From assembly GCA_050949525.1 (NCBI GenBank), contig JBMNFW010000001.1, forward strand, positions 463,890-527,889: DNA of 64,000 bases. Direction: 5' to 3'. This stretch comes from Patescibacteria group bacterium (GTDB lineage: Bacteria; Patescibacteriota; Patescibacteriia; Patescibacteriales; UBA12465). Positions within the stretch are counted from its first letter, which is position 1. Each line of letters begins with the position of its first letter. The notes under the pieces are model-generated. The model saw nothing but the letters and a program-made list of their open reading frames with translations. It ran no database searches and was not told the DNA's origin. Position numbers and translations under genes: made by a program. This document shows positions 1-64,000 of this stretch, one piece after another.

Positions 1-982
1 ATTCTAAAGATTCTAAAAGAGTTAGGGGCATATTTTCATTCCAAACTGAAGGTAAATAAATTAAACGAGCTTTTCGAATAATATTATGAAGCTCTTCTCC
101 ACTCCGATAACCTAAAAACTCAACTCGTTGATCTAATTTTAAATCAGATACTAACTGTCTTAAATTATCTTCTTCAGGTCCCTGCCCTACTATCTTTAAA
201 GTATTATGTTTTTTGCTTAAACTTAAAGCTCGAAGCAAAATATCAACACCTTTCTCCCTGGATAAACGACCAAAAAAAAGACCGTAATCCTCAATCTTCT
301 CACTGGAATGTTCTATCATTTTTTCTGAAAAATTATAAATAACTTCAATTTTATTCTCATCCCAAGAAAAACTAACCACTGTATCTTTCATAAATTGACT
401 AGGGGCAATAAAATAATCAATATTTTTTTTATAAATCCTCAAAACCTTATGATGTAGATACATTTCCAATGTCGCTAAAAGACTTTTTAACAATGACTTT
501 TTAAAACAACGATGCTTAATACAATTTAAATATTTTTTTCCACGACATCGGTAACAAATTTGATCATCAACAAATAGCTGATAATTAGGACAAATCAATT
601 TGTAATCATGTAAATGCATGACTACCGGAATCTGATACTTCTTAGCCACATCTAGAATAGAAGGAGAAATTTGATGATAAATATTATGAATATGAATAAT
701 ATCAGGCTTAAAATCTTTGACTAAACTTTTAAACTTTCTCTTAGCCTCTAAACTATAAAGAATACGACCGGGGGTAATTAAACGATCACGTAATTTAGCT
801 TCATTAAAACTAAGACGAGAAACAAAATACTTCTCCCAAGGACTAGGATTATTCTTAGGATGATGCATAGAAAAAATAGCCACTTGATGACCTAGCTCTT
901 CTAAATTTTTACTAATCTCAATAAAATACTTCTCAGCCCCACCTCGGATATAATTAAATTTATTAACCTGTAATATTCGCAT
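1..982 (-). CDS. Glycosyltransferase family 4 (GT-B fold), C-terminus cut by window edge
   Basis: Not in ORF track because no stop lies inside the window. Manual translation from ATG at 982: MRILQVNKFNYIRGGAEKYFIEISKNLEELGHQVAIFSMHH...GRLSREKGVDILLRAL...PSVWNENMPLTLLESLE. Pattern is GT4-like. Confidence 0.8.
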   Translation of the reverse strand, partial: MRILQVNKFNYIRGGAEKYFIEISKNLEELGHQVAIFSMHHPKNNPSPWEKYFVSRLSFNEAKLRDRLITPGRILYSLEAKRKFKSLVKDFKPDIIHIHNIYHQISPSILDVAKKYQIPVVMHLHDYKLICPNYQLFVDDQICYRCRGKKYLNCIKHRCFKKSLLKSLLATLEMYLHHKVLRIYKKNIDYFIAPSQFMKDTVVSFSWDENKIEVIYNFSEKMIEHSSEKIEDYGLFFGRLSREKGVDILLRALSLSKKHNTLKIVGQGPEEDNLRQLVSDLKLDQRVEFLGYRSGEELHNIIRKARLIYLPSVWNENMPLTLLESLE

Positions 983-983
983 A

Positions 984-2081
984 TTATTCTCTGATTATTT
1001 CTAAATATAATTTTTGATAATCTTGAGCTATTTTCTCCATAGAAAAATTATTCTTAACAAAATTAAAAAGATTAACCCCCCAAGTATCTAAAATTTCTTT
1101 ATTCTTTGGATTTAAAAAATATTCTAATTTATTAACTAAATCATCTAAATTACCATTCTCAAATAAAACTCCAGTTTCCTGATCCTTAATCAGATCTAAA
1201 ATTCCACCTGTAGCTGAAGCCAAAACTGGTAAAGAACTAAGTCCCGCCTCTAACAATACTATCCCTAAACCTTCCCATTTTGACGGCAAAACAAAAAAAT
1301 CTAATTGAGCTAAAAATCCCTTAACATCCGAACTAGAACCTAAAAGAAAAACCCGTGAATCTAATTTCAAATCCTTAATTTCCTGTTTCAAGTCCTCCTC
1401 TAAAGGCCCAGAACCTAAAATCAAACATTTAAAATTAGTACTTTTTAACTTACTTAAAGCTTTAATTAATAATGAAAAATTTTTTTGTTCATGTAAACGT
1501 CCGACTGAACCCAAAACTATCTCCCGATCATCAAAGCCGGCTTTTCTATCTTGTTGAAATTTCTCTATATTAACTCCATTAAATATTAGAGGAATCTTAG
1601 ATTCCGGTACTTGATATTTATTTATCAAATCTTCTTTAACAGCCGAAGAAATAGCTACTATTTTTTTAGAAAAGCGAGCTGTTTTCTTTTTAAGACATCG
1701 AAGTAGATTATTATCATTAGAAGAAACATTCTGTTCCGTAGAAATAATATTCTTTACTCCCGCTAATTTAGCAGCTATTTTCCCATAATAATCTCCGCCT
1801 AATTGAGTATGCACAATATCGGGCTTTATTCTTCTAATATAATTAAAAATACCAAGAAAATTAAATAAATCAATTTTAAATCTTTTTTTTAAAATCTTAA
1901 TTTTCACTCCCTTTTCCAAAGCTTCGTTATAGAAAAAACCAGAAGAAGAGAATAATAAAAGATAAGGATCAAAACGATTTAAATCTAAATGATATATTAA
2001 ATCTAAAGTAAATCTCTCAGCTCCACCTGAAGCTAATGAAGGTAAAATATATAAAAGCTTAATTTTCTTCTCTTCTTTCAT
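984..2081 (-). CDS. Glycosyltransferase family 4
   Basis: 365 aa; N-terminal SGGAERF loop, GRLHEQKNF, PSKWEGLGIVLLEA (E-x7-E-like), typical GT4/GT-B. Confidence 0.85.
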   Translation of the reverse strand: MKEEKKIKLLYILPSLASGGAERFTLDLIYHLDLNRFDPYLLLFSSSGFFYNEALEKGVKIKILKKRFKIDLFNFLGIFNYIRRIKPDIVHTQLGGDYYGKIAAKLAGVKNIISTEQNVSSNDNNLLRCLKKKTARFSKKIVAISSAVKEDLINKYQVPESKIPLIFNGVNIEKFQQDRKAGFDDREIVLGSVGRLHEQKNFSLLIKALSKLKSTNFKCLILGSGPLEEDLKQEIKDLKLDSRVFLLGSSSDVKGFLAQLDFFVLPSKWEGLGIVLLEAGLSSLPVLASATGGILDLIKDQETGVLFENGNLDDLVNKLEYFLNPKNKEILDTWGVNLFNFVKNNFSMEKIAQDYQKLYLEIIRE

Positions 2082-3447
2082 AATTTAAATTAGAAATTAT
2101 TTCTAAAGCCACTAAAGCTAAAGCGATCGGAAGCCAAATTCTTCCCTTGTAATACGAAGTATTGAAAACCTGATAAAAGAATCCACCAGCCGCCGCTAAA
2201 CTTAAGGGTAACAATAATTTATCATGCTCAATATATTGAAAAATTCCTCGATAAAGTTTTCTAAAAATTAAAAATATAAAAATTAAAAAGAAGACAGTTC
2301 CCACTAAACCATTTTCAGCTAATAGTTTTTGACCAAAACCATGTGAATCTAAAGGAGCTCCATATTTAGCGATAAATCTGGTATTATCAGCCACTAAAGG
2401 AACAAAAGATCCCGTACCATGACCAAATAATGGTTTTTTAGATAAGGCCTCTAAGGAAATCTGAGTCAAAAGAACTCGATTTTTAGTCGAACTAACATTA
2501 GCTTCTTGTAAAGATAACATCTTAAAGATAAATGGAGAGGCTATTATTAATACCACAGCCAAGGATAGAAAAATCTCAGCCCACGGAATCTTTTTACGAG
2601 CTTTAAAATAAAAATTAAAAACTAAATAACCAAGAATCTGAAGAACACTAGTAATCCAGGCGGTTCGACCAAAAGTTAGAAGGTTAACTAAAATCAAAAT
2701 TAAGGCTAAAACTTTAAAAAATCGAGCCTGACGAGGACTTTTAGCCCAATATATTAAAGATAACATTACCCAAGAAGAAATAATTAAAAATTCAGCTAAT
2801 AAATTATAATTATCACCAAAAATCCAATCCCCTAATATATAAAGTGGACGAACTCGAAAAAATGAATCAGACCAATCCTGAAAAAATAAAGAAGAAACTC
2901 CCATAATAGCCACCAAAAAACCACCACTAACTAATAACACTAAAACTCTTCTTAAAGTCTTTCGATCTTTTATTAAATTAAAAGGAACCACTACATAAGC
3001 TAAATAAAAGAATAAGATCCAACGAAAAGAAGCCCATAAAGAAGATAAAACATAATTACTAAAGCAGGCTGAAATTAAAGTACTAAGAAAAAATAAAGCA
3101 AAAACTGAAGCCACCGGAAAAACCAATTTATCAGACTTATCCAGAAAAAAGAAAGAATAAATTTGTCGCAAAATAAAAGAAATCAGAAGTATTAAAGCTA
3201 ATAAATCAATAAAAGGTATTTCTAAAAATTTAAAATTAAAAGCCCAACCATTAACGGGAAGAAAAAAAGCGATCAAATAAAGACCCCATAAAGGTCGAAG
3301 AAAAAATAAAAAAATAAAAAATAAAGATCCAAAAATTAAAGCCGTTACTAAATAATTATTTAAAGCTAAAAAAACACTGGCTAAAAAAAGAAATGACAAA
3401 ATTATTAAAATCTCCCAACGATAATGAGAATATCTCTGTTTTATCAT
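2059..3447 (-). CDS. O-antigen ligase/polymerase-like polytopic membrane protein (Wzy_C-like)
   Basis: 462 aa with about 10-12 hydrophobic segments and a large loop; lies inside a glycosyltransferase cluster. Family call rests on architecture and context. Confidence 0.6.
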   Translation of the reverse strand: MIKQRYSHYRWEILIILSFLFLASVFLALNNYLVTALIFGSLFFIFLFFLRPLWGLYLIAFFLPVNGWAFNFKFLEIPFIDLLALILLISFILRQIYSFFFLDKSDKLVFPVASVFALFFLSTLISACFSNYVLSSLWASFRWILFFYLAYVVVPFNLIKDRKTLRRVLVLLVSGGFLVAIMGVSSLFFQDWSDSFFRVRPLYILGDWIFGDNYNLLAEFLIISSWVMLSLIYWAKSPRQARFFKVLALILILVNLLTFGRTAWITSVLQILGYLVFNFYFKARKKIPWAEIFLSLAVVLIIASPFIFKMLSLQEANVSSTKNRVLLTQISLEALSKKPLFGHGTGSFVPLVADNTRFIAKYGAPLDSHGFGQKLLAENGLVGTVFFLIFIFLIFRKLYRGIFQYIEHDKLLLPLSLAAAGGFFYQVFNTSYYKGRIWLPIALALVALEIISNLNYERREEN

Positions 3448-3453
3448 AAAAAT

Positions 3454-5391
3454 TTAAAAACTTAACTCTAAGTAATAATCCCGCTCTAAATCATTAGTCC
3501 AATATAATTTATTACCCTCAATACTAACTTCTCCATCTGCTTGAGCTTGTTGAACCGCTTTTAAAAAACTAAAATTAGCTTCAAATTTTTCAACATTATT
3601 TCCGGCTTGTTTTTGAACTAGAAGTGAATACTTCCCTTCCTTTTTAATAGCCTCTAATATTCTATCGGGTAAATAATACTCAAAAACCAAATCTCGTGAT
3701 TGCCCTGGCTCAATAGATATAAATCCAGCCATAGTATTTTTAGGATAACTAATTTCCTGATCTATATAATTTAAGGGATCCCCCGCACTTAAACCTGAAG
3801 CTCGTACGAAAACAGAATCTTGTGGCGTATAAACTCGAGTAAAGCTACGATAACGAGTAGTTTGCCAATCAAACCACCCTTTATTATCATAAGTAATTCT
3901 AACAATAGCCTTAAGCTTTCCATCTAATTCTTCAATTAAACTATATTTAATCTTCTTGACCATAACTCGATCAGTTTTAAAAGCCGCCATATTAGCATCA
4001 ACCACCATCAAATAATCAGATGGACTATCCTGAATCTCTCCTTGCCATTTTAAAGATCGAGCAACATCTTGACTATATTCATTATTTAAATAAACTAAAA
4101 TATTTTTCCGAGCAATATTTTTTTCAAATAAAGATAATAATTCCCCCCAACGATCTGAGGGTAAATTAAATAATTTCAACTTTAGCTCTTGAAGGATATC
4201 ACCAATAACTAACTTACGATCCCATTCTGATATTCCATCTTGACGAAAGCCAACCTCGGTTTCATACTGCAAAACATCAATAAAATTATCTTTATCATAT
4301 ACCTGATCCCCAATATGAATCGGACCACTTAAATATAAAAGATCGGTAATAAAACGAGGATTAAGGGCTATAACCCCAGAGAAATTTTCTAATTCATTAT
4401 GACGATTAGCTGCCATTAACTCTTGTTCATAAAACCATAAGATTTTTTTAGCACTAAAAGTCCAATCAGGAGACCAATTAGCATCACGCATAAACCATTG
4501 TGAAACTCCTAAATATTTTTTTAAAGCTTCCGGTGGCTCCACTTTAAAAACTGGATTTAAACTAGCCGGCATATCTAAATGATAAATATCATGAGTTTCT
4601 AAACGGACAATATCACCTAAATTAAGCTCCATTAAGCCATAAGTACCTAAAAATCCACCCGTAGGACGAAGTTCATGATTATTTTGTAAAAGAATGAGGT
4701 AAGAACTACTTTGCGGATAACCACTGAGAATTGGAACTAAAGTGGCTAAAGAAATAAAACTATCGAGAGATTTAGAAACCTTATCTAAACTAGATTCTAA
4801 AGACTTGATCTGAGAAGAATAACGATTCAAAAAACGATTAGACTCTAATCGGCTTAAATACACTAAAGATAAATCAATATTAGCTCTGATTCCTTGCATT
4901 TCAGGATAAGATTCATAAAGTCGCTTTAAAAGTTGAGCTCGATCCTCTGGGCTAAATTCTAAAAAATTTCTGGCACTCTGACCAGAAATCAATTCTTCAA
5001 AATCTTGGAATATAGCTAAAGCTTTCTCCCCTGATGAAGCTAAAATCCTAGCCGTTTGAGCTAGGTATTTAAAATCATTAAGATTATTATTTAAAAAAGG
5101 AATTTTTCTAATAAAGAAATTACCCTGCAAATCTCTTAAAGTTTCCTCAGCTAACACAAAACTACCAACAGCTCGTTCGGCGACCAAACTAGCTCGAGAA
5201 AAATCCCCCTCACGAACAAAATCTAAAGCATACTCTAAGTCCTGTCGACCAGACATAGCATTTAAATAAACTGATTTAATTTTAAAAAATATTAAGCCAA
5301 TTAAAAAAACAACGGCTAAAATGAATAAAACCACAGCCAAAACTAAAGGACGAGAAAAAGCTGGAAGTTTTTTAAAATTTTCTTTTTTCAT
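3454..5391 (-). CDS. DUF4012 domain-containing membrane-anchored protein
   Basis: 645 aa, N-terminal TM anchor, signature LLQNNHELRPTGGFLGTYG characteristic of DUF4012; glycan-locus context. Confidence 0.7.
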   Translation of the reverse strand: MKKENFKKLPAFSRPLVLAVVLFILAVVFLIGLIFFKIKSVYLNAMSGRQDLEYALDFVREGDFSRASLVAERAVGSFVLAEETLRDLQGNFFIRKIPFLNNNLNDFKYLAQTARILASSGEKALAIFQDFEELISGQSARNFLEFSPEDRAQLLKRLYESYPEMQGIRANIDLSLVYLSRLESNRFLNRYSSQIKSLESSLDKVSKSLDSFISLATLVPILSGYPQSSSYLILLQNNHELRPTGGFLGTYGLMELNLGDIVRLETHDIYHLDMPASLNPVFKVEPPEALKKYLGVSQWFMRDANWSPDWTFSAKKILWFYEQELMAANRHNELENFSGVIALNPRFITDLLYLSGPIHIGDQVYDKDNFIDVLQYETEVGFRQDGISEWDRKLVIGDILQELKLKLFNLPSDRWGELLSLFEKNIARKNILVYLNNEYSQDVARSLKWQGEIQDSPSDYLMVVDANMAAFKTDRVMVKKIKYSLIEELDGKLKAIVRITYDNKGWFDWQTTRYRSFTRVYTPQDSVFVRASGLSAGDPLNYIDQEISYPKNTMAGFISIEPGQSRDLVFEYYLPDRILEAIKKEGKYSLLVQKQAGNNVEKFEANFSFLKAVQQAQADGEVSIEGNKLYWTNDLERDYYLELSF

Positions 5392-5395
5392 ATTT

Positions 5396-6016
5396 TTATT
5401 TTTTTGGATCTAAAATTTTATCTAATAAAATAATTTTTCTAGAATTTAAAACACTATGTAAAAAAACATCAGCTACTTCCTGACGATATTTAAACTCCTC
5501 CTCATCCATAACAGTAAAATTAATTTCTCGCCCTAAATCAAACTCTAAATCATTAATAATTTTTAATAAATGTTCTTTTTTAATCTTAGCCACAATTAAG
5601 ACATCAGTCGGAGAACTGGGATTATTGACAAATAAACCACTCAAAAGAATAAATTGGGGTTCGCCAACTGTTTTAAGCTTCTCAATAAAGCTTTCACCAG
5701 CTAAAATTTGAGACTTAATAATTAAAGACTTTATCTCGGAATATAATATAAAATCAGTTCTAACTCGATAATACTTTCTTTCCTGTAAGCCACTAACCTT
5801 AGAATCATTGGACAAATCATCATTTTTTGTGCTATCATTACCAGTAGATGATAGTAAACCAAAATCCTCTAGGTTATTTAATTCCCGTCGCACCGAATTA
5901 ACCTGAAGATCTAAATCTCGAGCTAATTGCCGAATATAAAATTCTTGATCAGAATTCAATAAAAAATGTTTTAAAAGTCGAGCTCGAGCCTTAGAACCAA
6001 ATAATTTTTCTAGCAT
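5396..6016 (-). CDS. Winged-helix (ArsR/MarR-like) transcriptional regulator with C-terminal nucleotidyltransferase-like domain
   Basis: N-terminus KARARLLKHFLLNSDQEFYIRQLARDLDLQVNSVRRELNNLEDFGLL is a wHTH pattern; lies 4 nt from the DUF4012 gene. Confidence 0.5.
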   Translation of the reverse strand: MLEKLFGSKARARLLKHFLLNSDQEFYIRQLARDLDLQVNSVRRELNNLEDFGLLSSTGNDSTKNDDLSNDSKVSGLQERKYYRVRTDFILYSEIKSLIIKSQILAGESFIEKLKTVGEPQFILLSGLFVNNPSSPTDVLIVAKIKKEHLLKIINDLEFDLGREINFTVMDEEEFKYRQEVADVFLHSVLNSRKIILLDKILDPKK

Positions 6017-6082
6017 AATATTATAGTTTTAAACCCTTTTTACTACTATTAATATATAATATTTATAAATTTTAGTCAATTT

Positions 6083-8131
6083 ATGAATCTCAAAAAGACC
6101 CTTTTAAATATTAGAAACAATCCGAAGAAAAGTTTTGTTCAAGGAACTTTTATTGAAGCTCGACCCGAACAAGATAATCAGCTCGGAAGTATTTTTGTTT
6201 TAAGTGAAGTTAATCAAGCTGAACGTCTCGATGAGAAAATAATCTATGTTATCACTCAATTGTTAGAAAAAAACTACTTCTTAAATGAAAATATCTTTCT
6301 AAGTAATCAAATTAATAGTCTAAAAATAGAGTCAATTTTTGAAGCTAGTTTAGTAAAAACTAATCAAGAATTATTAGAATTTATTGATCAAGAAAAAATA
6401 AACTTTAAATTTAAAAACTTAAATATTACCGTTGGCTTAATTTTTAAAAATCAAATTCATTTTTCTAATCTAGGTCAAAATAAAGCTTTCTTAATTAAGA
6501 AAAATCAAGAAAATCTTCAAGTAAGTGATATTAATCCTGATGATGACGAGCAAAACCTTGAAGATATTTCAGCTGGTAAAATTTTTTCCTCTATTATTAG
6601 TGGAGAAATACCACAAGATTCCTATATTATTTTCAGTAATGCCTCCCTATCAGAATACCTACTAAATGACGATTTTATTAAAATCTTAGAAGATTTAAAG
6701 CTAGAAGGAGCTACAGAACAAATTAAAAATCTTTTAAACAAGATAAATAATTATTCTAATTTCACCGGAGTCTTCCTAAAAAATACTAAACCAGAATTTG
6801 AAAAACAACCAGAACCATATTATAGCCCCTTATTAACCGAAACTGAGAAAAAAACCGAGGAACTTTTAAATAATACTGGAACTATTAGTAAAGATAGTAT
6901 AAAAAAAGTATTTAAAATTTTTAATATTTTTAAAATATTAAAAAAACCTTATCAAGCTTTAATTAAAAAACTAAAAAGAAAAAAAGAAAAACCAGAAAAA
7001 TTAGATTTATCTATTAAGCCAAAGAAATCTAAAACTAAGAAAATATTATTAATATTAATTGTTGCTTTACTTTTAGTTTTACTACTGAAACTATATTTTC
7101 AAAGAAATAAAAATGAAAATATAATTCAAGAAAAAAATAGCTCTGATATTGAAGAACAAATTAAACAAAAACAAAACCAAATTGATTCTTCCCTACTCTA
7201 TAACAATGAAGAACGAGCTCGAGAAATAATTGAAGAATTAGATCAATTAATGAAATCTTTAAGTCCTAAAGAAAAAAATAAAATAAAAAATTATGAAGAG
7301 TTAGAAGAAAGTTTAAATGAACAAATCAGACAAATTCAAAAAATGATCCTAATATCAGACCCATTAGAATTAGGTAATTTCTCAACTTTAAAAAATGAAG
7401 CTAATCCAGTAGCCCTAGTTAGATCTATTAAGAATAATAAAATCTATTCACTAGATCCACAAAATAATACGATTTATAGTCTAGATTTGAATAATAAAGT
7501 ATTATCTACTGTTAACGACAATGAACTATTAAAAGGAGAAAAAGCTTTCTCTAGTTCTGACTCTCAAGATAATTCTTATTTCCTAGTTAATAATCAATTA
7601 ATTACTATTAATTCAGAAGAAAAAATATCTTTTAATACTATTAATGTAGATAATCCTTTCGCTATTGAATCTTTAGGTATATACAATAATCGTCCTTACT
7701 TAATTAATAAAGAAAGTAATAATATTATTAGATACAGCAAAAGTGGTAACACTTTTACCTCCCCTCTAAGCTGGTTAAAAGAAGATCCGGGATTTAAATT
7801 AAAAGATATTGCAATTGATTTTAGTATTTATATTTTAGATGACAATGGGCAAGTTTTTAAATTCTTAGAAGGACGAAAAGAAAACTTCTCTCTTGATATT
7901 ATTAGTCCTAAAAGTGAGGCTAATAAAATTGCTTTGAGTCAAAACTATATTCTCACCCTAGATCAAAAAAATCAAAGAGTAATACTTTATAGCCGAGAAG
8001 ATGGTAAGTTCATTAATCAATACTACTCTGATAAATTTAATGACCTAAAAGACTTTATTATCAATGAATCAGAAAAGAAGGTCTATCTCTTAAATAATAC
8101 TTCAGTTTATGAACTAGATTTAGCGATATAA
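6083..8131 (+). CDS. Hypothetical bitopic membrane protein (N-terminal cytoplasmic domain, K-rich linker, TM, coiled coil, C-terminal repeat/beta-rich domain)
   Basis: 682-aa ORF; TM segment ILLILIVALLLVLLLKLYF; coiled-coil-like EEQIKQKQNQ...; function not recognised. Confidence 0.6.
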   Translation: MNLKKTLLNIRNNPKKSFVQGTFIEARPEQDNQLGSIFVLSEVNQAERLDEKIIYVITQLLEKNYFLNENIFLSNQINSLKIESIFEASLVKTNQELLEFIDQEKINFKFKNLNITVGLIFKNQIHFSNLGQNKAFLIKKNQENLQVSDINPDDDEQNLEDISAGKIFSSIISGEIPQDSYIIFSNASLSEYLLNDDFIKILEDLKLEGATEQIKNLLNKINNYSNFTGVFLKNTKPEFEKQPEPYYSPLLTETEKKTEELLNNTGTISKDSIKKVFKIFNIFKILKKPYQALIKKLKRKKEKPEKLDLSIKPKKSKTKKILLILIVALLLVLLLKLYFQRNKNENIIQEKNSSDIEEQIKQKQNQIDSSLLYNNEERAREIIEELDQLMKSLSPKEKNKIKNYEELEESLNEQIRQIQKMILISDPLELGNFSTLKNEANPVALVRSIKNNKIYSLDPQNNTIYSLDLNNKVLSTVNDNELLKGEKAFSSSDSQDNSYFLVNNQLITINSEEKISFNTINVDNPFAIESLGIYNNRPYLINKESNNIIRYSKSGNTFTSPLSWLKEDPGFKLKDIAIDFSIYILDDNGQVFKFLEGRKENFSLDIISPKSEANKIALSQNYILTLDQKNQRVILYSREDGKFINQYYSDKFNDLKDFIINESEKKVYLLNNTSVYELDLAI

Positions 8132-8143
8132 AATAAAATAAAT

Positions 8144-8179
8144 AAAAAAAAGAAGAGTTTTACAAGCTCTTCTTTTTTA
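8144..8179. terminator. Bidirectional intrinsic terminator between convergent genes
   Basis: A-run, stem GAAGAG / CTCTTC (8152-8157 / 8167-8172), then T-run. Confidence 0.65.
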
Positions 8180-8189
8180 TTTTACCTTA

Positions 8190-8603
8190 TTACTTTAAAA
8201 CTGCTTTTCCACCAGCCTCTTCTACTTGTTTAACAATATCTTCAGCCTCTTCTTTCTTAACTCCCTCTTTAATAATCTTAGGAGCACCATCAACTAAATC
8301 CTTAGCCTCCTTAAGACCCATCTCAGTTACTGCTCTAACTACTTTAATAACTGCAATCTTGTTAGAACCAGCATCAGTTAATTCAATATCAAAGCTAGAC
8401 TTTTCTTCAGCTGCTGGAGCATCAGCACCAGCTCCACCTGGCATAGCGCCCACCATCATAGCCGGAGCCGCCGCTGAAACACCAAATTTTTCTTCTAAGA
8501 TTTTAACTAATTCAGCTAAATCTAGAACACTCATTTTTTCGATTTCCTCAACTAATGATTTAAATTTAGCTGGGATTTCAATTTCTTTTTTTTCTTCAGA
8601 CAT
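8190..8603 (-). CDS. rplL: 50S ribosomal protein L7/L12
   Basis: 137 aa; Ala/Gly-rich hinge [25 protein letters not shown] and C-terminal [28 protein letters not shown]. Confidence 0.95.
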
Positions 8604-8671
8604 AGTTTTTTCTATTTCCCCTTAAATCATTTAAGTTAAGGGAAAATTTTAATTAATTTTATTTTAATTTA

Positions 8672-9196
8672 TTATTTATTATCAGCAATAGCTTTTAAGG
8701 CTGTAACTAAAGCTCTTAAATTTCCCGCTAAAACATTAACCAAACCAGAAACAGGAGCATTTAAAGATCCAACCATCTTAGCTAATAATTCAGAACGACT
8801 AGGAAGAGTAGCTAAATTTTCTACCTCTTCTTTTGAAATTACCTTTCCATCTAAAACACCACCTAAAAAATCAATCTTACCTTCATTATTTTTTCTAAAA
8901 TTAAAAATAACTTTAGCAGGTGAAACTTGATCTTCATAAGCAAAAACAACTGCTACCTTACCATCCAATCCCTTTACATCTAAATCATTAATTTTATTAC
9001 TTTTTAAAGCTAAATCAAGTAATGTTTTTTTACTAACATAATACTCCCCATTTTCCTGTCTAAGACTATTTCTTAATTCTTCATTATCCTTAACCCCTAA
9101 TCCATCAAAAGAAGTTAGGATAATGGACTTAGACTTTTTAATTTTTTCTTCTAAATCACGTACTATTTCTTGTTTTTGAATCTTATTCTTAGCCAT
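8672..9196 (-). CDS. rplJ: 50S ribosomal protein L10
   Basis: 174 aa, directly upstream of rplL; L10-like N-terminus and C-terminal L12-binding helix LVNVLAGNLRALVTALKAI. Confidence 0.9.
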   Translation of the reverse strand: MAKNKIQKQEIVRDLEEKIKKSKSIILTSFDGLGVKDNEELRNSLRQENGEYYVSKKTLLDLALKSNKINDLDVKGLDGKVAVVFAYEDQVSPAKVIFNFRKNNEGKIDFLGGVLDGKVISKEEVENLATLPSRSELLAKMVGSLNAPVSGLVNVLAGNLRALVTALKAIADNK

Positions 9197-9335
9197 ATTG
9201 TTTTATATTAAATATTATAAATAAAAAATCTGCTAACCGCAGACCAAAAATAAAAAAACAAATAGTTTTAATCTCGGCGAGACTTATATTGATAAAATCA
9301 AAAGCTAGCTGTCTGCGATTTTTAATTGTATTGGT
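9197..9335 (-). promoter_or_regulatory. rplJ 5' leader with mutually exclusive antiterminator/terminator helices (L10-leader-like)
   Basis: Minus strand: AUCGCAGAC (+9310-9318) pairs with GUCUGCGGU (+9236-9244). The latter overlaps hairpin UCUGC-GGUUA-GCAGA followed by UUUUUU (+9222-9243). Confidence 0.5.
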
Positions 9336-9364
9336 ATTATATATAACAAGATAAAAAATGTCAA
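9336..9364 (-). promoter_or_regulatory. Consensus sigma70-type promoter of the rplJL operon
   Basis: TTGACA (9364..9359), 17-nt spacer, TATAAT (9341..9336) on the minus strand. Confidence 0.6.
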
Positions 9365-9397
9365 GAGAAATTATGGCTCTCAATTAATAAATAAGAA

Positions 9398-9889
9398 TTA
9401 ATTAATCTTCTCTTTTTCTAACATAAATAATCTCAATTTTTCAGCCTGAGGACTATCAAGAAACAAACTAATATCGGCTGAAGTATCATTATCACCACCT
9501 TTATCTAAACTAAGCTGAGATTGAGAAGCAGTCCAAATTTCTATTATAGAAATATTAAAAAGACGCATTATAATATCACTGCGAAGTTTTATGTTTTGAA
9601 TCCTATCAAATTGAATAACAGTTGATTGTTTATTCAATATTCCACTTCTTTTGGTTATTCTCTTATCATCAAAACTAAAGGTGGTATTGATGTAAAACCA
9701 GTAAAGAAACAAAGCATAAAAAACACTAAGAGCTAAAAACATAAAAAAAACTCGCCAAAGAAAATCATATTCATCATAATATATCGCCACTGATAAAACG
9801 GCAATTAAAAATAAAATAACCCCAATTAACTTATACCACAAATATCTCTTCGGATAGTAGATTTCAGTATTAGGTTGAAGTTTAAGCAT
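9398..9889 (-). CDS. Bacterial PH-domain (bPH_2/YdbS-like) membrane protein
   Basis: 163 aa, two N-terminal TM helices followed by ITKRSGILNKQSTVIQFDRIQNIKLRSDIIMRLFNISIIEIWTA, typical of DUF304/bPH_2. Confidence 0.65.
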   Translation of the reverse strand: MLKLQPNTEIYYPKRYLWYKLIGVILFLIAVLSVAIYYDEYDFLWRVFFMFLALSVFYALFLYWFYINTTFSFDDKRITKRSGILNKQSTVIQFDRIQNIKLRSDIIMRLFNISIIEIWTASQSQLSLDKGGDNDTSADISLFLDSPQAEKLRLFMLEKEKIN

Positions 9890-9898
9890 AAAATTATA

Positions 9899-10903
9899 TT
9901 AATTATTATATTTATTCGCTAATTGACCACAGGCCCCCTGAACATCTTGATTAAACCGAAACCTTTCTATTACTTCCAAACCTCGTTTCTCTAATACTTT
10001 CTTAAAATTTAATATAGTTTTTCGATCTGGAGCCTTAAAACGCCCAGTTTCATTATACCTAATAATATTAATTATGTACAATGATTTTCTTCCAATAAAA
10101 TCAGCTAATTTTTTAGCCTCCGCCACACTATCATTTAAGTCCTTAATTATTAAATACTCTAACATAACTTTGCGATTAGTTTTCTCAATATAGAAATCTA
10201 GCGCTTGAAAAACTTGTGCTAAGGGATATTTCTTAGTCCCGGGCATAATTTCTGACCTCAACTTATCATCTAAAAAATGTAAGGATAAAGATAAATTAAC
10301 TTTAATTTTTTCTTGAGCCATTCGTCTAATACCTGGAACTAGGCCAATAGTTGAAATTGATATTTTTCGTGAAGAAATATTAAAATATTCGGCTTGATTT
10401 AAATATCTAATAGCTTTAAACACTTGATCATAATTTAAAAAAGCTTCACCACTCCCCATAAAAACAACATTGGTCAAAGGTCCTAATTTTTTAGATTTTA
10501 AATATCGTTGCCAAAAGAAAACCTGTTTCAAAATTTCTTCCCAAGTCAAATTTCGTTTAAAAGATTGACCTGAAGAACAAAACTGACAAGCTAAAGGACA
10601 ACCTAATTGTGATGATAAACAAACAGTGTTTCTTTTACCAGAATGAACCATTAGAGCGGTTTCAACACTATTTCCATCTTCTAGCGCCACTAAAGCTTTA
10701 GCTGATTTTTGATCCCGAGAAAGAAATAAATCACCTGGAATTATTAAAGGATATTTTTTATTTAACTCATCCCTCAAAACTAAAGGTAAAACACTGGCTT
10801 GAGACCAATTATCAATCAAATCCTGAAAAAGCAGTTTTTGCATCTGCTTAAATCGAAACTTAGCTTGAGTAGAAAAAAATTTTTCTATTGCCTTTAAATC
10901 CAT
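9899..10903 (-). CDS. rlmN: 23S rRNA/tRNA (adenine-C2)-methyltransferase, radical SAM
   Basis: 334 aa; CLSSQLGCPLACQFCSSG radical-SAM CxxxCxxC motif and C-terminal GACGQL, as in RlmN/Cfr. Confidence 0.9.
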   Translation of the reverse strand: MDLKAIEKFFSTQAKFRFKQMQKLLFQDLIDNWSQASVLPLVLRDELNKKYPLIIPGDLFLSRDQKSAKALVALEDGNSVETALMVHSGKRNTVCLSSQLGCPLACQFCSSGQSFKRNLTWEEILKQVFFWQRYLKSKKLGPLTNVVFMGSGEAFLNYDQVFKAIRYLNQAEYFNISSRKISISTIGLVPGIRRMAQEKIKVNLSLSLHFLDDKLRSEIMPGTKKYPLAQVFQALDFYIEKTNRKVMLEYLIIKDLNDSVAEAKKLADFIGRKSLYIINIIRYNETGRFKAPDRKTILNFKKVLEKRGLEVIERFRFNQDVQGACGQLANKYNN

Positions 10904-10944
10904 AATTATATTTTAACCCCTTCTCCTTTTTTTATCAAGAAAAT

Positions 10945-10974
10945 AAAAGAGGCAGTATCATAACTGCCTCTTTT
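10945..10974 (-). terminator. Intrinsic terminator after the RRM-protein gene
   Basis: Stem AGAGGCAGT / ACTGCCTCT (10948-10956 / 10963-10971) followed by a T-run on the minus strand. Confidence 0.7.
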
Positions 10975-10989
10975 ATATATTTTAATCCT

Positions 10990-11253
10990 CTAAGATCGAT
11001 TAAAATTTTCTCGAGGTCGGGCCTCATTAACAACGATAGTTCGACCTTCTAATTCTGAACCATTAAACATTTCAATAGCCTTCTTAGCCTCTTCCTCAGA
11101 AGACATTTCAACGAAAGCAAAACCTTTGGATCGATGAGTTTCTTTATCCATAATCACAACCGCTGACTCTACAGTTCCAGCCTGAGAAAACAACTCCTTC
11201 AATTGTTCATTTTTAATAGCGAAAGGAAGACTACCAACAAATAATTTTTTCAT
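10990..11253 (-). CDS. RRM-type RNA-binding protein
   Basis: 87 aa; RNP2 KLFVGSL and RNP1 KGFAFVEM motifs. Confidence 0.9.
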   Translation of the reverse strand: MKKLFVGSLPFAIKNEQLKELFSQAGTVESAVVIMDKETHRSKGFAFVEMSSEEEAKKAIEMFNGSELEGRTIVVNEARPRENFNRS

Positions 11254-11395
11254 ACCAATATCTTAACGCAAATTTATAAAAAACAAGTCGACCTTTAATC
11301 TAAGTCTTTACAAACTTTTTTAATTTTGCGAAAGATATAGAAAGTGTCTTGTTTAACATCAATACCATACAATATTAATAATAAAAAAACAATAG

Positions 11396-12922
11396 TTAAT
11401 TTAATTTTAACATCTCTTCTAAATATTCACGAGAATTTGATAACCGCGGCACCTTATTCTGTCCTCCTAATTTATTCTTCTGCTTTAACCAATCATAAAA
11501 CAATTTGGATCGAGCGATATTAATTTTAGGTACCCCTAAAACTAAATCATTAAATCTTTTAGCCTCATAATCTGAATTTAAACTTTTTAGAGCTTGATCT
11601 AATTCTTGACTAAAAAGATCCATATCATTCGGTTTTTTAAAAAACTCAATTAACCATTCATGAGCTCCACTAGACCCAGTAGCCATAAAAATTGGCGCCA
11701 CCGTATATTCAGAAACTAAAGCTCCGGTTTTTTGACTAGCTAATTTTAAAGCTTCATCAGTATTAGAAACCATTAACTCTTCCCCAAAAACATTAATAAA
11801 ATGCTTAGTTCGACCCGCTACTTTTACTCTTAATGGATTTAAAGAAGTAATCTCGACTGTATCACCAATTAAATAACGCCACAGACCACTATTAGTGGAA
11901 ATGGCTAAGGCGTAAGTTTTACCTAATTCTAGGTGATCAACTGACCAAGCCGGAGCTTCTTTCGCACCAAATTGCGACCAAGGAATAAATTCATAAAAAA
12001 TACCAGTATCTAAAGTTAGAAGCATGTCATCTCGTTTTAAATCATCATTAAAAGCTAAAAATCCTTCTGACGCATTATAAATCTCCAAATAATTCATATC
12101 AGACCTAGGTATAAGTTTCTCAAATTGAGCTCGATAAGGAGCAAAACTCACCCCACCATGTAAAAACAATTCCATATTAGGCCAAACCTCTAAAATATTA
12201 TTAGCTCGACTAAGCTCTAAAACTTTCTGCATGAGCACTAAATTCCAAGACGGAACTCCAGCTAAAGCGACAATATTTTGATTCAGAGTCTCTCGAGCAA
12301 TAACCTCAGCTTTCTTTTCCCAATCCCCTAAAAGAGCCGTAGAAAGCTTAGGCGCTCGGAATAATCGAGCCCAAATAGGAAGTTTTTTAACTAAAATAGC
12401 TGATAAATCACCACAAAAAATATCAAAAATATTTTTACGAGAAGAAAAAGATCCACTAATACTTAAAGTTTTACCAGAAAAAATATTAGTATTAGGTCTT
12501 TGTTGAAGATAGATTGCTAAAACATCTTTACCACTTTGATAATGCCCCCTTTTTAAAGAATCTTTAGTTACTGGAATTATTTTACTCTTATCATTAGTAG
12601 TGCCAGAAGATTTGGCAAAATACCTAACTCGCCCTGGCCATAAAATATTTTTCTCTCCTTGATAAACTTGATTGATATAAGGAAAAAGATTTTCATAGGG
12701 AGATAAAGGTACACGAGACTGGAAAAGGGATAAAGCTTCTTTAAAATCTAAACCAAGCATATCTTGATAACTATACTTTCTTCCCCAAACTGTATTTTGA
12801 GCTTGAGAAATTAAATCAAAAAAGACCCGAGCTTGACTAAGCTGAGGTTCTTTTTTAAAATAATCAATTTCCTGACAACGATTTTTAAATCTTAACTGTA
12901 GCGCTTTATTTAAAGAAGACAT
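11396..12922 (-). CDS. GH3 family (acyl-adenylate-forming, auxin-responsive-promoter-like) protein
   Basis: 508 aa; FAKSSGTTNDKSKIIPVT (P-loop-like SSGTT), YNASEGF, WRYLIGDTV, KVPRLSNSREY, matching bacterial GH3 proteins. Confidence 0.75.
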   Translation of the reverse strand: MSSLNKALQLRFKNRCQEIDYFKKEPQLSQARVFFDLISQAQNTVWGRKYSYQDMLGLDFKEALSLFQSRVPLSPYENLFPYINQVYQGEKNILWPGRVRYFAKSSGTTNDKSKIIPVTKDSLKRGHYQSGKDVLAIYLQQRPNTNIFSGKTLSISGSFSSRKNIFDIFCGDLSAILVKKLPIWARLFRAPKLSTALLGDWEKKAEVIARETLNQNIVALAGVPSWNLVLMQKVLELSRANNILEVWPNMELFLHGGVSFAPYRAQFEKLIPRSDMNYLEIYNASEGFLAFNDDLKRDDMLLTLDTGIFYEFIPWSQFGAKEAPAWSVDHLELGKTYALAISTNSGLWRYLIGDTVEITSLNPLRVKVAGRTKHFINVFGEELMVSNTDEALKLASQKTGALVSEYTVAPIFMATGSSGAHEWLIEFFKKPNDMDLFSQELDQALKSLNSDYEAKRFNDLVLGVPKINIARSKLFYDWLKQKNKLGGQNKVPRLSNSREYLEEMLKLN

Positions 12923-12923
12923 T

Positions 12924-14231
12924 TTAAGGATTTAAACGATTAACATCTCGAGGTAAAAAGTTAGCCTCTTTAACACTAGATAAATTAAGTAATTTAAATA
13001 TTATTCGAGCTGGACCTATACCGATACCACCATGATTAGGACAACCATAACGGAAAAAATTAAGATAATCCTCTAATTCCTCTAAATTCATATCTTTCTC
13101 CAAGGCTTGTTGTCTCAAAATCTCGTAACGATGTTCTCGCTCCGATCCAGTACTTATCTCTAAGCCCTTATACAAAAGATCAAAACTTCGAGTTAAAGTA
13201 TTATTCTCCTCTAAACGACGATGATAAAAAGGTCGAGCCTCCACTGGATAATCAGTAATAAAAAGAAAGTCATGTTTAAATTCTTTTTTAACAATTTCAC
13301 CTAGAGCCTTTTCTTCTTCGGTTGAAAAATCATATTCCTTTTCACCAATAATATTAATTTTCTTTAATCTCTCTTTAGCCTCTTTAAAAGTAAATACAGG
13401 AAATGGTTGACTAGGAATTTCTATGTCTAAAGATAAATCTTGTTTTACTTTTTGCAAACCTGAAACTAAAAGATTTTCTTCAATTTTCATTAAATCTTGA
13501 TAAGAAATATAGGAAACCTCCAAATCCCAACCGGTAAATTCAGTAGTATGACGAGAAGTAAAAGATTTCTCAGCTCGGAACACTGATCCTACTATAAACA
13601 CCTTTTCTAAACCAGCAGCCATAGCCATTTGTTTAAAAAACTGCGGTGATTGTGATAAATAAGCTTTACGATCAAAATAATTTACCGTAAAAACATCAGC
13701 ACCAGTCTCACTAGTAGTATTCATTAAACTAGGAGTATAAATCTGAATAAAATTATTATTCAAGAAATATTCCCTAAAACCAGCCTCTAAACTAGTCCAA
13801 GTCTTAAAAATTAAAGATCGATTTTCAGCTCTTAAATCTAGCCAGCGATAATCAAAACGTTTATCAACATGAGCTTCGTTACTACTTTTAACCAAAACCG
13901 GAATAGGTAAATTTTCCTCAGCCAAAGAAACCACCTTTAGTCCATCCAATAATAATTCAAAATCCGGCTCTGATTCAGGCGCATCCTTTTTTAATGGCCT
14001 TTCTTTTAAATCTCCACTAACCTCAATAACGCTCTCTAAATTTATCTTTTCCACTATTTTAAATAGATCAGGCTGCTCAGCTTCCACCACTACTACCTGT
14101 ATAGTTCCAGAAATATCAGCTAAATCAATAAAAGCTAGTCCTTTGTGTAAACGTAAATTACGAACAAAACCAGCTAAATAAGCACGTCCGGAATTATTTT
14201 TTTTAGCATCAGCTATTAATATTCTAGGCAT
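12924..14231 (-). CDS. aspS: Aspartyl-tRNA synthetase, archaeal/eukaryal-type (class IIb)
   Basis: 435 aa; N-terminal OB fold (GFVRNLRLHKGLAFIDLADISGTIQVVV), motif 2 FRAEKSFTSRHTTEF, motif 3 GGIGIGPARI. Confidence 0.85.
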   Translation of the reverse strand: MPRILIADAKKNNSGRAYLAGFVRNLRLHKGLAFIDLADISGTIQVVVVEAEQPDLFKIVEKINLESVIEVSGDLKERPLKKDAPESEPDFELLLDGLKVVSLAEENLPIPVLVKSSNEAHVDKRFDYRWLDLRAENRSLIFKTWTSLEAGFREYFLNNNFIQIYTPSLMNTTSETGADVFTVNYFDRKAYLSQSPQFFKQMAMAAGLEKVFIVGSVFRAEKSFTSRHTTEFTGWDLEVSYISYQDLMKIEENLLVSGLQKVKQDLSLDIEIPSQPFPVFTFKEAKERLKKINIIGEKEYDFSTEEEKALGEIVKKEFKHDFLFITDYPVEARPFYHRRLEENNTLTRSFDLLYKGLEISTGSEREHRYEILRQQALEKDMNLEELEDYLNFFRYGCPNHGGIGIGPARIIFKLLNLSSVKEANFLPRDVNRLNP

Positions 14232-14235
14232 AAAA

Positions 14236-14454
14236 TTATTTATTCTTAATTTTTTTTATTTTACCAAAAAAAGCTAAATATAATATTTCTAAAATACCAA
14301 GACTATTAATAATAAGCATAAAGACAAACCAAGTCTTATGATTTAATCGAGCCGATCGCCATAAAGCTAAGCCCTTCCAAACAAGAGACCAAATTAAAAT
14401 AATGGGAAATAATATTAAAAAAATCTCAATATTATCTAAAATAAAATTCTCCAT
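14236..14454 (-). CDS. Small two-TM membrane protein (DUF5652-like)
   Basis: 72 aa, two hydrophobic helices, sandwiched between aspS and asnS. Confidence 0.5.
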   Translation of the reverse strand: MENFILDNIEIFLILFPIILIWSLVWKGLALWRSARLNHKTWFVFMLIINSLGILEILYLAFFGKIKKIKNK

Positions 14455-14470
14455 ATTATTATATTAATTA

Positions 14471-15865
14471 TTAAAAACTAGCATTTTTGGGAGTTCGAGG
14501 AAAAGGAATAACATCCCTAATATTAAGCATACCGGATAAATACATAATAGCTCTTTCAAAACCAAGGCCAAAACCAGCATGTTTAACTGATCCATATCTT
14601 CTCAAATCTAAATACCACCAATACTCTTTTGGATCTAGGCCTAAATCTTTCATTCTTTTTTCTAAAACATTAAAACGTTCTTCCCGTTGTGAACCACCAA
14701 TAATCTCTCCAATACCAGGAACTAAAAGATCCATTGCCGCTACTGTCCTCTCATCATCACTAAGACGCATATAAAAAGCTTTAATTTCTTTAGGATAATC
14801 GGTAACAAAGACTGGCCCCTTAACTATTTCTTCCGATAAATATCGCTCATGTTCAGTTTGTAAATCAATACCCCATTTAACTGGATATTTAAAATCTTGT
14901 TTAGATTTTGTCAAAATATCAATTGCCTCAGTATAAGTCATTCGTTTAAAATCAGACTTAAGTACTAAATCTAATCGCTCTAATAATCCCTGATCAATAA
15001 ATCGATTAAAAAATTCCATTTCCTCAGGGATTTCTTTTAAAACATAAGAAATTAAATATTTTAACATTTTCTCAGCTAAATCCATATCATCGCTTAAATC
15101 AGCAAAAGCCATTTCTGGTTCTATCATCCAAAACTCAGAAGCATGTCGAGTAGTATTGGAGTTTTCAGCTCTAAAAGTTGGACCAAAAGTATATACCTTA
15201 TTCAATCCCATAATTAAGCTTTCAGCTTCTAATTGTCCTGAAACACTTAAACCCACCTTTTGAGCAAAAAAATCCTTAGTATAATCAACCTCCCCTTTTT
15301 CATTTTTAGGAATATCTTTTTCTAAATCAAAAGTAGTAACATTAAACATTTCACCAGCTCCTTCACAATCACTGCTAGAAATTATAGGGGTGTGAACATA
15401 AGAAAAACCCTCACCTTGAAAAAACTGATGAATGGCATAACTTAAAACTGATCGAAGACGGAAAACAGCTGAAAAAGTATTGGTTCGACTTCGAAGATGG
15501 GCTATTTCTCGTAAAAACTCAAAACTATGACGTTTTTTCTGTAAAGGAAAATCAGGTGAGGCTAAATTTAAGATCTTTATCTCACGAGCCTGTAATTCAA
15601 AAGCCTGTCCAGCTGCCGGAGATTCAATTAAGGTACCTAAAACCTCCAAAGAAGAGCCAATACTAATCTTTTCTAATTCTGAAAAATTATTTATCTTATT
15701 ATCAAAAACCACCTGCATTCCCTTAAAAAATGAACCGTCATTAAGTTCTAAAAATCCCAAATCCTTAGAAATCCGAGCCGTTCTTAACCAAGCCCCCAAT
15801 CTAATTTCTTTTCCAAGAAAACTTTTAGGATCTTGATGTATTTTTTTGATTTCAATATAGGACAT
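14471..15865 (-). CDS. asnS: Asparaginyl-tRNA synthetase
   Basis: 464 aa; [51 protein letters not shown], an AsnRS-specific pattern. Confidence 0.9.
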
Positions 15866-15902
15866 AATACTAAAAAATTAAGGTTTAATAAGCTTATTAT
15901 AT

Positions 15903-16970
15903 CTAATAAATATTTTTTTGACAAGAAATTGTATTAGTCCACGTCATTTTGGAAAAAAAATTATTATTAACCAAATAATTCATCGGAGATACTAATTCAA
16001 GGCTCCAATGTGGTCTATCGGTATTATACCAAAGAAGCCAATCAATTAACAAATTATTAAAATCATCTAAATTATCAAAGTATTTTTCACCACTCCAATC
16101 AATGAATTCTTCTTGAATAGTCCTATTAAACTTCTCAATATGACCCTGTTTGTATGGTCTACCTGGATAATTGAAATAATGCTCAATTTTTCTCTCTTCT
16201 AAGTATTTTTTAAAATAGAGATGGAATTCTAAACCATTATCAGTCTGAACAGCCTTAATATTAAAGGGCATGACTTCTTCTAATTTTTTAAAAAAATCTT
16301 TAGCATTAGAGCTACTAATTCTGTTATAGGCATAAGCGAAAGCTGTTCGGCTAAAAGTATCAACAGCGGTAATAATATATCTCTTTAATCCATTGTGAAA
16401 TCTAACAACAGTATCTATCTCTATTAAATCCCCAGGATTATTTACTTGTAATTCCTTAGGTTTTCTTTTCTTTTTAGTTTTTTTAATTTTTTTAATCTTA
16501 CCAAAATGAGATATTTTCTGTCTATGATGATATATATCTTTATCTTTAATAATTCTACCTATCTTTGATTCTGAGTATATTGGTAAATTATTAATTTCAC
16601 AAAATTTATCTAAAAATTTTTTAACTTTAGTTTTATCCATATTAGGACAAATCTCTAGTCTTAAACGTCTAATCTCTTTTAATATCAGAGGATGTATTTC
16701 TCTTTTATTCTTGTTAATCCTAGCTTGGGATTTAGGATTGAGAGCTTCTATCTTGCCACCCCCTTCTCTAAATATTTTTTGCCAATTATATAGGGTAGAT
16801 TTTTTAACCCCAAAGGCATCAGTAGTGGCTTGAAGGCCATATTGCTTCCAAAATTCTAATATTTTGAGTCTTTGTCTAGCTTCTTTGGTAATCATATATT
16901 TTTGCTTAATTGCATCATTATATAATGTACCAAATCCGGGACAATTATAGTACTTAAACTTTATCTGCAT
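15903..16970 (-). CDS. IS481-family DDE transposase (HTH + rve integrase core)
   Basis: 355 aa; DLIEIDTV ... VQTDNGLEF ... QGHIEKFNRTIQEEF (D-D-E triad pattern). ORF reads through the IS end into flanking DNA. Confidence 0.9.
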   Translation of the reverse strand: MQIKFKYYNCPGFGTLYNDAIKQKYMITKEARQRLKILEFWKQYGLQATTDAFGVKKSTLYNWQKIFREGGGKIEALNPKSQARINKNKREIHPLILKEIRRLRLEICPNMDKTKVKKFLDKFCEINNLPIYSESKIGRIIKDKDIYHHRQKISHFGKIKKIKKTKKKRKPKELQVNNPGDLIEIDTVVRFHNGLKRYIITAVDTFSRTAFAYAYNRISSSNAKDFFKKLEEVMPFNIKAVQTDNGLEFHLYFKKYLEERKIEHYFNYPGRPYKQGHIEKFNRTIQEEFIDWSGEKYFDNLDDFNNLLIDWLLWYNTDRPHWSLELVSPMNYLVNNNFFSKMTWTNTISCQKNIY

Positions 16971-17015
16971 ACATTTTGGGCTTTTTATTTTCCAAAATGT
17001 ATCTGAACTTATTCA
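15930..17015 (-). mobile_element. IS481-family insertion sequence, copy 1 (1086 bp)
   Basis: Identity with 52557..53642 starts and stops exactly at these coordinates. Imperfect ~28-bp terminal inverted repeats: TGTATTAGTCCACGT-CATTTTGGAAAA versus TGAATAAGTTCAGATACATTTTGGAAAA. Confidence 0.85.
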
Positions 17016-17020
17016 GGATT

Positions 17021-17653
17021 TTAAGATTTTAAAACACCAATAACCTGCCCAGCTACCGAATAAGAAGACAAATCATCAAAATGAATATATATTGGATCAT
17101 AATTAGAACTAGATTCAGAAAGTAACATTATCATCTGTCGTGATAAATCCTTTTTAAAACGTTTAATATTAGCCGCCCCATCAATAATAGATAAAACATA
17201 ATCCCCGTCTTCCGGATTTTTTTGCTCAGAATCAATTAGCACATAATCGCCATCGGAAATATTATCAACTCCAATTTTAGCTCGATTCATAGAATCCCCC
17301 TTAGCTCTAACCACAAAAACATTTTTTCTATTTTTTAAAATACTAGGAGAAACTTTTAAATATCCCTGAACTTGATCATCAGTTATGGATAAGGCCTGGC
17401 CACAATTAGCTAAGCCATAAATTGGTAAAGAAACTAAAGATGATCTTCTATTCTCTTTTTCTATCGAAACTGGAAAATATTTACCAGACTTATTAACTAA
17501 CAAACCCCTCTTAACTAATTGTTGTAAATGATGTTTAACCAACTGAGGTTTTTCTCGACCTAAACCTAATAACTCACCAATATCACGTAAACTTAATTGA
17601 TGCAATTCTTTGGTTCGAGATAATTTCATTATATTCTGTTGAATTTTATGCAT
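17021..17653 (-). CDS. LexA-like repressor (N-terminal wHTH + S24 peptidase domain)
   Basis: 210 aa; LSLRDIGELLGLGREKPQLVKHHLQQLVKRGLL (wHTH), cleavage-region-like GLANCGQA, catalytic VRAKGDSMNRA (Ser) and ANIKRF (Lys). Confidence 0.75.
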   Translation of the reverse strand: MHKIQQNIMKLSRTKELHQLSLRDIGELLGLGREKPQLVKHHLQQLVKRGLLVNKSGKYFPVSIEKENRRSSLVSLPIYGLANCGQALSITDDQVQGYLKVSPSILKNRKNVFVVRAKGDSMNRAKIGVDNISDGDYVLIDSEQKNPEDGDYVLSIIDGAANIKRFKKDLSRQMIMLLSESSSNYDPIYIHFDDLSSYSVAGQVIGVLKS

Positions 17654-17681
17654 AAGAAAAAATTAATTATTGATACTTCAT

Positions 17682-17774
17682 ATTATACTGAGAAAAAATA
17701 TTATTGTCAAGCTTTTTGTCAATATTTCTTGACAGGTTTTATCTCTTGACAGCTTTTAAAAAATAGATTAAAAT
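17682..17774. promoter_or_regulatory. Divergent promoter/operator region with four TTGACA-type hexamers
   Basis: TGTCAA at 17705 and 17717; TTGACA at 17729 and 17746. Minus-strand promoter: TTGACA-N17-TATAAT (17710..17682). Plus-strand promoter: TTGACA-N17-TAAAAT (17746..17774). Confidence 0.5.
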
Positions 17775-17804
17775 AAAGATAGTTAATTAATTAATTTTAA
17801 AACT

Positions 17805-18065
17805 ATGAACAAAGAAGTAATTTTTCGCGGAATACCTTTTAAAGGTCAATTCCCTTTAAAAACAAAATTCAAAAACGAAGCCGGAGTTTATATCATTGCG
17901 GATCGAAAAAACAAAATTACTGATATTGATGAAACCGAAAACTTAAAAGAAAGGATGGCTAATAAAAAAAGACAAGGAAAATATCTTTGGTTTTATCCAG
18001 AGGAAAATTATCAAAACCGTCTTCAAGTTAAAAACTTTATTAGACAAGCCTGGTCCTTAGCTTAA
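17805..18065 (+). CDS. Small hypothetical protein with degenerate GIY-YIG-like N-terminal motif
   Basis: 86 aa; GVYIIADRKNKITDIDETENLKERM aligns by eye to GIY-x10-YIG-x-T-x-NL-x-RR of small GIY-YIG proteins, with YIG replaced by DID. Confidence 0.45.
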   Translation: MNKEVIFRGIPFKGQFPLKTKFKNEAGVYIIADRKNKITDIDETENLKERMANKKRQGKYLWFYPEENYQNRLQVKNFIRQAWSLA

Positions 18066-18076
18066 TAATTAAATAC

Positions 18077-18108
18077 AAAAAATGACTTAAACTCAAGTCA
18101 TTTTTTTA
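18077..18108 (+). terminator. Intrinsic terminator
   Basis: Stem AATGACTT / AAGTCATT (18081-18088 / 18095-18102) followed by a T-run. Confidence 0.7.
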
Positions 18109-18144
18109 TTTGTCACTTTAAAAATAAAAGTATATAATTTAAGA

Positions 18145-18642
18145 ATGCGAACACCAAAAAGAAGAAGCGATAAAATACCTCGCCAAAAACTAGAAGCTCA
18201 AATGAGCTTAGTAAAATATCAAAATCTAAAAAGACAATTAGAGACCCTAGAAAAACAACAAAAAGAAGAAGTTTTAATTGTCAAAGATTTGTCCACCACT
18301 GGAGATTATTCTGAAAATGCCGGTTATCAAAGTGCTAAATATCAATTACGAAGAACTAATAATCGCATTGATCGTATCAAAGACCTTCTAAGTCGAGCAG
18401 AGATAATTGAAATCGAACAACAAGGAGATCAAATTGAGATTGGGCATCAAGTTAGATTAAAAAGCGGAAATCAAGAAAGAATTTACCAAATTTTAGGTCC
18501 TCTAGAAGCTAAACCAGAGAAAGGCCTAATATCACATCACTCTCCCCTTGGTAGTGCTTTATTAGGAAAGAAAAAAGGAGACAAGTTCTCCCTAAATTTA
18601 AACAAAGGAAAAAAAGATTATGAAATAATTGATTTTTTTTAA
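18145..18642 (+). CDS. greA: GreA/GreB-family transcription elongation factor
   Basis: 165 aa; coiled-coil N-terminal domain with the acidic tip in STTGDYSENAGYQSAKYQ, plus a C-terminal FKBP-like domain. Confidence 0.8.
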   Translation: MRTPKRRSDKIPRQKLEAQMSLVKYQNLKRQLETLEKQQKEEVLIVKDLSTTGDYSENAGYQSAKYQLRRTNNRIDRIKDLLSRAEIIEIEQQGDQIEIGHQVRLKSGNQERIYQILGPLEAKPEKGLISHHSPLGSALLGKKKGDKFSLNLNKGKKDYEIIDFF

Positions 18643-19271
18643 AAGGAATTTTGAAAAATATCTTTTAGGTCTTTCCAAACACCATCTATTGTTTCAATTA
18701 AAGTATCTAAATCTTCATTATTATTTCCCTTATTATCAAAATCATTACAAGCATCTTCAGCCCATAAACCTAATGATTTGGCTTGAGCTTGTCTTTCAGC
18801 CTCCTGAAATTCAGCTTGAAATTTATATGGAATATTATAAGTATATTCATGACCATAACCATTTTCGATCATCCATTGATTGAATAAAGTTCCATCTTCC
18901 AAATAAACATAACGTAAAAGTCGTTGATATTTATCTTTATCCCCTTGAGAAATATCATCTTCTAGATAAACCCTTTGACCACTAAGAATCTCCTTAGCTT
19001 TATCAGAAGCTTCTTGAGCAAAACATTGAACTGCCTGACGTGGATCACGTATTTCCGGCGTATCTAACCCAATTAATCTAACGGTAACTAAATCCTTCCC
19101 TTCCCTAACTTTAATAGTATCGCCATCAACTACTTTTTCAACTAAATATCCATCAGAGCTTTTTGGTTCTAAAAAAGAAGGCCAATTAATACTAGAAAAA
19201 TCACTGAATGAACAAGATGATAAGAATAATAAAGGAAAAAGAATTAAAATAATTTTTTTTAATTTATTCAT
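18639..19271 (-). CDS. Secreted thermonuclease (SNase/micrococcal nuclease-like) lipoprotein
   Basis: Start moved to ATG 19271 (MNKLKKIILILFPLLFLSSCSF lipobox). VVDGDTIKV...VRLIGLDTPE...YQRLLRYVY...YGHEY matches the SNase fold. The longer ORF-track start would overlap the upstream gene. Confidence 0.8.
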   Translation of the reverse strand: MNKLKKIILILFPLLFLSSCSFSDFSSINWPSFLEPKSSDGYLVEKVVDGDTIKVREGKDLVTVRLIGLDTPEIRDPRQAVQCFAQEASDKAKEILSGQRVYLEDDISQGDKDKYQRLLRYVYLEDGTLFNQWMIENGYGHEYTYNIPYKFQAEFQEAERQAQAKSLGLWAEDACNDFDNKGNNNEDLDTLIETIDGVWKDLKDIFQNSF

Positions 19272-19272
19272 A

Positions 19273-20022
19273 TTATTTTTCAAATTTTCTTCGAGCTGTC
19301 CAATAGGCACAATGATCACAATCAGAAGAAGCTGACGGAATCTCATCATTCTCTAAGCAATCTTTAATTTTAAATAAAGTTTCTTCTACCCAATTATCAT
19401 TACCTAAATATTCAATTAAATTAATTTCAAAATCTAGGCTTTGATTAAAAGAATCCTTACTCATATCTCCAGTACAATAGACAAAATAAGCGGAATTAGA
19501 CACCTTCAAGCCTTTTTGCCTTAATAACCATTGATAAACCTCCATTTGACGTTTATAAGTATCTTGCCAATCCTGATCTAATTCTTTAACAGCCTCCTCT
19601 TTAGCTGTAGATTTATAATCAACCACTAAATATTCACCCTGATTATTAATCCATAAATCATCAATAGCCCCACTAACTAATAAATTAGTATCTCGATGAA
19701 GATGTACAATACCACCAAAATTCTTTCGCCACTCTTCTAATTCTTCATGAAAAACTGGTCGAATATCAAGCCCAGCTTCTTGTTGCATAGGATGAGGCTC
19801 TCCTTTTTGTCGATAAAAATCAAACTCTTTTTTTAATAAATGATCAACGGCACTATTAAGAGAAAAAGGGAAACCAGGAACTCGCTTTAAACCTAATTTA
19901 TTATCTAAATAAAAACAACGAGGGCACTCTAAAAACAAATCAATTTTAGAACGACTAAGTTTCCAATTAGAACCACCATAATTCCAAGATGAAGCCCGCA
20001 TTGGATTATAATATTGCGACAT
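19273..20022 (-). CDS. PD-(D/E)XK-family nuclease with CxxC...CxxC pair (Cas4/RecB-like core)
   Basis: 249 aa; N-terminal CPRC, core GAIDDLWINNQGEYLVVDYKS (D...D/E-x-K), YxxQMEVYQWLL (QxxxY-like), C-terminal CDHC. Confidence 0.65.
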   Translation of the reverse strand: MSQYYNPMRASSWNYGGSNWKLSRSKIDLFLECPRCFYLDNKLGLKRVPGFPFSLNSAVDHLLKKEFDFYRQKGEPHPMQQEAGLDIRPVFHEELEEWRKNFGGIVHLHRDTNLLVSGAIDDLWINNQGEYLVVDYKSTAKEEAVKELDQDWQDTYKRQMEVYQWLLRQKGLKVSNSAYFVYCTGDMSKDSFNQSLDFEINLIEYLGNDNWVEETLFKIKDCLENDEIPSASSDCDHCAYWTARRKFEK

Positions 20023-20031
20023 ATATTAAAA

Positions 20032-21063
20032 TTACTTTTTAATTAAACGATAATAAAGATTTAAATAAGAATCTACCATTTGTTCCAAGGAAAACTTACT
20101 CTTCACTCTCTCTAGACAGTCCTCTTTATTTAAATCTTTAACCATCTTTACAGCTCGCACTAAATCATTAAAATTATTATCTACTACATAACCACTCTTA
20201 CCAGATTCAATTAACTCTTTAAAAGCTCCCTGATCATAAACCACTGCTGGCACAGCTGAAGCTAAAGATTCTAAAATACTATTACCAAAAGCCTCTTTTA
20301 CTCTATTAGGTTGAATCAGACAATAAGCTCGACTTAATAACTCTTTCTTTTTATCCCCTAAAACCTCACCTAAATAAACAATTTGTTGACCATCAATATT
20401 AGGATAAAAATGTTTTTTTAAAAAATCAGTATCAGTATCAGAAATTTTACCAGCAATAATTAACCTCATCTTTAACTTTTTAGCTACCTTAATAGCTGTA
20501 TCTACCCCCTTCTGAGGTGAAACTCGAGCTAAGAAAAGTAAATAATCCCCCATCTGATCTGACTGATAAAACTCTCGATAATCTAATCCATTGTAAATAA
20601 AATCTTGCCAATTTAAAAACGGCAGAATTTTCTTTAACGATTTAGAAATACCAACATAATTTAAATGACGATATTCCTTTAATAATTGCTTTTCTTGTTC
20701 AAAAAACTCTCCATAACGAATAGAATGAATAGATGGAGTTTGAACTAAATCCGCAAAAATAACACTTTTATGCTCCACGGCACAATGAATAATATCAAAA
20801 TCATTAGATCGTTGAAAAGCTCGAGCAATATTATTATATTCATGAATCTCTGAATAATCCCCCTGATAATGTTGCGGACGAACCGATATTAACTTCTGGG
20901 CCTTAGTTTTAGAATTACCAGAAGCCAATAAAGTTACCTGATGCCCCCGATCAACTAAAGCATCAACTAAAAAACCAATTGAAGATCCGGTACCACCCCG
21001 TGAATGAGCTGAGGTTTCTTCCCATAACTTTGAAACTATGGCTATTTTTAATTTCTTTTTCAT
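20032..21063 (-). CDS. Glycosyltransferase family 4
   Basis: 343 aa; RGGTGSSIGFLVDALVDRGHQVTLL, ARVSPQKGVD, EAFGNSILESLASAVP (E-x7-E). Confidence 0.8.
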   Translation of the reverse strand: MKKKLKIAIVSKLWEETSAHSRGGTGSSIGFLVDALVDRGHQVTLLASGNSKTKAQKLISVRPQHYQGDYSEIHEYNNIARAFQRSNDFDIIHCAVEHKSVIFADLVQTPSIHSIRYGEFFEQEKQLLKEYRHLNYVGISKSLKKILPFLNWQDFIYNGLDYREFYQSDQMGDYLLFLARVSPQKGVDTAIKVAKKLKMRLIIAGKISDTDTDFLKKHFYPNIDGQQIVYLGEVLGDKKKELLSRAYCLIQPNRVKEAFGNSILESLASAVPAVVYDQGAFKELIESGKSGYVVDNNFNDLVRAVKMVKDLNKEDCLERVKSKFSLEQMVDSYLNLYYRLIKK

Positions 21064-21092
21064 ATCTTTATTATAACATTATTTTAGAAAAT

Positions 21093-21114
21093 AAAAAAAG
21101 CTCAAACTGAGCTC
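21093..21114 (-). terminator. Intrinsic terminator
   Basis: Stem AGCTCA / TGAGCT (21099-21104 / 21108-21113); T-run on the minus strand. Confidence 0.6.
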
Positions 21115-21123
21115 TTATTTTTA

Positions 21124-21384
21124 TTAATAATCCATATCAAAGAATATATTATTTCTTTGTTGTGAAATTCGTCTCTGACGAATTTCCTCTAATCTTTTTC
21201 TCTCTAACACTTCAGGTATATCACCTGAAGAAATTTCTAGCTGTCTACATCTCTTTTCCCAGGCTTCCCTAATTCGAGAATGCCCTCTTCTCAGATGTAA
21301 TTTTCTAATTATATCTGATAAAATTTTTACTTCCTCCTGAGACATTTGGAAAATAATCCCAGGAAGTATTTCCTCTATATTCAT
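21124..21384 (-). CDS. Hypothetical protein (Arg-rich helical)
   Basis: 86-aa ORF with its own downstream terminator; no recognisable family. Confidence 0.45.
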   Translation of the reverse strand: MNIEEILPGIIFQMSQEEVKILSDIIRKLHLRRGHSRIREAWEKRCRQLEISSGDIPEVLERKRLEEIRQRRISQQRNNIFFDMDY

Positions 21385-21440
21385 ATTTATATTTTTAAAG
21401 ATCCGGTTTTATTAAATCATATTATTTATAATTTGTCAAA

Positions 21441-21469
21441 AGAAAAAACCCCTTAAATTAATGGGGTCT
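21441..21469 (-). terminator. Intrinsic terminator
   Basis: Minus strand GACCCC-AUUAAUUUAA-GGGGU followed by UUUUUCUUUU. Confidence 0.6.
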
Positions 21470-21476
21470 TTTCTTT

Positions 21477-21602
21477 TTACTTTTTATTATTTTTCTTAGC
21501 CGCTTTTTCTTCTAACATAATACGCTTAGCCTCTAATCTCTTAGCGGTTTTATGGGATTTACTAGCCTTTCTTCGACCAACCCGATGCGGTTTTAATGCC
21601 AT
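21477..21602 (-). CDS. Small highly basic protein (41 aa), unassigned
   Basis: Not in ORF track. Manual translation: MALKPHRVGRRKASKSHKTAKRLEAKRIMLEEKAAKKNNKK. Followed by a terminator. Composition is ribosomal-protein-like, but I cannot place it in a family. Confidence 0.4.
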   Translation of the reverse strand: MALKPHRVGRRKASKSHKTAKRLEAKRIMLEEKAAKKNNKK

Positions 21603-21625
21603 ATTATTATATTATTAATTATTAA

Positions 21626-22792
21626 TTATTTAAAAATCATTGAACCTAAATTATCTTTAATACCTAAAACTAAACCTCCTGAATCATCAAAATTGAAGCT
21701 ATCAACCTCCGAAATCATAGAAATAAACTCTTCTTCTTGCGATCCTTCACAAAATAACTGATGATAAGCTATTTGACTAAACTTAATTTCATAATTATCA
21801 ATCTCATAAAATCCAGCAGCATTATTACAATCGGTCTTAAAAGAAACTGTTCCATCAGAATTTAAAACTATAGAAAAAGCGTTCTCTTTTTTTGACTTCA
21901 CTATCTCATCATTACTATACCTAGTCTCTACCCAAAACCATTCCTTAGATTGCAAGAGATCAAAATTATCCACCTCTTTCCATAATAAAGGATTTAATTC
22001 TCCATTATCAATAAAGATTCCGACTGGACCTAAAGAACAATCACTAACACTACATTTATCAAAAAAGAATATCACACCATCATCACTAATAACAAAATTT
22101 TCTAAATTAGCTGCAAAGGGCCAAGTATCACATTTTTCATAATCCATACTAACAGCATCATCTTTAAGACAAGTAAAACCTAAGCCTTTAGCGGTTAAAT
22201 TAAAATCAGAAAAAACTTCAGGATATAATAGAGAGTTTTTTAATAACAATCTAGAAAGAAGTAGCTCATCATCTTGATTATTATTAAATCCTAATTCTTG
22301 AATAAAATCATCAAGCTCTATTAATCCCTTTTGATTGAAAGTAAAGGTTTTAACCCGTTCATTAATATCATCTTCGTTAGTATATGTTTTAATTATGAAT
22401 AAATAAGAAACACTTTGTTTTGATTTTGATTCTAAACTACTAAAATTAATATCAAGATTATAAACCTGATTCTCAACCCTTTCTTCCTCGGCTTGCTGTA
22501 CTAAATTTTCAACAAAACTCTTCATAATCCCCTCTTTATCTAAATCTTCTAATGGATATCGCGCCTCAATGTTATAAAATTCTGTTTTAGATTTAATTTT
22601 ATCAAAAGGAACCTGCTCTTTAAATTTAAGAAAAAATACCAAACAGATTAAAGCTAGAATAAACATAACTAAGGATAAAATCCTTAACCCTCTTGATTTT
22701 CGTCCAATTAAAAAAACAACCAAAGCACAAAGAAAAATAATAACTAACCACATATTTTCAAAATTAAGTATTATCAAATTAATCCTTAACAC
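21626..22792 (-). CDS. Membrane-anchored protein with C-terminal META (HslJ-like) domain
   Basis: 388 aa; N-terminal TM; C-terminus DGTVSFKTDCNNAAGFYEIDNYEIKFSQIAYHQLFCEGSQEEEF resembles the META domain pattern (C-N-x-x-x-G-x-Y ... C). Confidence 0.55.
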   Translation of the reverse strand: MLRINLIILNFENMWLVIIFLCALVVFLIGRKSRGLRILSLVMFILALICLVFFLKFKEQVPFDKIKSKTEFYNIEARYPLEDLDKEGIMKSFVENLVQQAEEERVENQVYNLDINFSSLESKSKQSVSYLFIIKTYTNEDDINERVKTFTFNQKGLIELDDFIQELGFNNNQDDELLLSRLLLKNSLLYPEVFSDFNLTAKGLGFTCLKDDAVSMDYEKCDTWPFAANLENFVISDDGVIFFFDKCSVSDCSLGPVGIFIDNGELNPLLWKEVDNFDLLQSKEWFWVETRYSNDEIVKSKKENAFSIVLNSDGTVSFKTDCNNAAGFYEIDNYEIKFSQIAYHQLFCEGSQEEEFISMISEVDSFNFDDSGGLVLGIKDNLGSMIFK

Positions 22793-24269
22793 ATCTAACA
22801 GTTAAACCTAAAGTATCTAATATATTAGCAATACTAGCTAATTCACTAACTAATTCTCCATAACTAGAAGAGCCAATAAGATCTTCATTAATTTTACAAA
22901 AGAAAGAAAAATCGTCATCACCTCGCCAAGAAAGAGAAAAATGATTATCAGGTCCCCAAGAGTTTGTATAATAAGGAATGCTTGGATAATTAATAAAACT
23001 AATCATACCACTAGGCAGGAAACTAAGTCCTGATTCATTGGTTCCCCACTCAATAGAACTTAATTTCTTAACTGGTTTTTCTCCCAGAAAATTTTCTAAA
23101 TCAGTCCAATCATCATTACTAGAGATATGCCAACCATTAGGACAAACATTTTCGGTTTGAACAGCTATTTGATTATATAATACTCCAAAGTTACTATAAA
23201 TATTAAAATCATCAGAAAAATTGTCAAAATTAATTAATCCAGTTTCCCCTATCTCTATATCTCCAACTACTATATTTTTAGCTGGAATATTTCCATCATA
23301 AGCAAAAACAGCATAAGCTGATTGCCCATTTTCAGTACGATTATTGAATTCACTTGGCGTATAAACAGCTGGTAAATATCTTAAATTCTGTTTAAACCAA
23401 CACTTACCATTAATGCTTAAAGTTTCATAAACATTACCATCTCTCTCATCAATGAAGTCATCACCACAGATCCATTCTTTAACTGATGATCCAGAAGAAC
23501 TAATTGGTAATAATGGTAAAGGTAAAACACTTTCTTCAGTTTGATCGTTTCTTGTACTAGTAATAGTAATAGTATTACCATAGATGATTTGATTATCAGA
23601 GGTAATGAGATAGGCTCGGAAGAAGGGATAAGTACCAGGAACTAGATTTTGAATATTAAGAGTATAACTATTATTAGTATTAACAGTATCATCTATTACT
23701 TTATCTTCATAATCATCTAAACTAGGAACTAGTTTAATATCAGGTAATACAGAATAATCATAGATAATACCTCGTTCTTTAATACTAATATTATCAGGAT
23801 TGATAATATTAGTAGTAATAGGGATAATATGAGAGAAATCTTTTAATTCTTCAATCTTCTGAGTTTCTAAGATAATATTATTAATATCATCATTATTATT
23901 ATCTAATAATGTATCTTCTAAACCTAATTCTCTTAATATATCTAGAGCTTCATGAGGACGACCTAAATAGATAGCTTCTAAAGTATCAGGATGGATGTAA
24001 TAGGCTCGGCCATCTTCTTCGACTGATATTAATATGACTCCAGCTAATCTTTCTGGGAACTTAGTAGCTAGAAATCTATCGAGATCAGCTTTAGATATAC
24101 CTAGACCTAGTTTTTGCATAATATCGAAGGCTTCTCTAGGACTAGACAGAGACTTTCTTTCAGCAGGACTTAATACTCGACCAGGAGAGAAAGAAATATT
24201 AGCTAGAGAGAAAGTAATGGAAGCCAGGAATAATAGTCCGAGGCTTAGTATTAGAATTCGTTTTTTCAT
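22779..24269 (-). CDS. Secreted protein with C-terminal FISUMP (Fibrobacter succinogenes major paralogous) domain
   Basis: 496 aa; signal peptide MKKRILILSLGLLFLASITFSLA; DERDGNVYETLSINGKCWFKQNL...GVLYN...CPNGWHISSNDDWTDLENFLG is typical of TIGR02145-type domains. Confidence 0.7.
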   Translation of the reverse strand: MKKRILILSLGLLFLASITFSLANISFSPGRVLSPAERKSLSSPREAFDIMQKLGLGISKADLDRFLATKFPERLAGVILISVEEDGRAYYIHPDTLEAIYLGRPHEALDILRELGLEDTLLDNNNDDINNIILETQKIEELKDFSHIIPITTNIINPDNISIKERGIIYDYSVLPDIKLVPSLDDYEDKVIDDTVNTNNSYTLNIQNLVPGTYPFFRAYLITSDNQIIYGNTITITSTRNDQTEESVLPLPLLPISSSGSSVKEWICGDDFIDERDGNVYETLSINGKCWFKQNLRYLPAVYTPSEFNNRTENGQSAYAVFAYDGNIPAKNIVVGDIEIGETGLINFDNFSDDFNIYSNFGVLYNQIAVQTENVCPNGWHISSNDDWTDLENFLGEKPVKKLSSIEWGTNESGLSFLPSGMISFINYPSIPYYTNSWGPDNHFSLSWRGDDDFSFFCKINEDLIGSSSYGELVSELASIANILDTLGLTVRCVKD

Positions 24270-24343
24270 ATGGTTTATGATTAGTTGTATTATATGTATA
24301 TTATACTACTTTTGTGGGAAAAGATAAAGTAAAATATCTTTAT

Positions 24344-24775
24344 TTAAATAATTAAAAAAATGAAAAACAAAACTAGACTAAAAATAAATTCAGTTGAAGA
24401 GAAATAAGGAATGGGACCTTTAATATTAAACTTCTTAATTGGGTAAAAAGGGTAAAAGGAAGAATCATCTAACATATCTAATATGAAATGACCTAAATAC
24501 GCTATCGAAAAAATTAAAGCAAAACCAGGATTAAATAAATAAAGTAAAAAGGATAAAAATATCCAAGCAAAAAAACTATGTAAGTAAACTCGGGAACTAT
24601 CACCACTAGTTCGAGTTCGACGCCAAAACTCTGACCATGAAAGATCTTTCTTAAAAGGCCAATTAGGAATCAAATGATCAACATCGATTAATAATGAGCC
24701 ACATAAAGAGGCTGTATAGTCACCACTAAGTTTACCAATAATCAAACCTAAAGCTAAATGAGTTGTGCCATACAT
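24344..24775 (-). CDS. Membrane-bound metal-dependent hydrolase (YdjM/DUF457-like)
   Basis: 143 aa; MYGTTHLALGLIIG...DVDHLIP...GHFILDMLD His/Asp pattern of DUF457. Confidence 0.6.
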   Translation of the reverse strand: MYGTTHLALGLIIGKLSGDYTASLCGSLLIDVDHLIPNWPFKKDLSWSEFWRRTRTSGDSSRVYLHSFFAWIFLSFLLYLFNPGFALIFSIAYLGHFILDMLDDSSFYPFYPIKKFNIKGPIPYFSSTEFIFSLVLFFIFLII

Positions 24776-24777
24776 AT

Positions 24778-25473
24778 TTAAAAAAGATTAATACCGCTCA
24801 AAAAAGAAAAAGAATATATTATTGGAATAATAATTAAACGAAATAATCCAGTCATTAATAATATTAAAACTATAAATAAACCATAACGTTCGATTGATAA
24901 AGCTTTATATTTCAACTTTTCAGGAAGAAAATTTAGAACAATCTTAGATCCATCTAGGGGTGGAATAGGAATAAGATTAAAAAAAGCTAAGAGTAAGTTA
25001 ATAAAAATAAAGATAATGGATAATAAAATAATGCTATGCCAAATATTTCCGGCAATTAAGGAATTTAAAACATCATTATCCCTACTTAAAAAAGATAAAA
25101 ATAAACCTTGCTTAATATTAGCTGCTACTGGTAAAAGACGAACCACTAAACCAAAAAATGTCGCGATTATAATATTAGATAAAGGGCCAGCTATAGCTAC
25201 TTTTAAATCACCATATTTTTTATCCTTAATTCGATTAGGATTATACGGAACTGGTTTAGCCCAAGCTAAAATAAAGCCACTTTGAGATAGAATAAAAAAG
25301 AATGGTAAAATAATAGAGCCAAATAAATCAATATGAGGAATTGGATTTAAGGTTAAACGGCCTAAATCCTTAGCAGTGCTATCTCCTAAACGATTCGCCA
25401 TCCACGCATGACCATATTCATGAATGATAATAGAAAATATTAAAACAATAATAATCAACGCTGTCAGTGCCAT
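24778..25473 (-). CDS. Site-2 protease family zinc metalloprotease (peptidase M50)
   Basis: 231 aa polytopic; HEYGHAW (HExxH) and NLIPIPPLDGSK motifs. Confidence 0.8.
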   Translation of the reverse strand: MALTALIIIVLIFSIIIHEYGHAWMANRLGDSTAKDLGRLTLNPIPHIDLFGSIILPFFFILSQSGFILAWAKPVPYNPNRIKDKKYGDLKVAIAGPLSNIIIATFFGLVVRLLPVAANIKQGLFLSFLSRDNDVLNSLIAGNIWHSIILLSIIFIFINLLLAFFNLIPIPPLDGSKIVLNFLPEKLKYKALSIERYGLFIVLILLMTGLFRLIIIPIIYSFSFLSGINLF

Positions 25474-25605
25474 AAGTATATTATTAATAATTACTTAGTA
25501 TAACAAAAAAGAACCACTTTGACAAAAAATATAAAAATTCCCAAACCCTTGATTATTTAAAAAACTATGCTACAATAATAAATATTTAAAAATAAACAAA
25601 AAGTT

Positions 25606-25782
25606 ATGGGTAAGAAATGTGATGTTTGTGGAAGAAGCTCCACGAAAGGTGCTAGTCGATCACACTCTAATGTTAAGACTTTAAAGCGACAAAACATAAA
25701 TTTACAAAATAGAAATGTCATGGGAATTAAGGCTAAAGTTTGTACTAAATGCTTAAGAACTATGAATAAAAATCAGGACTAA
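25606..25782 (+). CDS. rpmB: 50S ribosomal protein L28
   Basis: Not in ORF track. Manual translation: MGKKCDVCGRSSTKGASRSHSNVKTLKRQNINLQNRNVMGIKAKVCTKCLRTMNKNQD. The G-x-x-RSHS-N-x-K-T-x-R-x-x-x-N-LQ pattern is L28. Confidence 0.85.
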   Translation: MGKKCDVCGRSSTKGASRSHSNVKTLKRQNINLQNRNVMGIKAKVCTKCLRTMNKNQD

Positions 25783-25787
25783 GAGCT

Positions 25788-27227
25788 TCATAAAAAGCAG
25801 TTATTTTTTCTCAATAACTGCTTTTTTATTACCCAAAAACTTAAAACTAAATAATAAATTAAAGCTAAGCCTCGAAACCAATAATCACTAGAAACAAAGT
25901 GAAGCGGAATTTTTACCAAAATATTATTAATAAAAAAAATATAATTAAATAATAACTCTACCACCAAAAACAAAGCTTGAGATAAAAAAGGAATTAAAAA
26001 ATAAACTGCTAAGGCTATTAATGATAAACTCATAATAGGAGCTAGAGTCCATAAAATTAAAAGATTGGCTATCGGTGCAATTAAAGAGATTTGTTTGAAA
26101 TTATATAATAAAACTGGAGCTGAAATAATTTGTACTGATAAACTAATACTAATAATATCTATAAACCCATTCTCCCTTCTGAAAGCTGATTTGATTATAG
26201 GATGAATATAAATAATCCCTAAAACCGCTAAAAAAGATAATTGGAAAGCAATATCGATTAGTAATAATAATGGATTAATAAGCAATAAAACTATACCAGT
26301 ACAAAAAAGAGCTCGACTCATATCAACCTGACGCCCCCAATATAAAGCTAAGAAAGATAAAAAACCCATTAAAGCCGCTCGACAAGCCGAAGCCGGAAAA
26401 GCAATCAAATTTAAATAAAGAAATAAAAAAGCAACAAAAAAGAAAAAACTATAACGACGGGACAAACCCACAAACGATAAAAAGCTAAAAAGTAGCGAAG
26501 ATAAAAGGCTAATATGTAAACCTGAAATAGCTATAATATGACTTAAACCTAAATGAGAAAAATTATCTTTAATCTCCTCAGAAAGAAAAAACTTATCCCC
26601 TAAAAGCATAGCCTTAATAAGCGCCGCACTATCTAGAGAAAGATTTTGATCAAAAATATTTTGCCCGTATTCCTTAAACTTATCCAATCTATTTAAATAA
26701 GTTTTTCTTACTTTTTGATTTAAACTTTCAATTTCTGGATAATAAAAAAGACCCTCGATGCCATCTTTTCTTAAATAAAACTCATAATCAAAACGATCGA
26801 TAGTTTCAGCTCTTTGATAAAGACCTTTTAATCTTAAATATTCATTCCGACTATAACTAGGATAAGGCGAACTAAAAACTAAAAACTTTCGCCCTGACTC
26901 CAAATCCTGAACTTTAAATCTTTGACTAAACTCCCGATTTTCTGGATTAGATATTACCTGAACCTTTAAATCTAAAACGACTGCTGATGGCCAATCAATT
27001 TTATCAACTAAAGTTAATTGATATCGCCATAATCCTAAAATTAAAAAACCAAGAATCAAATAAAGTATTCTCCGATATTTAAAAGAAAATAAAATTAAAA
27101 TTAAAGCGACAATAAAAAATAATAAAGGAAAAATAGAAAAACTAAAAAAATATTGGCCCAAAAAAATACCTAGAGAGAGCGATAAAAAAGAACTTAACAA
27201 AAAATACTTTCTAAACATAAAAGCCAA
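25788..27227 (-). CDS. comEC: ComEC/Rec2-family DNA internalisation channel protein (no beta-lactamase-like domain)
   Basis: 479 aa polytopic; FSHLGLSHIIAISGLHISLL competence-domain signature. Confidence 0.8.
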   Translation of the reverse strand: MAFMFRKYFLLSSFLSLSLGIFLGQYFFSFSIFPLLFFIVALILILFSFKYRRILYLILGFLILGLWRYQLTLVDKIDWPSAVVLDLKVQVISNPENREFSQRFKVQDLESGRKFLVFSSPYPSYSRNEYLRLKGLYQRAETIDRFDYEFYLRKDGIEGLFYYPEIESLNQKVRKTYLNRLDKFKEYGQNIFDQNLSLDSAALIKAMLLGDKFFLSEEIKDNFSHLGLSHIIAISGLHISLLSSLLFSFLSFVGLSRRYSFFFFVAFLFLYLNLIAFPASACRAALMGFLSFLALYWGRQVDMSRALFCTGIVLLLINPLLLLIDIAFQLSFLAVLGIIYIHPIIKSAFRRENGFIDIISISLSVQIISAPVLLYNFKQISLIAPIANLLILWTLAPIMSLSLIALAVYFLIPFLSQALFLVVELLFNYIFFINNILVKIPLHFVSSDYWFRGLALIYYLVLSFWVIKKQLLRKNNCFL

Positions 27228-27274
27228 TAATAATTATTGGCATAATAATATTTTTTACTTAAATTTTTTATCAA

Positions 27275-28366
27275 CTATAACTGCGATCTTAAATAAGCTT
27301 CAATAAAAGGATCAATATCGCCATCCATAACCGCCGCAACATCAGTTAAAGAAAAATTATTACGATGATCCTTAACCATTTGATAGGGTTGAAAAACATA
27401 AGATCGAATTTGCTTTCCCCAAGTCCCCTGACCAGCCCCGGCTTTAATTTCCTTATCCCTCTCCTCTTTTTCCATTTTCTTTAATTGAAAAAGCTTAACC
27501 CGTAAAATATCTAAAGCTCTCTCTTTATTTTGTTGTTGCGATCTTTCACTTTGACACGTAACCACTATTTTAGTCGGTAAATGACTTATTCTAACTGCTG
27601 AATCAGTAGTATTAACACTCTGCCCCCCTGGACCAGATGACTTAAAAACATCTATTTTTAAATCAGAATCCTTAATCTCAACTTGTTCTGAATCTTTTAA
27701 TTCAGGAATAACTTCAACCCCAGCAAAAGAAGTATGTCTCATTTTTTCAGCATCAAAAGGAGAAATACGAACCAAACGATGTACCCCATTCTCCCCTTTT
27801 AAGCGACCATAAACATAGGGTCCACTAATTTTAAAAACAGTGCTCTTTATTCCAGCTTCACTGGCAACACTTCGATCAATAATTTCAACAGAAAACTTCT
27901 TTTTTTCTGCCCAACGTAAATATAAGCGCTCCAATTTTTCAGCAAAATCCTGAGCATCAACTCCACCGGTACCAGCATGAATAGAAATGATAGCATTATT
28001 ATTATCCAAATCATCAGAAAAAAGTAATAAAAATTCAAGACGAGAAAAGTCTTGAAGTATTTTTCTAAACCGAAAATCTAAATCTTTTTTTAAACTATCA
28101 TCGTCATATTCCTGAGCTAAAGATATTAAATCCTCCATATCTTTCAAGGCTTTCGCTAAATTTTCAAAAGACTCAATTTCTTCTTTTAAATTTTCCGCCT
28201 CTTGACTAATATTAATAGCTCGTTTTCTATCACTCCAAAAATCAGTTTGAATCATTAAATCACTAAGATTTTTTAAATTCTTTTTCTTTGATTCAATATT
28301 CAAAGCCTCTTTAGTCTCCTTAATCTTTAACTTTAAATCTTTAATTTGTTTTAATAAATCCTGCAT
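27275..28366 (-). CDS. prfB: Peptide chain release factor 2 (single uninterrupted ORF)
   Basis: 363 aa; SPF tripeptide (RISPFDA) and GGQ (SGPGGQSVNTTDSAVRISHLPT). Confidence 0.92.
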   Translation of the reverse strand: MQDLLKQIKDLKLKIKETKEALNIESKKKNLKNLSDLMIQTDFWSDRKRAINISQEAENLKEEIESFENLAKALKDMEDLISLAQEYDDDSLKKDLDFRFRKILQDFSRLEFLLLFSDDLDNNNAIISIHAGTGGVDAQDFAEKLERLYLRWAEKKKFSVEIIDRSVASEAGIKSTVFKISGPYVYGRLKGENGVHRLVRISPFDAEKMRHTSFAGVEVIPELKDSEQVEIKDSDLKIDVFKSSGPGGQSVNTTDSAVRISHLPTKIVVTCQSERSQQQNKERALDILRVKLFQLKKMEKEERDKEIKAGAGQGTWGKQIRSYVFQPYQMVKDHRNNFSLTDVAAVMDGDIDPFIEAYLRSQL

Positions 28367-28370
28367 AGAA

Positions 28371-29660
28371 CTAATCTTGCCAAAACTTTTCCTGCCGAAC
28401 TAGCAATTCACTGGCTTTTTGTGGTTCAACTAAAAACTCTTTAACTAATTTTTCTAATCGCACCCCTTGAGAAGCTTTAAATAATATTAAATCGAATTCT
28501 TCTATCCTATTTTTTAAAAAAGAACGAGCCTCTTCTTTAGAAGCAAAATTAAAAATACGATCTTTATCAAAACCAGCCTTGATAGCTCCACGACCAATAT
28601 CTCGAGCTTTTTCCCCAATTAAACATATTAAGTCTAAACCGATTTTAGCCATCTCTTCTCCCACTAAACGATGCCCCTCTTCACTATATGATCCTAATTC
28701 TAAAATATCACCAAAGATCACAATTTTTCTACCTTGAGAACGATTTATTTTTTCCAAGGTTTTTAAAGCATTAAGACTAGATTCAGGTGAAGAATTGTAG
28801 GTATCATCAATTAAAAGTGAATTTTTAATTCCCGGCAACACTCTCATTCGCCCAGGAAGAGGTAAAAAACTTTCCAAAGCTTGAGATATATCTAATAGAT
28901 TTAAACCTAAATCTAAAGCTACTGCTATAGAAGCTAGGGTAGCATAAAGTTGAGATAAAGATATTAAATGATTTAATTTTAAAGGTAAAACTGAACCCTG
29001 ATATTCAATTTTAAAATTAAGACCACAAAAAATATCTTGATTTAGATTCTCAGGAAAAATAAAATTAAGATCTTTAGCTAAAATATCCGCCCCCAATCTT
29101 AAGCCATAAGAACTTTGACGAATCTTAATCTCTTCCGATAAATCTCGTAAATATTTATTATCATAGTTTAAAACTGCTAGACCATCTTTTTTAACCGCTT
29201 TTAATAATTTAGATTTTTCTTTTAAAATTTCATCAACACTACCAAAATATTCAATATGTGATTGCGATATATTAGTTAACACTCCAATATCAGGTTCAAC
29301 AATGGAAAGTAAATAATCCATATCTCCAGGACGATCAACACCTAACTCTAAAACTAAAAGCTCCGGATATTTTTTATCCTTAATTATTAATAATTTCCCA
29401 GCTAAAAACAAAATCCTTAACCAACCCCCCACACTCTTACCGGGAGATTCTTGACCAAGAATACTTAAAGGTAAACCGAATTCATTATTATAGTTTTTTA
29501 AACTAGAACCGACTCTAAACTTTTTAGATAAAACCAAAGCCACCACTTCTTTAGTACCAGTTTTTCCAACACTACCACTAATAGCCACAATTTTGGGTTG
29601 ATACCTTTTAATAACCCGCCGAGCTAGAAAAGCTAATATTTTTATAATTCTTTTTTTCAT
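28371..29660 (-). CDS. murF: UDP-N-acetylmuramoyl-tripeptide--D-alanyl-D-alanine ligase
   Basis: 429 aa; ISGSVGKTGTKE P-loop, DDTYNSSPES, dcw-cluster position. Confidence 0.85.
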   Translation of the reverse strand: MKKRIIKILAFLARRVIKRYQPKIVAISGSVGKTGTKEVVALVLSKKFRVGSSLKNYNNEFGLPLSILGQESPGKSVGGWLRILFLAGKLLIIKDKKYPELLVLELGVDRPGDMDYLLSIVEPDIGVLTNISQSHIEYFGSVDEILKEKSKLLKAVKKDGLAVLNYDNKYLRDLSEEIKIRQSSYGLRLGADILAKDLNFIFPENLNQDIFCGLNFKIEYQGSVLPLKLNHLISLSQLYATLASIAVALDLGLNLLDISQALESFLPLPGRMRVLPGIKNSLLIDDTYNSSPESSLNALKTLEKINRSQGRKIVIFGDILELGSYSEEGHRLVGEEMAKIGLDLICLIGEKARDIGRGAIKAGFDKDRIFNFASKEEARSFLKNRIEEFDLILFKASQGVRLEKLVKEFLVEPQKASELLVRQEKFWQD

Positions 29661-29671
29661 ATTTAAATATA

Positions 29672-31765
29672 TTATTTTCTTTCTTTAGGAATCTGATAAT
29701 ATTTTAACAAAAAATCAACAATCTCGCCAAAAACCGGTACTACCGTTCCCTCAGCAAAAACTGAAGTTTGAGGCTGATCAAATTTAACTAATAATACAAA
29801 ACGGGGATTATTAATCGGAGCATAACCAATAAAATTATGAATGTAACGATTTTTTAAATAACCGCCATTAGGAGCTGGAATTTGAGCCGTACCAGTTTTT
29901 CCACCAATATAATAACCCTCAATTTGTGATCTCTTAGCATGCCCTTTTTCTACTACATTAACCAACATCGCTGAAACCGTTTCCGCAGTCTCTTTTGATA
30001 CTACTGAACGAACAGCTTGAGGCTCAATCTTCTTCACTAAATTATAATTATCATCTAAAATTTCTTCAACTAAATATGGCTTCATTAAAACTCCCTGATT
30101 AGCTAAAACGGCAAAAGCAGAGATCATTTGTAATGGCGTAACCGCAATTCCCTGACCAAAAGAGGCCGTAGCTAAATCAATATCCTTAACTCTTCGAGCT
30201 AAAAGATTATCAATATTTCCAGGGCTTTCCGAACTTAATTCTAAACCACTTCGTTCACCAAAGCCAAACTTCCTTAAATAATCACGAAAAACTTCAGCAC
30301 CAATTTGATTAGCCGCAAAAACAGTTCCGGTATTTAAAGAATTTTCTAAAACATAATTCATATTAACCCAACCATGAGCTCCTCGAACACTGTAATCAGA
30401 ATTACTTAGAGGTTTAGGCCAACCTTTAATATTAATTTGCCCCTTATCTTCATAATAAGTATTAGGACCCACCTTACCTTCATTAATAGCCATCGCCATA
30501 GTAATCGGCTTAAAAACTGAGCCAGGTTCATATTGATAAGAAATGGCTTGATTATCAAAAAATTTAGAATCCTCAACTGCTTGAAAATTATTAGGATCAA
30601 AGCCCGGCCATAAACACATAGCAATAATCCGACCAGTTTGCGGTTCTAAAACTATAACACTGCCACTTTCAAAATTATGTTTTAATTGAGCTTCTTTCAA
30701 TTTTTGACAAACGTTTAATTGAACAGCATAATCAATAGTTAAAACTAAATTCTGTCCATGAACTGGAGCCTGATATTCCCTCTTATCAATAATCAACTTT
30801 TTACCTTGATAAGAACCTTTATCAGCTAACAGAAAACCATCTTGTCCCCGCAATTCATAATCAAAAAAACCCTCTAAGCCATAGTTACCTTGATTATCTA
30901 GATTAGTAAAACCAAGAACATTAGAAAAAATTTCTTTTTCTGGATAATAACGAAAAGTTTCCCAAGAAAAATGAAGACCTTTAATTTCAGAGCTTAAATT
31001 ACGTTCATCATCTAAATATATTTTTCCATTCTTTAAACTTAATCTTTCTACGGAATCTAAAGAAAAATCATCTTTAAGACTAAAAAAGAAAAAATCTAGT
31101 AATTCTTCTCGACTCAATTTTCTTTTTAATAATCGAGAATATTTATCTGGAACATTAACCCTTATTAAATAATCATGAATAATATTTTCCTGTCTCTCTT
31201 TTATCTCTAATTCCCTTCTTAAAGCTTGAAGCTCTATCCATTCGGGATCAAATTTTAAATTATTTTTCCATTTAATAGTTTCCTCTCGACGTCTAATCTT
31301 TTCTTCTTCGGGTAAAGTTAAGCTATTTAAAAAATCTAATTCCTTTTTTAAATCAGCCTGAAACTCGTTCTCTAAAAGTTTATCAACCTCAGCCTCAACC
31401 TCAGCTTGATGAAACAACGTATAAAGAACTTGAATAATATCTACCATCTCTGCCTCACTTAAAAGTCGAGGATTGAGATACAAGCTAGCATAATCTTGAT
31501 TTAAGGCTATTGGATAAAGCTCACCCTTTTCTCGTAAAAAAATTAAACCTCGCTCCGCTTGAAGTTCTCGATAATCATGTTGTTGTTGCTCAGCCCGAGC
31601 TAAATATTCCTCATGATCAATTATCTGTAAACGAACTAAACGTAAAATAAGAGAAACGAACATAAAAAAAATAATCGCCATAAAAACATAGAGGCGACTG
31701 TTATTAAATTCGGTCTTTTTCTCCTGAGAAGACCTAGTTCGTTTTTTTAAAAAATCTGAAGCCAT
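29672..31765 (-). CDS. ftsI: Class B penicillin-binding protein (FtsI/PBP2-type transpeptidase)
   Basis: 697 aa; N-terminal TM; SVFKP (SxxK), SLNTG (SxN), KTGTA (KTG); extended charged insertion in the pedestal region. Confidence 0.85.
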   Translation of the reverse strand: MASDFLKKRTRSSQEKKTEFNNSRLYVFMAIIFFMFVSLILRLVRLQIIDHEEYLARAEQQQHDYRELQAERGLIFLREKGELYPIALNQDYASLYLNPRLLSEAEMVDIIQVLYTLFHQAEVEAEVDKLLENEFQADLKKELDFLNSLTLPEEEKIRRREETIKWKNNLKFDPEWIELQALRRELEIKERQENIIHDYLIRVNVPDKYSRLLKRKLSREELLDFFFFSLKDDFSLDSVERLSLKNGKIYLDDERNLSSEIKGLHFSWETFRYYPEKEIFSNVLGFTNLDNQGNYGLEGFFDYELRGQDGFLLADKGSYQGKKLIIDKREYQAPVHGQNLVLTIDYAVQLNVCQKLKEAQLKHNFESGSVIVLEPQTGRIIAMCLWPGFDPNNFQAVEDSKFFDNQAISYQYEPGSVFKPITMAMAINEGKVGPNTYYEDKGQINIKGWPKPLSNSDYSVRGAHGWVNMNYVLENSLNTGTVFAANQIGAEVFRDYLRKFGFGERSGLELSSESPGNIDNLLARRVKDIDLATASFGQGIAVTPLQMISAFAVLANQGVLMKPYLVEEILDDNYNLVKKIEPQAVRSVVSKETAETVSAMLVNVVEKGHAKRSQIEGYYIGGKTGTAQIPAPNGGYLKNRYIHNFIGYAPINNPRFVLLVKFDQPQTSVFAEGTVVPVFGEIVDFLLKYYQIPKERK

Positions 31766-31776
31766 GAAAAATTAAA

Positions 31777-32091
31777 TTATTTTTTAGCTAAAGATTCTTC
31801 TCCCCAATTAATATAATCAATTTCAGAAACCTTAACCATCTTCAAATCATCAATTCTAGTTTTTATACTTTCATAAGACCCTAAAACATTTTTCTTATAA
31901 TCTAAATCCTGCTTTTCATCTTGAAGATTTTGTAAATCACTTTTTAATTGCTCTAATTCTAAATTCCTCGTCATTACATCATCAATACTTTTTAGAAAAT
32001 AGAATCCACCTACCACCAGTAAAACAACTAAACATAAATTAATAGAACGAAGAAATTTATTGCTATATTTTTTACTTTTACTAGTAGTCAT
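31777..32091 (-). CDS. ftsL: FtsL-like cell-division protein
   Basis: 104 aa; single TM plus coiled coil; positioned between rsmH and ftsI. Confidence 0.55.
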   Translation of the reverse strand: MTTSKSKKYSNKFLRSINLCLVVLLVVGGFYFLKSIDDVMTRNLELEQLKSDLQNLQDEKQDLDYKKNVLGSYESIKTRIDDLKMVKVSEIDYINWGEESLAKK

Positions 32092-32108
32092 ATATTTATA
32101 ATTAATTA

Positions 32109-33005
32109 TTAAATTTTTTCAATGGCTCGAAGCTTAGCACTTCGAGAACGATAATTTTTTTCAATCTCTGAATCACTGGGACTTAAAGGTTTAGGAGTTA
32201 AAACTTTAACTAAATTAGCCTTTTTCCAATCACGAAAATAATTTTTAACTATCCGATCCTCTAAGCTATGAAAAGAAACTATTACTAATCGACCCTGAGA
32301 TTCTAAAAGATCTAAAGATTGATTAAGAAACTCTTTTAAATTCTCTAATTCTTGATTAGTTTCAATACGAAGGGCTTGAAAAGTTTTAGTAGCCGGATGG
32401 ATTTTCCGAGACCAAAACTTTTGTGGAATAGTGGTAGCAATAATTTCGGCTAACTCTTTGGTGCTACTAATCTTATTCTGACGACGACTCTTAATAATAT
32501 TTTCACTAATCTTTTTAGCCCAAGGCTCTTCTCCGTAATCCTTAATTATCCTTTCTAAATCTGATTGACTATAGGTATTAACAATATAATAAGCACTATT
32601 ATCAATCTGAGGACCAAAACTCATATCTAAAGGAGCTTCCCCCTGAAAAGAGAATCCCCTAGTCATATCATCAAGTTGAGCTGATGATAAGCCTAGATCT
32701 AAGACCATACCATCAAAGCGAGATTTTAAAAGTTCATTTTTATTTTTTAAAACTACTTCCCTAATCTGAGAAAAATTATTATTAATAACTACAACATTAT
32801 TCAAAGCTTGGGAAAGAAAATTATCAATAGCTAAAGGATCTAAATCAAATGACAGAACTAAACCCTGATCTCCGGCTAAGGAGCTAATAGCTCGGGTATA
32901 TGATCCACCGCCAAGAGTTCCATCCAAATATTGACCACCCTTTTTTACTTGTAAAAAATCTAGAACCTCTTCTAACATAACTGGAATATGAAAATACTCC
33001 TTCAT
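32109..33005 (-). CDS. rsmH: 16S rRNA (cytosine1402-N4)-methyltransferase
   Basis: 298 aa; HIPVMLEEVLDFL, DGTLGGGSY, DLGLSSAQLD, SFHSLEDRIVK. Confidence 0.92.
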   Translation of the reverse strand: MKEYFHIPVMLEEVLDFLQVKKGGQYLDGTLGGGSYTRAISSLAGDQGLVLSFDLDPLAIDNFLSQALNNVVVINNNFSQIREVVLKNKNELLKSRFDGMVLDLGLSSAQLDDMTRGFSFQGEAPLDMSFGPQIDNSAYYIVNTYSQSDLERIIKDYGEEPWAKKISENIIKSRRQNKISSTKELAEIIATTIPQKFWSRKIHPATKTFQALRIETNQELENLKEFLNQSLDLLESQGRLVIVSFHSLEDRIVKNYFRDWKKANLVKVLTPKPLSPSDSEIEKNYRSRSAKLRAIEKI

Positions 33006-33009
33006 ATTT

Positions 33010-33441
33010 TTAAATACCTAAATCACCTAAATCTTCAGCTATCATATTAGTATTCTTCTCCGACTCCTCTTTATACTTATCCCAATCATCCTTATTCCAA
33101 ATTTCTAAGTGATTATACAAACCAGCTATAATGACATTTTTCTTTAATCCCGCAAAATGACGTAAATATTCTGGTAAAGTTACTCGTCCCTGATTATCAA
33201 ACTCTAAATCCATCGCTCCCGCTAAAAAATGACGAGCTAAGGCTCGAGCCTTGGATTGACTAACTGGAAGATTGGATAATTTCTCAGCAATAATTCGCCA
33301 CTGATCTTTAGTGTATAAAAACAAACAATTATCTAAACCCTTGGTTACTACTCCACCCTTTTTTAATAACAATCTAAACTTAGCCGGAATAGCTATTCGT
33401 CCCTTGTCATCTAAATTGTGTTGATACTCGCCAATGAACAT
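33010..33441 (-). CDS. mraZ: Transcriptional regulator MraZ
   Basis: MFIGEYQHNLDDKGRIAIPAKFR ... second DxxGR (FDNQGRVTLP). ATG 33441 is preferred over the ORF-track GTG at 33474, which lies inside the operator-like repeats. Confidence 0.9.
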   Translation of the reverse strand: MFIGEYQHNLDDKGRIAIPAKFRLLLKKGGVVTKGLDNCLFLYTKDQWRIIAEKLSNLPVSQSKARALARHFLAGAMDLEFDNQGRVTLPEYLRHFAGLKKNVIIAGLYNHLEIWNKDDWDKYKEESEKNTNMIAEDLGDLGI

Positions 33442-33464
33442 AAAAATTTTTTTATTATTTTTAA

Positions 33465-33532
33465 TCCTCACCACTTCTCACCACTTTTCACCTTACAAGT
33501 TTAATTATACACCACTTTTCCCCGATGGTCAA
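33465..33532 (-). promoter_or_regulatory. mraZ promoter with three AAGTGGTG direct repeats (candidate MraZ operator)
   Basis: Minus strand: TTGACC (33532..33527), N17, TATAAT (33509..33504). AAGTGGTG boxes lie at +33510-33517, 33479-33486 and 33469-33476; the last two are 10 bp apart. Confidence 0.5.
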
Positions 33533-33583
33533 GAAAGAAAAAAAATGATTTTGACTAATAAAATCAAGTATAAAAAATAAAAA

Positions 33584-33620
33584 TAAAAAAAGAGTCAAAC
33601 TTATCAACAGTTTGACTCTT
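33584..33620 (-). terminator. Intrinsic terminator after sod
   Basis: Stem AAGAGTCAAAC / GTTTGACTCTT (33590-33600 / 33610-33620) followed by a T-run on the minus strand. Confidence 0.75.
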
Positions 33621-33680
33621 TATCTTAAAAAATTACTATTTTTTTATTAACATTCTATCAACAGTTAATCCCCCACTTTT

Positions 33681-34268
33681 TTATAAAACTTTTTTTAAAT
33701 TATCTTCACAAAAATCCCAATTAATTAAATTATCAATTAAAGTTTCTAAATACTTAGCACGAAGATTTTGATAATCTAAATAATAAGCATGCTCCCAAAG
33801 ATCTAAAACTAATAATGGAATAAGATTAGAAGTAATCGGAGTATCGGCATTAGAGCTAGATATAATTTTTAAATCTGCTCCATCTAAAACTAACCACACC
33901 CAACCACTAGCAAAATGAGCCACTCCCCGATCTTTTAACTCTTGCTTAAAAGAATCTAAAGAAGAAAAATTTTCTTCAATTTTTTTTAAAAGAAAATTAG
34001 AAATTTCTTTTTTCTCCGGACTTAAACTTTGCCAATAAAAATTATGATTATAAGTCTGAGCCGCATTATTAAAAACTGATTTCAATTCCTCTACTTGATA
34101 TGATTTTTTAATAATTTCCTCTAAAGTTAAATCAGCTAAATCAGTTCCGTTAATTAATTTATTCAAATTATCAAAATAAGTTTGATGATGTTTTTCATAA
34201 TGAAAAGATAAGGTTCTCTCAGATAAATAAGGTTCTAAAGATTTTAAACTGTAAGGTAATTTTATCAT
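33681..34268 (-). CDS. Fe/Mn superoxide dismutase
   Basis: Start moved to MIKLPY (ATG 34268), just after the upstream gene's stop at 34273. LPYSLKSLEPYLSERTLSFHYEKHHQTY ... DLWEHAYYLDYQN. Confidence 0.9.
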   Translation of the reverse strand: MIKLPYSLKSLEPYLSERTLSFHYEKHHQTYFDNLNKLINGTDLADLTLEEIIKKSYQVEELKSVFNNAAQTYNHNFYWQSLSPEKKEISNFLLKKIEENFSSLDSFKQELKDRGVAHFASGWVWLVLDGADLKIISSSNADTPITSNLIPLLVLDLWEHAYYLDYQNLRAKYLETLIDNLINWDFCEDNLKKVL

Positions 34269-34272
34269 ATTA

Positions 34273-35211
34273 TTATTTATAACTAATATAGTTTTTTTCA
34301 TCTAGAATATTTAAACGAGGTACAATTTCAGCTTTACTAACAGCATTAAGGGCTCCAGGCCAAGACAAAGTTATAGAACGAGACTCTAAAGACATTATTT
34401 CATTAACAGTATAAGAGTTAACGCCAACTACCCGACCGCCTTGAAATAATATAATATCTAAAGAAAGCTCCCAATAATTATAAGGACTATTATTTTTAAG
34501 TTGAAAAGATAGATTATTAAATCCTTTAACTTTATCAATATCCATTTTTATATCAGAAAAAGTAAAATTAAGACGTTCAGTATAATAAGCATCCCAATCA
34601 GGATAAGTTCTAACACTCAGTCTCTCCCAATTTTCTTTTTTAATATCAAAACTTAAAGCACTAGGACTTTTTTCTAAATCTAAAGCTAAAGCCATAATAT
34701 AACGCTCCTCATTCGGAAATAAAAGAATATTAGAACAAATTAGATCTTCCCCCCGATCTGAAAAACAATATTCTAAATGAGAGAAAAAATTATTATTAGG
34801 ATTTTTAACTTTTGCCACTAAATCATATTTACCATTCTGAAAAAAAGATTGTGGAGTATCAACTGTTAAAGCTAAGGCTAAGCGACCAGGGCTCAAATTA
34901 ACATTAACATTGCTCAGCTCTTGTAAAGCTCGTCTTTCTTCGGGACTATATCTAATATAATCATAGAGATTATAAAAAAATACTGAATATAATACGGCCG
35001 ATAAAACAAAAAGAAAAACGATCAGACCAATAAACAACTTCTTACGATTATTAAAAAACCACAAACTGAAACCTAATTTTTTTAAAGCTTCACTTTTCAC
35101 TTCTTGTTTCTTTCCAAGGTTAATATTACTATTCGGGCTCTCAACTTTTTCTTCTTCTTGAGGTTTATTAACATTAAAACCAAAGTTTAAATCTTTATTA
35201 TTATTGCTCAT
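34273..35211 (-). CDS. Hypothetical single-pass membrane protein
   Basis: 312 aa; TM segment LFIGLIVFLFVLSAVLYSVFF; extracytoplasmic beta-rich domain; no recognised family. Confidence 0.5.
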   Translation of the reverse strand: MSNNNKDLNFGFNVNKPQEEEKVESPNSNINLGKKQEVKSEALKKLGFSLWFFNNRKKLFIGLIVFLFVLSAVLYSVFFYNLYDYIRYSPEERRALQELSNVNVNLSPGRLALALTVDTPQSFFQNGKYDLVAKVKNPNNNFFSHLEYCFSDRGEDLICSNILLFPNEERYIMALALDLEKSPSALSFDIKKENWERLSVRTYPDWDAYYTERLNFTFSDIKMDIDKVKGFNNLSFQLKNNSPYNYWELSLDIILFQGGRVVGVNSYTVNEIMSLESRSITLSWPGALNAVSKAEIVPRLNILDEKNYISYK

Positions 35212-35279
35212 ATAAATTAAACATGTTATAATTTTTGTAAGCTTTTAATACTATAACATAATTTTTAAGTTTTTAAAAT

Positions 35280-36131
35280 ATGAAAATCAATATTCCTTTA
35301 GGGGTTCCTAAAAATCAAATCAAAAATTATCAAGACAATTTTAAAAAGGCTACTCATAATACTGGACGCCTATTTCTTTTTGCTGGTGATCAAAAAATTG
35401 AACATCTTAATGATGATTTTGCCTTAAAACTAGGCTTTGGTAATAGTGAAGTAGAACATCTATTTAAAATCGCCAGCCAATCTCCAATTGGAGTTTTTGC
35501 AGCTCACTTAGGACTAATTTCTCGCTACGGAAAACAATATAATAAAATTCCCTACTTAGTAAAATTAAATGGAAAAAGTAATTTAGTTACTAGTCAAGAT
35601 CCATTAAGCTTAGCTCTTTGGAGTGTTGATGATGTAATAAAATTTAAGAAAGATTCAGGTTTAAAAATATTAGGTATTGGTTATACTATTTATTTAGGAA
35701 GTGAATACGAGAATCAAATGATGAAAGAAGCGGCTCAAATTATAAAAGAAGCTCATCAAAATGGTCTATTAACAGTTTTATGGGTTTATCCTCGCGGAAA
35801 AAATATTAAAAATGAAAAATCAATTGATTTATTAGCTGGCGCTGCAGGACTAGCTAATTGCCTAGGGGCTGATTTTGCTAAACTTAACTACCCCTTTGAT
35901 GCAAGTACTAATTCAGCTAAAAAATTTAAAGAAGTAACAATAGCCGGAGGAAATACCGGTATCATCTGCGCCGGAGGAAAGAAAATAGATGAAAAAAGCT
36001 TTCTACAGATGACCAAAAACCAAATTAAGCTAGCTGAAACTAAAGGTATAGCAATTGGGCGTAATCTACACCAAAAAGACTTAAAAGCAGCTATCAGCTT
36101 TGCCAGGAAACTTAAAATTGCTCTTGACTAA
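35280..36131 (+). CDS. Class I fructose-bisphosphate aldolase, archaeal/DhnA (FbaB)-type
   Basis: 283 aa; LFLFAGDQKIEH, VWVYPRG, GADFAKLNYP (Schiff-base Lys context), GIAIGRN; DeoC/LacD-superfamily pattern. Confidence 0.7.
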   Translation: MKINIPLGVPKNQIKNYQDNFKKATHNTGRLFLFAGDQKIEHLNDDFALKLGFGNSEVEHLFKIASQSPIGVFAAHLGLISRYGKQYNKIPYLVKLNGKSNLVTSQDPLSLALWSVDDVIKFKKDSGLKILGIGYTIYLGSEYENQMMKEAAQIIKEAHQNGLLTVLWVYPRGKNIKNEKSIDLLAGAAGLANCLGADFAKLNYPFDASTNSAKKFKEVTIAGGNTGIICAGGKKIDEKSFLQMTKNQIKLAETKGIAIGRNLHQKDLKAAISFARKLKIALD

Positions 36132-36175
36132 ATCATCAAAAAATGATATAATGGTCATTAGTAATTTAAAAGAAA

Positions 36176-36394
36176 ATGAAAAATATTAATGTAACTCTGA
36201 ATGGAAAAATTGGAACTATATTTTTACCAATTTTTCCAACCAAGGAAGAATTTGAATTTTTTAAAAAGGAAAACCCCCTACAATTGGTAGAGGTAAGTTT
36301 TCCTAAGGGAGGAATATCTTTTGTTCCTCTCAAGGACTTAAATTATGAGTCCGCAAATAATGGTTACATCCCCTTCAAAAATGGCTGGGATTAA
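36176..36394 (+). CDS. Hypothetical small protein
   Basis: 72-aa ORF followed by a terminator; no recognised family. Confidence 0.4.
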   Translation: MKNINVTLNGKIGTIFLPIFPTKEEFEFFKKENPLQLVEVSFPKGGISFVPLKDLNYESANNGYIPFKNGWD

Positions 36395-36396
36395 TC

Positions 36397-36427
36397 TAAA
36401 AAAGAGCTAATAGCTCTTTTTTTCTTT
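36397..36427. terminator. Bidirectional intrinsic terminator
   Basis: A-run, stem AGAGCTA / TAGCTCT (36403-36409 / 36411-36417), then T-run; lies between convergent genes. Confidence 0.65.
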
Positions 36428-38179
36428 TTATTTCATATCTTTAGTTTCTTGAATAATTCTTTTGATCAAATCTTCACGACTGATACTTTCCATTTCTTCT
36501 TGCCCCCTAATTCTTAAGCTTAATTGATCACTCTCTAATTCCCGATCCCCAATCACTACTATATAAGGAACTTTTTGTGATACTGCTTTTCTAATTTTCT
36601 TAGCCACTGTTTCATTATCAATATCTATTTCTGGTCTTAAATCAAGATCCAATAACTCTTGTTTTAATTTTTGACAATAATCCACATGCTTTTCTCCAAC
36701 TGAAATAATTTGTAATTGAACAGGAGCCATCCAAACCGGAAAAGCTCCTCCATAATGTTCAATTAAAACACCAAAAAATCTCTCTAAAGATCCTAGTAAA
36801 GCTCGATGAATCATAATAGGCTCTTCCTCTTTTTCCGGTCCCTGATAAGTCATATTAAACTTCTTAGGATTTTGAAAATCTAATTGAATAGTGGTTAATT
36901 GCCATTCTCGCCCAATAGAATCTTTAGCCTTAATATCTAATGATGGTCCATAAAACTTAGCCCCACCCTCCTCAATCTCATAAGGCATATTGAAATTAGA
37001 AACTACTTCTTTAATGGTATTTTCCGCTAAATCCCAAATCTTTGGATCACCCATATAATCCGATAAATTCTTACTATCCCGTATAGCAATATATCCTTTT
37101 AAGTCAGTAAAACCAAACACCTTAAAAACATCTAAACTAAATTGTAAAACTTCTTGGTACTCATCAGCAAATTGATCAGGGCGACAAAAAATATGAGCAT
37201 CATCTTGAGTAAAACCTCGAACTCGTAACATACCATTTAATTCCCCACTCTTCTCATAACGATAAACAGCTCCCAATTCATTCCAACGAAAAGGTAAATC
37301 TCGCCAAGAACGAGGTTGGGAATTATATATTTCCACATGAAAAGGACAATTCATAGGCTTAACATAATAATCATCTCCCTCTACCTTCATTGGCGCATAC
37401 ATTGAATCCTTAAAAAAACTTAAGTGCCCACTAGTTTCCCAAAGCAAAGAACGACCAACATGAGGAGTATAAACAGTATCATAACCTCTTTGACGATGAA
37501 AGCGACGCCAAAAAGATTCTACTACTTCTCGCACCTTAGATAATTTAGGATGCCATAACACTAATCCCGGACCAACTTTTTCACTAATAGAAAATAAATC
37601 TAAATCCTTAGCTAAACGACGATGATCTCTTTTTTCAGCCTCCTTTAAAAGCTCCAGATAACTATTTAACTCCTCCGCTTTATTAAAAGCTAAACCATAA
37701 ACACGAGTTAACATTTTATTCTTCTCATCTCCTCGCCAATAGGCTCCGGCTAGTTTATTCAATTTAAAAGAATTTAAATCAACTTGACCTGATGACTCCA
37801 AATGAGGTCCTCGACAAAGATCAGAAAACTCAGCTAATTGATAATAACTAACTTTAGTTTCCCCAGTCGCTTTTAAATCTTCTAAAATTTCTAACTTATA
37901 GATATCATCAGCTTCACGAGCTTCATTAATAGCTAAATCAATATCTTTTTCACTTCGTTCAAATTTTAAATTTTGCTTCACAATATGTTTCATCTTTTTC
38001 TCTAAATCCACTAAATCATCTTCACTTAGTTTTTTATCTCCCAAATCGATGTCGTAATAAAAACCATTATCAACATCAGGACCAATAGCAAACTTAACCT
38101 CTGGATAAGTTCGTAATATAGCTAAAGCTAAAATATGAGCCAAAGAATGGCGTTTAATTTTTAAATTTTCTTCATTCAT
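36428..38179 (-). CDS. thrS: Threonyl-tRNA synthetase lacking the N-terminal TGS domain
   Basis: 583 aa; starts at the editing domain (KRHSLAHILA..AIGPDVDNGFYYD). MCRGPH-like LCRGPH, AGAYWRGDEKNKML, RVRGFTQDDAHIF, MIHRALLGSLERF. Confidence 0.93.
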   Translation of the reverse strand: MNEENLKIKRHSLAHILALAILRTYPEVKFAIGPDVDNGFYYDIDLGDKKLSEDDLVDLEKKMKHIVKQNLKFERSEKDIDLAINEAREADDIYKLEILEDLKATGETKVSYYQLAEFSDLCRGPHLESSGQVDLNSFKLNKLAGAYWRGDEKNKMLTRVYGLAFNKAEELNSYLELLKEAEKRDHRRLAKDLDLFSISEKVGPGLVLWHPKLSKVREVVESFWRRFHRQRGYDTVYTPHVGRSLLWETSGHLSFFKDSMYAPMKVEGDDYYVKPMNCPFHVEIYNSQPRSWRDLPFRWNELGAVYRYEKSGELNGMLRVRGFTQDDAHIFCRPDQFADEYQEVLQFSLDVFKVFGFTDLKGYIAIRDSKNLSDYMGDPKIWDLAENTIKEVVSNFNMPYEIEEGGAKFYGPSLDIKAKDSIGREWQLTTIQLDFQNPKKFNMTYQGPEKEEEPIMIHRALLGSLERFFGVLIEHYGGAFPVWMAPVQLQIISVGEKHVDYCQKLKQELLDLDLRPEIDIDNETVAKKIRKAVSQKVPYIVVIGDRELESDQLSLRIRGQEEMESISREDLIKRIIQETKDMK

Positions 38180-38392
38180 AAAATTATTAATTAATATTTA
38201 ATAAAAAACCCGTTCCAATAATTTAAAGTTAATTAAATTACTAGAACGGGCTTTCCCGCGGTTCCATCTAGTTTCCCTAAACGGGCACTTATTTTTATCT
38301 TCCTAAGCTTAGTCCTTTGAATAAAAGATTACTCGCTAAGTAACTAGATTTGGTAGATCTAGCAATCACCTAAAAAAGATAATGAGATATTA
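38180..38392 (-). ncRNA. T-box-like leader of thrS (antiterminator/terminator switch, candidate Thr ACC specifier)
   Basis: Minus strand: AACUAGAUGGAACCGCGGGAAAGCCCGUUCUAG (T-box motif). Terminator CCCGUUC...GAACGGG + U6 (38203-38250). Hairpin CUAGAU-CUACCAA-AUCUAG (38344-38362). Promoter TTGACT-N17-TAATAT (38415..38387). Confidence 0.7.
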
Positions 38393-38421
38393 TCATTTCA
38401 AAAAAACAAAGTCAAGAAAAC

Positions 38422-39435
38422 TTAAACAAAGGTTCTAGTCTGATAACCAGACTTTAAGTCTTGAATAGTTTTCTTTAAACCATTTTCTAAAGTAACCACT
38501 GGCATCCAACCTAATTCATTTCTAATATAATGAGTATCGGGTAAATTTAATTGAGACATAAAAACACGACTTTCAGCAAAAACAATCTTAGATTTAGAAT
38601 TAGTTAATTCAATCACTTTTCTAGCCACATCAACCAATCGTAACTCCTCTTCCGAGCCAACATTAAAAGGTCCAGAAAACTCTGATTTCATAACCTTAAT
38701 AGCCGCATCAATAACATCATCCACATAACACAAGGATGAAACGAAATTTTCATCACCAAAAATAACAATATCTTCATTATTTAAAGCATTATTCACAAAA
38801 TCAGGTAACATTTGTTCATCCCTTAAAGCCATACGAGGACCATAAGTTCTAAAAACTCTAATAATCTTAGTATCTAAATTATATTTCTGACGATAAGTAT
38901 TTACAAAAGCCTCAGCAAAACGCTTTCCCTCATCATAACAAGCTCGCTCACTTAATTGATCAATTTTACCAACTTGACTTTCCTTTATTTTCTCTTTATC
39001 AGCATAATTACTCTTAGATCCATAAACTACTGAAGAGGAAAATTGTAAAAAGCGGGCCTGATATTTAAGGGCTGTTTCTAAAGCGTTATAAATTAACACC
39101 GAATTAGCTAATAATGTTTTTTTACAATTTTGAGAAAAATTTTTAACCGACATCGGACAAGCTAGATTATAAATCTCTTGAATACCTTGAAAAGCAACTT
39201 TAAATTTAGATAACTCAACTAAAGACTCTAAATCAATTGGATTATTAAAATCGTGGTTAATAAAAACAAAATCAGGATGAGATAATAAATGTTGAATATT
39301 ACTAGCCTGACTACTGGAAAAATCATCAATACAAATAACCTTACTATCTTTTAGTAATTCCTGACAAAGATTAGAACCGATAAACCCAGCTCCACCTAAA
39401 ACTAAAACATTTTTTTTATCAAAAATAACTGACAT
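38422..39435 (-). CDS. NAD-dependent sugar-nucleotide epimerase/decarboxylase (UDP-glucuronate decarboxylase-like SDR)
   Basis: 337 aa; VLVLGGAGFIGSNL Rossmann motif, SSSVVYG, YDEGKRFAE (YxxxK). Confidence 0.8.
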   Translation of the reverse strand: MSVIFDKKNVLVLGGAGFIGSNLCQELLKDSKVICIDDFSSSQASNIQHLLSHPDFVFINHDFNNPIDLESLVELSKFKVAFQGIQEIYNLACPMSVKNFSQNCKKTLLANSVLIYNALETALKYQARFLQFSSSVVYGSKSNYADKEKIKESQVGKIDQLSERACYDEGKRFAEAFVNTYRQKYNLDTKIIRVFRTYGPRMALRDEQMLPDFVNNALNNEDIVIFGDENFVSSLCYVDDVIDAAIKVMKSEFSGPFNVGSEEELRLVDVARKVIELTNSKSKIVFAESRVFMSQLNLPDTHYIRNELGWMPVVTLENGLKKTIQDLKSGYQTRTFV

Positions 39436-39456
39436 ATAATTAATATTAATATTATA

Positions 39457-41481
39457 CTATTCTAGCTCCATAAAATCAACTATTACACCACCTTCAAAAT
39501 CCGATTCTAGGGCATAAAAAGAAGCTTTCAAATTTCCCTGCCCATCAAAAGCTCGAACATGAGGTGCGCCTCCCGGACCAGCTCCGGTAATAATTTCACT
39601 CAAACCATCTTTATTCAAATCTCCGACTGCTAAATTAACTCCATTAGAAAAATTATTATCATAAGCTAAAAACTTTTTAAACTCCTGACCATAACGACTA
39701 AAAATCTTAACTTCAGCTAAACGACCAAGCCCTGGAGAAACAATAATTTCTTGCTGATCTTTAGTCTTTAAACCTAAAACATTAGCCACCTTAACCTTAA
39801 CGCCACCTAAAAAACTATCCTCATAGGCAAAGAATTGTCCTTTTAAATTACCAGCTAAATCAAAGATGCGGACATGCGGACCACCGCCCGGACCAGCTCC
39901 GGTGACAATCTCAGCTCGACCATCACCATCTAAATCTCCAACAGCTACATTAACACCACCACGAAATTTTTCATTATAAGCAAAGAATTGTCCTTTTAAA
40001 TTACCAGCTAAATCAAAGATGCGGACATGCGGACCACCGCCCGGACCAGCTCCGGTGACAATCTCAGCTCGACCATCACCATCTAAATCTCCAACAGCTA
40101 CATTAACACCACCACGAAATTTTTCATTATAAGCAAAGAATTGATTTTCCAGTTTACTAGTTTTATCAAAAATTCTAACCTGAGGACCACCACCCAAACC
40201 AGCTCCCACTACTATTTTAGACTCATTACTAGCTATACTAACACTAGCATTAAAATCCGGACCAAAAGCTAAAAACCTTTTTTCCTCAACTCCTCTATTC
40301 TTTAAAATTCTTAAATAATTAAAATTATTATCTTCAGTTTTGAACTCAGCAATCTTGGATTGAGGAAAAACTATAAACCGATTAGATAAATTATCCCATT
40401 TTTCTTCAGCCCAATTAACAGCATTATATAAATTAACTCGACCGGCTCCTAAACTATTTTGATAATCAGGATTTAAAAGATTAAGTTGATCAGAACTCTT
40501 AAATAAAACTTCTAGGAGCTCAGATCGATTTAACTTAGGATTAATATTCTTAATCAAAGCTAAAGAACCACTAATAACAGCAGTGGACATTGAAGTTCCA
40601 GACCAATAACCATTATAATCTAAAGGCTCATTTTTTTCCGAATCAAAAAAGGATGTAGAAAAAAAACTAATACCAGGAGCTGAAATATCAACACAGTTTC
40701 TTCCATAAGAAGAAAAATTAGTCTTTTGATCTAAGGCGTCAGTAGCACTAACTGAAACTAATATCCTCTCCCCCTCATTTCCTTGAAAACAAGCTGGATA
40801 AAGAGGATCTAAATCAAGGTTAGCCGAATTATTCCCAGCAGCTGTTACCACAATAATTCCAGCCCGATTAGCTCTTTCGATCGCTTCTCTAAACCCTTTA
40901 TTATAATTTGAACCAGTAAAACTAAGATTAATAATATCGGCCCCATTATTAATAGCATAATCAATAGCCCGAATAACATCATTAATTTTACCCTCACCTC
41001 GTTCATTAACCGCTCTTAGAGCCATAATTTTAACTCGCGGGGCAATACCTGATATACCTAAATCATTATTAATTTGAGCTCCAATAATACCAGCTACCAT
41101 AGTACCATGATTTAATCCATCATCGTTACTACTTGGAAGTACCCTAGGTCGAGGATCAGCATTATTATCAACAAAATTCCAGCCATAAACATCATCAATA
41201 AAACCATTATGATCATCATCTATTCCATTAGCCTCAATTTCAAAATGATTAAACCAAATACTTCCTTTTAAATCAGGGTGATAAACATCGACCCCTGAAT
41301 CAACGACTGCTACCACCACTTCAGAACCACGAAACTCTCGATTCCAAACATAATCAAAGCCAATACGATTTAAATACCATTGCTTTTTAAAATGAGGATC
41401 ATTAGGAGCCGCTTGAACCATTTTTAATCCCCCTAAACTCAAAAAAAGGAGAAATATTATTCCAATTATTCTATTCTTCAT
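39457..41481 (-). CDS. Secreted subtilisin-like serine protease (S8) with C-terminal FG-GAP/beta-propeller repeats
   Basis: 674 aa; signal peptide; VAVVDSGVD (Asp), HGTMVAGIIG (His), GTSMSTAVISG (Ser); C-terminal repeats GDLDGDGRAEIVTGAGPGGGPHVRIFD. Confidence 0.85.
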   Translation of the reverse strand: MKNRIIGIIFLLFLSLGGLKMVQAAPNDPHFKKQWYLNRIGFDYVWNREFRGSEVVVAVVDSGVDVYHPDLKGSIWFNHFEIEANGIDDDHNGFIDDVYGWNFVDNNADPRPRVLPSSNDDGLNHGTMVAGIIGAQINNDLGISGIAPRVKIMALRAVNERGEGKINDVIRAIDYAINNGADIINLSFTGSNYNKGFREAIERANRAGIIVVTAAGNNSANLDLDPLYPACFQGNEGERILVSVSATDALDQKTNFSSYGRNCVDISAPGISFFSTSFFDSEKNEPLDYNGYWSGTSMSTAVISGSLALIKNINPKLNRSELLEVLFKSSDQLNLLNPDYQNSLGAGRVNLYNAVNWAEEKWDNLSNRFIVFPQSKIAEFKTEDNNFNYLRILKNRGVEEKRFLAFGPDFNASVSIASNESKIVVGAGLGGGPQVRIFDKTSKLENQFFAYNEKFRGGVNVAVGDLDGDGRAEIVTGAGPGGGPHVRIFDLAGNLKGQFFAYNEKFRGGVNVAVGDLDGDGRAEIVTGAGPGGGPHVRIFDLAGNLKGQFFAYEDSFLGGVKVKVANVLGLKTKDQQEIIVSPGLGRLAEVKIFSRYGQEFKKFLAYDNNFSNGVNLAVGDLNKDGLSEIITGAGPGGAPHVRAFDGQGNLKASFYALESDFEGGVIVDFMELE
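39828..40143. repeat. Perfect tandem duplication, 2 x 153 bp (+10 bp), inside the S8/FG-GAP gene
   Basis: 39828..39980 and 39981..40133 read identical base for base. Each encodes FFAYNEKFRGGVNVAVGDLDGDGRAEIVTGAGPGGGPHVRIFDLAGNLKGQ. Confidence 0.9.
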
Positions 41482-41504
41482 GTCAATAATTTTAACATAT
41501 TTTG

Positions 41505-41545
41505 ATAAAAAACAAAAACCCTAGTTCTAAACATAACTAGGGTTT
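41505..41545 (-). terminator. Intrinsic terminator after rplY
   Basis: Stem CCCTAGTT / AACTAGGG (41519-41526 / 41535-41542); T-run on the minus strand. Confidence 0.7.
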
Positions 41546-41563
41546 AAATATATCATTCTTTTA

Positions 41564-42196
41564 TTAATCTTTCTTCTCTTCGTCCTTCTTTTCTTCTTCC
41601 TTAACCTTATCATCAGCTTCTTCAGTCTTTTCTTCCTCTACCACCTCCGGCTCCTTTTCAATCTGAGGCTCGGTAACTGATACTACAGCATCATCAGGAT
41701 GATTTAAAACCTTAATTCCAGAAGGTAGAACCAAATCTTTAATATGAATACTATCACCAAACTCACTTAAAGCAGAGATATCAACTTCAATCACACTAAC
41801 TAAATCTTGAGGTAAACATTCAACTGAAACAAAGTCAATATTTTTATTTAACTGAGCATTAAGTTCTCTAACTGCTTTAGATTCACCCACAAACTCCAAT
41901 GGAATTTCAGTGCTAACCTCTTTATTCATATCAACTTTATAAAAATCAACATGAATAAAATGATCCTTAATCACATCTCGTTGAACATCTTTTACTAAAA
42001 CCTTAAACTCTTGATCAGCTAATTTTAAGGTTAATAAACTTGATTCTCCAACTTCAGTATAAGCTTTGATAAAATCATTAGTCTTAAATTTAATCATCAT
42101 AGTTTCAATATCAGGAGCATAAACAACACCAGGTAAAAAATTATGATCGACTTTTTCTTTTTTAGAGCGATTTTGAACTTCTAGTATCATAGACAT
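41564..42196 (-). CDS. rplY: 50S ribosomal protein L25/general stress protein Ctc, with acidic/Lys-rich tail
   Basis: 210 aa; LPGVVYAP..., HFIHVDFYKV, VECLPQDLV...IEVD are L25/Ctc two-domain patterns. Confidence 0.85.
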   Translation of the reverse strand: MSMILEVQNRSKKEKVDHNFLPGVVYAPDIETMMIKFKTNDFIKAYTEVGESSLLTLKLADQEFKVLVKDVQRDVIKDHFIHVDFYKVDMNKEVSTEIPLEFVGESKAVRELNAQLNKNIDFVSVECLPQDLVSVIEVDISALSEFGDSIHIKDLVLPSGIKVLNHPDDAVVSVTEPQIEKEPEVVEEEKTEEADDKVKEEEKKDEEKKD

Positions 42197-42232
42197 ATTT
42201 TTTAAAACTTAAAAATATACTGAGATAAATTT

Positions 42233-43333
42233 CTAAGATTTAGACTTAATTATAATATTCTGAACAATCCCCATTAAAACAAAGTTAGCTAGGGTAGCAC
42301 TACCACCATAGCTAATAAACGGTAAAGAAATACCAACTACGGGAACTATTCCCAGGTTCATACCAATATTAATAAACATTTGAATAAAAATCAAGACCAA
42401 GGCTCCCAAAACAAAAAAGATCGCAAAATCATCATCTAATTTCTTAACCCAATGTAATAATCGCCAAAAAAGTACTAAATAAATTAACAAAACTAAAGAA
42501 GTTCCCAAAAGACCTAACTCCTCAGCAATAACTGAAAAAATAAAGTCATTTTGAGCTTCCGGTAAAAATTTTAATTGTGATTGAGAACCAAAACCTAATC
42601 CCCTACCCGTTAAACCACCGGAACCAACAGCAATTAAAGCTTGAGAAACATTCCAAGTTTCGCTTAAACTATTCTCTCCCGGATTAAGAAAGCTTAGAAT
42701 TCTATGTTTTTGATAATCTTTAAAATAAAAATTCCAAAGTAAAAAAAATATTAATATAACTGGAATGATAATCATTAAAAAATATCGTCGTTTTAAACCA
42801 GCTAAAACTAAAATAATAAACCATAAAGCCATCATAATAACCGAAGGCCCAAAATCAGGTTGTAATAAAACAAAAAAAACTAAAGCAAAAGAACCTAAAA
42901 AGGATAAAACTAAAGACTTAAAAGGTCTCATCTTATGAGCTGAGTTAGAAAAAAAACGAGCTAAAAAAACAATCAAAATAATTTTAGCAAATTCTACCGG
43001 TTGAAAACTAAAACCAAAAATATTAAACCAACCAGTAGTCCCTCGAACTTCTTTACCAAAAATTAAAACCGCAATTAAAAGAATAATACCAAAAACATAA
43101 ATCAATCGATTATAAGTCTTTAAAAAATTATAATCCACAAAAGAGACCAAGAAAAAAACAATAAGTGATAAGGATAATGATATGATTTGTTTTTTAAAAT
43201 TAATTAAACTTAAAGTTTCCTGACCTAAAGCAATACTATAAATCTCAATTAAGCCAAATAATGATAATAAAAGAATAGCTGAGAAAATAACCCAGTCTAA
43301 TTTAAGAAAATGATTTTTAATTCGATTAAACAT
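42233..43333 (-). CDS. FtsW/RodA/SpoVE-family (SEDS) peptidoglycan polymerase
   Basis: 366 aa, 10 TM; QPVEFAKI, LQPDFGP, LPEAQNDFIFSVIAEELG, PFISYGGS. Confidence 0.85.
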   Translation of the reverse strand: MFNRIKNHFLKLDWVIFSAILLLSLFGLIEIYSIALGQETLSLINFKKQIISLSLSLIVFFLVSFVDYNFLKTYNRLIYVFGIILLIAVLIFGKEVRGTTGWFNIFGFSFQPVEFAKIILIVFLARFFSNSAHKMRPFKSLVLSFLGSFALVFFVLLQPDFGPSVIMMALWFIILVLAGLKRRYFLMIIIPVILIFFLLWNFYFKDYQKHRILSFLNPGENSLSETWNVSQALIAVGSGGLTGRGLGFGSQSQLKFLPEAQNDFIFSVIAEELGLLGTSLVLLIYLVLFWRLLHWVKKLDDDFAIFFVLGALVLIFIQMFINIGMNLGIVPVVGISLPFISYGGSATLANFVLMGIVQNIIIKSKS

Positions 43334-44133
43334 TAGTGATGAAAAAAGAAATCTAAAACTAAAATCAGAGATAGACCAATAATAATACCTAATAATTGTT
43401 TTAAGGACTCTGAAATTTTAATTTCCTTCCTTAATTCTGGAATTAAATCCGATGAAGCAATATAAATAAAACCACCAGCCGTTAATGGTAAAAGAACTGT
43501 CATTAAACCATCAACTTTTTGATTTAAAATTAAAACTATTAAAGCTCCTAAAACTGAACCTAAAGCTGATAAAAAATTAAAAAATAAGGCCCTTTTAACA
43601 CTATAACCAGCGTAAATTAAAACACCAAAATCACCAATTTCTTGTGGTACCTCATGACTAATAACAGCAATAGTAGTTAAAATACCTAAATTAGTATCAA
43701 TCAAAAAAGCTCCCGCTATAACCGCTCCATCAATTAAATTATGTAAACCATCGCCGATAATATTCATCACCCCTAAAGAATGAGGATGTTCGTCACAACT
43801 AGGTTCATGACAATGACGCCAATGAATTATTTTCTCTAAAATAAAAAATATTAGAATACCAACTAAGACATAGGACCAGGTTTTAGATCCACTTATCTCT
43901 AAAGCTTCTGGCAATAAATGAAAAAAAGCTCCACCTAATAAAGCTCCAGCTGATAAACTAACTAAAAACATGATAATCTTCTTTAGCTTCTCAATTGAAA
44001 AACTAAGAAAAAAAATACCCACTAAGGAAACTAAGGATGTAATAAAAGATGCTAATAAAGCTTGAAACCAGACCATTTTATTTAAAAAATTATTTTTTAT
44101 CTTTTTGTTTTTGCTGTTCTTCGTAAGCTTCAA
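43333..44133 (-). CDS. ZIP-family divalent metal (Zn/Fe) transporter
   Basis: 266 aa; HNLIDGAVIAGAF and SHEVPQEIGDFGVL motifs. An alternative start at ATG 44076 (MVWFQ...) would remove the 44-nt overlap with the upstream gene. Confidence 0.8.
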   Translation of the reverse strand: MKLTKNSKNKKIKNNFLNKMVWFQALLASFITSLVSLVGIFFLSFSIEKLKKIIMFLVSLSAGALLGGAFFHLLPEALEISGSKTWSYVLVGILIFFILEKIIHWRHCHEPSCDEHPHSLGVMNIIGDGLHNLIDGAVIAGAFLIDTNLGILTTIAVISHEVPQEIGDFGVLIYAGYSVKRALFFNFLSALGSVLGALIVLILNQKVDGLMTVLLPLTAGGFIYIASSDLIPELRKEIKISESLKQLLGIIIGLSLILVLDFFFHH

Positions 44134-44482
44134 TCACCTTACGTAAACCTTCAACTGACAAAACAGAACAATGAATTTTTTGTTTTGGTAAACCATTTAG
44201 TTCGGCAATAATTTTATTCCAATCAAAGTTTTTAGCTTCATTAATACTCATCCCCTTAACCATTTCGGTCATCACGGAAGCTGTGGCAATATTAGAAGCA
44301 CATCCAAAAGACAAAAATTTAATATCTTCAATAATATTGTCCTTAACTTTAATAGTAAAAGATAATTGATCACCACAAATCATATTACCTACTTCAGCCT
44401 GAGCATCAGGATTTTCTATCTTACCTATATTTTGTGGATTGCGGAAATGTTTTAAGGTTTCTTCACTATAATTCAATGACAT
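44090..44482 (-). CDS. Fe-S cluster assembly scaffold (NifU N-terminal/IscU-like)
   Basis: 130 aa; NPQNIGKIENPDAQAEVGNMICGDQL, FGCASNIATAS, KIHCSVL (three conserved Cys). Confidence 0.85.
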   Translation of the reverse strand: MSLNYSEETLKHFRNPQNIGKIENPDAQAEVGNMICGDQLSFTIKVKDNIIEDIKFLSFGCASNIATASVMTEMVKGMSINEAKNFDWNKIIAELNGLPKQKIHCSVLSVEGLRKVIEAYEEQQKQKDKK

Positions 44483-44535
44483 ATTTATTTAAAAATTTAA
44501 TAACAGTTTCATATTATAACAAAAACTAAGCATTA

Positions 44536-45150
44536 TCAAGCACTCTTAATCATTTTGATTAGCTCTGGAAACTCCGGCACTCTAAAATGCCCTCCCTTAT
44601 CAGGATAAACAATAAAACTAGCTTGTTTTAACTTTTTCTTATACTTCTCCATTTGAGATAAAGGAACAATTTCATCATTAGCAGAAAAAAATAAATATAA
44701 CTTAGAAGAATTTTTTTCTAATAATGATAAATCAGCTCCTAACCGAAAACCGCCCACTAAATCTTCACCCGGTAAAGTATTATCAAAAGGCGGGGCAATT
44801 AAATAGGTGGCTAATATTTTCTTAGGAAACTTATTCTCTGATAAATATTTGGCTAAAAAAATACCTCCTAAAGAACAACCGACTAAAATAATATTATTTC
44901 GTAAATAAGGAAAAAACTTTTCAAAATATATTTTCCATTCCTCATAACGAGCATCATGAGATAATGGCATACGAGGACGAATAATATCAAAATCTTTAGA
45001 AAGCTTCTTATCAAAATACTCCCCATTCCAATTAGGTACTGAATCTACCCGAGCTTCCCAATTTAAAAGAGAATCTCTAAAATCTTTTCGACTTTTAAAA
45101 GTTGTACCACCATGGATATAAAATATTTGTTTTCTATTTTTCATAAACAC
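44536..45150 (-). CDS. Alpha/beta-fold serine hydrolase (YdeN/RBBP9-like)
   Basis: 204 aa; nucleophile elbow LVGCSLGG; late D and H (NDEIVP, GGHF). Confidence 0.55.
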   Translation of the reverse strand: MFMKNRKQIFYIHGGTTFKSRKDFRDSLLNWEARVDSVPNWNGEYFDKKLSKDFDIIRPRMPLSHDARYEEWKIYFEKFFPYLRNNIILVGCSLGGIFLAKYLSENKFPKKILATYLIAPPFDNTLPGEDLVGGFRLGADLSLLEKNSSKLYLFFSANDEIVPLSQMEKYKKKLKQASFIVYPDKGGHFRVPEFPELIKMIKSA

Positions 45151-46294
45151 TACTAAAATCCCGTAAACGTGCTACGGTCTTTTTTAAAGTTTTAACCAAT
45201 CGAGAAACCTCATTCATATTATTATACCTTCCCCAAGTAAGGCGAATATTACTATTTATATACTTAGGATTAATACCCATAGCCGTAATAACTGAGGAAG
45301 TTTTTAAATTAGTCGCTGAACAGGCTGATCCAGTAGAAATAGCAATACCAGCTAAAGATAAATCAATCAACACCGCTTCTCCCTCAACTCCCTCAATCAT
45401 AATATTTAAATTATTTGGACTTCTTTTTTTCCAACTACCATTTAAATGTAGACCGGGTATTTCTTTTTTTAATTCTCGCCACGTTAAATCACGCAAATCT
45501 TTAACCTTCTTAATATATTTATCACGCTCTTTATAGGCTAATTTCAAAGCTTCAGTTAAACCAACTATTCCGGCCATATTATAAGTTCCGGAACGATAAG
45601 AATCCTCTTGTCCACCTCCTAAAATAAAAGGTTCAATCTTAATTTTCTTATTAATACAAGCTACTGCTACTCCTTGAGGCCCATAAAATTTATGAGCTGA
45701 TAATGTAAGAAAATCAATACCTGATTTTTCTACATTTATTTTTAAATATGGCACTGCCTGAACAGCATCACTGTGAAAAAAAACACCATTTTTCTTAGCA
45801 ATTTTAGCAATCTCTGATATTGGCTGAATAGTCCCGATTTCATTATTAATCATTAAAACTGAAATTAAAACTGTATCGGGTTTTATTTTTCTCTCTAAAT
45901 CATTTAAATCAACAATACCCTCACTATCAACCTTAATATAATCAAAATTAAAACCCTCCTGACTTAAAACTCGAGCTGTTTCTAATACTGAAGGATGCTC
46001 AATACTAGAAATCAAAAAATGTTTACCTTTATCTCGATTAGCTCGCATCACTCCTTTAATAATAAAATTATTAGCCTCCGTCGCCGTAGCCGTAAAAACT
46101 ATATTATCAGCCGAAGCACCAATAATTTTAGCAATGTTTTTCTTACACTCTTTAATTTTTAAATCATTTTTCTGTCCCGGAAAATGAATTGATGAAGCAT
46201 TAGCATAACTCTCAGTATAATAAGGCATCATCTTCTTTAGAACTCGAGGATCAATTTTAGTTGTCGCCGCATTATCGAGATAAATATCTTTCAT
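45134..46294 (-). CDS. Cysteine desulfurase (NifS/IscS class)
   Basis: 386 aa; LDNAATTK, SAHKFYGPQG (PLP Lys), STGSACSA (active-site Cys). Confidence 0.9.
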   Translation of the reverse strand: MKDIYLDNAATTKIDPRVLKKMMPYYTESYANASSIHFPGQKNDLKIKECKKNIAKIIGASADNIVFTATATEANNFIIKGVMRANRDKGKHFLISSIEHPSVLETARVLSQEGFNFDYIKVDSEGIVDLNDLERKIKPDTVLISVLMINNEIGTIQPISEIAKIAKKNGVFFHSDAVQAVPYLKINVEKSGIDFLTLSAHKFYGPQGVAVACINKKIKIEPFILGGGQEDSYRSGTYNMAGIVGLTEALKLAYKERDKYIKKVKDLRDLTWRELKKEIPGLHLNGSWKKRSPNNLNIMIEGVEGEAVLIDLSLAGIAISTGSACSATNLKTSSVITAMGINPKYINSNIRLTWGRYNNMNEVSRLVKTLKKTVARLRDFSSVYEK

Positions 46295-46298
46295 ATTA

Positions 46299-46979
46299 TT
46301 ATTTTAAAATTATTTCTTCAATAACTACTGCTTCTACTGGTCGATCTAAAATTCCAGGAAAATTAGTTTCAACTTGAGAAATATTATCAACGACCTCCAT
46401 TCCAGATATTACTTGACCAAAAACGGGATGCTTAGAACTAGAAGGCTCTTTATCAAAATCTAAAAAAGTATTATCAACTAAGTTAATAAAAAACTGTGAA
46501 CCACCACTATTAGGACCAGCATTAGCCATCGAAATAGTACCGCGAAGATTACTTAATCCGGCTACATGTTCATCCGCAATAACATAGCCTGGACCTCCAG
46601 TCCCCCAACGACCCTCCTGACTATCATCTTTAGTTAAAGGATCTCCGGCTTGGATCATAAAACCAGCAATAACGCGATGAAATTTAATACCATTAAAATA
46701 ACCTTGATCAGCTAAATTTAAAAAATTAGCTACTGTTTCCGGCATCTTATCATTAAAAAATTCAATGGTAAAACTACCTAAATTAGTTTTAAACTCAGCT
46801 TGAGAATATTTAGATAAAATATCTCGATTAATCATTTCTTCTTTCTTCATATTTTTTTCTGGTAAATTATTAATATTATTAGGAAACTCTATTCGACTTG
46901 GTTGACTATTGGAACTACAAGCAGTCAACAAGAAAAGAGTTAATAATAAAGCACTGGAAATAAAAAATCTTTTTTTCAT
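46299..46979 (-). CDS. Cyclophilin-type peptidyl-prolyl isomerase lipoprotein
   Basis: 226 aa; lipobox LLTACSS; FHRVIAGFMIQAGDP, SMANAGPNSGGSQFFI. Confidence 0.9.
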   Translation of the reverse strand: MKKRFFISSALLLTLFLLTACSSNSQPSRIEFPNNINNLPEKNMKKEEMINRDILSKYSQAEFKTNLGSFTIEFFNDKMPETVANFLNLADQGYFNGIKFHRVIAGFMIQAGDPLTKDDSQEGRWGTGGPGYVIADEHVAGLSNLRGTISMANAGPNSGGSQFFINLVDNTFLDFDKEPSSSKHPVFGQVISGMEVVDNISQVETNFPGILDRPVEAVVIEEIILK

Positions 46980-46995
46980 ATTTTTATTTTAATTA

Positions 46996-48471
46996 TTAAA
47001 CTTTAAATTTTCTTTTCATATCTTGATCATCGGCCTGCCTCTTTTCAGTAATTATTTCTTGAGCTGATTCTCTCAATTCCTCTAAATCTAATTTATCCAA
47101 TTCTAAGGCTCGTGATTTTAATATTTCTAATTGATTCAAGTTAGGGTCCTCCAAAACCTCAGCTAACAATACATCTAAAATAGCACCCATTTTAGGTCCC
47201 GGTTTCATACCTAATTCCTCAATCATTATATCACCATTAATCTTAAGCATTTTAACTGAAACCGGATCATTCTGTACTTTTTCCATCATATACTGTAAAT
47301 GTCGTAATTTATATGGCATAGCTTTAGGAGTTCCAGAACCTAATCTATCAGCGACTCGTAAATCAATCAAATCTTTCAAATTTTCTCGACCCGTTTTAGC
47401 AATTAAACGCCTAACTGAAGCGGCACTTACTTCACCAACATTATAATAAAACATATGATTTCTAACCAAATTAACCACCATCTCAATATCATTATTAGAA
47501 AATTTTAATCGAGTCATAATCTTCTTAGTTAATTTAGCACCAACATACTCATGATTATAAAAAGTACGTTGATTATTAATAATCTTTAAAGAAGACGGCT
47601 TGCCAATATCATGTAAAAGGGCTGCTAAACGAACTTGCCACTTAGAACTAGGACAATGCTTTAAAGATAAAAGATTATGTTTCAAAACTGTATAAACATG
47701 ATGGTGATTTTGTTTAACCTTATCCCCAGCTAATAATTCAGGAATAATATATTGTAATAATTTAGTCTTTATTAAATAAACTATTCCTTCATAAGCTCGA
47801 TCAGAAGCTAATATTTTTATTAACTCATCCCTTACTCTTTCAGCTGAAATAAACTTTAAACTACCCGCCATTCTCAATATCGCTCGCTCAGTTTTAGGTT
47901 CTAAACTAAAAGCTAATTGAGAAGAAAAACGAATAGCCCGCATCATACGTAAGGCATCCTCTTTAAAACGATCTAAAGGTTCACCAACAGCCCGAATCAC
48001 CTTTAACTTAATATCTTTCAGGCCACCAAATAAATCAACCAACTCCATAGTCCCCCAATCAAATTTTAATTCTTGACTAGAATATTTAGATCTCTTAGTC
48101 AAACCTAGAGCCATAGCATTCACAGTAAAATCACGACGTCTTAAATCCAAATCTAAATCTTCCTCAAACTTAAGTTCATCAGGACGACGATGATCTCGAT
48201 ACTGCCCCTCACTGCGATAGGTAGTAATTTCAAAAACAGCTAAAACTTTTCCGGTTTCATCTTTATGAGCTAAAATCACTGTGCCAAAATCATTTTCATA
48301 TTTAGCTTCTGGAAAAAGGGCTAAAATTTCCTCCGGCTTAGCTGAACTAGTTAAATCAATATCAGATGGAATTTTTCCCATTAAAAGATCTCGTACTGTC
48401 CCCCCGACTATATAAGCTTCAAAACCAGCTTTTTCAATTTTCTTTAATACTACTAAGACTGTTTCAATCAT
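46996..48471 (-). CDS. cca: CCA-adding tRNA nucleotidyltransferase with HD domain
   Basis: 491 aa; GGTVRDLLMGKIPSDIDL, RRDFTVNAMA, HD domain LLHDIGKP. Confidence 0.85.
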   Translation of the reverse strand: MIETVLVVLKKIEKAGFEAYIVGGTVRDLLMGKIPSDIDLTSSAKPEEILALFPEAKYENDFGTVILAHKDETGKVLAVFEITTYRSEGQYRDHRRPDELKFEEDLDLDLRRRDFTVNAMALGLTKRSKYSSQELKFDWGTMELVDLFGGLKDIKLKVIRAVGEPLDRFKEDALRMMRAIRFSSQLAFSLEPKTERAILRMAGSLKFISAERVRDELIKILASDRAYEGIVYLIKTKLLQYIIPELLAGDKVKQNHHHVYTVLKHNLLSLKHCPSSKWQVRLAALLHDIGKPSSLKIINNQRTFYNHEYVGAKLTKKIMTRLKFSNNDIEMVVNLVRNHMFYYNVGEVSAASVRRLIAKTGRENLKDLIDLRVADRLGSGTPKAMPYKLRHLQYMMEKVQNDPVSVKMLKINGDIMIEELGMKPGPKMGAILDVLLAEVLEDPNLNQLEILKSRALELDKLDLEELRESAQEIITEKRQADDQDMKRKFKV

Positions 48472-49304
48472 ATCTGAGCTTTAATCAAATCAAGAGAATT
48501 TTTAAAATTATTAATATTATTCATTAATTCTTGGTATTTTCTTTCATCACTCATCTGGCTCAAAAGAGCTTGAGCTTTTTCTTTTTGTTCTTCTAAAGAT
48601 TGAACCATCTTTCGAAGTAAATCGGAGGCTAGATTATTTTCTGTTCCAGAACTTAAATCAGACAAAGCTTGATCTAAATCTTTTTTAGAGATACCTAAGA
48701 AAAAGGCAGGAACATTTCTTAATTTTTTCAAAACCACTTTTTTATCATCATCCAAAGCTAAACCATACTCCAAACGAGCTCCTCCACGACGCAAAACTCT
48801 TTCCATTTTAGCTTTTTTCTTATCCGAACCATCATCAGCTCCCATACCTAAAACCTGATCAAAACCACAAACAACAGCTCCACTTTTTTTATCCATCAAG
48901 ACATAATCAACGCCATTCTCATAATCATCATAAACTGAAGATCGAGCTACCACAAAACTATCCTTTAATTTATCCTGTAAAAGACAGGTAACTAATTTTT
49001 CGGCCATCGTAGCTGGATTAAATTCACGTTTCTTTTTCCAATCCTCAACTGACATGCGACTATCTTTAGCCCAAATCTCCTCTTTTTGCGACACAATATC
49101 TTGGTGCCAAGAAGCATCCTTACCCCTCATTTTAATACTAGCATCAGAATTAAAAATAGGGCCAAAAGAATCATTTAATTCTTGGCTCATAGCCTCAATT
49201 TTATCATTTAAAATTAAAGATACTTTTTCCAGATTAACTCGAGGCTTTCTTTCGATTTTTGATAAATCAATTTTACCTAAAATATTTGGTCCTTTTAAAT
49301 TCAT
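48468..49304 (-). CDS. Hypothetical protein
   Basis: 278-aa ORF with a 4-nt overlap with cca; no recognised family. Confidence 0.5.
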   Translation of the reverse strand: MNLKGPNILGKIDLSKIERKPRVNLEKVSLILNDKIEAMSQELNDSFGPIFNSDASIKMRGKDASWHQDIVSQKEEIWAKDSRMSVEDWKKKREFNPATMAEKLVTCLLQDKLKDSFVVARSSVYDDYENGVDYVLMDKKSGAVVCGFDQVLGMGADDGSDKKKAKMERVLRRGGARLEYGLALDDDKKVVLKKLRNVPAFFLGISKKDLDQALSDLSSGTENNLASDLLRKMVQSLEEQKEKAQALLSQMSDERKYQELMNNINNFKNSLDLIKAQI

Positions 49305-49311
49305 ATAATTA

Positions 49312-50928
49312 TTATTTAATTTTATTATTTAAAAATTTAGGATCAATCTTTTTTAAAACTTTCTGAACAGCTAAATTATCACTAGCAACTCGGAGTGAAT
49401 TATTCTGATCCTCTTGCCATAATCCGGCTTGACGAAGCTCAATAATATTACTCAAATGAGATAAAGGTTGTCCACCTCCCCCTAAGCACCCCCCCGGACA
49501 AGCCATCACTTCTATATAATCATAATCAGATAGCTTTGTCAAAAGAGGTTTAAAGTTTTTAATACCATTAACTACAGCGATTCTCAACTTTTTATCATCA
49601 TATTGAACTTCTCCTTCCTTAATACCATCATTACCAAATAAATTAAGTGATAAACCTAAAAGACGTAAAATAGATTGACTTAAACCCCCGCTAGACCCAT
49701 AAATCAAACCAGCTCCGTCCTTAGAACCAAAAAGATCATCAAAATCACTTCCAGCTATATCTTTTAAATCTAATTGAGCTCGTTTTAAAAGATAAGCTAT
49801 CTCTCTAACTGTTAAAACATAATCAACAACCTGAAACTCATCACGACTAATTTCAAATTTTTTAGCAGTACAAGGCATTATGGAAACTACTATCACCTCC
49901 TTATCCTTAAACCCCAATTCTTTAACTGCTGCCCCTAAATGAAGATGAGGTGAACGAGCTAAACTTAAATGGGAAACTAATTCAGGATGATAAAATTCTA
50001 AATACTTAACCCAAGCTGGACAACAAGAACTAAAAAGAGGTAAAGAACTGGGATTATTAATTAATTTATCCTTAAACTCTTCTGCTTCTACTATAGTAGT
50101 CATATCAGCGCCAAAATTAACATCTAAAACATAATCAAAACCTAATATCTTTAACGCTTCTACTAATTGTGCCCCATAATTTCCCCCTAATTTTAAACCA
50201 AACTCCTCTCCAATACTAAAACGACTAGCGGGAGCAATTTGAGCCACCAAAATCTTATTCTGCTTATCCTTTAAGAGAGCCTCCACTTCGGGCCATTGAG
50301 CTTGTTCCTGAACTGAAGCTGAAGGACAATAGAGAGTACATTGACCACAATAAATACAATCTTTAGCTGGATCAGAACTTGGAACAATTTCTTGTTCAAC
50401 TCCACTACCTTTTAATTCTAAAAAATCTATACCCTGAATCTCAGAACAAGCTTCTAAACAATTTTGACAATCAATGCACTGAGCTCCATCAATTTCTAAA
50501 GCTGAAGACATTAAATGAGTAATTCGATCAATTTTTCTATCATTAAAAGTAGTAATCTTGATTTGATACCTTCTAGCTAGATCTAATAAATCACAATTAA
50601 AATTAAGAATACAATTACCGCACTTCTCTAAATGTTCGGAGAAAATTAACTTTAAATTAGTATCTCTAACTCTTTTTACTAAAGGAGAATTAGTTAAAAT
50701 CTCCATTCCCTCTTCTACTAAAGTTGAACAAGCGGTATATAAATCTGAACGCCCCTTAATTTCCACTACACAAACTCGACAATTAGCTTTAGTTGTTAAA
50801 TTAGGATGATGACAAAGATTAGGAATAAAAATATTATTCTGATTAGCTAATTCTAGAATACTCTGACCTTCCATAGCCAAAAACTCTTGTCCATCAATTT
50901 TTACCCGTAATATTTTTTTCATAAACAT
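49312..50928 (-). CDS. hydA: [FeFe] hydrogenase catalytic subunit (M3-type: 2Fe-2S + His-ligated 4Fe-4S + 2x4Fe-4S + H-cluster domain)
   Basis: H-cluster motifs FSSCCPAWVKY (L1), MPCTAKKFE (L2), VMACPGGCLGGGGQP (L3). Ferredoxin motifs CIDCQNCLEACS and CIYCGQCTLYCP. HLEKCGNCILNFNC. N-terminal 2Fe-2S-like CHHPNL..CRVCVVE. Confidence 0.85.
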   Translation of the reverse strand: MFMKKILRVKIDGQEFLAMEGQSILELANQNNIFIPNLCHHPNLTTKANCRVCVVEIKGRSDLYTACSTLVEEGMEILTNSPLVKRVRDTNLKLIFSEHLEKCGNCILNFNCDLLDLARRYQIKITTFNDRKIDRITHLMSSALEIDGAQCIDCQNCLEACSEIQGIDFLELKGSGVEQEIVPSSDPAKDCIYCGQCTLYCPSASVQEQAQWPEVEALLKDKQNKILVAQIAPASRFSIGEEFGLKLGGNYGAQLVEALKILGFDYVLDVNFGADMTTIVEAEEFKDKLINNPSSLPLFSSCCPAWVKYLEFYHPELVSHLSLARSPHLHLGAAVKELGFKDKEVIVVSIMPCTAKKFEISRDEFQVVDYVLTVREIAYLLKRAQLDLKDIAGSDFDDLFGSKDGAGLIYGSSGGLSQSILRLLGLSLNLFGNDGIKEGEVQYDDKKLRIAVVNGIKNFKPLLTKLSDYDYIEVMACPGGCLGGGGQPLSHLSNIIELRQAGLWQEDQNNSLRVASDNLAVQKVLKKIDPKFLNNKIK

Positions 50929-51862
50929 TCTTTAAATAACTTAAAATAGTAATACTAAGCGAAGAAGCTAAAGTACATCGAGAAGATTTTTGAAGAGTTT
51001 CTAAAATATCAAGGAAAAAAGAGTTAGAAAAATCTGATTCTGATTGAAGAAGCTCTCTCAAACGATAAAGACCTTCTCGTCCTGGGGTACATTGACCACA
51101 AGAATTTTTAAAAACAAATTCGATCCAAGACCGCACTAAATCTAATGGGGAATGTTCTTTTAAGTTATGAATAATAATAGCGCCAGCGCCAGATACCGGA
51201 ACATCTAATTGCTTAGAATTCAATACTTCTCCACTAACTCCACCACCTGATTGAACAAAAAAAGGATACAATGGATATTGATTGCTTTTCTTCAAAATCT
51301 CTCCAATAGTTAAAGATTTATCCAGACTATATACTTGTCCATTAATAGTATAAAAACGATTACCTTGATATTTATTCTCAGATAATAAAGCGATATCATA
51401 AAGAGTTTCAACATTATGGATCAATATACCCTCTTGACTAGGAAAAGGAGGTTTAAGACGGGGTTCTAAACGGCGACCGGCTAAAAGATTTAAAATAACT
51501 GTTTCTTCACCAGCTAAATAGGGTAAGCGGTTAGGACGATAAAAGATAGAAAAAACTTGGCCAAAAGACTTAAAAGCTGTTAAAAATCGATCTTCCTGAT
51601 CCTTAAATTTTGGATTTAAATATAAAACTATGGATTTAGCGGAAATAAAGTCAGAAGCCAATTTAGCTCCTAAAACTAACTGCTCTAAATGATGCTCTAA
51701 AATATACCCATCCTTTAAAACACCAGGTTCCCCTTCCGAAGCATTAATAATGAGTTGATTATTAAAACTAGATTCAAACGATGACCATTTATCAGCTACT
51801 GAAAAAGAAGCTCCACCTCGACCCACTAAAGAAGCTTGATTAATTTTTTCCAAAATATTCAT
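50894..51862 (-). CDS. NuoF/HydB-like flavoprotein subunit, short form
   Basis: 322 aa; LVGRGGASFSVADKW, INASEGEPGVLKDG, GEETVILNLLAGRRLEPRLKPPFPSQEG, SCGQCTPGREG (third Cys of the N3-cluster motif replaced by Gly). Confidence 0.7.
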   Translation of the reverse strand: MNILEKINQASLVGRGGASFSVADKWSSFESSFNNQLIINASEGEPGVLKDGYILEHHLEQLVLGAKLASDFISAKSIVLYLNPKFKDQEDRFLTAFKSFGQVFSIFYRPNRLPYLAGEETVILNLLAGRRLEPRLKPPFPSQEGILIHNVETLYDIALLSENKYQGNRFYTINGQVYSLDKSLTIGEILKKSNQYPLYPFFVQSGGGVSGEVLNSKQLDVPVSGAGAIIIHNLKEHSPLDLVRSWIEFVFKNSCGQCTPGREGLYRLRELLQSESDFSNSFFLDILETLQKSSRCTLASSLSITILSYLKNVYEKNITGKN

Positions 51863-51915
51863 AACTTAATTATAAAAAAAAAGCGGACAATTGTCCACTC
51901 TAAAAATTTAATTAA

Positions 51916-52485
51916 TTATAACCCATATATCCTAATTCTCCCGGGAGATGTAAAAATCCCGCTGGGAGTATTAGTTATCTCTAGATAAGCTCGAAACGTT
52001 TTAGGATTTGAGACTACATAGGGATGCTTCTTCCCAATAACAGACCCAGTAAATACTGGGATCCTATCCAGAGATTCATCCAGATAGTGATTAGTCTCTA
52101 GAAACACCCGAGCATTGAGAATAAGCCCCTCCAAGAAAGTTAGAGGCTTATAATTCCTCCCTCCAGTTTTTTTATAAAAGCTTTTGGGAAAAACTATAAT
52201 ATAATTTTTCCTAGCCACCCTTTCACTTTGAAGGTCGGCTAAACTTTTATAGTTTATGTCCATATTCATTCTTTCTTGTAGAAAAAAGAACAGCAAATAT
52301 GGATCCATCCCTTTCGGGATAACAGTGATTATATAATCACTGTTTAAAAATCTACTGGAGATTTGATTAGAGACCTCATAGAGGTCATCAAAATTTAATT
52401 CTAGCCCCATCTCTCTGATGGGAAGAATATTTTTATAAAAAAAATATTCTTGCTCAAGAAATTTTTTAAACATTTCTGGTTTCAT
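51916..52485 (-). CDS. Orphan hypothetical protein adjacent to IS copy 2
   Basis: Start placed at MKPEMFKK (ATG 52485). The ORF-track extension to 52557 is hydrophobic read-through up to the IS edge. Visibly richer in G/C-containing codons than its neighbours. Confidence 0.45.
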   Translation of the reverse strand: MKPEMFKKFLEQEYFFYKNILPIREMGLELNFDDLYEVSNQISSRFLNSDYIITVIPKGMDPYLLFFFLQERMNMDINYKSLADLQSERVARKNYIIVFPKSFYKKTGGRNYKPLTFLEGLILNARVFLETNHYLDESLDRIPVFTGSVIGKKHPYVVSNPKTFRAYLEITNTPSGIFTSPGRIRIYGL

Positions 52486-52547
52486 AATAATATATAATTT
52501 TAAAGAACAATAATTAATAGTTAATATTAACAAAAAAAAGAAAAAAG

Positions 52548-53597
52548 TCAATAACATGTATTAGTCCACGTCATTTTGGAAAAAAAATTATTATTAACCA
52601 AATAATTCATCGGAGATACTAATTCAAGGCTCCAATGTGGTCTATCGGTATTATACCAAAGAAGCCAATCAATTAACAAATTATTAAAATCATCTAAATT
52701 ATCAAAGTATTTTTCACCACTCCAATCAATGAATTCTTCTTGAATAGTCCTATTAAACTTCTCAATATGACCCTGTTTGTATGGTCTACCTGGATAATTG
52801 AAATAATGCTCAATTTTTCTCTCTTCTAAGTATTTTTTAAAATAGAGATGGAATTCTAAACCATTATCAGTCTGAACAGCCTTAATATTAAAGGGCATGA
52901 CTTCTTCTAATTTTTTAAAAAAATCTTTAGCATTAGAGCTACTAATTCTGTTATAGGCATAAGCGAAAGCTGTTCGGCTAAAAGTATCAACAGCGGTAAT
53001 AATATATCTCTTTAATCCATTGTGAAATCTAACAACAGTATCTATCTCTATTAAATCCCCAGGATTATTTACTTGTAATTCCTTAGGTTTTCTTTTCTTT
53101 TTAGTTTTTTTAATTTTTTTAATCTTACCAAAATGAGATATTTTCTGTCTATGATGATATATATCTTTATCTTTAATAATTCTACCTATCTTTGATTCTG
53201 AGTATATTGGTAAATTATTAATTTCACAAAATTTATCTAAAAATTTTTTAACTTTAGTTTTACCCATATTAGGACAAATCTCTAGTCTTAAACGTCTAAT
53301 CTCTTTTAATATCAGAGGATGTATTTCTCTTTTATTCTTGTTAATCCTAGCTTGGGATTTAGGATTGAGAGCTTCTATCTTGCCACCCCCTTCTCTAAAT
53401 ATTTTTTGCCAATTGTATAGGGTAGATTTTTTAACCCCAAAGGCATCAGTAGTGGCTTGAAGGCCATATTGCTTCCAAAATTCTAATATTTTGAGTCTTT
53501 GTCTAGCTTCTTTGGTAATCATATATTTTTGCTTAATTGCATCATTATATAATGTACCAAATCCGGGACAATTATAGTACTTAAACTTTATCTGCAT
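52548..53597 (-). CDS. IS481-family DDE transposase
   Basis: 349 aa. Compared with copy 1, it differs by one residue (PNMGKT vs PNMDKT) and in the C-terminal tail encoded by flanking DNA (..TNTCY vs ..TNTISCQKNIY). Confidence 0.9.
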   Translation of the reverse strand: MQIKFKYYNCPGFGTLYNDAIKQKYMITKEARQRLKILEFWKQYGLQATTDAFGVKKSTLYNWQKIFREGGGKIEALNPKSQARINKNKREIHPLILKEIRRLRLEICPNMGKTKVKKFLDKFCEINNLPIYSESKIGRIIKDKDIYHHRQKISHFGKIKKIKKTKKKRKPKELQVNNPGDLIEIDTVVRFHNGLKRYIITAVDTFSRTAFAYAYNRISSSNAKDFFKKLEEVMPFNIKAVQTDNGLEFHLYFKKYLEERKIEHYFNYPGRPYKQGHIEKFNRTIQEEFIDWSGEKYFDNLDDFNNLLIDWLLWYNTDRPHWSLELVSPMNYLVNNNFFSKMTWTNTCY

Positions 53598-53642
53598 ACA
53601 TTTTGGGCTTTTTATTTTCCAAAATGTATCTGAACTTATTCA
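52557..53642 (-). mobile_element. IS481-family insertion sequence, copy 2 (1086 bp)
   Basis: Collinear with 15930..17015 at a constant offset of 36,627 bp. I see only two substitutions: 53263 C vs 16636 T (Gly vs Asp) and 53415 G vs 16788 A (synonymous). Confidence 0.85.
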
Positions 53643-53661
53643 TTTATGTTTTACCTAATAT

Positions 53662-53694
53662 AAAATAAAAAATAGAGCCTAAATAAGCTCTATT
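53662..53694 (-). terminator. Intrinsic terminator downstream of tRNA-Ser
   Basis: Stem AATAGAGC / GCTCTATT (53671-53678 / 53687-53694); U-rich tract on the minus strand. Confidence 0.55.
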
Positions 53695-53723
53695 TCTAAC
53701 TACCTCGTGCTAGCACGATGATG

Positions 53724-53814
53724 CGGAGAGGGGGGGATTCGAACCCCCGATACGAGTAAAAGCTCGTATAACACATTAGCAGTGTGCCGCTTTCAACCAC
53801 TCAGCCACCTCTCC
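53724..53814 (-). tRNA. tRNA-Ser (anticodon GCU), class II, no encoded CCA
   Basis: Manual fold: acceptor GGAGAGG/CCTCTCC, anticodon loop CUGCUAA, long variable arm TACGAG/CTCGTA, T-arm GGGGG-TTCGAAT-CCCCC, discriminator G. Confidence 0.9.
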
Positions 53815-53893
53815 AAAAATATGTTGTGAGAAATAAAAAAATGTGCTACAATACAGTTATCTTATAAAATATAAAAAATAATGTCAACTAAAT

Positions 53894-54388
53894 ATGGCTC
53901 AAGAAAAAAAGAGTTCCGGCCCTGAAGAAATCAGCTGGAAAATAGGTGAATATACAAAATATCCACGAGATAAAAAATGGTATATTATTGCCTCAATTAT
54001 CGCTATTGGCTTAATAATCTATGCCATTATTGATAAAAACTATTTTTTTGCTTTAATTATCATTCTTTCTTCAGGATTAATAATTTTCTTTAACAATGAA
54101 CCACCTAAAAAAATAACGGTAACTTTAAAATATGATGGAATTGAATTAGGTAGTAGATTTTATGAATTCTATTCTATACAAAACTTCTATATCATCTATC
54201 GACCTAAAGAAAATATTAGAAGATTATACTTTGAATTTAAAAGTGCAATTCGACAACGATTATCAATTGATCTAGATAAGCAAGACCCAGTTAAAGTAAG
54301 AAATTATCTCCGACAATACATCGACGAAGATTTAGATAAAGAACATGAACCATTAAGTGAGGGATTGGCTAAAATATTTCGTCTTTAG
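53894..54388 (+). CDS. Hypothetical two-TM membrane protein
   Basis: 164-aa ORF; two adjacent TM helices, then a soluble domain; no recognised family. Confidence 0.5.
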   Translation: MAQEKKSSGPEEISWKIGEYTKYPRDKKWYIIASIIAIGLIIYAIIDKNYFFALIIILSSGLIIFFNNEPPKKITVTLKYDGIELGSRFYEFYSIQNFYIIYRPKENIRRLYFEFKSAIRQRLSIDLDKQDPVKVRNYLRQYIDEDLDKEHEPLSEGLAKIFRL

Positions 54389-54398
54389 AATAATATAA

Positions 54399-54470
54399 GT
54401 CCCTGTAGTTTAATGGATAAAACGCAAGATTGCGGATCTTGTAATCTAGGTTCGATTCCTAGCAGGGACA
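54399..54470 (+). tRNA. tRNA-Arg (anticodon GCG), no encoded CCA
   Basis: Manual fold: acceptor GTCCCTG/CAGGGAC, D-arm GTTT/AAAC, anticodon stem CAAGA/TCTTG with loop TTGCGGA (GCG at 54432-54434), T-arm CTAGG-TTCGATT-CCTAG, discriminator A. Confidence 0.85.
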
Positions 54471-54477
54471 CTAGTTT

Positions 54478-56559
54478 ATGTCAACATTTTTAAGCCAATT
54501 AAATGGAGTTGGCCCCAAAACAGAAAAATTACTTAAAAAGATAGGTCTGGAAACTCTTCCCGACCTCCTTTTTTATTTCCCTAACCGTTATGAAGAGTAC
54601 CAAGAAAGTAACAATCTTAATCAATTAAAAATCGGTCAAAACATTAATCTCAAGGGAGAGATACAAATAATATCTAATCGAAGAAGCTGGAAAAGAAAAA
54701 TGAGCATAACTGAAGCTATCATCTCCACTTCTTCTGGATCAATCGGAGTAATATGGTTTAACCAACCCTTCATTACTAAAATATTAAAAGCTGGTGATCA
54801 GGTTTCCCTAGCCGGAAAAATCAATCTTAGACAAGGGCGATTAATGATGGTGGCTCCAACTTATGAAAAAATATTCTCTACTAAAGAGAATATTCATACT
54901 CAAGGATTAGTCCCGATTTATAGTCTCACCAAAGGTTTAAGTCAAAAACAATTACGACATCTAATATATCAAGCTTTAAAAAAAACTAAAAAAATACCAG
55001 ATTATTTACCCGAAATCACTCGACAAAGACAGAAACTTCTTTCACTTCACGAAACAGTAGCGGCTATACATTTTCCAGCTAATCAAAACGAATTAAAGCA
55101 AGCAATTAATCGCCTTAAGTTTTCTGAATTATTTAACTTCCAATTAAAATATTATTTTATAAAAGAAGACCTAAAGACAAAGATCGCGCCCATTATAAAT
55201 CTCAAATTAAATGATATTAAAAACTTCATCAACTCTCTTCCCTACCAATTAAGTTCAGATCAAAAAAAATGTGCTTGGGAAATATTACAGGATTTAGAAA
55301 AAGAAAAGCCGATGTCTCGAGTCCTGCAAGGAGATGTGGGAAGTGGAAAAACTATTGTCGCCCTGATTAGTATTTTAAATACTATAAAAAACAACTATCA
55401 AAGCGCTTTAATGGTCCCCAGTGAAATATTAGCTAAACAACATTATCAAAGCGCTTTAGAGCTTTTCAAGGGATTAAACTTTAAAATCGCTCTATTAAGT
55501 TCTAAAAGACAGGAAGCTAATTTTGAACTTCCAAAAACTAAAAAAAAGAAAACTGAAGAAATTAGTCAAACAGCCGATCTAATTATTGGAACTCAATCCC
55601 TAATTCAAGATGGAGTTCATTTTAAGAAATTAGCTCTAGTAGTAGTAGATGAACAACATCGCTTTGGCGTCAACCAACGACAAGAAATACTGAAAAAAAA
55701 TATTGATGATAATAAGCTTAAAACTACGCCTCATTTTTTATCCATGACCGCTACCCCTATTCCTCGAACCATGGCCTTAAAATCTTTTTCTAATCTAGAT
55801 TTTTCTATTATCAATCAAAAACCACCGGGTCGACTCCCGATCAAAACTAAAATTATTAAATCAGAATCAGAACGCCAAAAAACTTATCGCTTCATTGAAG
55901 AGGAAATAAAAAAAGGACGTCAAGCTTTCATTATCTGCCCCCTAATTGATCCTTCGGACAAATTTGGAGCTCGTTCCGTAAAAAATGAATATGAAAGATT
56001 AAAGCAAGATGAGTTTCCCCAAATTGAAATGGCTATGCTACACGCTAAACTTAAAACAGAAGATAAAGAGGAAATTATGAAAAAATTTAGCCAGAATAAA
56101 ATAAAAATTATTGTTAGCACCTCAGTTATTGAAGTAGGAATTGATATTAAATCAGCTACCATTATGTTAATTGAAGGAGCGGAACGATTTGGTCTATCTC
56201 AACTTCATCAATTTAGAGGTCGAGTAGGTCGGAGTTCTCTATCTAGCTACTGTTTTCTCAGTTTAAGCCCCGAACAAAATAATCCCAAAACTATACAACG
56301 CCTAGAAAGCCTAGAAAAATATCAGGACGGCCTAAGTATAGCTAAAGTTGATTTAGAAAATCGTGGAGCTGGAAACTTCTACGGTCTCGAACAATCAGGT
56401 GAATTTAATTTTAGATATGCTTCCTTTTTAGATCAAGATATTATTAATAAAGTTGAAAAAGAAATTAAATTATTAAGCCATAATGATCCCAAACTCAAAA
56501 AACATCCTCAACTTAGAAAAAAAGTTCAAACTAGTTTAGAGCAAAGTCATTTAGAATAA
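54478..56559 (+). CDS. recG: ATP-dependent DNA helicase RecG
   Basis: 693 aa; wedge domain; GDVGSGKT (Walker A), VDEQHRFG (DEQH), SMTATPIPRT, QLHQFRGRVGR. Confidence 0.92.
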   Translation: MSTFLSQLNGVGPKTEKLLKKIGLETLPDLLFYFPNRYEEYQESNNLNQLKIGQNINLKGEIQIISNRRSWKRKMSITEAIISTSSGSIGVIWFNQPFITKILKAGDQVSLAGKINLRQGRLMMVAPTYEKIFSTKENIHTQGLVPIYSLTKGLSQKQLRHLIYQALKKTKKIPDYLPEITRQRQKLLSLHETVAAIHFPANQNELKQAINRLKFSELFNFQLKYYFIKEDLKTKIAPIINLKLNDIKNFINSLPYQLSSDQKKCAWEILQDLEKEKPMSRVLQGDVGSGKTIVALISILNTIKNNYQSALMVPSEILAKQHYQSALELFKGLNFKIALLSSKRQEANFELPKTKKKKTEEISQTADLIIGTQSLIQDGVHFKKLALVVVDEQHRFGVNQRQEILKKNIDDNKLKTTPHFLSMTATPIPRTMALKSFSNLDFSIINQKPPGRLPIKTKIIKSESERQKTYRFIEEEIKKGRQAFIICPLIDPSDKFGARSVKNEYERLKQDEFPQIEMAMLHAKLKTEDKEEIMKKFSQNKIKIIVSTSVIEVGIDIKSATIMLIEGAERFGLSQLHQFRGRVGRSSLSSYCFLSLSPEQNNPKTIQRLESLEKYQDGLSIAKVDLENRGAGNFYGLEQSGEFNFRYASFLDQDIINKVEKEIKLLSHNDPKLKKHPQLRKKVQTSLEQSHLE

Positions 56560-56573
56560 TAAAAAAACCGTCA

Positions 56574-56756
56574 CTAGAGACGGTGTTTTAACATTACATA
56601 GATCCAACATACTAAAACTGTAACCAATAACAGTTTTAATAGGCATAAAAGTCCCCTTTTTAAGACTTTTCGTCTATGTTTTTTTATTATTATTTTTCTA
56701 TTTTTTTTATTATACTCAGGACTGCCCCGAGTATAAATTTTATTATTATTTTTCAT
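56574..56756 (-). CDS. Possible small basic membrane protein
   Basis: 60-aa ORF, K/R-rich N-terminus plus one TM; weak support, since its 3' end overlaps a hairpin after recG. Confidence 0.3.
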   Translation of the reverse strand: MKNNNKIYTRGSPEYNKKNRKIIIKKHRRKVLKRGLLCLLKLLLVTVLVCWIYVMLKHRL

Positions 56757-56852
56757 ATCTTAAAGAACTACGAGATAATAGTGTAACAAATTACTTTCAA
56801 AAAAGCAATAAATATATTATAATAATCTCATAATTCATAATTTAATATTTAT

Positions 56853-58361
56853 ATGACCACAAAAATTAAGTTTTCTATTTTAATTACTAGTATTTTTTTA
56901 ACTTTACCCTTATTGGGACGAGCCGAGACTGAGTTTAATCCCGGCTTTCTAATTAGTGATCAAGAATATCTTCAGTATAATTCCATGACTTTAAATCAAA
57001 TTCAAAACTTCCTCCAAGAACAAGGCAGTTATTTATCTAATTATCGAACCGAAAATGCTTATGGGCTTACCAAATCAGCCGCTGAAATTATTTATGAAGC
57101 TAGTACTAAAGCTTATGATGTGTCTTTTAATTCTAAAACCGGAATCTATACTTGTGATGATGGCATAGTTCTAGGTGAAAAACTAATTGAGTCCGAATTA
57201 ATTAAAAAATGTCAAAGTATTACTACTGTTAATCCTAAACTATTACTAGTCCTATTACAAAAAGAAATGGGATTAATCGAAAATCCAAGTCCTAGTTCTT
57301 TCCGTCTCGATTTTGCTACTGGTTACATGATCTTCGATGGTATGCAAACTTGTAGTCCTTATGATCCTTGTTATCGATTTAAAGGTTTTGGTAAACAAAT
57401 AAATAGTGCAGCTCTCCAATTTCGTTGGTATTTAATTAAACCGCAAAATTATAAATACCAAGCTGGAAATACTTATACCTTTAAAAATCAATTTGGTACT
57501 ATCTCAGGAGAAGAAGTAACAGTGAATATCGAAAATCAAGCCACAGCTGCTCTATATAATTATACTCCCCATGTCTATAACGGTAATTATAACTTCTGGA
57601 CTTTATGGAATAAATACTTCCCTAATGAAAGTTATCCCGATGGTACCATCCTAAAAGTTAATAATGAATATTGGCTAATTCAATATGGTAAAAAAAGAAA
57701 ATTCAGTAGCTTGAGCGTTCTCTCTTCTCGCTATGATCCTAAACGAGCTTTAGAGGTGAGCTCTTCCGCTCTTAGTGCTTATGAGGAAGGAGCTCCAGTA
57801 AGATTTCATAATTACGCTATTATCATGTCCCCCGAAGGTAAGCTGTATCTCTTAGTAGGTGATAAAAAAAGACTTTTCTCTAGTACTGAAACTTTTAAAA
57901 AACTAGGATTTAATGTTGACGAAATTCAAAATGCCTCTTGGCAAGATATTAACTCCTATCAAAATGGTAAAGATATTACCTTAGCTTCAGCTTATCCAAC
58001 GGGTGCTCTACTACAAAACAAAACAACCGGTGGCGTCTATTGGGTAGAAGAAGAAACTAAAGCTCCTCTTTTAGATAGAAGTCTTTTAAAAACCAAATTT
58101 AAATCTCATAAAATTATACCAGTCTCAGTAGAAGAATTAGATCTTTATCAAACTGTTGGACCCGCTAAGTTTGATAATGGCGAGTTAATAAAATCAGATA
58201 AGTCTCCAGCGGTATATTTAATTGTTGATGGAGAAAAAAGAGCTTTCTTGAACGGAGAAATCTTTGAATCTCTAGGTTTTCATTGGGATAGCATCATTAC
58301 TACTGGGCAAAAAATAGTGGATCTATATCCAAATGGAGCTTTAATTCAAGAACAATTATGA
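56853..58361 (+). CDS. Secreted hypothetical protein with four C-terminal ~55-aa repeats
   Basis: 502 aa; signal peptide; repeats centred on YWLIQYGKKRKFSS / LYLLVGDKKRLFSS / VYWVEEETKAPLLD / VYLIVDGEKRAFLNG. Confidence 0.55.
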   Translation: MTTKIKFSILITSIFLTLPLLGRAETEFNPGFLISDQEYLQYNSMTLNQIQNFLQEQGSYLSNYRTENAYGLTKSAAEIIYEASTKAYDVSFNSKTGIYTCDDGIVLGEKLIESELIKKCQSITTVNPKLLLVLLQKEMGLIENPSPSSFRLDFATGYMIFDGMQTCSPYDPCYRFKGFGKQINSAALQFRWYLIKPQNYKYQAGNTYTFKNQFGTISGEEVTVNIENQATAALYNYTPHVYNGNYNFWTLWNKYFPNESYPDGTILKVNNEYWLIQYGKKRKFSSLSVLSSRYDPKRALEVSSSALSAYEEGAPVRFHNYAIIMSPEGKLYLLVGDKKRLFSSTETFKKLGFNVDEIQNASWQDINSYQNGKDITLASAYPTGALLQNKTTGGVYWVEEETKAPLLDRSLLKTKFKSHKIIPVSVEELDLYQTVGPAKFDNGELIKSDKSPAVYLIVDGEKRAFLNGEIFESLGFHWDSIITTGQKIVDLYPNGALIQEQL

Positions 58362-59182
58362 TCAATCTAGCCTTTATTACCCCCCACTCCCCCTTATTAA
58401 TTCCTAGTATTGCTAAAAAAAATATTAATCTACTAGAAAGAACTAGTCAGGCCTTAGAACAAATCAAGGACAAGATTTTAAGTGAAAAAATTGAAACTAT
58501 TATTATCATCTCGCCTCACAAAAAAAATAATTCCAATATTAGTATTAATAATCACTTTGAATTTAAAATTAATTTTGAAGAATTCGGTGATTACTCTAAA
58601 CAATTAACGCTTCCGGGGGATTTAAATCTTGCCTATCGCCTTAAAGAAGTGAGTGAAAATGATTTTAATATCACTCTCCAAGCTCAGGAAGAAGCTGATT
58701 ATGGTGCTAATATTCCCCTATTCCTTCTAAGCACTGAACCTAAACAAGAAATTAAAAAATTTCTCGGTCAAATAGTAATTATTAACACCTCAACCGAAGA
58801 AAGTTTAGAATATCACTTTCAATGGGGACAGAAAATAAGTCAGGAATTAAAAAACTATAACCGTCGTATTGCTATTATAGCGTCAGCCGAACTCTCTCAT
58901 CGACACAAACATAATTCTCCAGGAGGCTTCTATCAAAGAGCAGCTCTCTTTGATGAGAAAACTATTGAGAATATAAAAAAAGGAGCTGAGGGAGTAGAAG
59001 AAATACTAAAAACTAGTCCACAATTAATTCAAGAAGCTCAAGAATGTGGACTTCGCCCCCTTTTAGTTCTTCTCGGAATTATAAACAAATTTAATTATCA
59101 AGCGGAAACTTTAGCCTATCAAAAAGATCTAGGGATCGGTTATTTAACTATGGAACTATTGCTAAATTATGAACGACATTAA
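58358..59182 (+). CDS. LigB-family (class III extradiol dioxygenase-like / Memo-like) protein
   Basis: 274 aa; AFITPHSPLLIP, IIIISPH, ASAELSHRH resemble the metal-binding His patterns of the LigB/MEMO superfamily. ATGA start/stop overlap with the upstream gene. Confidence 0.4.
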   Translation: MINLAFITPHSPLLIPSIAKKNINLLERTSQALEQIKDKILSEKIETIIIISPHKKNNSNISINNHFEFKINFEEFGDYSKQLTLPGDLNLAYRLKEVSENDFNITLQAQEEADYGANIPLFLLSTEPKQEIKKFLGQIVIINTSTEESLEYHFQWGQKISQELKNYNRRIAIIASAELSHRHKHNSPGGFYQRAALFDEKTIENIKKGAEGVEEILKTSPQLIQEAQECGLRPLLVLLGIINKFNYQAETLAYQKDLGIGYLTMELLLNYERH

Positions 59183-59423
59183 AGATATTTTAAAACAACA
59201 AGAAAGCCAAAGAAAAAAACCACCAGTTTATCAGTGGCAAGATTTAGCTTTGCGAGTTATAAAAGAATTAAATATTCCGAACTTCAAACGTTCCGCAGTT
59301 TTTAAAGTCTGTAAAGAACATAGTTCAACTCGTATTATTCAAGCCTTGACAGATACTAAGGAGTTATGTCAAAGTGGGCAAAAGTGGGCTTACTTTTTTA
59401 AAATTTTAAATAGTAAAAAATAA
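59169..59423 (+). CDS. Hypothetical small protein
   Basis: 84-aa ORF, overlaps the upstream gene by 14 nt and ends 1 nt before def. Confidence 0.45.
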   Translation: MNDIKDILKQQESQRKKPPVYQWQDLALRVIKELNIPNFKRSAVFKVCKEHSSTRIIQALTDTKELCQSGQKWAYFFKILNSKK

Positions 59424-59424
59424 T

Positions 59425-59901
59425 ATGTTAGATATAGTATTGCATCCTAATAAAATATTACGTCAAGTATCAGCACCTATTACTCTAGAAGACTTGTCGA
59501 ATCCGGAATTTAAAACTCTAATTTCTGAAATGACTGAAACTATGATAGAAAAAGATGGAATTGGTTTAGCAGCCCCTCAAATTGGTAAAAATATTAGATT
59601 AATTATAGTAAAAAACCAAGAACAAATTCTAATTATGATTAATCCCAAAATTACTAAAAAATCTTGGGCTAAAAAAATAGAGGACGAAGGTTGTTTATCA
59701 GTTTTAGGATCAAACGGTCTCCCCTATTATCTTCCAGTCGCTAGACATCAAAAAATATCAGTAAACTATACCAATATTTCCGGTGAAAAGAAAAATATTA
59801 AAGCAACTAATTTTTTAGCTCGAGCCATTCAACATGAAATTGATCATCTGGACGGTGTCCTTTTCATTGATAAAGCCTTGAAAAATGAAACAAAAAATTA
59901 A
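59425..59901 (+). CDS. def: Peptide deformylase
   Basis: 158 aa; GIGLAAPQIG, EGCLS, HEIDHLDG. Confidence 0.92.
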   Translation: MLDIVLHPNKILRQVSAPITLEDLSNPEFKTLISEMTETMIEKDGIGLAAPQIGKNIRLIIVKNQEQILIMINPKITKKSWAKKIEDEGCLSVLGSNGLPYYLPVARHQKISVNYTNISGEKKNIKATNFLARAIQHEIDHLDGVLFIDKALKNETKN

Positions 59902-60817
59902 AACAATCTTTTTTGGTACCCCTAGCCTAGCAGCTACTGGACTAGAATTACTCTTACAGAGTGATTTTTTTGATATTCTAGCGGTAGTAACTCAAATTGA
60001 TAAAAGCTCCGGACGAAATCTCCAGCTCCAGAAATCAGCTGTTAAAATAAAGGCTGAGGAATATGGCCTAAAAATACTTCAAGCTAAGAAATTAAATGAC
60101 ATTTTTCCAGAAATAGAAGCTTTAAAACCAGATCTAATTATTGTAATTGCCTATGGTCAAATATTAAAAGAAAACATATTAAATTTGCCTAAATTTAAAT
60201 GTGTAAATGTTCATGGTTCTCTCTTACCTAAATATCGTGGCGCTTCCTGTCTTCAAGCTAGTATTTTAGCTGGAGATAAAAAAACCGGCATCACTTTAAT
60301 GCAGATGGATGAAGGATTAGATACTGGACCCATTATTATATCAAGAGAAATAATTTTAGATGAACAAGAAACAACCTTAACCTTAATGAATAAAATGAAA
60401 AAAACTCTCCAAGAAAATCTAGTACCTGATTTAAAAAAATATATCAACGGTGAGTTTAAAATAAAAAAACAAGATGATAGTCAAGCTTCTTATGCTCCCA
60501 TTATTAAAAAAGAAGATGGGAATATAGACCCCCAAAAAGAAAATGCTAGTCAAATAGAAAGAAAAATTAGAGCCTATACTCCCTGGCCTGGGAGCTTTTT
60601 AATCAATGAAAAATATGGAATAATTAAAATATTAGAAGTGGCTAAGCTAGAAATTGAAGCTCAAGATCAGCCAGCTGGTAAATTCTTTATTCACAACCAT
60701 GAATTAGCTTTAAAATGCCAAGATCGAGCTTTAATTATTAAAAAAATTCAGGTAGCTGGTAAAAAACCTTTAAATTCATCTGAGTTTCTAAAAGGAAATG
60801 CCTGGATTTTAAATTAA
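59885..60817 (+). CDS. fmt: Methionyl-tRNA formyltransferase
   Basis: 310 aa; VAYGQILK, NVHGSLLPKYRGASCLQ, MDEGLDTGPI. Confidence 0.92.
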   Translation: MKQKIKTIFFGTPSLAATGLELLLQSDFFDILAVVTQIDKSSGRNLQLQKSAVKIKAEEYGLKILQAKKLNDIFPEIEALKPDLIIVIAYGQILKENILNLPKFKCVNVHGSLLPKYRGASCLQASILAGDKKTGITLMQMDEGLDTGPIIISREIILDEQETTLTLMNKMKKTLQENLVPDLKKYINGEFKIKKQDDSQASYAPIIKKEDGNIDPQKENASQIERKIRAYTPWPGSFLINEKYGIIKILEVAKLEIEAQDQPAGKFFIHNHELALKCQDRALIIKKIQVAGKKPLNSSEFLKGNAWILN

Positions 60818-60866
60818 AAGTCTTGCCAAAAAAAAATATATAGCTTAAAATATAAACGTTTCAAAG

Positions 60867-60938
60867 GGTCCCTTCGTCTAGTGGTTAGGACACCAGGTTC
60901 TCATCCTGGCAACAGGGGTTCGACTCCCCTAGGGATCA
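60867..60938 (+). tRNA. tRNA-Glu (anticodon CUC), no encoded CCA
   Basis: Close to E. coli tRNA-Glu by eye: acceptor GGTCCCT/AGGGATC (one G-U pair), TCGTCTAGTGGTTAGGAC D-arm, anticodon stem CCAGG/CCTGG with loop TTCTCAT, T-arm AGGGG-TTCGACT-CCCCT. Confidence 0.85.
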
Positions 60939-60952
60939 CAACCAAAAACTAA

Positions 60953-60981
60953 AAACCACTACTGATAAAGTAGTGGTTTTT
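60953..60981. terminator. Bidirectional intrinsic terminator (tRNA-Glu / gap)
   Basis: Stem AACCACTACT / AGTAGTGGTT flanked by an A-run and a T-run. Confidence 0.7.
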
Positions 60982-60999
60982 AAATTGTAATTAATATAT

Positions 61000-62013
61000 T
61001 TAAACTAGATATTTAATTAAATCTGCTAAACGACTAGCGTAACCCCATTCATTATCATACCAAACTATAAGTTTAAGAAGGTCTCCACCAATTAATCTAG
61101 TCATCGGTAAGTCAACTATTGAACTATGATTATTTCCAATAATATCAGAAGAAACCAAAGCTCCATTAGAAACCTCAACTAAACCTTTATACCTTTTATT
61201 AACACTAGCTTTAATGAAAGTATTACTAATCTCTTCAATAGTAGTTTTCTTTTTTAAATGAAAAACAATATCACACATTGATCCAGTCACCACTGGAACG
61301 CGAATCGCCAAACCATCAAAAGTACCTTTTAAAGAAGGAATGGTATCATTAATAGCACTGGCGGCCCCAGTTGAAGTTGGAACAATATTCAAAGCTGCTG
61401 ATCTGGCTCGTCGCAAATCTCGATGAGGTCCATCAACTAAATTTTGATCAGCCGTATAAGCATGAACAGTACTTAAAAGAGCTTTTTTAATACCAAATTT
61501 TTCCTTAACAATATTAGTTACTGGAGCTAAGCAATTAGTAGTACAAGAAGCACAAGACAAAATTTGATCCTTCTTTTTATCAATCTTCTTCTCATTAACT
61601 CCTAAAACTATAGTCTTAACCTTTTTATCTCCCTTAGCCGGAGCTGATAATATCACTTTCTTAGCCCCAGCCTTTAAATGTAATTCTAAATCTTCTTTCT
61701 TAGTAAAACGACCAGTACACTCTAAAACTAAATCCACTTTCATTTTAGCCCATGGTAAAAGACTAGGATCTTTTTCTGATAAAACTGGAGTTTTCTTACG
61801 ATTAACAATAATATTTTTTTCATCACTAGATACTGAGGCTGAATAAGTACCGTAGACAGTATCATATTTTAAAAGATGAGCCAAAGTTTTAGTATCAGTT
61901 AAATCATTAATAGCCACGATTTTGTAATGAGGATATTTTTCTAAAATGATTTTAAAAACTGCTCGGCCAATACGACCAAAGCCATTAATAGCAATGTTTA
62001 TTTGCTTAGACAT
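61000..62013 (-). CDS. gap: Glyceraldehyde-3-phosphate dehydrogenase, type I
   Basis: 337 aa; INGFGRIGR, SCASCTTNCLAP (active-site Cys), WYDNEWGY. Confidence 0.93.
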   Translation of the reverse strand: MSKQINIAINGFGRIGRAVFKIILEKYPHYKIVAINDLTDTKTLAHLLKYDTVYGTYSASVSSDEKNIIVNRKKTPVLSEKDPSLLPWAKMKVDLVLECTGRFTKKEDLELHLKAGAKKVILSAPAKGDKKVKTIVLGVNEKKIDKKKDQILSCASCTTNCLAPVTNIVKEKFGIKKALLSTVHAYTADQNLVDGPHRDLRRARSAALNIVPTSTGAASAINDTIPSLKGTFDGLAIRVPVVTGSMCDIVFHLKKKTTIEEISNTFIKASVNKRYKGLVEVSNGALVSSDIIGNNHSSIVDLPMTRLIGGDLLKLIVWYDNEWGYASRLADLIKYLV

Positions 62014-62037
62014 AATTCTAATTTTAATTATTAAATA

Positions 62038-62856
62038 TTATTTCTTTTTCTTGTGTCGATTAATATCTACCTCTAAAACAATATCATTTTCACCATCTTT
62101 ATCACCTTTAAACAAAACATCGACTGCTTGTTTTAAAATATGATGACCAACTACTTCACCACGCCGACCATCAACATTAACTCGAGTACCAATAGGAGGA
62201 AGATTTTTACTTAAATCTAAATATCCTTCGTATTCATAAGACAAACAGCACATTAATTTTCCACACATGCCTGAAACTCTATCACTACCCCGATGAACCA
62301 CCTGCTGAGCTTCCGCCATTTCTGAAGTAATAGAAGAAAAATCTTTAATATGAGATTGACAACATAATCTTCGGCCGCAGTGAGAATAATCCCCCTGAAC
62401 TCGAGCCTCATCCCGTCCTCCAATTTGAGTTAAACGAATAACACCTTTAAAACGAGCTGAAAGATCCTTAACTAGGCTACGAAAATCAACTCGATTATCA
62501 GAATAAAAAGCAAAATTAATCCTATTTTTATCTAAAGAAAAATGAACATCAATTAATTTCATGGGTAATTCATATTTCTCAATTAATTGCTGACAATAAT
62601 TTAAAGCTTCATCTTTTTCTCGCTCTGAAACTTTTTGCTCTAAATCCCGGCTTTCAGCTAAACGTAATATCGGTTTGATTTCTAATTCCTCAACCTCTAA
62701 TTCAGTTTTTTCCTTAAAAGAAAAAACCTTGCCCAGCTCTAAACCAAACTCGGTTTCTACTAAAACCTCATCACCGATTTTTAAATCAGGTAAATTTTCA
62801 AAACTAAAATTATATTTCTTATCCCAGGGAGCGAATTGTATTTGCGCTATTTTCAT
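62038..62856 (-). CDS. PSP1-domain protein (RicT/YaaT-like)
   Basis: 272 aa; PSP1 C-terminal pattern with Cys clusters HCGRRLCCQSH and GMCGKLMCCLSYE. Confidence 0.8.
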   Translation of the reverse strand: MKIAQIQFAPWDKKYNFSFENLPDLKIGDEVLVETEFGLELGKVFSFKEKTELEVEELEIKPILRLAESRDLEQKVSEREKDEALNYCQQLIEKYELPMKLIDVHFSLDKNRINFAFYSDNRVDFRSLVKDLSARFKGVIRLTQIGGRDEARVQGDYSHCGRRLCCQSHIKDFSSITSEMAEAQQVVHRGSDRVSGMCGKLMCCLSYEYEGYLDLSKNLPPIGTRVNVDGRRGEVVGHHILKQAVDVLFKGDKDGENDIVLEVDINRHKKKK

Positions 62857-62866
62857 GACCTAGGAA

Positions 62867-63664
62867 TTATAATGAATATCGAACAAACTTAAGGACCTTA
62901 GTTTCACCTAAAATATCTCGAATTTTTTTCTTATCATCTTTAATATATTCTTGATCAATTAAACAAATCTCAGAAAAGTATTTTTTAATTTTACCGGTCA
63001 TAATATTTTCAATCATATTTTCCGGCTTACCTTCCTTTAATAATTGTTCTCGATATATATCTTTTTCCTTTTCTATTTCTTCACTAGGAACCTCAGACTC
63101 ATCTAAATAAGAGGGGTTAGAGGCAGCGATATGCATAGCAATATCAGCAGCTAAATCCTCTTTCCCTGGTTGATCTAAAGCTACTAAAACACCAATCTTA
63201 CCACCTAAATGAGAATAAGCTGCTACACTAGCCCCAGAAACCATAGCTACTCGTCCTAAAATAATTTTTTCACCAATAACTCCGCTTAAAGCATTAATTT
63301 GATCCTCAACCTTAGATCCATTCAAATCTGAAGCTAATAAATCCTCGGTTTGAGAAATTTCATTTGCTTGAGCTACCTTCATTATATCATCTAATAGAGC
63401 TTGAAATTTCTCATTTCGAGCTACAAAATCAGTTTCAGAATTTAATTCTACTAAATAAGCTTGGGTTTTATCACTATTTAATTCAACTTTAATAATCCCC
63501 TCTCCTGCCTCACGTTCACTTCTCTTAGCCGCCTTAGCAATTCCTTTTTTTCTTAAAATTTCAATAGCTTTTTCAATATCTCCAGCTACTTCATCTAAAG
63601 CTTTTTTACAATCAACCATACCAGCTCCAGTTCGCTCGCGCAATTCTTTTATTTTTTCCATCAT
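62867..63664 (-). CDS. tsf: Translation elongation factor Ts
   Basis: 265 aa; IKELRERTGAGMVDCKKAL UBA-like N-terminus, ELNSETDFVARN. Confidence 0.93.
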   Translation of the reverse strand: MMEKIKELRERTGAGMVDCKKALDEVAGDIEKAIEILRKKGIAKAAKRSEREAGEGIIKVELNSDKTQAYLVELNSETDFVARNEKFQALLDDIMKVAQANEISQTEDLLASDLNGSKVEDQINALSGVIGEKIILGRVAMVSGASVAAYSHLGGKIGVLVALDQPGKEDLAADIAMHIAASNPSYLDESEVPSEEIEKEKDIYREQLLKEGKPENMIENIMTGKIKKYFSEICLIDQEYIKDDKKKIRDILGETKVLKFVRYSL

Positions 63665-63686
63665 ATAATTATTATTTAATTATTAA

Positions 63687-64000
63687 TTAATCTAATTTAA
63701 TATTCTTAGCATTCTTTAAAGTCTCTAAAATACTTTGAAGAATTAATTCAACTGTTTTAGTCGCATCATCATTAGCTGGAATTGGATACTGAGCTAATTC
63801 TGGATTAACATTAGTATCACAAACCGCAATAACCGGAATATTTTTGTTATGAGCCTCTTCTACAGCCGTACTTTCTTCTTTTAAGTCCCAAATAAAAATA
63901 GCGTCGGGAAGTTTAGTTAATCCCACTAAACCACCAACTCGCTCCTCTAATCGTTGAATATCACGACTAAAACCTAATTGCTCTTTTTTAGTATATTTAT
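63687..64000 (-). CDS. rpsB: 30S ribosomal protein S2, N-terminus beyond window edge
   Basis: Reading frame stays open to 64000 (…KKEQLGFSRDIQRLEERVGGLVGLTKLPDAIFIWDLKEESTAVEEAHNKNIPVIAVCDTNVNP…). Classic rpsB-tsf order. Confidence 0.9.
   Translation of the reverse strand, partial: KYTKKEQLGFSRDIQRLEERVGGLVGLTKLPDAIFIWDLKEESTAVEEAHNKNIPVIAVCDTNVNPELAQYPIPANDDATKTVELILQSILETLKNAKNIKLD

Follow-up and report, generated by a model that had tools for sequence, protein, structure and literature searches.

A predicted T-box riboswitch with an ultrashort Stem I and a putative four-way junction upstream of thrS in Patescibacteria

The window, i.e. the complete 64-kb stretch of DNA that was analyzed, from an ultrasmall bacterium of the Patescibacteria (CPR), codes on its minus strand for a threonyl-tRNA synthetase (ThrRS, thrS), as is evident from the Pfam domains of the product (tRNA-synt_2b, HGTP_anticodon, tRNA_SAD). 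Upstream of thrS, in the direction of transcription, there is a promoter, a 5' domain, a canonical T-box discriminator and a competing terminator with its U6 tract, the latter being located about 24 nt upstream of the thrS start codon. The leader element has a size of about 180 nt, and the fold of the whole leader has a z-score of -6.3. The next gene upstream codes for an epimerase; downstream of this gene, the thrS leader is preceded by a promoter of its own. Transcription probably starts at about 38383-38380. In a relative (L083), TTGACT and TAATAT, with a spacing of 17 nt, are found at a similar place. The features are as follows, with P0 being a long-range helix described below.

36428..38179, minus strand: thrS (threonyl-tRNA synthetase, 583 aa), the gene predicted to be under T-box control
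38203..38253, minus strand: intrinsic terminator of about 20 bp (38253/38250-38209/38206), followed by U6 (38208-38203); from folding and a family scan
38240..38272, minus strand: antiterminator, consisting of helix A1, a 7-nt bulge and helix A2
38273..38290, minus strand: 5' part of the discriminator, with AAGUG (RRRxG; 38290-38286), Stem III CCC-GUUUA-GGG (38285-38275) and AA (38274-38273); motif according to PMC7583486
38295..38308, minus strand: 3' strand of P0, GCUUAGGAAGAUAA; from partner swaps and covariation
38309..38312, minus strand: junction strand CUAA, invariant, connecting hairpin 3 with P0
38313..38328, minus strand: hairpin 3, UCUUUU-AUUC-AAAGGA, adjoining hairpin 2 and CUAA without a gap
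38329..38343, minus strand: hairpin 2, UUACU-UAGCG-AGUAA, a plain helix adjoining Stem I without a gap
38344..38362, minus strand: ultrashort Stem I with six base pairs (CUAGAU/AUCUAG) and the apical loop CUACCAA of 7 nt; from covariation
38363..38367, minus strand: junction strand GAUUG, connecting P0 with Stem I; each of the 14 four-way-junction leaders that were found independently has it
38368..38382, minus strand: 5' strand of P0, UUAUCUUUUUUAGGU, pairing with 38308-38295; the innermost pair is U38368-G38308
38387..38415, minus strand: sigma-70-type promoter from a promoter scan, with -35 TTGACT (38415-38410), a 17-nt spacer with TG, and -10 TAATAT (38392-38387)

The 3' half of the leader has the hallmarks of a T-box discriminator. 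These have been described as 5'-RRRxG, Stem III and AA-3', followed by an antiterminator with a 7-nt bulge and a G-U wobble that closes helix A2 (PMC7583486). In the window, the Stem III region reads AAGUG-CCCGUUUAGGG-AA. The 6 bp of helix A1 are formed by ACUAGA (38272-38267) and UCUAGU (38245-38240), the bulge is UGGAACC (7 nt, 38266-38260), and the 5 bp of helix A2 (GCGGG-AAAG-CCCGU, 38259-38246) are closed by G38259-U38246. The motif TGGNACCRCG occurs once in the 64 kb, the expectation being 0.05. Thus, the T-box motif, the two helices and the bulge that an earlier note had read from the letters are present, and its CCC-GUUUA-GGG hairpin corresponds to Stem III. All hallmarks recur in the leader family described below. 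The bulge UGGAACC is found in 117 of 121 members, the closing G-U pair of A2 in at least 93 of 121, and the AA after Stem III in 106 of 121, while AAGUG, AAGCG, AAGAG and GAGUG are the dominant purine strings. The variable base of UGGN is A in 119 members and G in two, and either of these can pair with U.

The terminator arms CCCGUUCUAGUAAUUUAA...UUAAAUUAUUGGAACGGG (38250-38209) form 20 pairs according to the scan. The 5' arm takes in the 3' halves of both antiterminator helices (shared positions 38250-38240), so that terminator and antiterminator are mutually exclusive. Their fold energies are -40.5 kcal/mol for the terminator and -16.7 kcal/mol for the antiterminator. A terminator is found in 115 of 121 family members (and also by RNAalifold), and it overlaps with the antiterminator in 111 of 121, which bears out the competition proposed in the earlier note. 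The expression platform is thus a terminator, and it does not qualify as Shine-Dalgarno sequestration.

A search for RF00230 had been suggested as a check, the lack of a hit counting against a T-box. At the gathering threshold (93 bits), there is indeed no T-box match in the window. A permissive local search did, however, result in a sub-threshold match (AAACUAGAUGGAACCGCGGG...CCCGUUCUAG; 27.9 bits, E = 1.8e-4), which lies completely in the 3' half. The score stays below the threshold because the 5' half is noncanonical. From the inferred transcription start to RRRxG there are 92 nt, and the Rfam alignment deletes model positions that represent the long Stem I. A gene for tRNA-Thr was detected by aragorn neither in the 64-kb window nor in related DNA amounting to about 1.3 Mb, which includes 10-kb extensions past both window edges. 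As tRNA-Thr usually neighbours tuf, EF-Tu was used in tblastn searches toward this neighbourhood, and there was no match in the related DNA collected.

A total of 123 distinct homologous leaders were obtained from Patescibacteria genomes and metagenomes. Nearly all of them precede thrS where the downstream sequence is long enough, which links the element to this gene. The T-box core is found upstream of thrS in eight species-representative genomes. Further members came from a Stem I motif search, from ThrRS relatives (80, 74, 71 and 70% sequence identity), and from a metagenome scan that left the codon free; in this codon-free scan, ThrRS is encoded by the next or second gene wherever enough sequence follows. 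The pattern with which most members were gathered fixes GAUUG, CUAAR and the T-box core, and the invariance of these elements therefore rests on 14 four-way-junction leaders that were found without the GAUUG motif or by protein similarity. A looser codon-free pattern lacking CUAAR resulted only in chance matches in viral contigs; these served as a negative control, and all 19 of them had at most three of six stem pairs. One close relative, with a ThrRS of 77% identity, has no leader left, and the leader is therefore dispensable.

The earlier note had proposed a very short Stem I that presents the threonine codon ACC in a 7-nt loop. This is strongly supported by covariation. The alignment was set by sequence anchors only, i.e. 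the sequences were not fitted to the structure. In this alignment, Stem I is 96.8% paired, each of the six pairs is altered on both sides, and there are 90 distinct arms. Stem I is also recovered by RNAalifold. The codon (38354-38352) is followed by A (ACC-A, 38354-38351) and is located in an apical rather than an internal loop. With the triplet left free, the loop triplet is ACC in 76 of 76 paired matches from the metagenome scan. Among the matches listed, Stem I is paired in 76 of 80, and the four unpaired chance matches carry other triplets. ACC is also present in 16 of 16 CPR leaders that were found independently. Both the ACC loop and the alternation between antiterminator and terminator are therefore kept in the related leaders. 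The codon-free scan did not return any leader of the same architecture with another codon or upstream of another gene, so that co-variation of codon and gene cannot be used as a test.

The specifier loop has the format Y-U/C-ACC-A-R, as in an anticodon loop. In Escherichia coli, the thrS leader is an operator that binds ThrRS and mimics the anticodon arm of the tRNA. The Patescibacteria hairpin might likewise bind the ThrRS protein as an autoregulatory operator: it is located upstream of thrS, and with a stem of 6 bp and a loop of 7 nt it matches an anticodon arm in its geometry. We consider this highly improbable, since the loop carries the codon ACC, which is complementary to the threonine anticodon, rather than an anticodon-like NGU, and because a complete discriminator and a terminator follow, neither of which is needed by a protein operator. 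Attenuation via a leader peptide, with a ribosome sensing threonine codons, is the least credible of the alternatives. A GUG-initiated frame of 24 codons does run through the 5' domain in the window, but it contains a single threonine codon and is not conserved (the equivalent in L083 meets a stop within three codons). In addition, the substitutions in the family keep base pairing, not codons.

For the region between Stem I and the discriminator, the earlier note had proposed a CUUAG...CUAAG hairpin. This hairpin is not conserved. Instead, the family supports two hairpins, UUACU/AGUAA (38343-38329) and UCUUUU/AAAGGA (38328-38313), while CUAA is an invariant junction strand, with the subsequent G being the first base of the long-range helix P0. 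P0 and the resulting four-way junction had been missed by the earlier note.

Several tests point to P0. In the anchor-defined alignment, its inner pairs are 97, 94, 92 and 72% paired, with changes on both sides. The covariation score in this alignment is 0.81, compared to 0.27 in shuffles (none of 500 reaches 0.81). When the partner is slid along in this alignment, at most 38% remain paired. The pairing energy is -6.0 kcal/mol for the real partners but -3.3 kcal/mol for swapped ones (p = 1e-23). The base after CUAA (G38308 in the window) covaries with the base before GAUUG (44 CG, 40 UA and 33 UG pairs).

For hairpins 2 and 3, a test was applied that fits a single parameter, namely the point where hairpin 2 ends and hairpin 3 begins. 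At least seven of eight outer pairs are formed in 72% of the members but in 8% of the shuffles. Upon isolated folding, short A/U-rich stems come out with positive energies, and both hairpins are therefore found in no more than 59 of the 121 members. When the full leaders were aligned by MAFFT and analyzed with RNAalifold, Stem I and the terminator were the sole elements to be recovered; the length-variable middle part was misaligned, so that P0 and the two hairpins were missed. The assignment of these three elements therefore rests on the anchor-based tests. Taken at the level of sequence, the data support a four-way junction in which P0 would close Stem I and two plain hairpins, with GAUUG and CUAA as single strands.

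Short-Stem-I T-boxes are already known. The ultrashort-Stem-I T-boxes of ileS (Sherwood et al. 2015) are translational and linear and need a K-turn, an S-turn in Stem II (with a string of five purines) and a IIA/B pseudoknot (PMC7583486, PMC10651847); the need for K-turn, S-turn and pseudoknot has been stated for short-Stem-I T-boxes in general (PMC7583486). In TBDB, the specifier of translational ileS T-boxes is assigned to the hairpin loop of Stem I. The thrS leader could be an ordinary member of this actinobacterial class, with K-turn, S-turn and pseudoknot being present but too diverged for our tests. Hairpin 2 would then be Stem II, hairpin 3 together with CUAA would be IIA/B, and GAUUG/CUAA would be a derivative of the K-turn. 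The apical specifier is as in the ileS class, and the order of Stem I, two hairpins and a conserved tail resembles that of Stem I, Stem II and IIA/B. Also, GAU-UG is found exactly where the K-turn strand is located in two other CPR leaders (L014 and L039, see below).

Several observations argue against this assignment, which we regard as improbable. There is no S-turn in hairpin 2: its helix runs without interruption in 118 of 121 members and has an internal loop or bulge in three, and the AGUA/GAA signature is found in none. Neither a IIA/B pseudoknot nor loop-loop kissing was detected: pairings of the loops of hairpins 2 and 3 with the downstream linker, with the 5' leader or with each other do not exceed the swapped-partner controls (p = 0.19-0.35). 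The tail that follows hairpin 3 forms P0 together with the 5' leader and does not pair with the loop of hairpin 3. At the base of Stem I, GAU-UG and CU-AA lack a K-turn signature, since UG/AA breaks the G-A/A-G rule and there is no such tandem; a noncanonical kink may still form at this site. Finally, the expression platform is a terminator rather than a sequestered Shine-Dalgarno sequence. The likeness to ileS proposed in the earlier note therefore extends to the ultrashort Stem I and the apical specifier; it does not extend to the K-turn, S-turn and pseudoknot, which were not detected, nor to the platform, which is transcriptional.

The two CPR leaders L014 (Moraniibacteria) and L039 (Wolfebacteria) are K-turn-type minimal T-boxes of thrS. 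They share with the window the apical ACC loop (CUACCAA / AUUCACCAA), the UGGA discriminator, the regulated gene and the superphylum. In both of them, however, Stem I is closed directly by a canonical K-turn (C-stem, 3-nt bulge, GA...GGA, C-stem), with GAU-GA/CUU-GA and G-GA at the matching sites. They are devoid of the P0-enclosed four-way junction and of the strands GAUUG and CUAA. L014 does not have a Stem II region at all.

One might also consider the leader to be a relic or a purely structural element that has ceased to sense tRNA, the terminator serving just to end the transcript of the upstream epimerase gene or to attenuate thrS in a constitutive manner. The sub-threshold Rfam score, the close relative that does without the leader, and the dedicated promoter that follows the epimerase gene are consistent with this; given this promoter, expression of thrS as such does not require a terminator there. 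The terminator is, however, located downstream of the thrS promoter, not upstream. ACC, all pairs of Stem I and P0, the bulge, RRRxG/AA and the G-U pair of A2 are under selection in over 120 diverged sequences, and a plain terminator explains none of these. We thus consider a relic even less probable than an ordinary ileS-type T-box.

We predict that the thrS leader is a T-box riboswitch that attenuates transcription depending on whether tRNA-Thr(GGU) is charged, and assign a probability of roughly 85% to this reading. A point against it is that elements published as essential (the IDTM on the one hand, K-turn, S-turn and pseudoknot on the other) could not be detected in these sequences. In the proposed mechanism, the 5' domain would fold into the P0-closed four-way junction, with GAUUG and CUAA being the sole single-stranded segments, and Stem I would display ACC. 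This codon would pair with the anticodon GGU of tRNA-Thr, and the 3' end of the uncharged tRNA (presumably UCCA, with U73) would pair with UGGA of the bulge. The latter pairing would stabilize the weak antiterminator against the stronger terminator, so that the polymerase reads into thrS. Charged tRNA-Thr would be unable to dock in the discriminator; the terminator would form and transcription would stop at U6. It is tempting to speculate that affinity is attained without helper motifs by a loop-loop contact between two anticodon-type loops, with the junction providing pre-organization.

Compared to canonical T-boxes (RF00230; e.g., tyrS, thrS and glyQS from Bacillus subtilis), the logic, the 3' discriminator and the mutually exclusive intrinsic terminator are the same, and the specifier likewise matches the amino acid of the regulated aminoacyl-tRNA synthetase and is followed by a purine. 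The 5' domain is distinct. A canonical Stem I comprises roughly 80-100 nt, whereas the thrS leader has a hairpin of 6 bp, with an apical specifier and without the specifier internal loop, the AG bulge and the distal loop (the elbow-binding IDTM) or a K-turn signature. The lack of a long Stem I had already been recognized in the earlier note. In addition, the 5' domain is closed into a putative four-way junction by a long-range helix, and the hosts are Patescibacteria instead of Firmicutes. With the actinobacterial ileS T-boxes, for which there are structures from Mycobacterium and Nocardia, the leader has in common a truncated Stem I that lacks the elbow platform, the apical specifier and two more helical elements between Stem I and the discriminator. 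It differs by its transcription terminator, the plain hairpin 2, the lack of a pseudoknot signal, the presence of P0, and its specificity for threonine rather than isoleucine. T-boxes of the glyQS type, which are devoid of the Stem II domain, have a similarly minimal decoding domain and a similarly G-C-rich codon-anticodon helix (two G-C pairs for ACC/GGU), but they retain a long Stem I with elbow platform and K-turn.

Transcriptional T-boxes generally need a long Stem I with an elbow-binding platform (PMC7583486), and a 2020 review considered it an open question if any T-box can work without a K-turn (PMC7583486). The data support the view that the thrS leader would be a new structural variant of the T-box riboswitch class. 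We did not find an earlier description of a T-box with a P0-closed four-way junction in the literature. It may go further and represent an undescribed class of T-box decoding module, which is specific for thrS, widespread in Patescibacteria and co-transcriptional, without elbow platform, canonical K-turn, S-turn and IIA/B pseudoknot; we consider the chances for this to be even.

T-boxes are a model system for the recognition of tRNA by mRNA, and the rules have been derived almost entirely from Firmicutes and Actinobacteria. The leader family, with over 120 natural variants that join an ultrashort Stem I to a transcription terminator while helper motifs are undetected, is a compact natural test case, both for what tRNA decoding minimally needs and for the kinetic argument on co-transcriptional ligand capture. 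Should the element indeed represent an undescribed class of decoding module, no smaller natural means for an mRNA to decode tRNA would have been seen so far, and it would run counter to the view that transcriptional T-boxes depend on a long Stem I. To our knowledge, almost nothing is known about gene regulation in Patescibacteria; these organisms would regulate an aminoacyl-tRNA synthetase via tRNA charging. Genetic tools for Patescibacteria are under development, and the leader could provide them with a native regulatory element. For genome annotation, it is of relevance that the Rfam gathering score of 93 bits misses these thrS leaders entirely, with the CPR relatives attaining 36-49 bits against RF00230.

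In the window, thrS is separated from the gene for an NAD-dependent epimerase by a gap of 242 nt on the minus strand, which is the site of a predicted T-box riboswitch.

Features of the thrS locus (window coordinates)
38422..39435: NAD-dependent epimerase gene, flanking the leader gap
38415-38387, minus strand: promoter TTGACT-17-TAATAT
38382-38295, minus strand: structured 5' domain
38382-38368 with 38308-38295, minus strand: P0, the long-range helix closing the 5' domain
38362-38344, minus strand: Stem I
38343-38329, minus strand: hairpin 2
38328-38313, minus strand: hairpin 3
36428..38179, minus strand: thrS, threonyl-tRNA synthetase (ThrRS), 583 aa (Pfam tRNA-synt_2b, HGTP_anticodon, tRNA_SAD)

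The 5' domain is followed (5' to 3') by an A-rich linker, AAGUG, Stem III (CCC-GUUUA-GGG) and AA. Then comes the antiterminator, with the A1 5' strand (ACUAGA), the 7-nt bulge UGGAACC, A2 (GCGGG-AAAG-CCCGU) and the A1 3' strand (UCUAGU). The terminator that follows (about 20 bp), with the reused CCCGUUCUAGU as its 5' arm, ends in U6, and 23 nt of A/U lie between this tract and the ATG of thrS. All elements listed in an earlier note, which had proposed a T-box-like leader, were found at their coordinates on the minus strand. The window contains a single T-box core, compared to 0.05 expected occurrences, and folding of the leader yields z = -6.3. At -40.5 kcal/mol, the terminator conformation by far exceeds the antiterminator (-16.7 kcal/mol) in stability, so that the default state would be off, as in T-boxes. 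A 72-aa ORF without Pfam match (36176..36394, plus strand) converges on thrS at its 3' end; ORFs of 72-79 aa are called at the equivalent position in several relatives (loci L083, L090, L093).

The Rfam T-box model (RF00230), with which the earlier note had suggested checking the leader, recovers only its 3' half. An Rfam search at the gathering score finds no T-box in the window. With permissive local settings, the model matches the correct strand at 27.9 bits (gathering 93; E = 1.8e-4); it aligns well between Stem III and the end of the antiterminator, and almost all Stem I model positions are deleted. Taken alone, this sub-threshold match is only suggestive of a T-box. Among the matches listed, five leaders from Patescibacteria (candidate phyla radiation, CPR) score only 36-49 bits. 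MAGs from Spirochaetota (L011:2645-2918) and Promineifilum (Chloroflexota; L080:2567-2844) have near-canonical thrS T-boxes, in which Stem I is long and UGGA is present. As their scores (85 and 79 bits) are below 93, threshold-based annotation would miss even these.

The hallmarks of a T-box discriminator are the purine string (5'-RRRxG, Stem III, AA-3'), a 7-nt bulge and the G-U pair that closes A2, which is a steric sensor (PMC7583486). The bulge UGGAACC is present in 117 of 121 leaders, AA follows Stem III in 106, and AAGUG, AAGCG, AAGAG or GAGUG precedes it in most. A2 is closed by G-U in at least 93. Judged by these sequence features, the 3' half of the leader is a canonical T-box discriminator. 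In 115 of the 121 leaders, a strong terminator was detected (at least 4 U; median 19 bp, -25.7 kcal/mol), and most of those scored as terminator-less have visible terminators with interrupted U-tracts. The proposed competition between antiterminator and terminator is borne out by the overlap of the terminator with the antiterminator 3' strand in 111/121 leaders.

Two NCBI metagenome contigs encode proteins identical to the ThrRS of the window (31% G+C), and further relatives are graded, with 80, 77, 74, 71 and 70% identity. Named relatives belong to "Patescibacteria group", Candidatus Falkowbacteria, Parcubacteria, Pacebacteria and Portnoybacteria. These relationships place the host within the Patescibacteria (CPR), close to the Falkowbacteria. 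Related ThrRS genes were found in 80 species-representative genomes; in 8 of them, UGGAACC[G/A]CG is located immediately upstream of thrS, and these include the Spirochaetota, Chloroflexota and CPR leaders whose Rfam scores are given above. Comparison of the leaders revealed a common 5' motif, which consists of GAUUG, a 6-bp stem, YYACCAA and the 3' arm of the stem; the stem sequence differs in every genome. In three further genomes, this hairpin is combined with a diverged T-box core. Leaders retrieved by ThrRS identity alone (L083, 80%; L087, 74%; L090, 71%; L093 from a Falkowbacteria genome, 70%) have the same layout and show compensatory changes. In the 77% relative (L085:9966-10001; L086:1778-1813; 901-kb contig), the epimerase-thrS order is kept with only 34 nt between the genes, which indicates that the leader was lost in at least one lineage.

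Metagenome contigs were scanned with a codon-free pattern, in which GAUUG, CUAAR and the T-box core were fixed while three loop positions and the last base of UGGN were free. At least five of the six Stem I pairs are formed in 76 of the 80 loci listed, and the triplet is ACC in all 76, as expected if the loop presents a Thr codon, as had been proposed. The remaining four have at most three stem pairs and other triplets, and are chance matches. UGGA is found in 75 of the 76 paired loci and UGGG in one. When a looser pattern was applied to viral contigs as a negative control, 19/19 matches had at most three stem pairs. A ThrRS gene is found downstream wherever the downstream sequence suffices. 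Two loci are unclear. In one, L122 (minus strand, leader at about 1630-1730), enough sequence is available and thrS is the second gene: the leader is followed by a 203-aa ORF and then by thrS, apparently frameshift-split in the contig, so that the T-box would control a two-gene operon. In the other, L163, the contig ends within the first ORF 3' of the leader, which is HAD-hydrolase-like. The scan revealed no codon other than ACC in this leader architecture, which thus appears to be specific to thrS.

The pooled set comprises 123 distinct leaders with 90 distinct Stem I arms. To avoid circularity, they were aligned without gaps, and three sequence anchors alone (GAUUG, the 7-nt loop, CUAA) set the columns. 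In this alignment, pairing of Stem I reaches 96.8%, and each of the six pairs has changed on both sides (4-6 pair types each); the covariation which the earlier note had proposed to look for is thus present. For the whole structure, the covariation score is 0.81, compared to 0.27 in shuffles, and was reached by 0/500 shuffles. Sliding the partner by 1-3 columns reduces pairing from 79% to at most 38%. RNAalifold independently recovered Stem I and the terminator from nine full leaders.

P0, which was absent from every search pattern, pairs the stretch directly 5' of GAUUG with that directly 3' of CUAA. Its four innermost pairs are 97, 94, 92 and 72% paired, with both sides changing. The first is CG in 44, UA in 40 and UG in 33 cases, which explains the R of CUAAR. 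Real partners have an energy of -6.0 kcal/mol versus -3.3 for swapped ones (p = 1e-23). The interval between Stem I and CUAA holds two hairpins, which abut each other and their neighbours (0-1 nt apart). With the boundary between them as sole fitted parameter, hairpins 2 and 3 form seven or all eight of their outer pairs in 72% of members but only in 8% of shuffles. The predicted 5' domain is a four-way junction of P0, Stem I, hairpin 2 and hairpin 3. The CUUAG/CUAAG hairpin from the earlier note had to be abandoned: it joins a variable segment of hairpin 2 to the invariant CUAA strand, and its pairing is not conserved.

As a rule, a transcriptional T-box depends on a long Stem I that carries an elbow-binding platform (PMC7583486). 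An ultrashort Stem I is a trait of the translational ileS T-boxes from actinobacteria, which rely on three motifs: K-turn, Stem II S-turn and IIA/B pseudoknot (PMC7583486, PMC10651847). The thrS leader resembles canonical transcriptional T-boxes in its 3' half but lacks the long Stem I, and no elbow-binding platform was found in the four-way-junction leaders. It shares the ultrashort Stem I with the ileS T-boxes but has a terminator, and their three motifs were not detected. Instead of the G-A/A-G tandem of a K-turn, GAU-UG and CU-AA are found. Hairpin 2 is a plain helix, with an internal loop in only 3/121 leaders and an S-turn signature in none. A pseudoknot or kissing pairing gave no signal above swapped-partner controls in the leader set.

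A second minimal type of thrS T-box occurs in two CPR lineages, Moraniibacteria (L014:2810-2960) and Wolfebacteria (L039:2207-2354). There, a canonical K-turn (AAGC-CUU-GA...GGA-GCUU or GAGC-GAU-GA...GGA-GCUC) directly closes a Stem I of 4-5 bp, with an apical ACC loop as in the window. In the Moraniibacteria leader, a Stem II region ahead of RRRxG and Stem III is missing altogether. As GAUUG sits at the position of the K-turn strand, the four-way junction may be derived.

Sequence comparison documents that the structure elements of the leader are present and conserved and that terminator and antiterminator compete. By analogy to the established T-box mechanism, the anticodon of uncharged tRNA-Thr(GGU) would pair with ACC and its predicted UCCA end with UGGA of the bulge, stabilizing the antiterminator and allowing readthrough; charged tRNA-Thr would be rejected, and the terminator would form. 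The last base of UGGN, A in 119 leaders and G in the other two, can in either case pair with U, which would fit a U discriminator base (U73) in tRNA-Thr. The Stem I loop has the format of an anticodon loop (pyrimidine, U/C, triplet, purine). tRNAs with complementary anticodons form stable complexes together, and the codon contact may resemble these. We speculate that the junction pre-organizes the codon-anticodon contact, which would compensate for the missing helper motifs. No tRNA-Thr gene was found in the window or in about 1.3 Mb of related loci. The three tRNA genes of the window do not encode the 3' CCA.

tRNA-related genes in the window
53723-53814, minus strand: tRNA-Ser (GCU)
54399-54471, plus strand: tRNA-Arg (GCG)
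60867-60939, plus strand: tRNA-Glu (CUC)
46996..48471, minus strand: CCA-adding-enzyme-like ORF, 491 aa (domains PolyA_pol, HD, tRNA_NucTran2_2)

The CCA-less tRNA genes and this ORF fit sensing of an NCCA end that is added post-transcriptionally.

We classify the thrS leader as a new structural variant of a known riboswitch class and not as a new kind of system; an earlier description is possible. Full-text searches of the literature outside subscription journals found no paper on T-boxes together with Patescibacteria, candidate phyla radiation or Parcubacteria. The phyla that the TBDB preprint mentions in its text are Firmicutes, Actinobacteria, Chloroflexi and Deinococcus-Thermus, and Rfam 15 has no separate family for the four-way-junction leader.

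A second assembly of the same species with identical ThrRS (L082:9740-10003, corresponding to 38180-38440 of the window) has few leader substitutions. Two of these keep the pairing: the loop-closing pair of Stem I changes from U-A to U-G, and U to C in the P0 5' strand turns U-G into C-G. The JGI contig Ga0534105_00092 (L234, 742,870 bp) codes for an EF-Ts identical to that of the window, with the same neighbouring genes, and is probably a near-complete genome of the species. Four MAGs (L015, L019, L028, L054) with a CPR-type thrS leader, a CPR-like ThrRS and 33-42% G+C are labelled "uncultured Gammaproteobacteria"; these labels look doubtful. At locus L181 (minus strand), the A2 loop of an otherwise typical leader carries an insertion of about 60 nt, which holds two copies of the tandem repeat GAUUUGCGAUUUAU.
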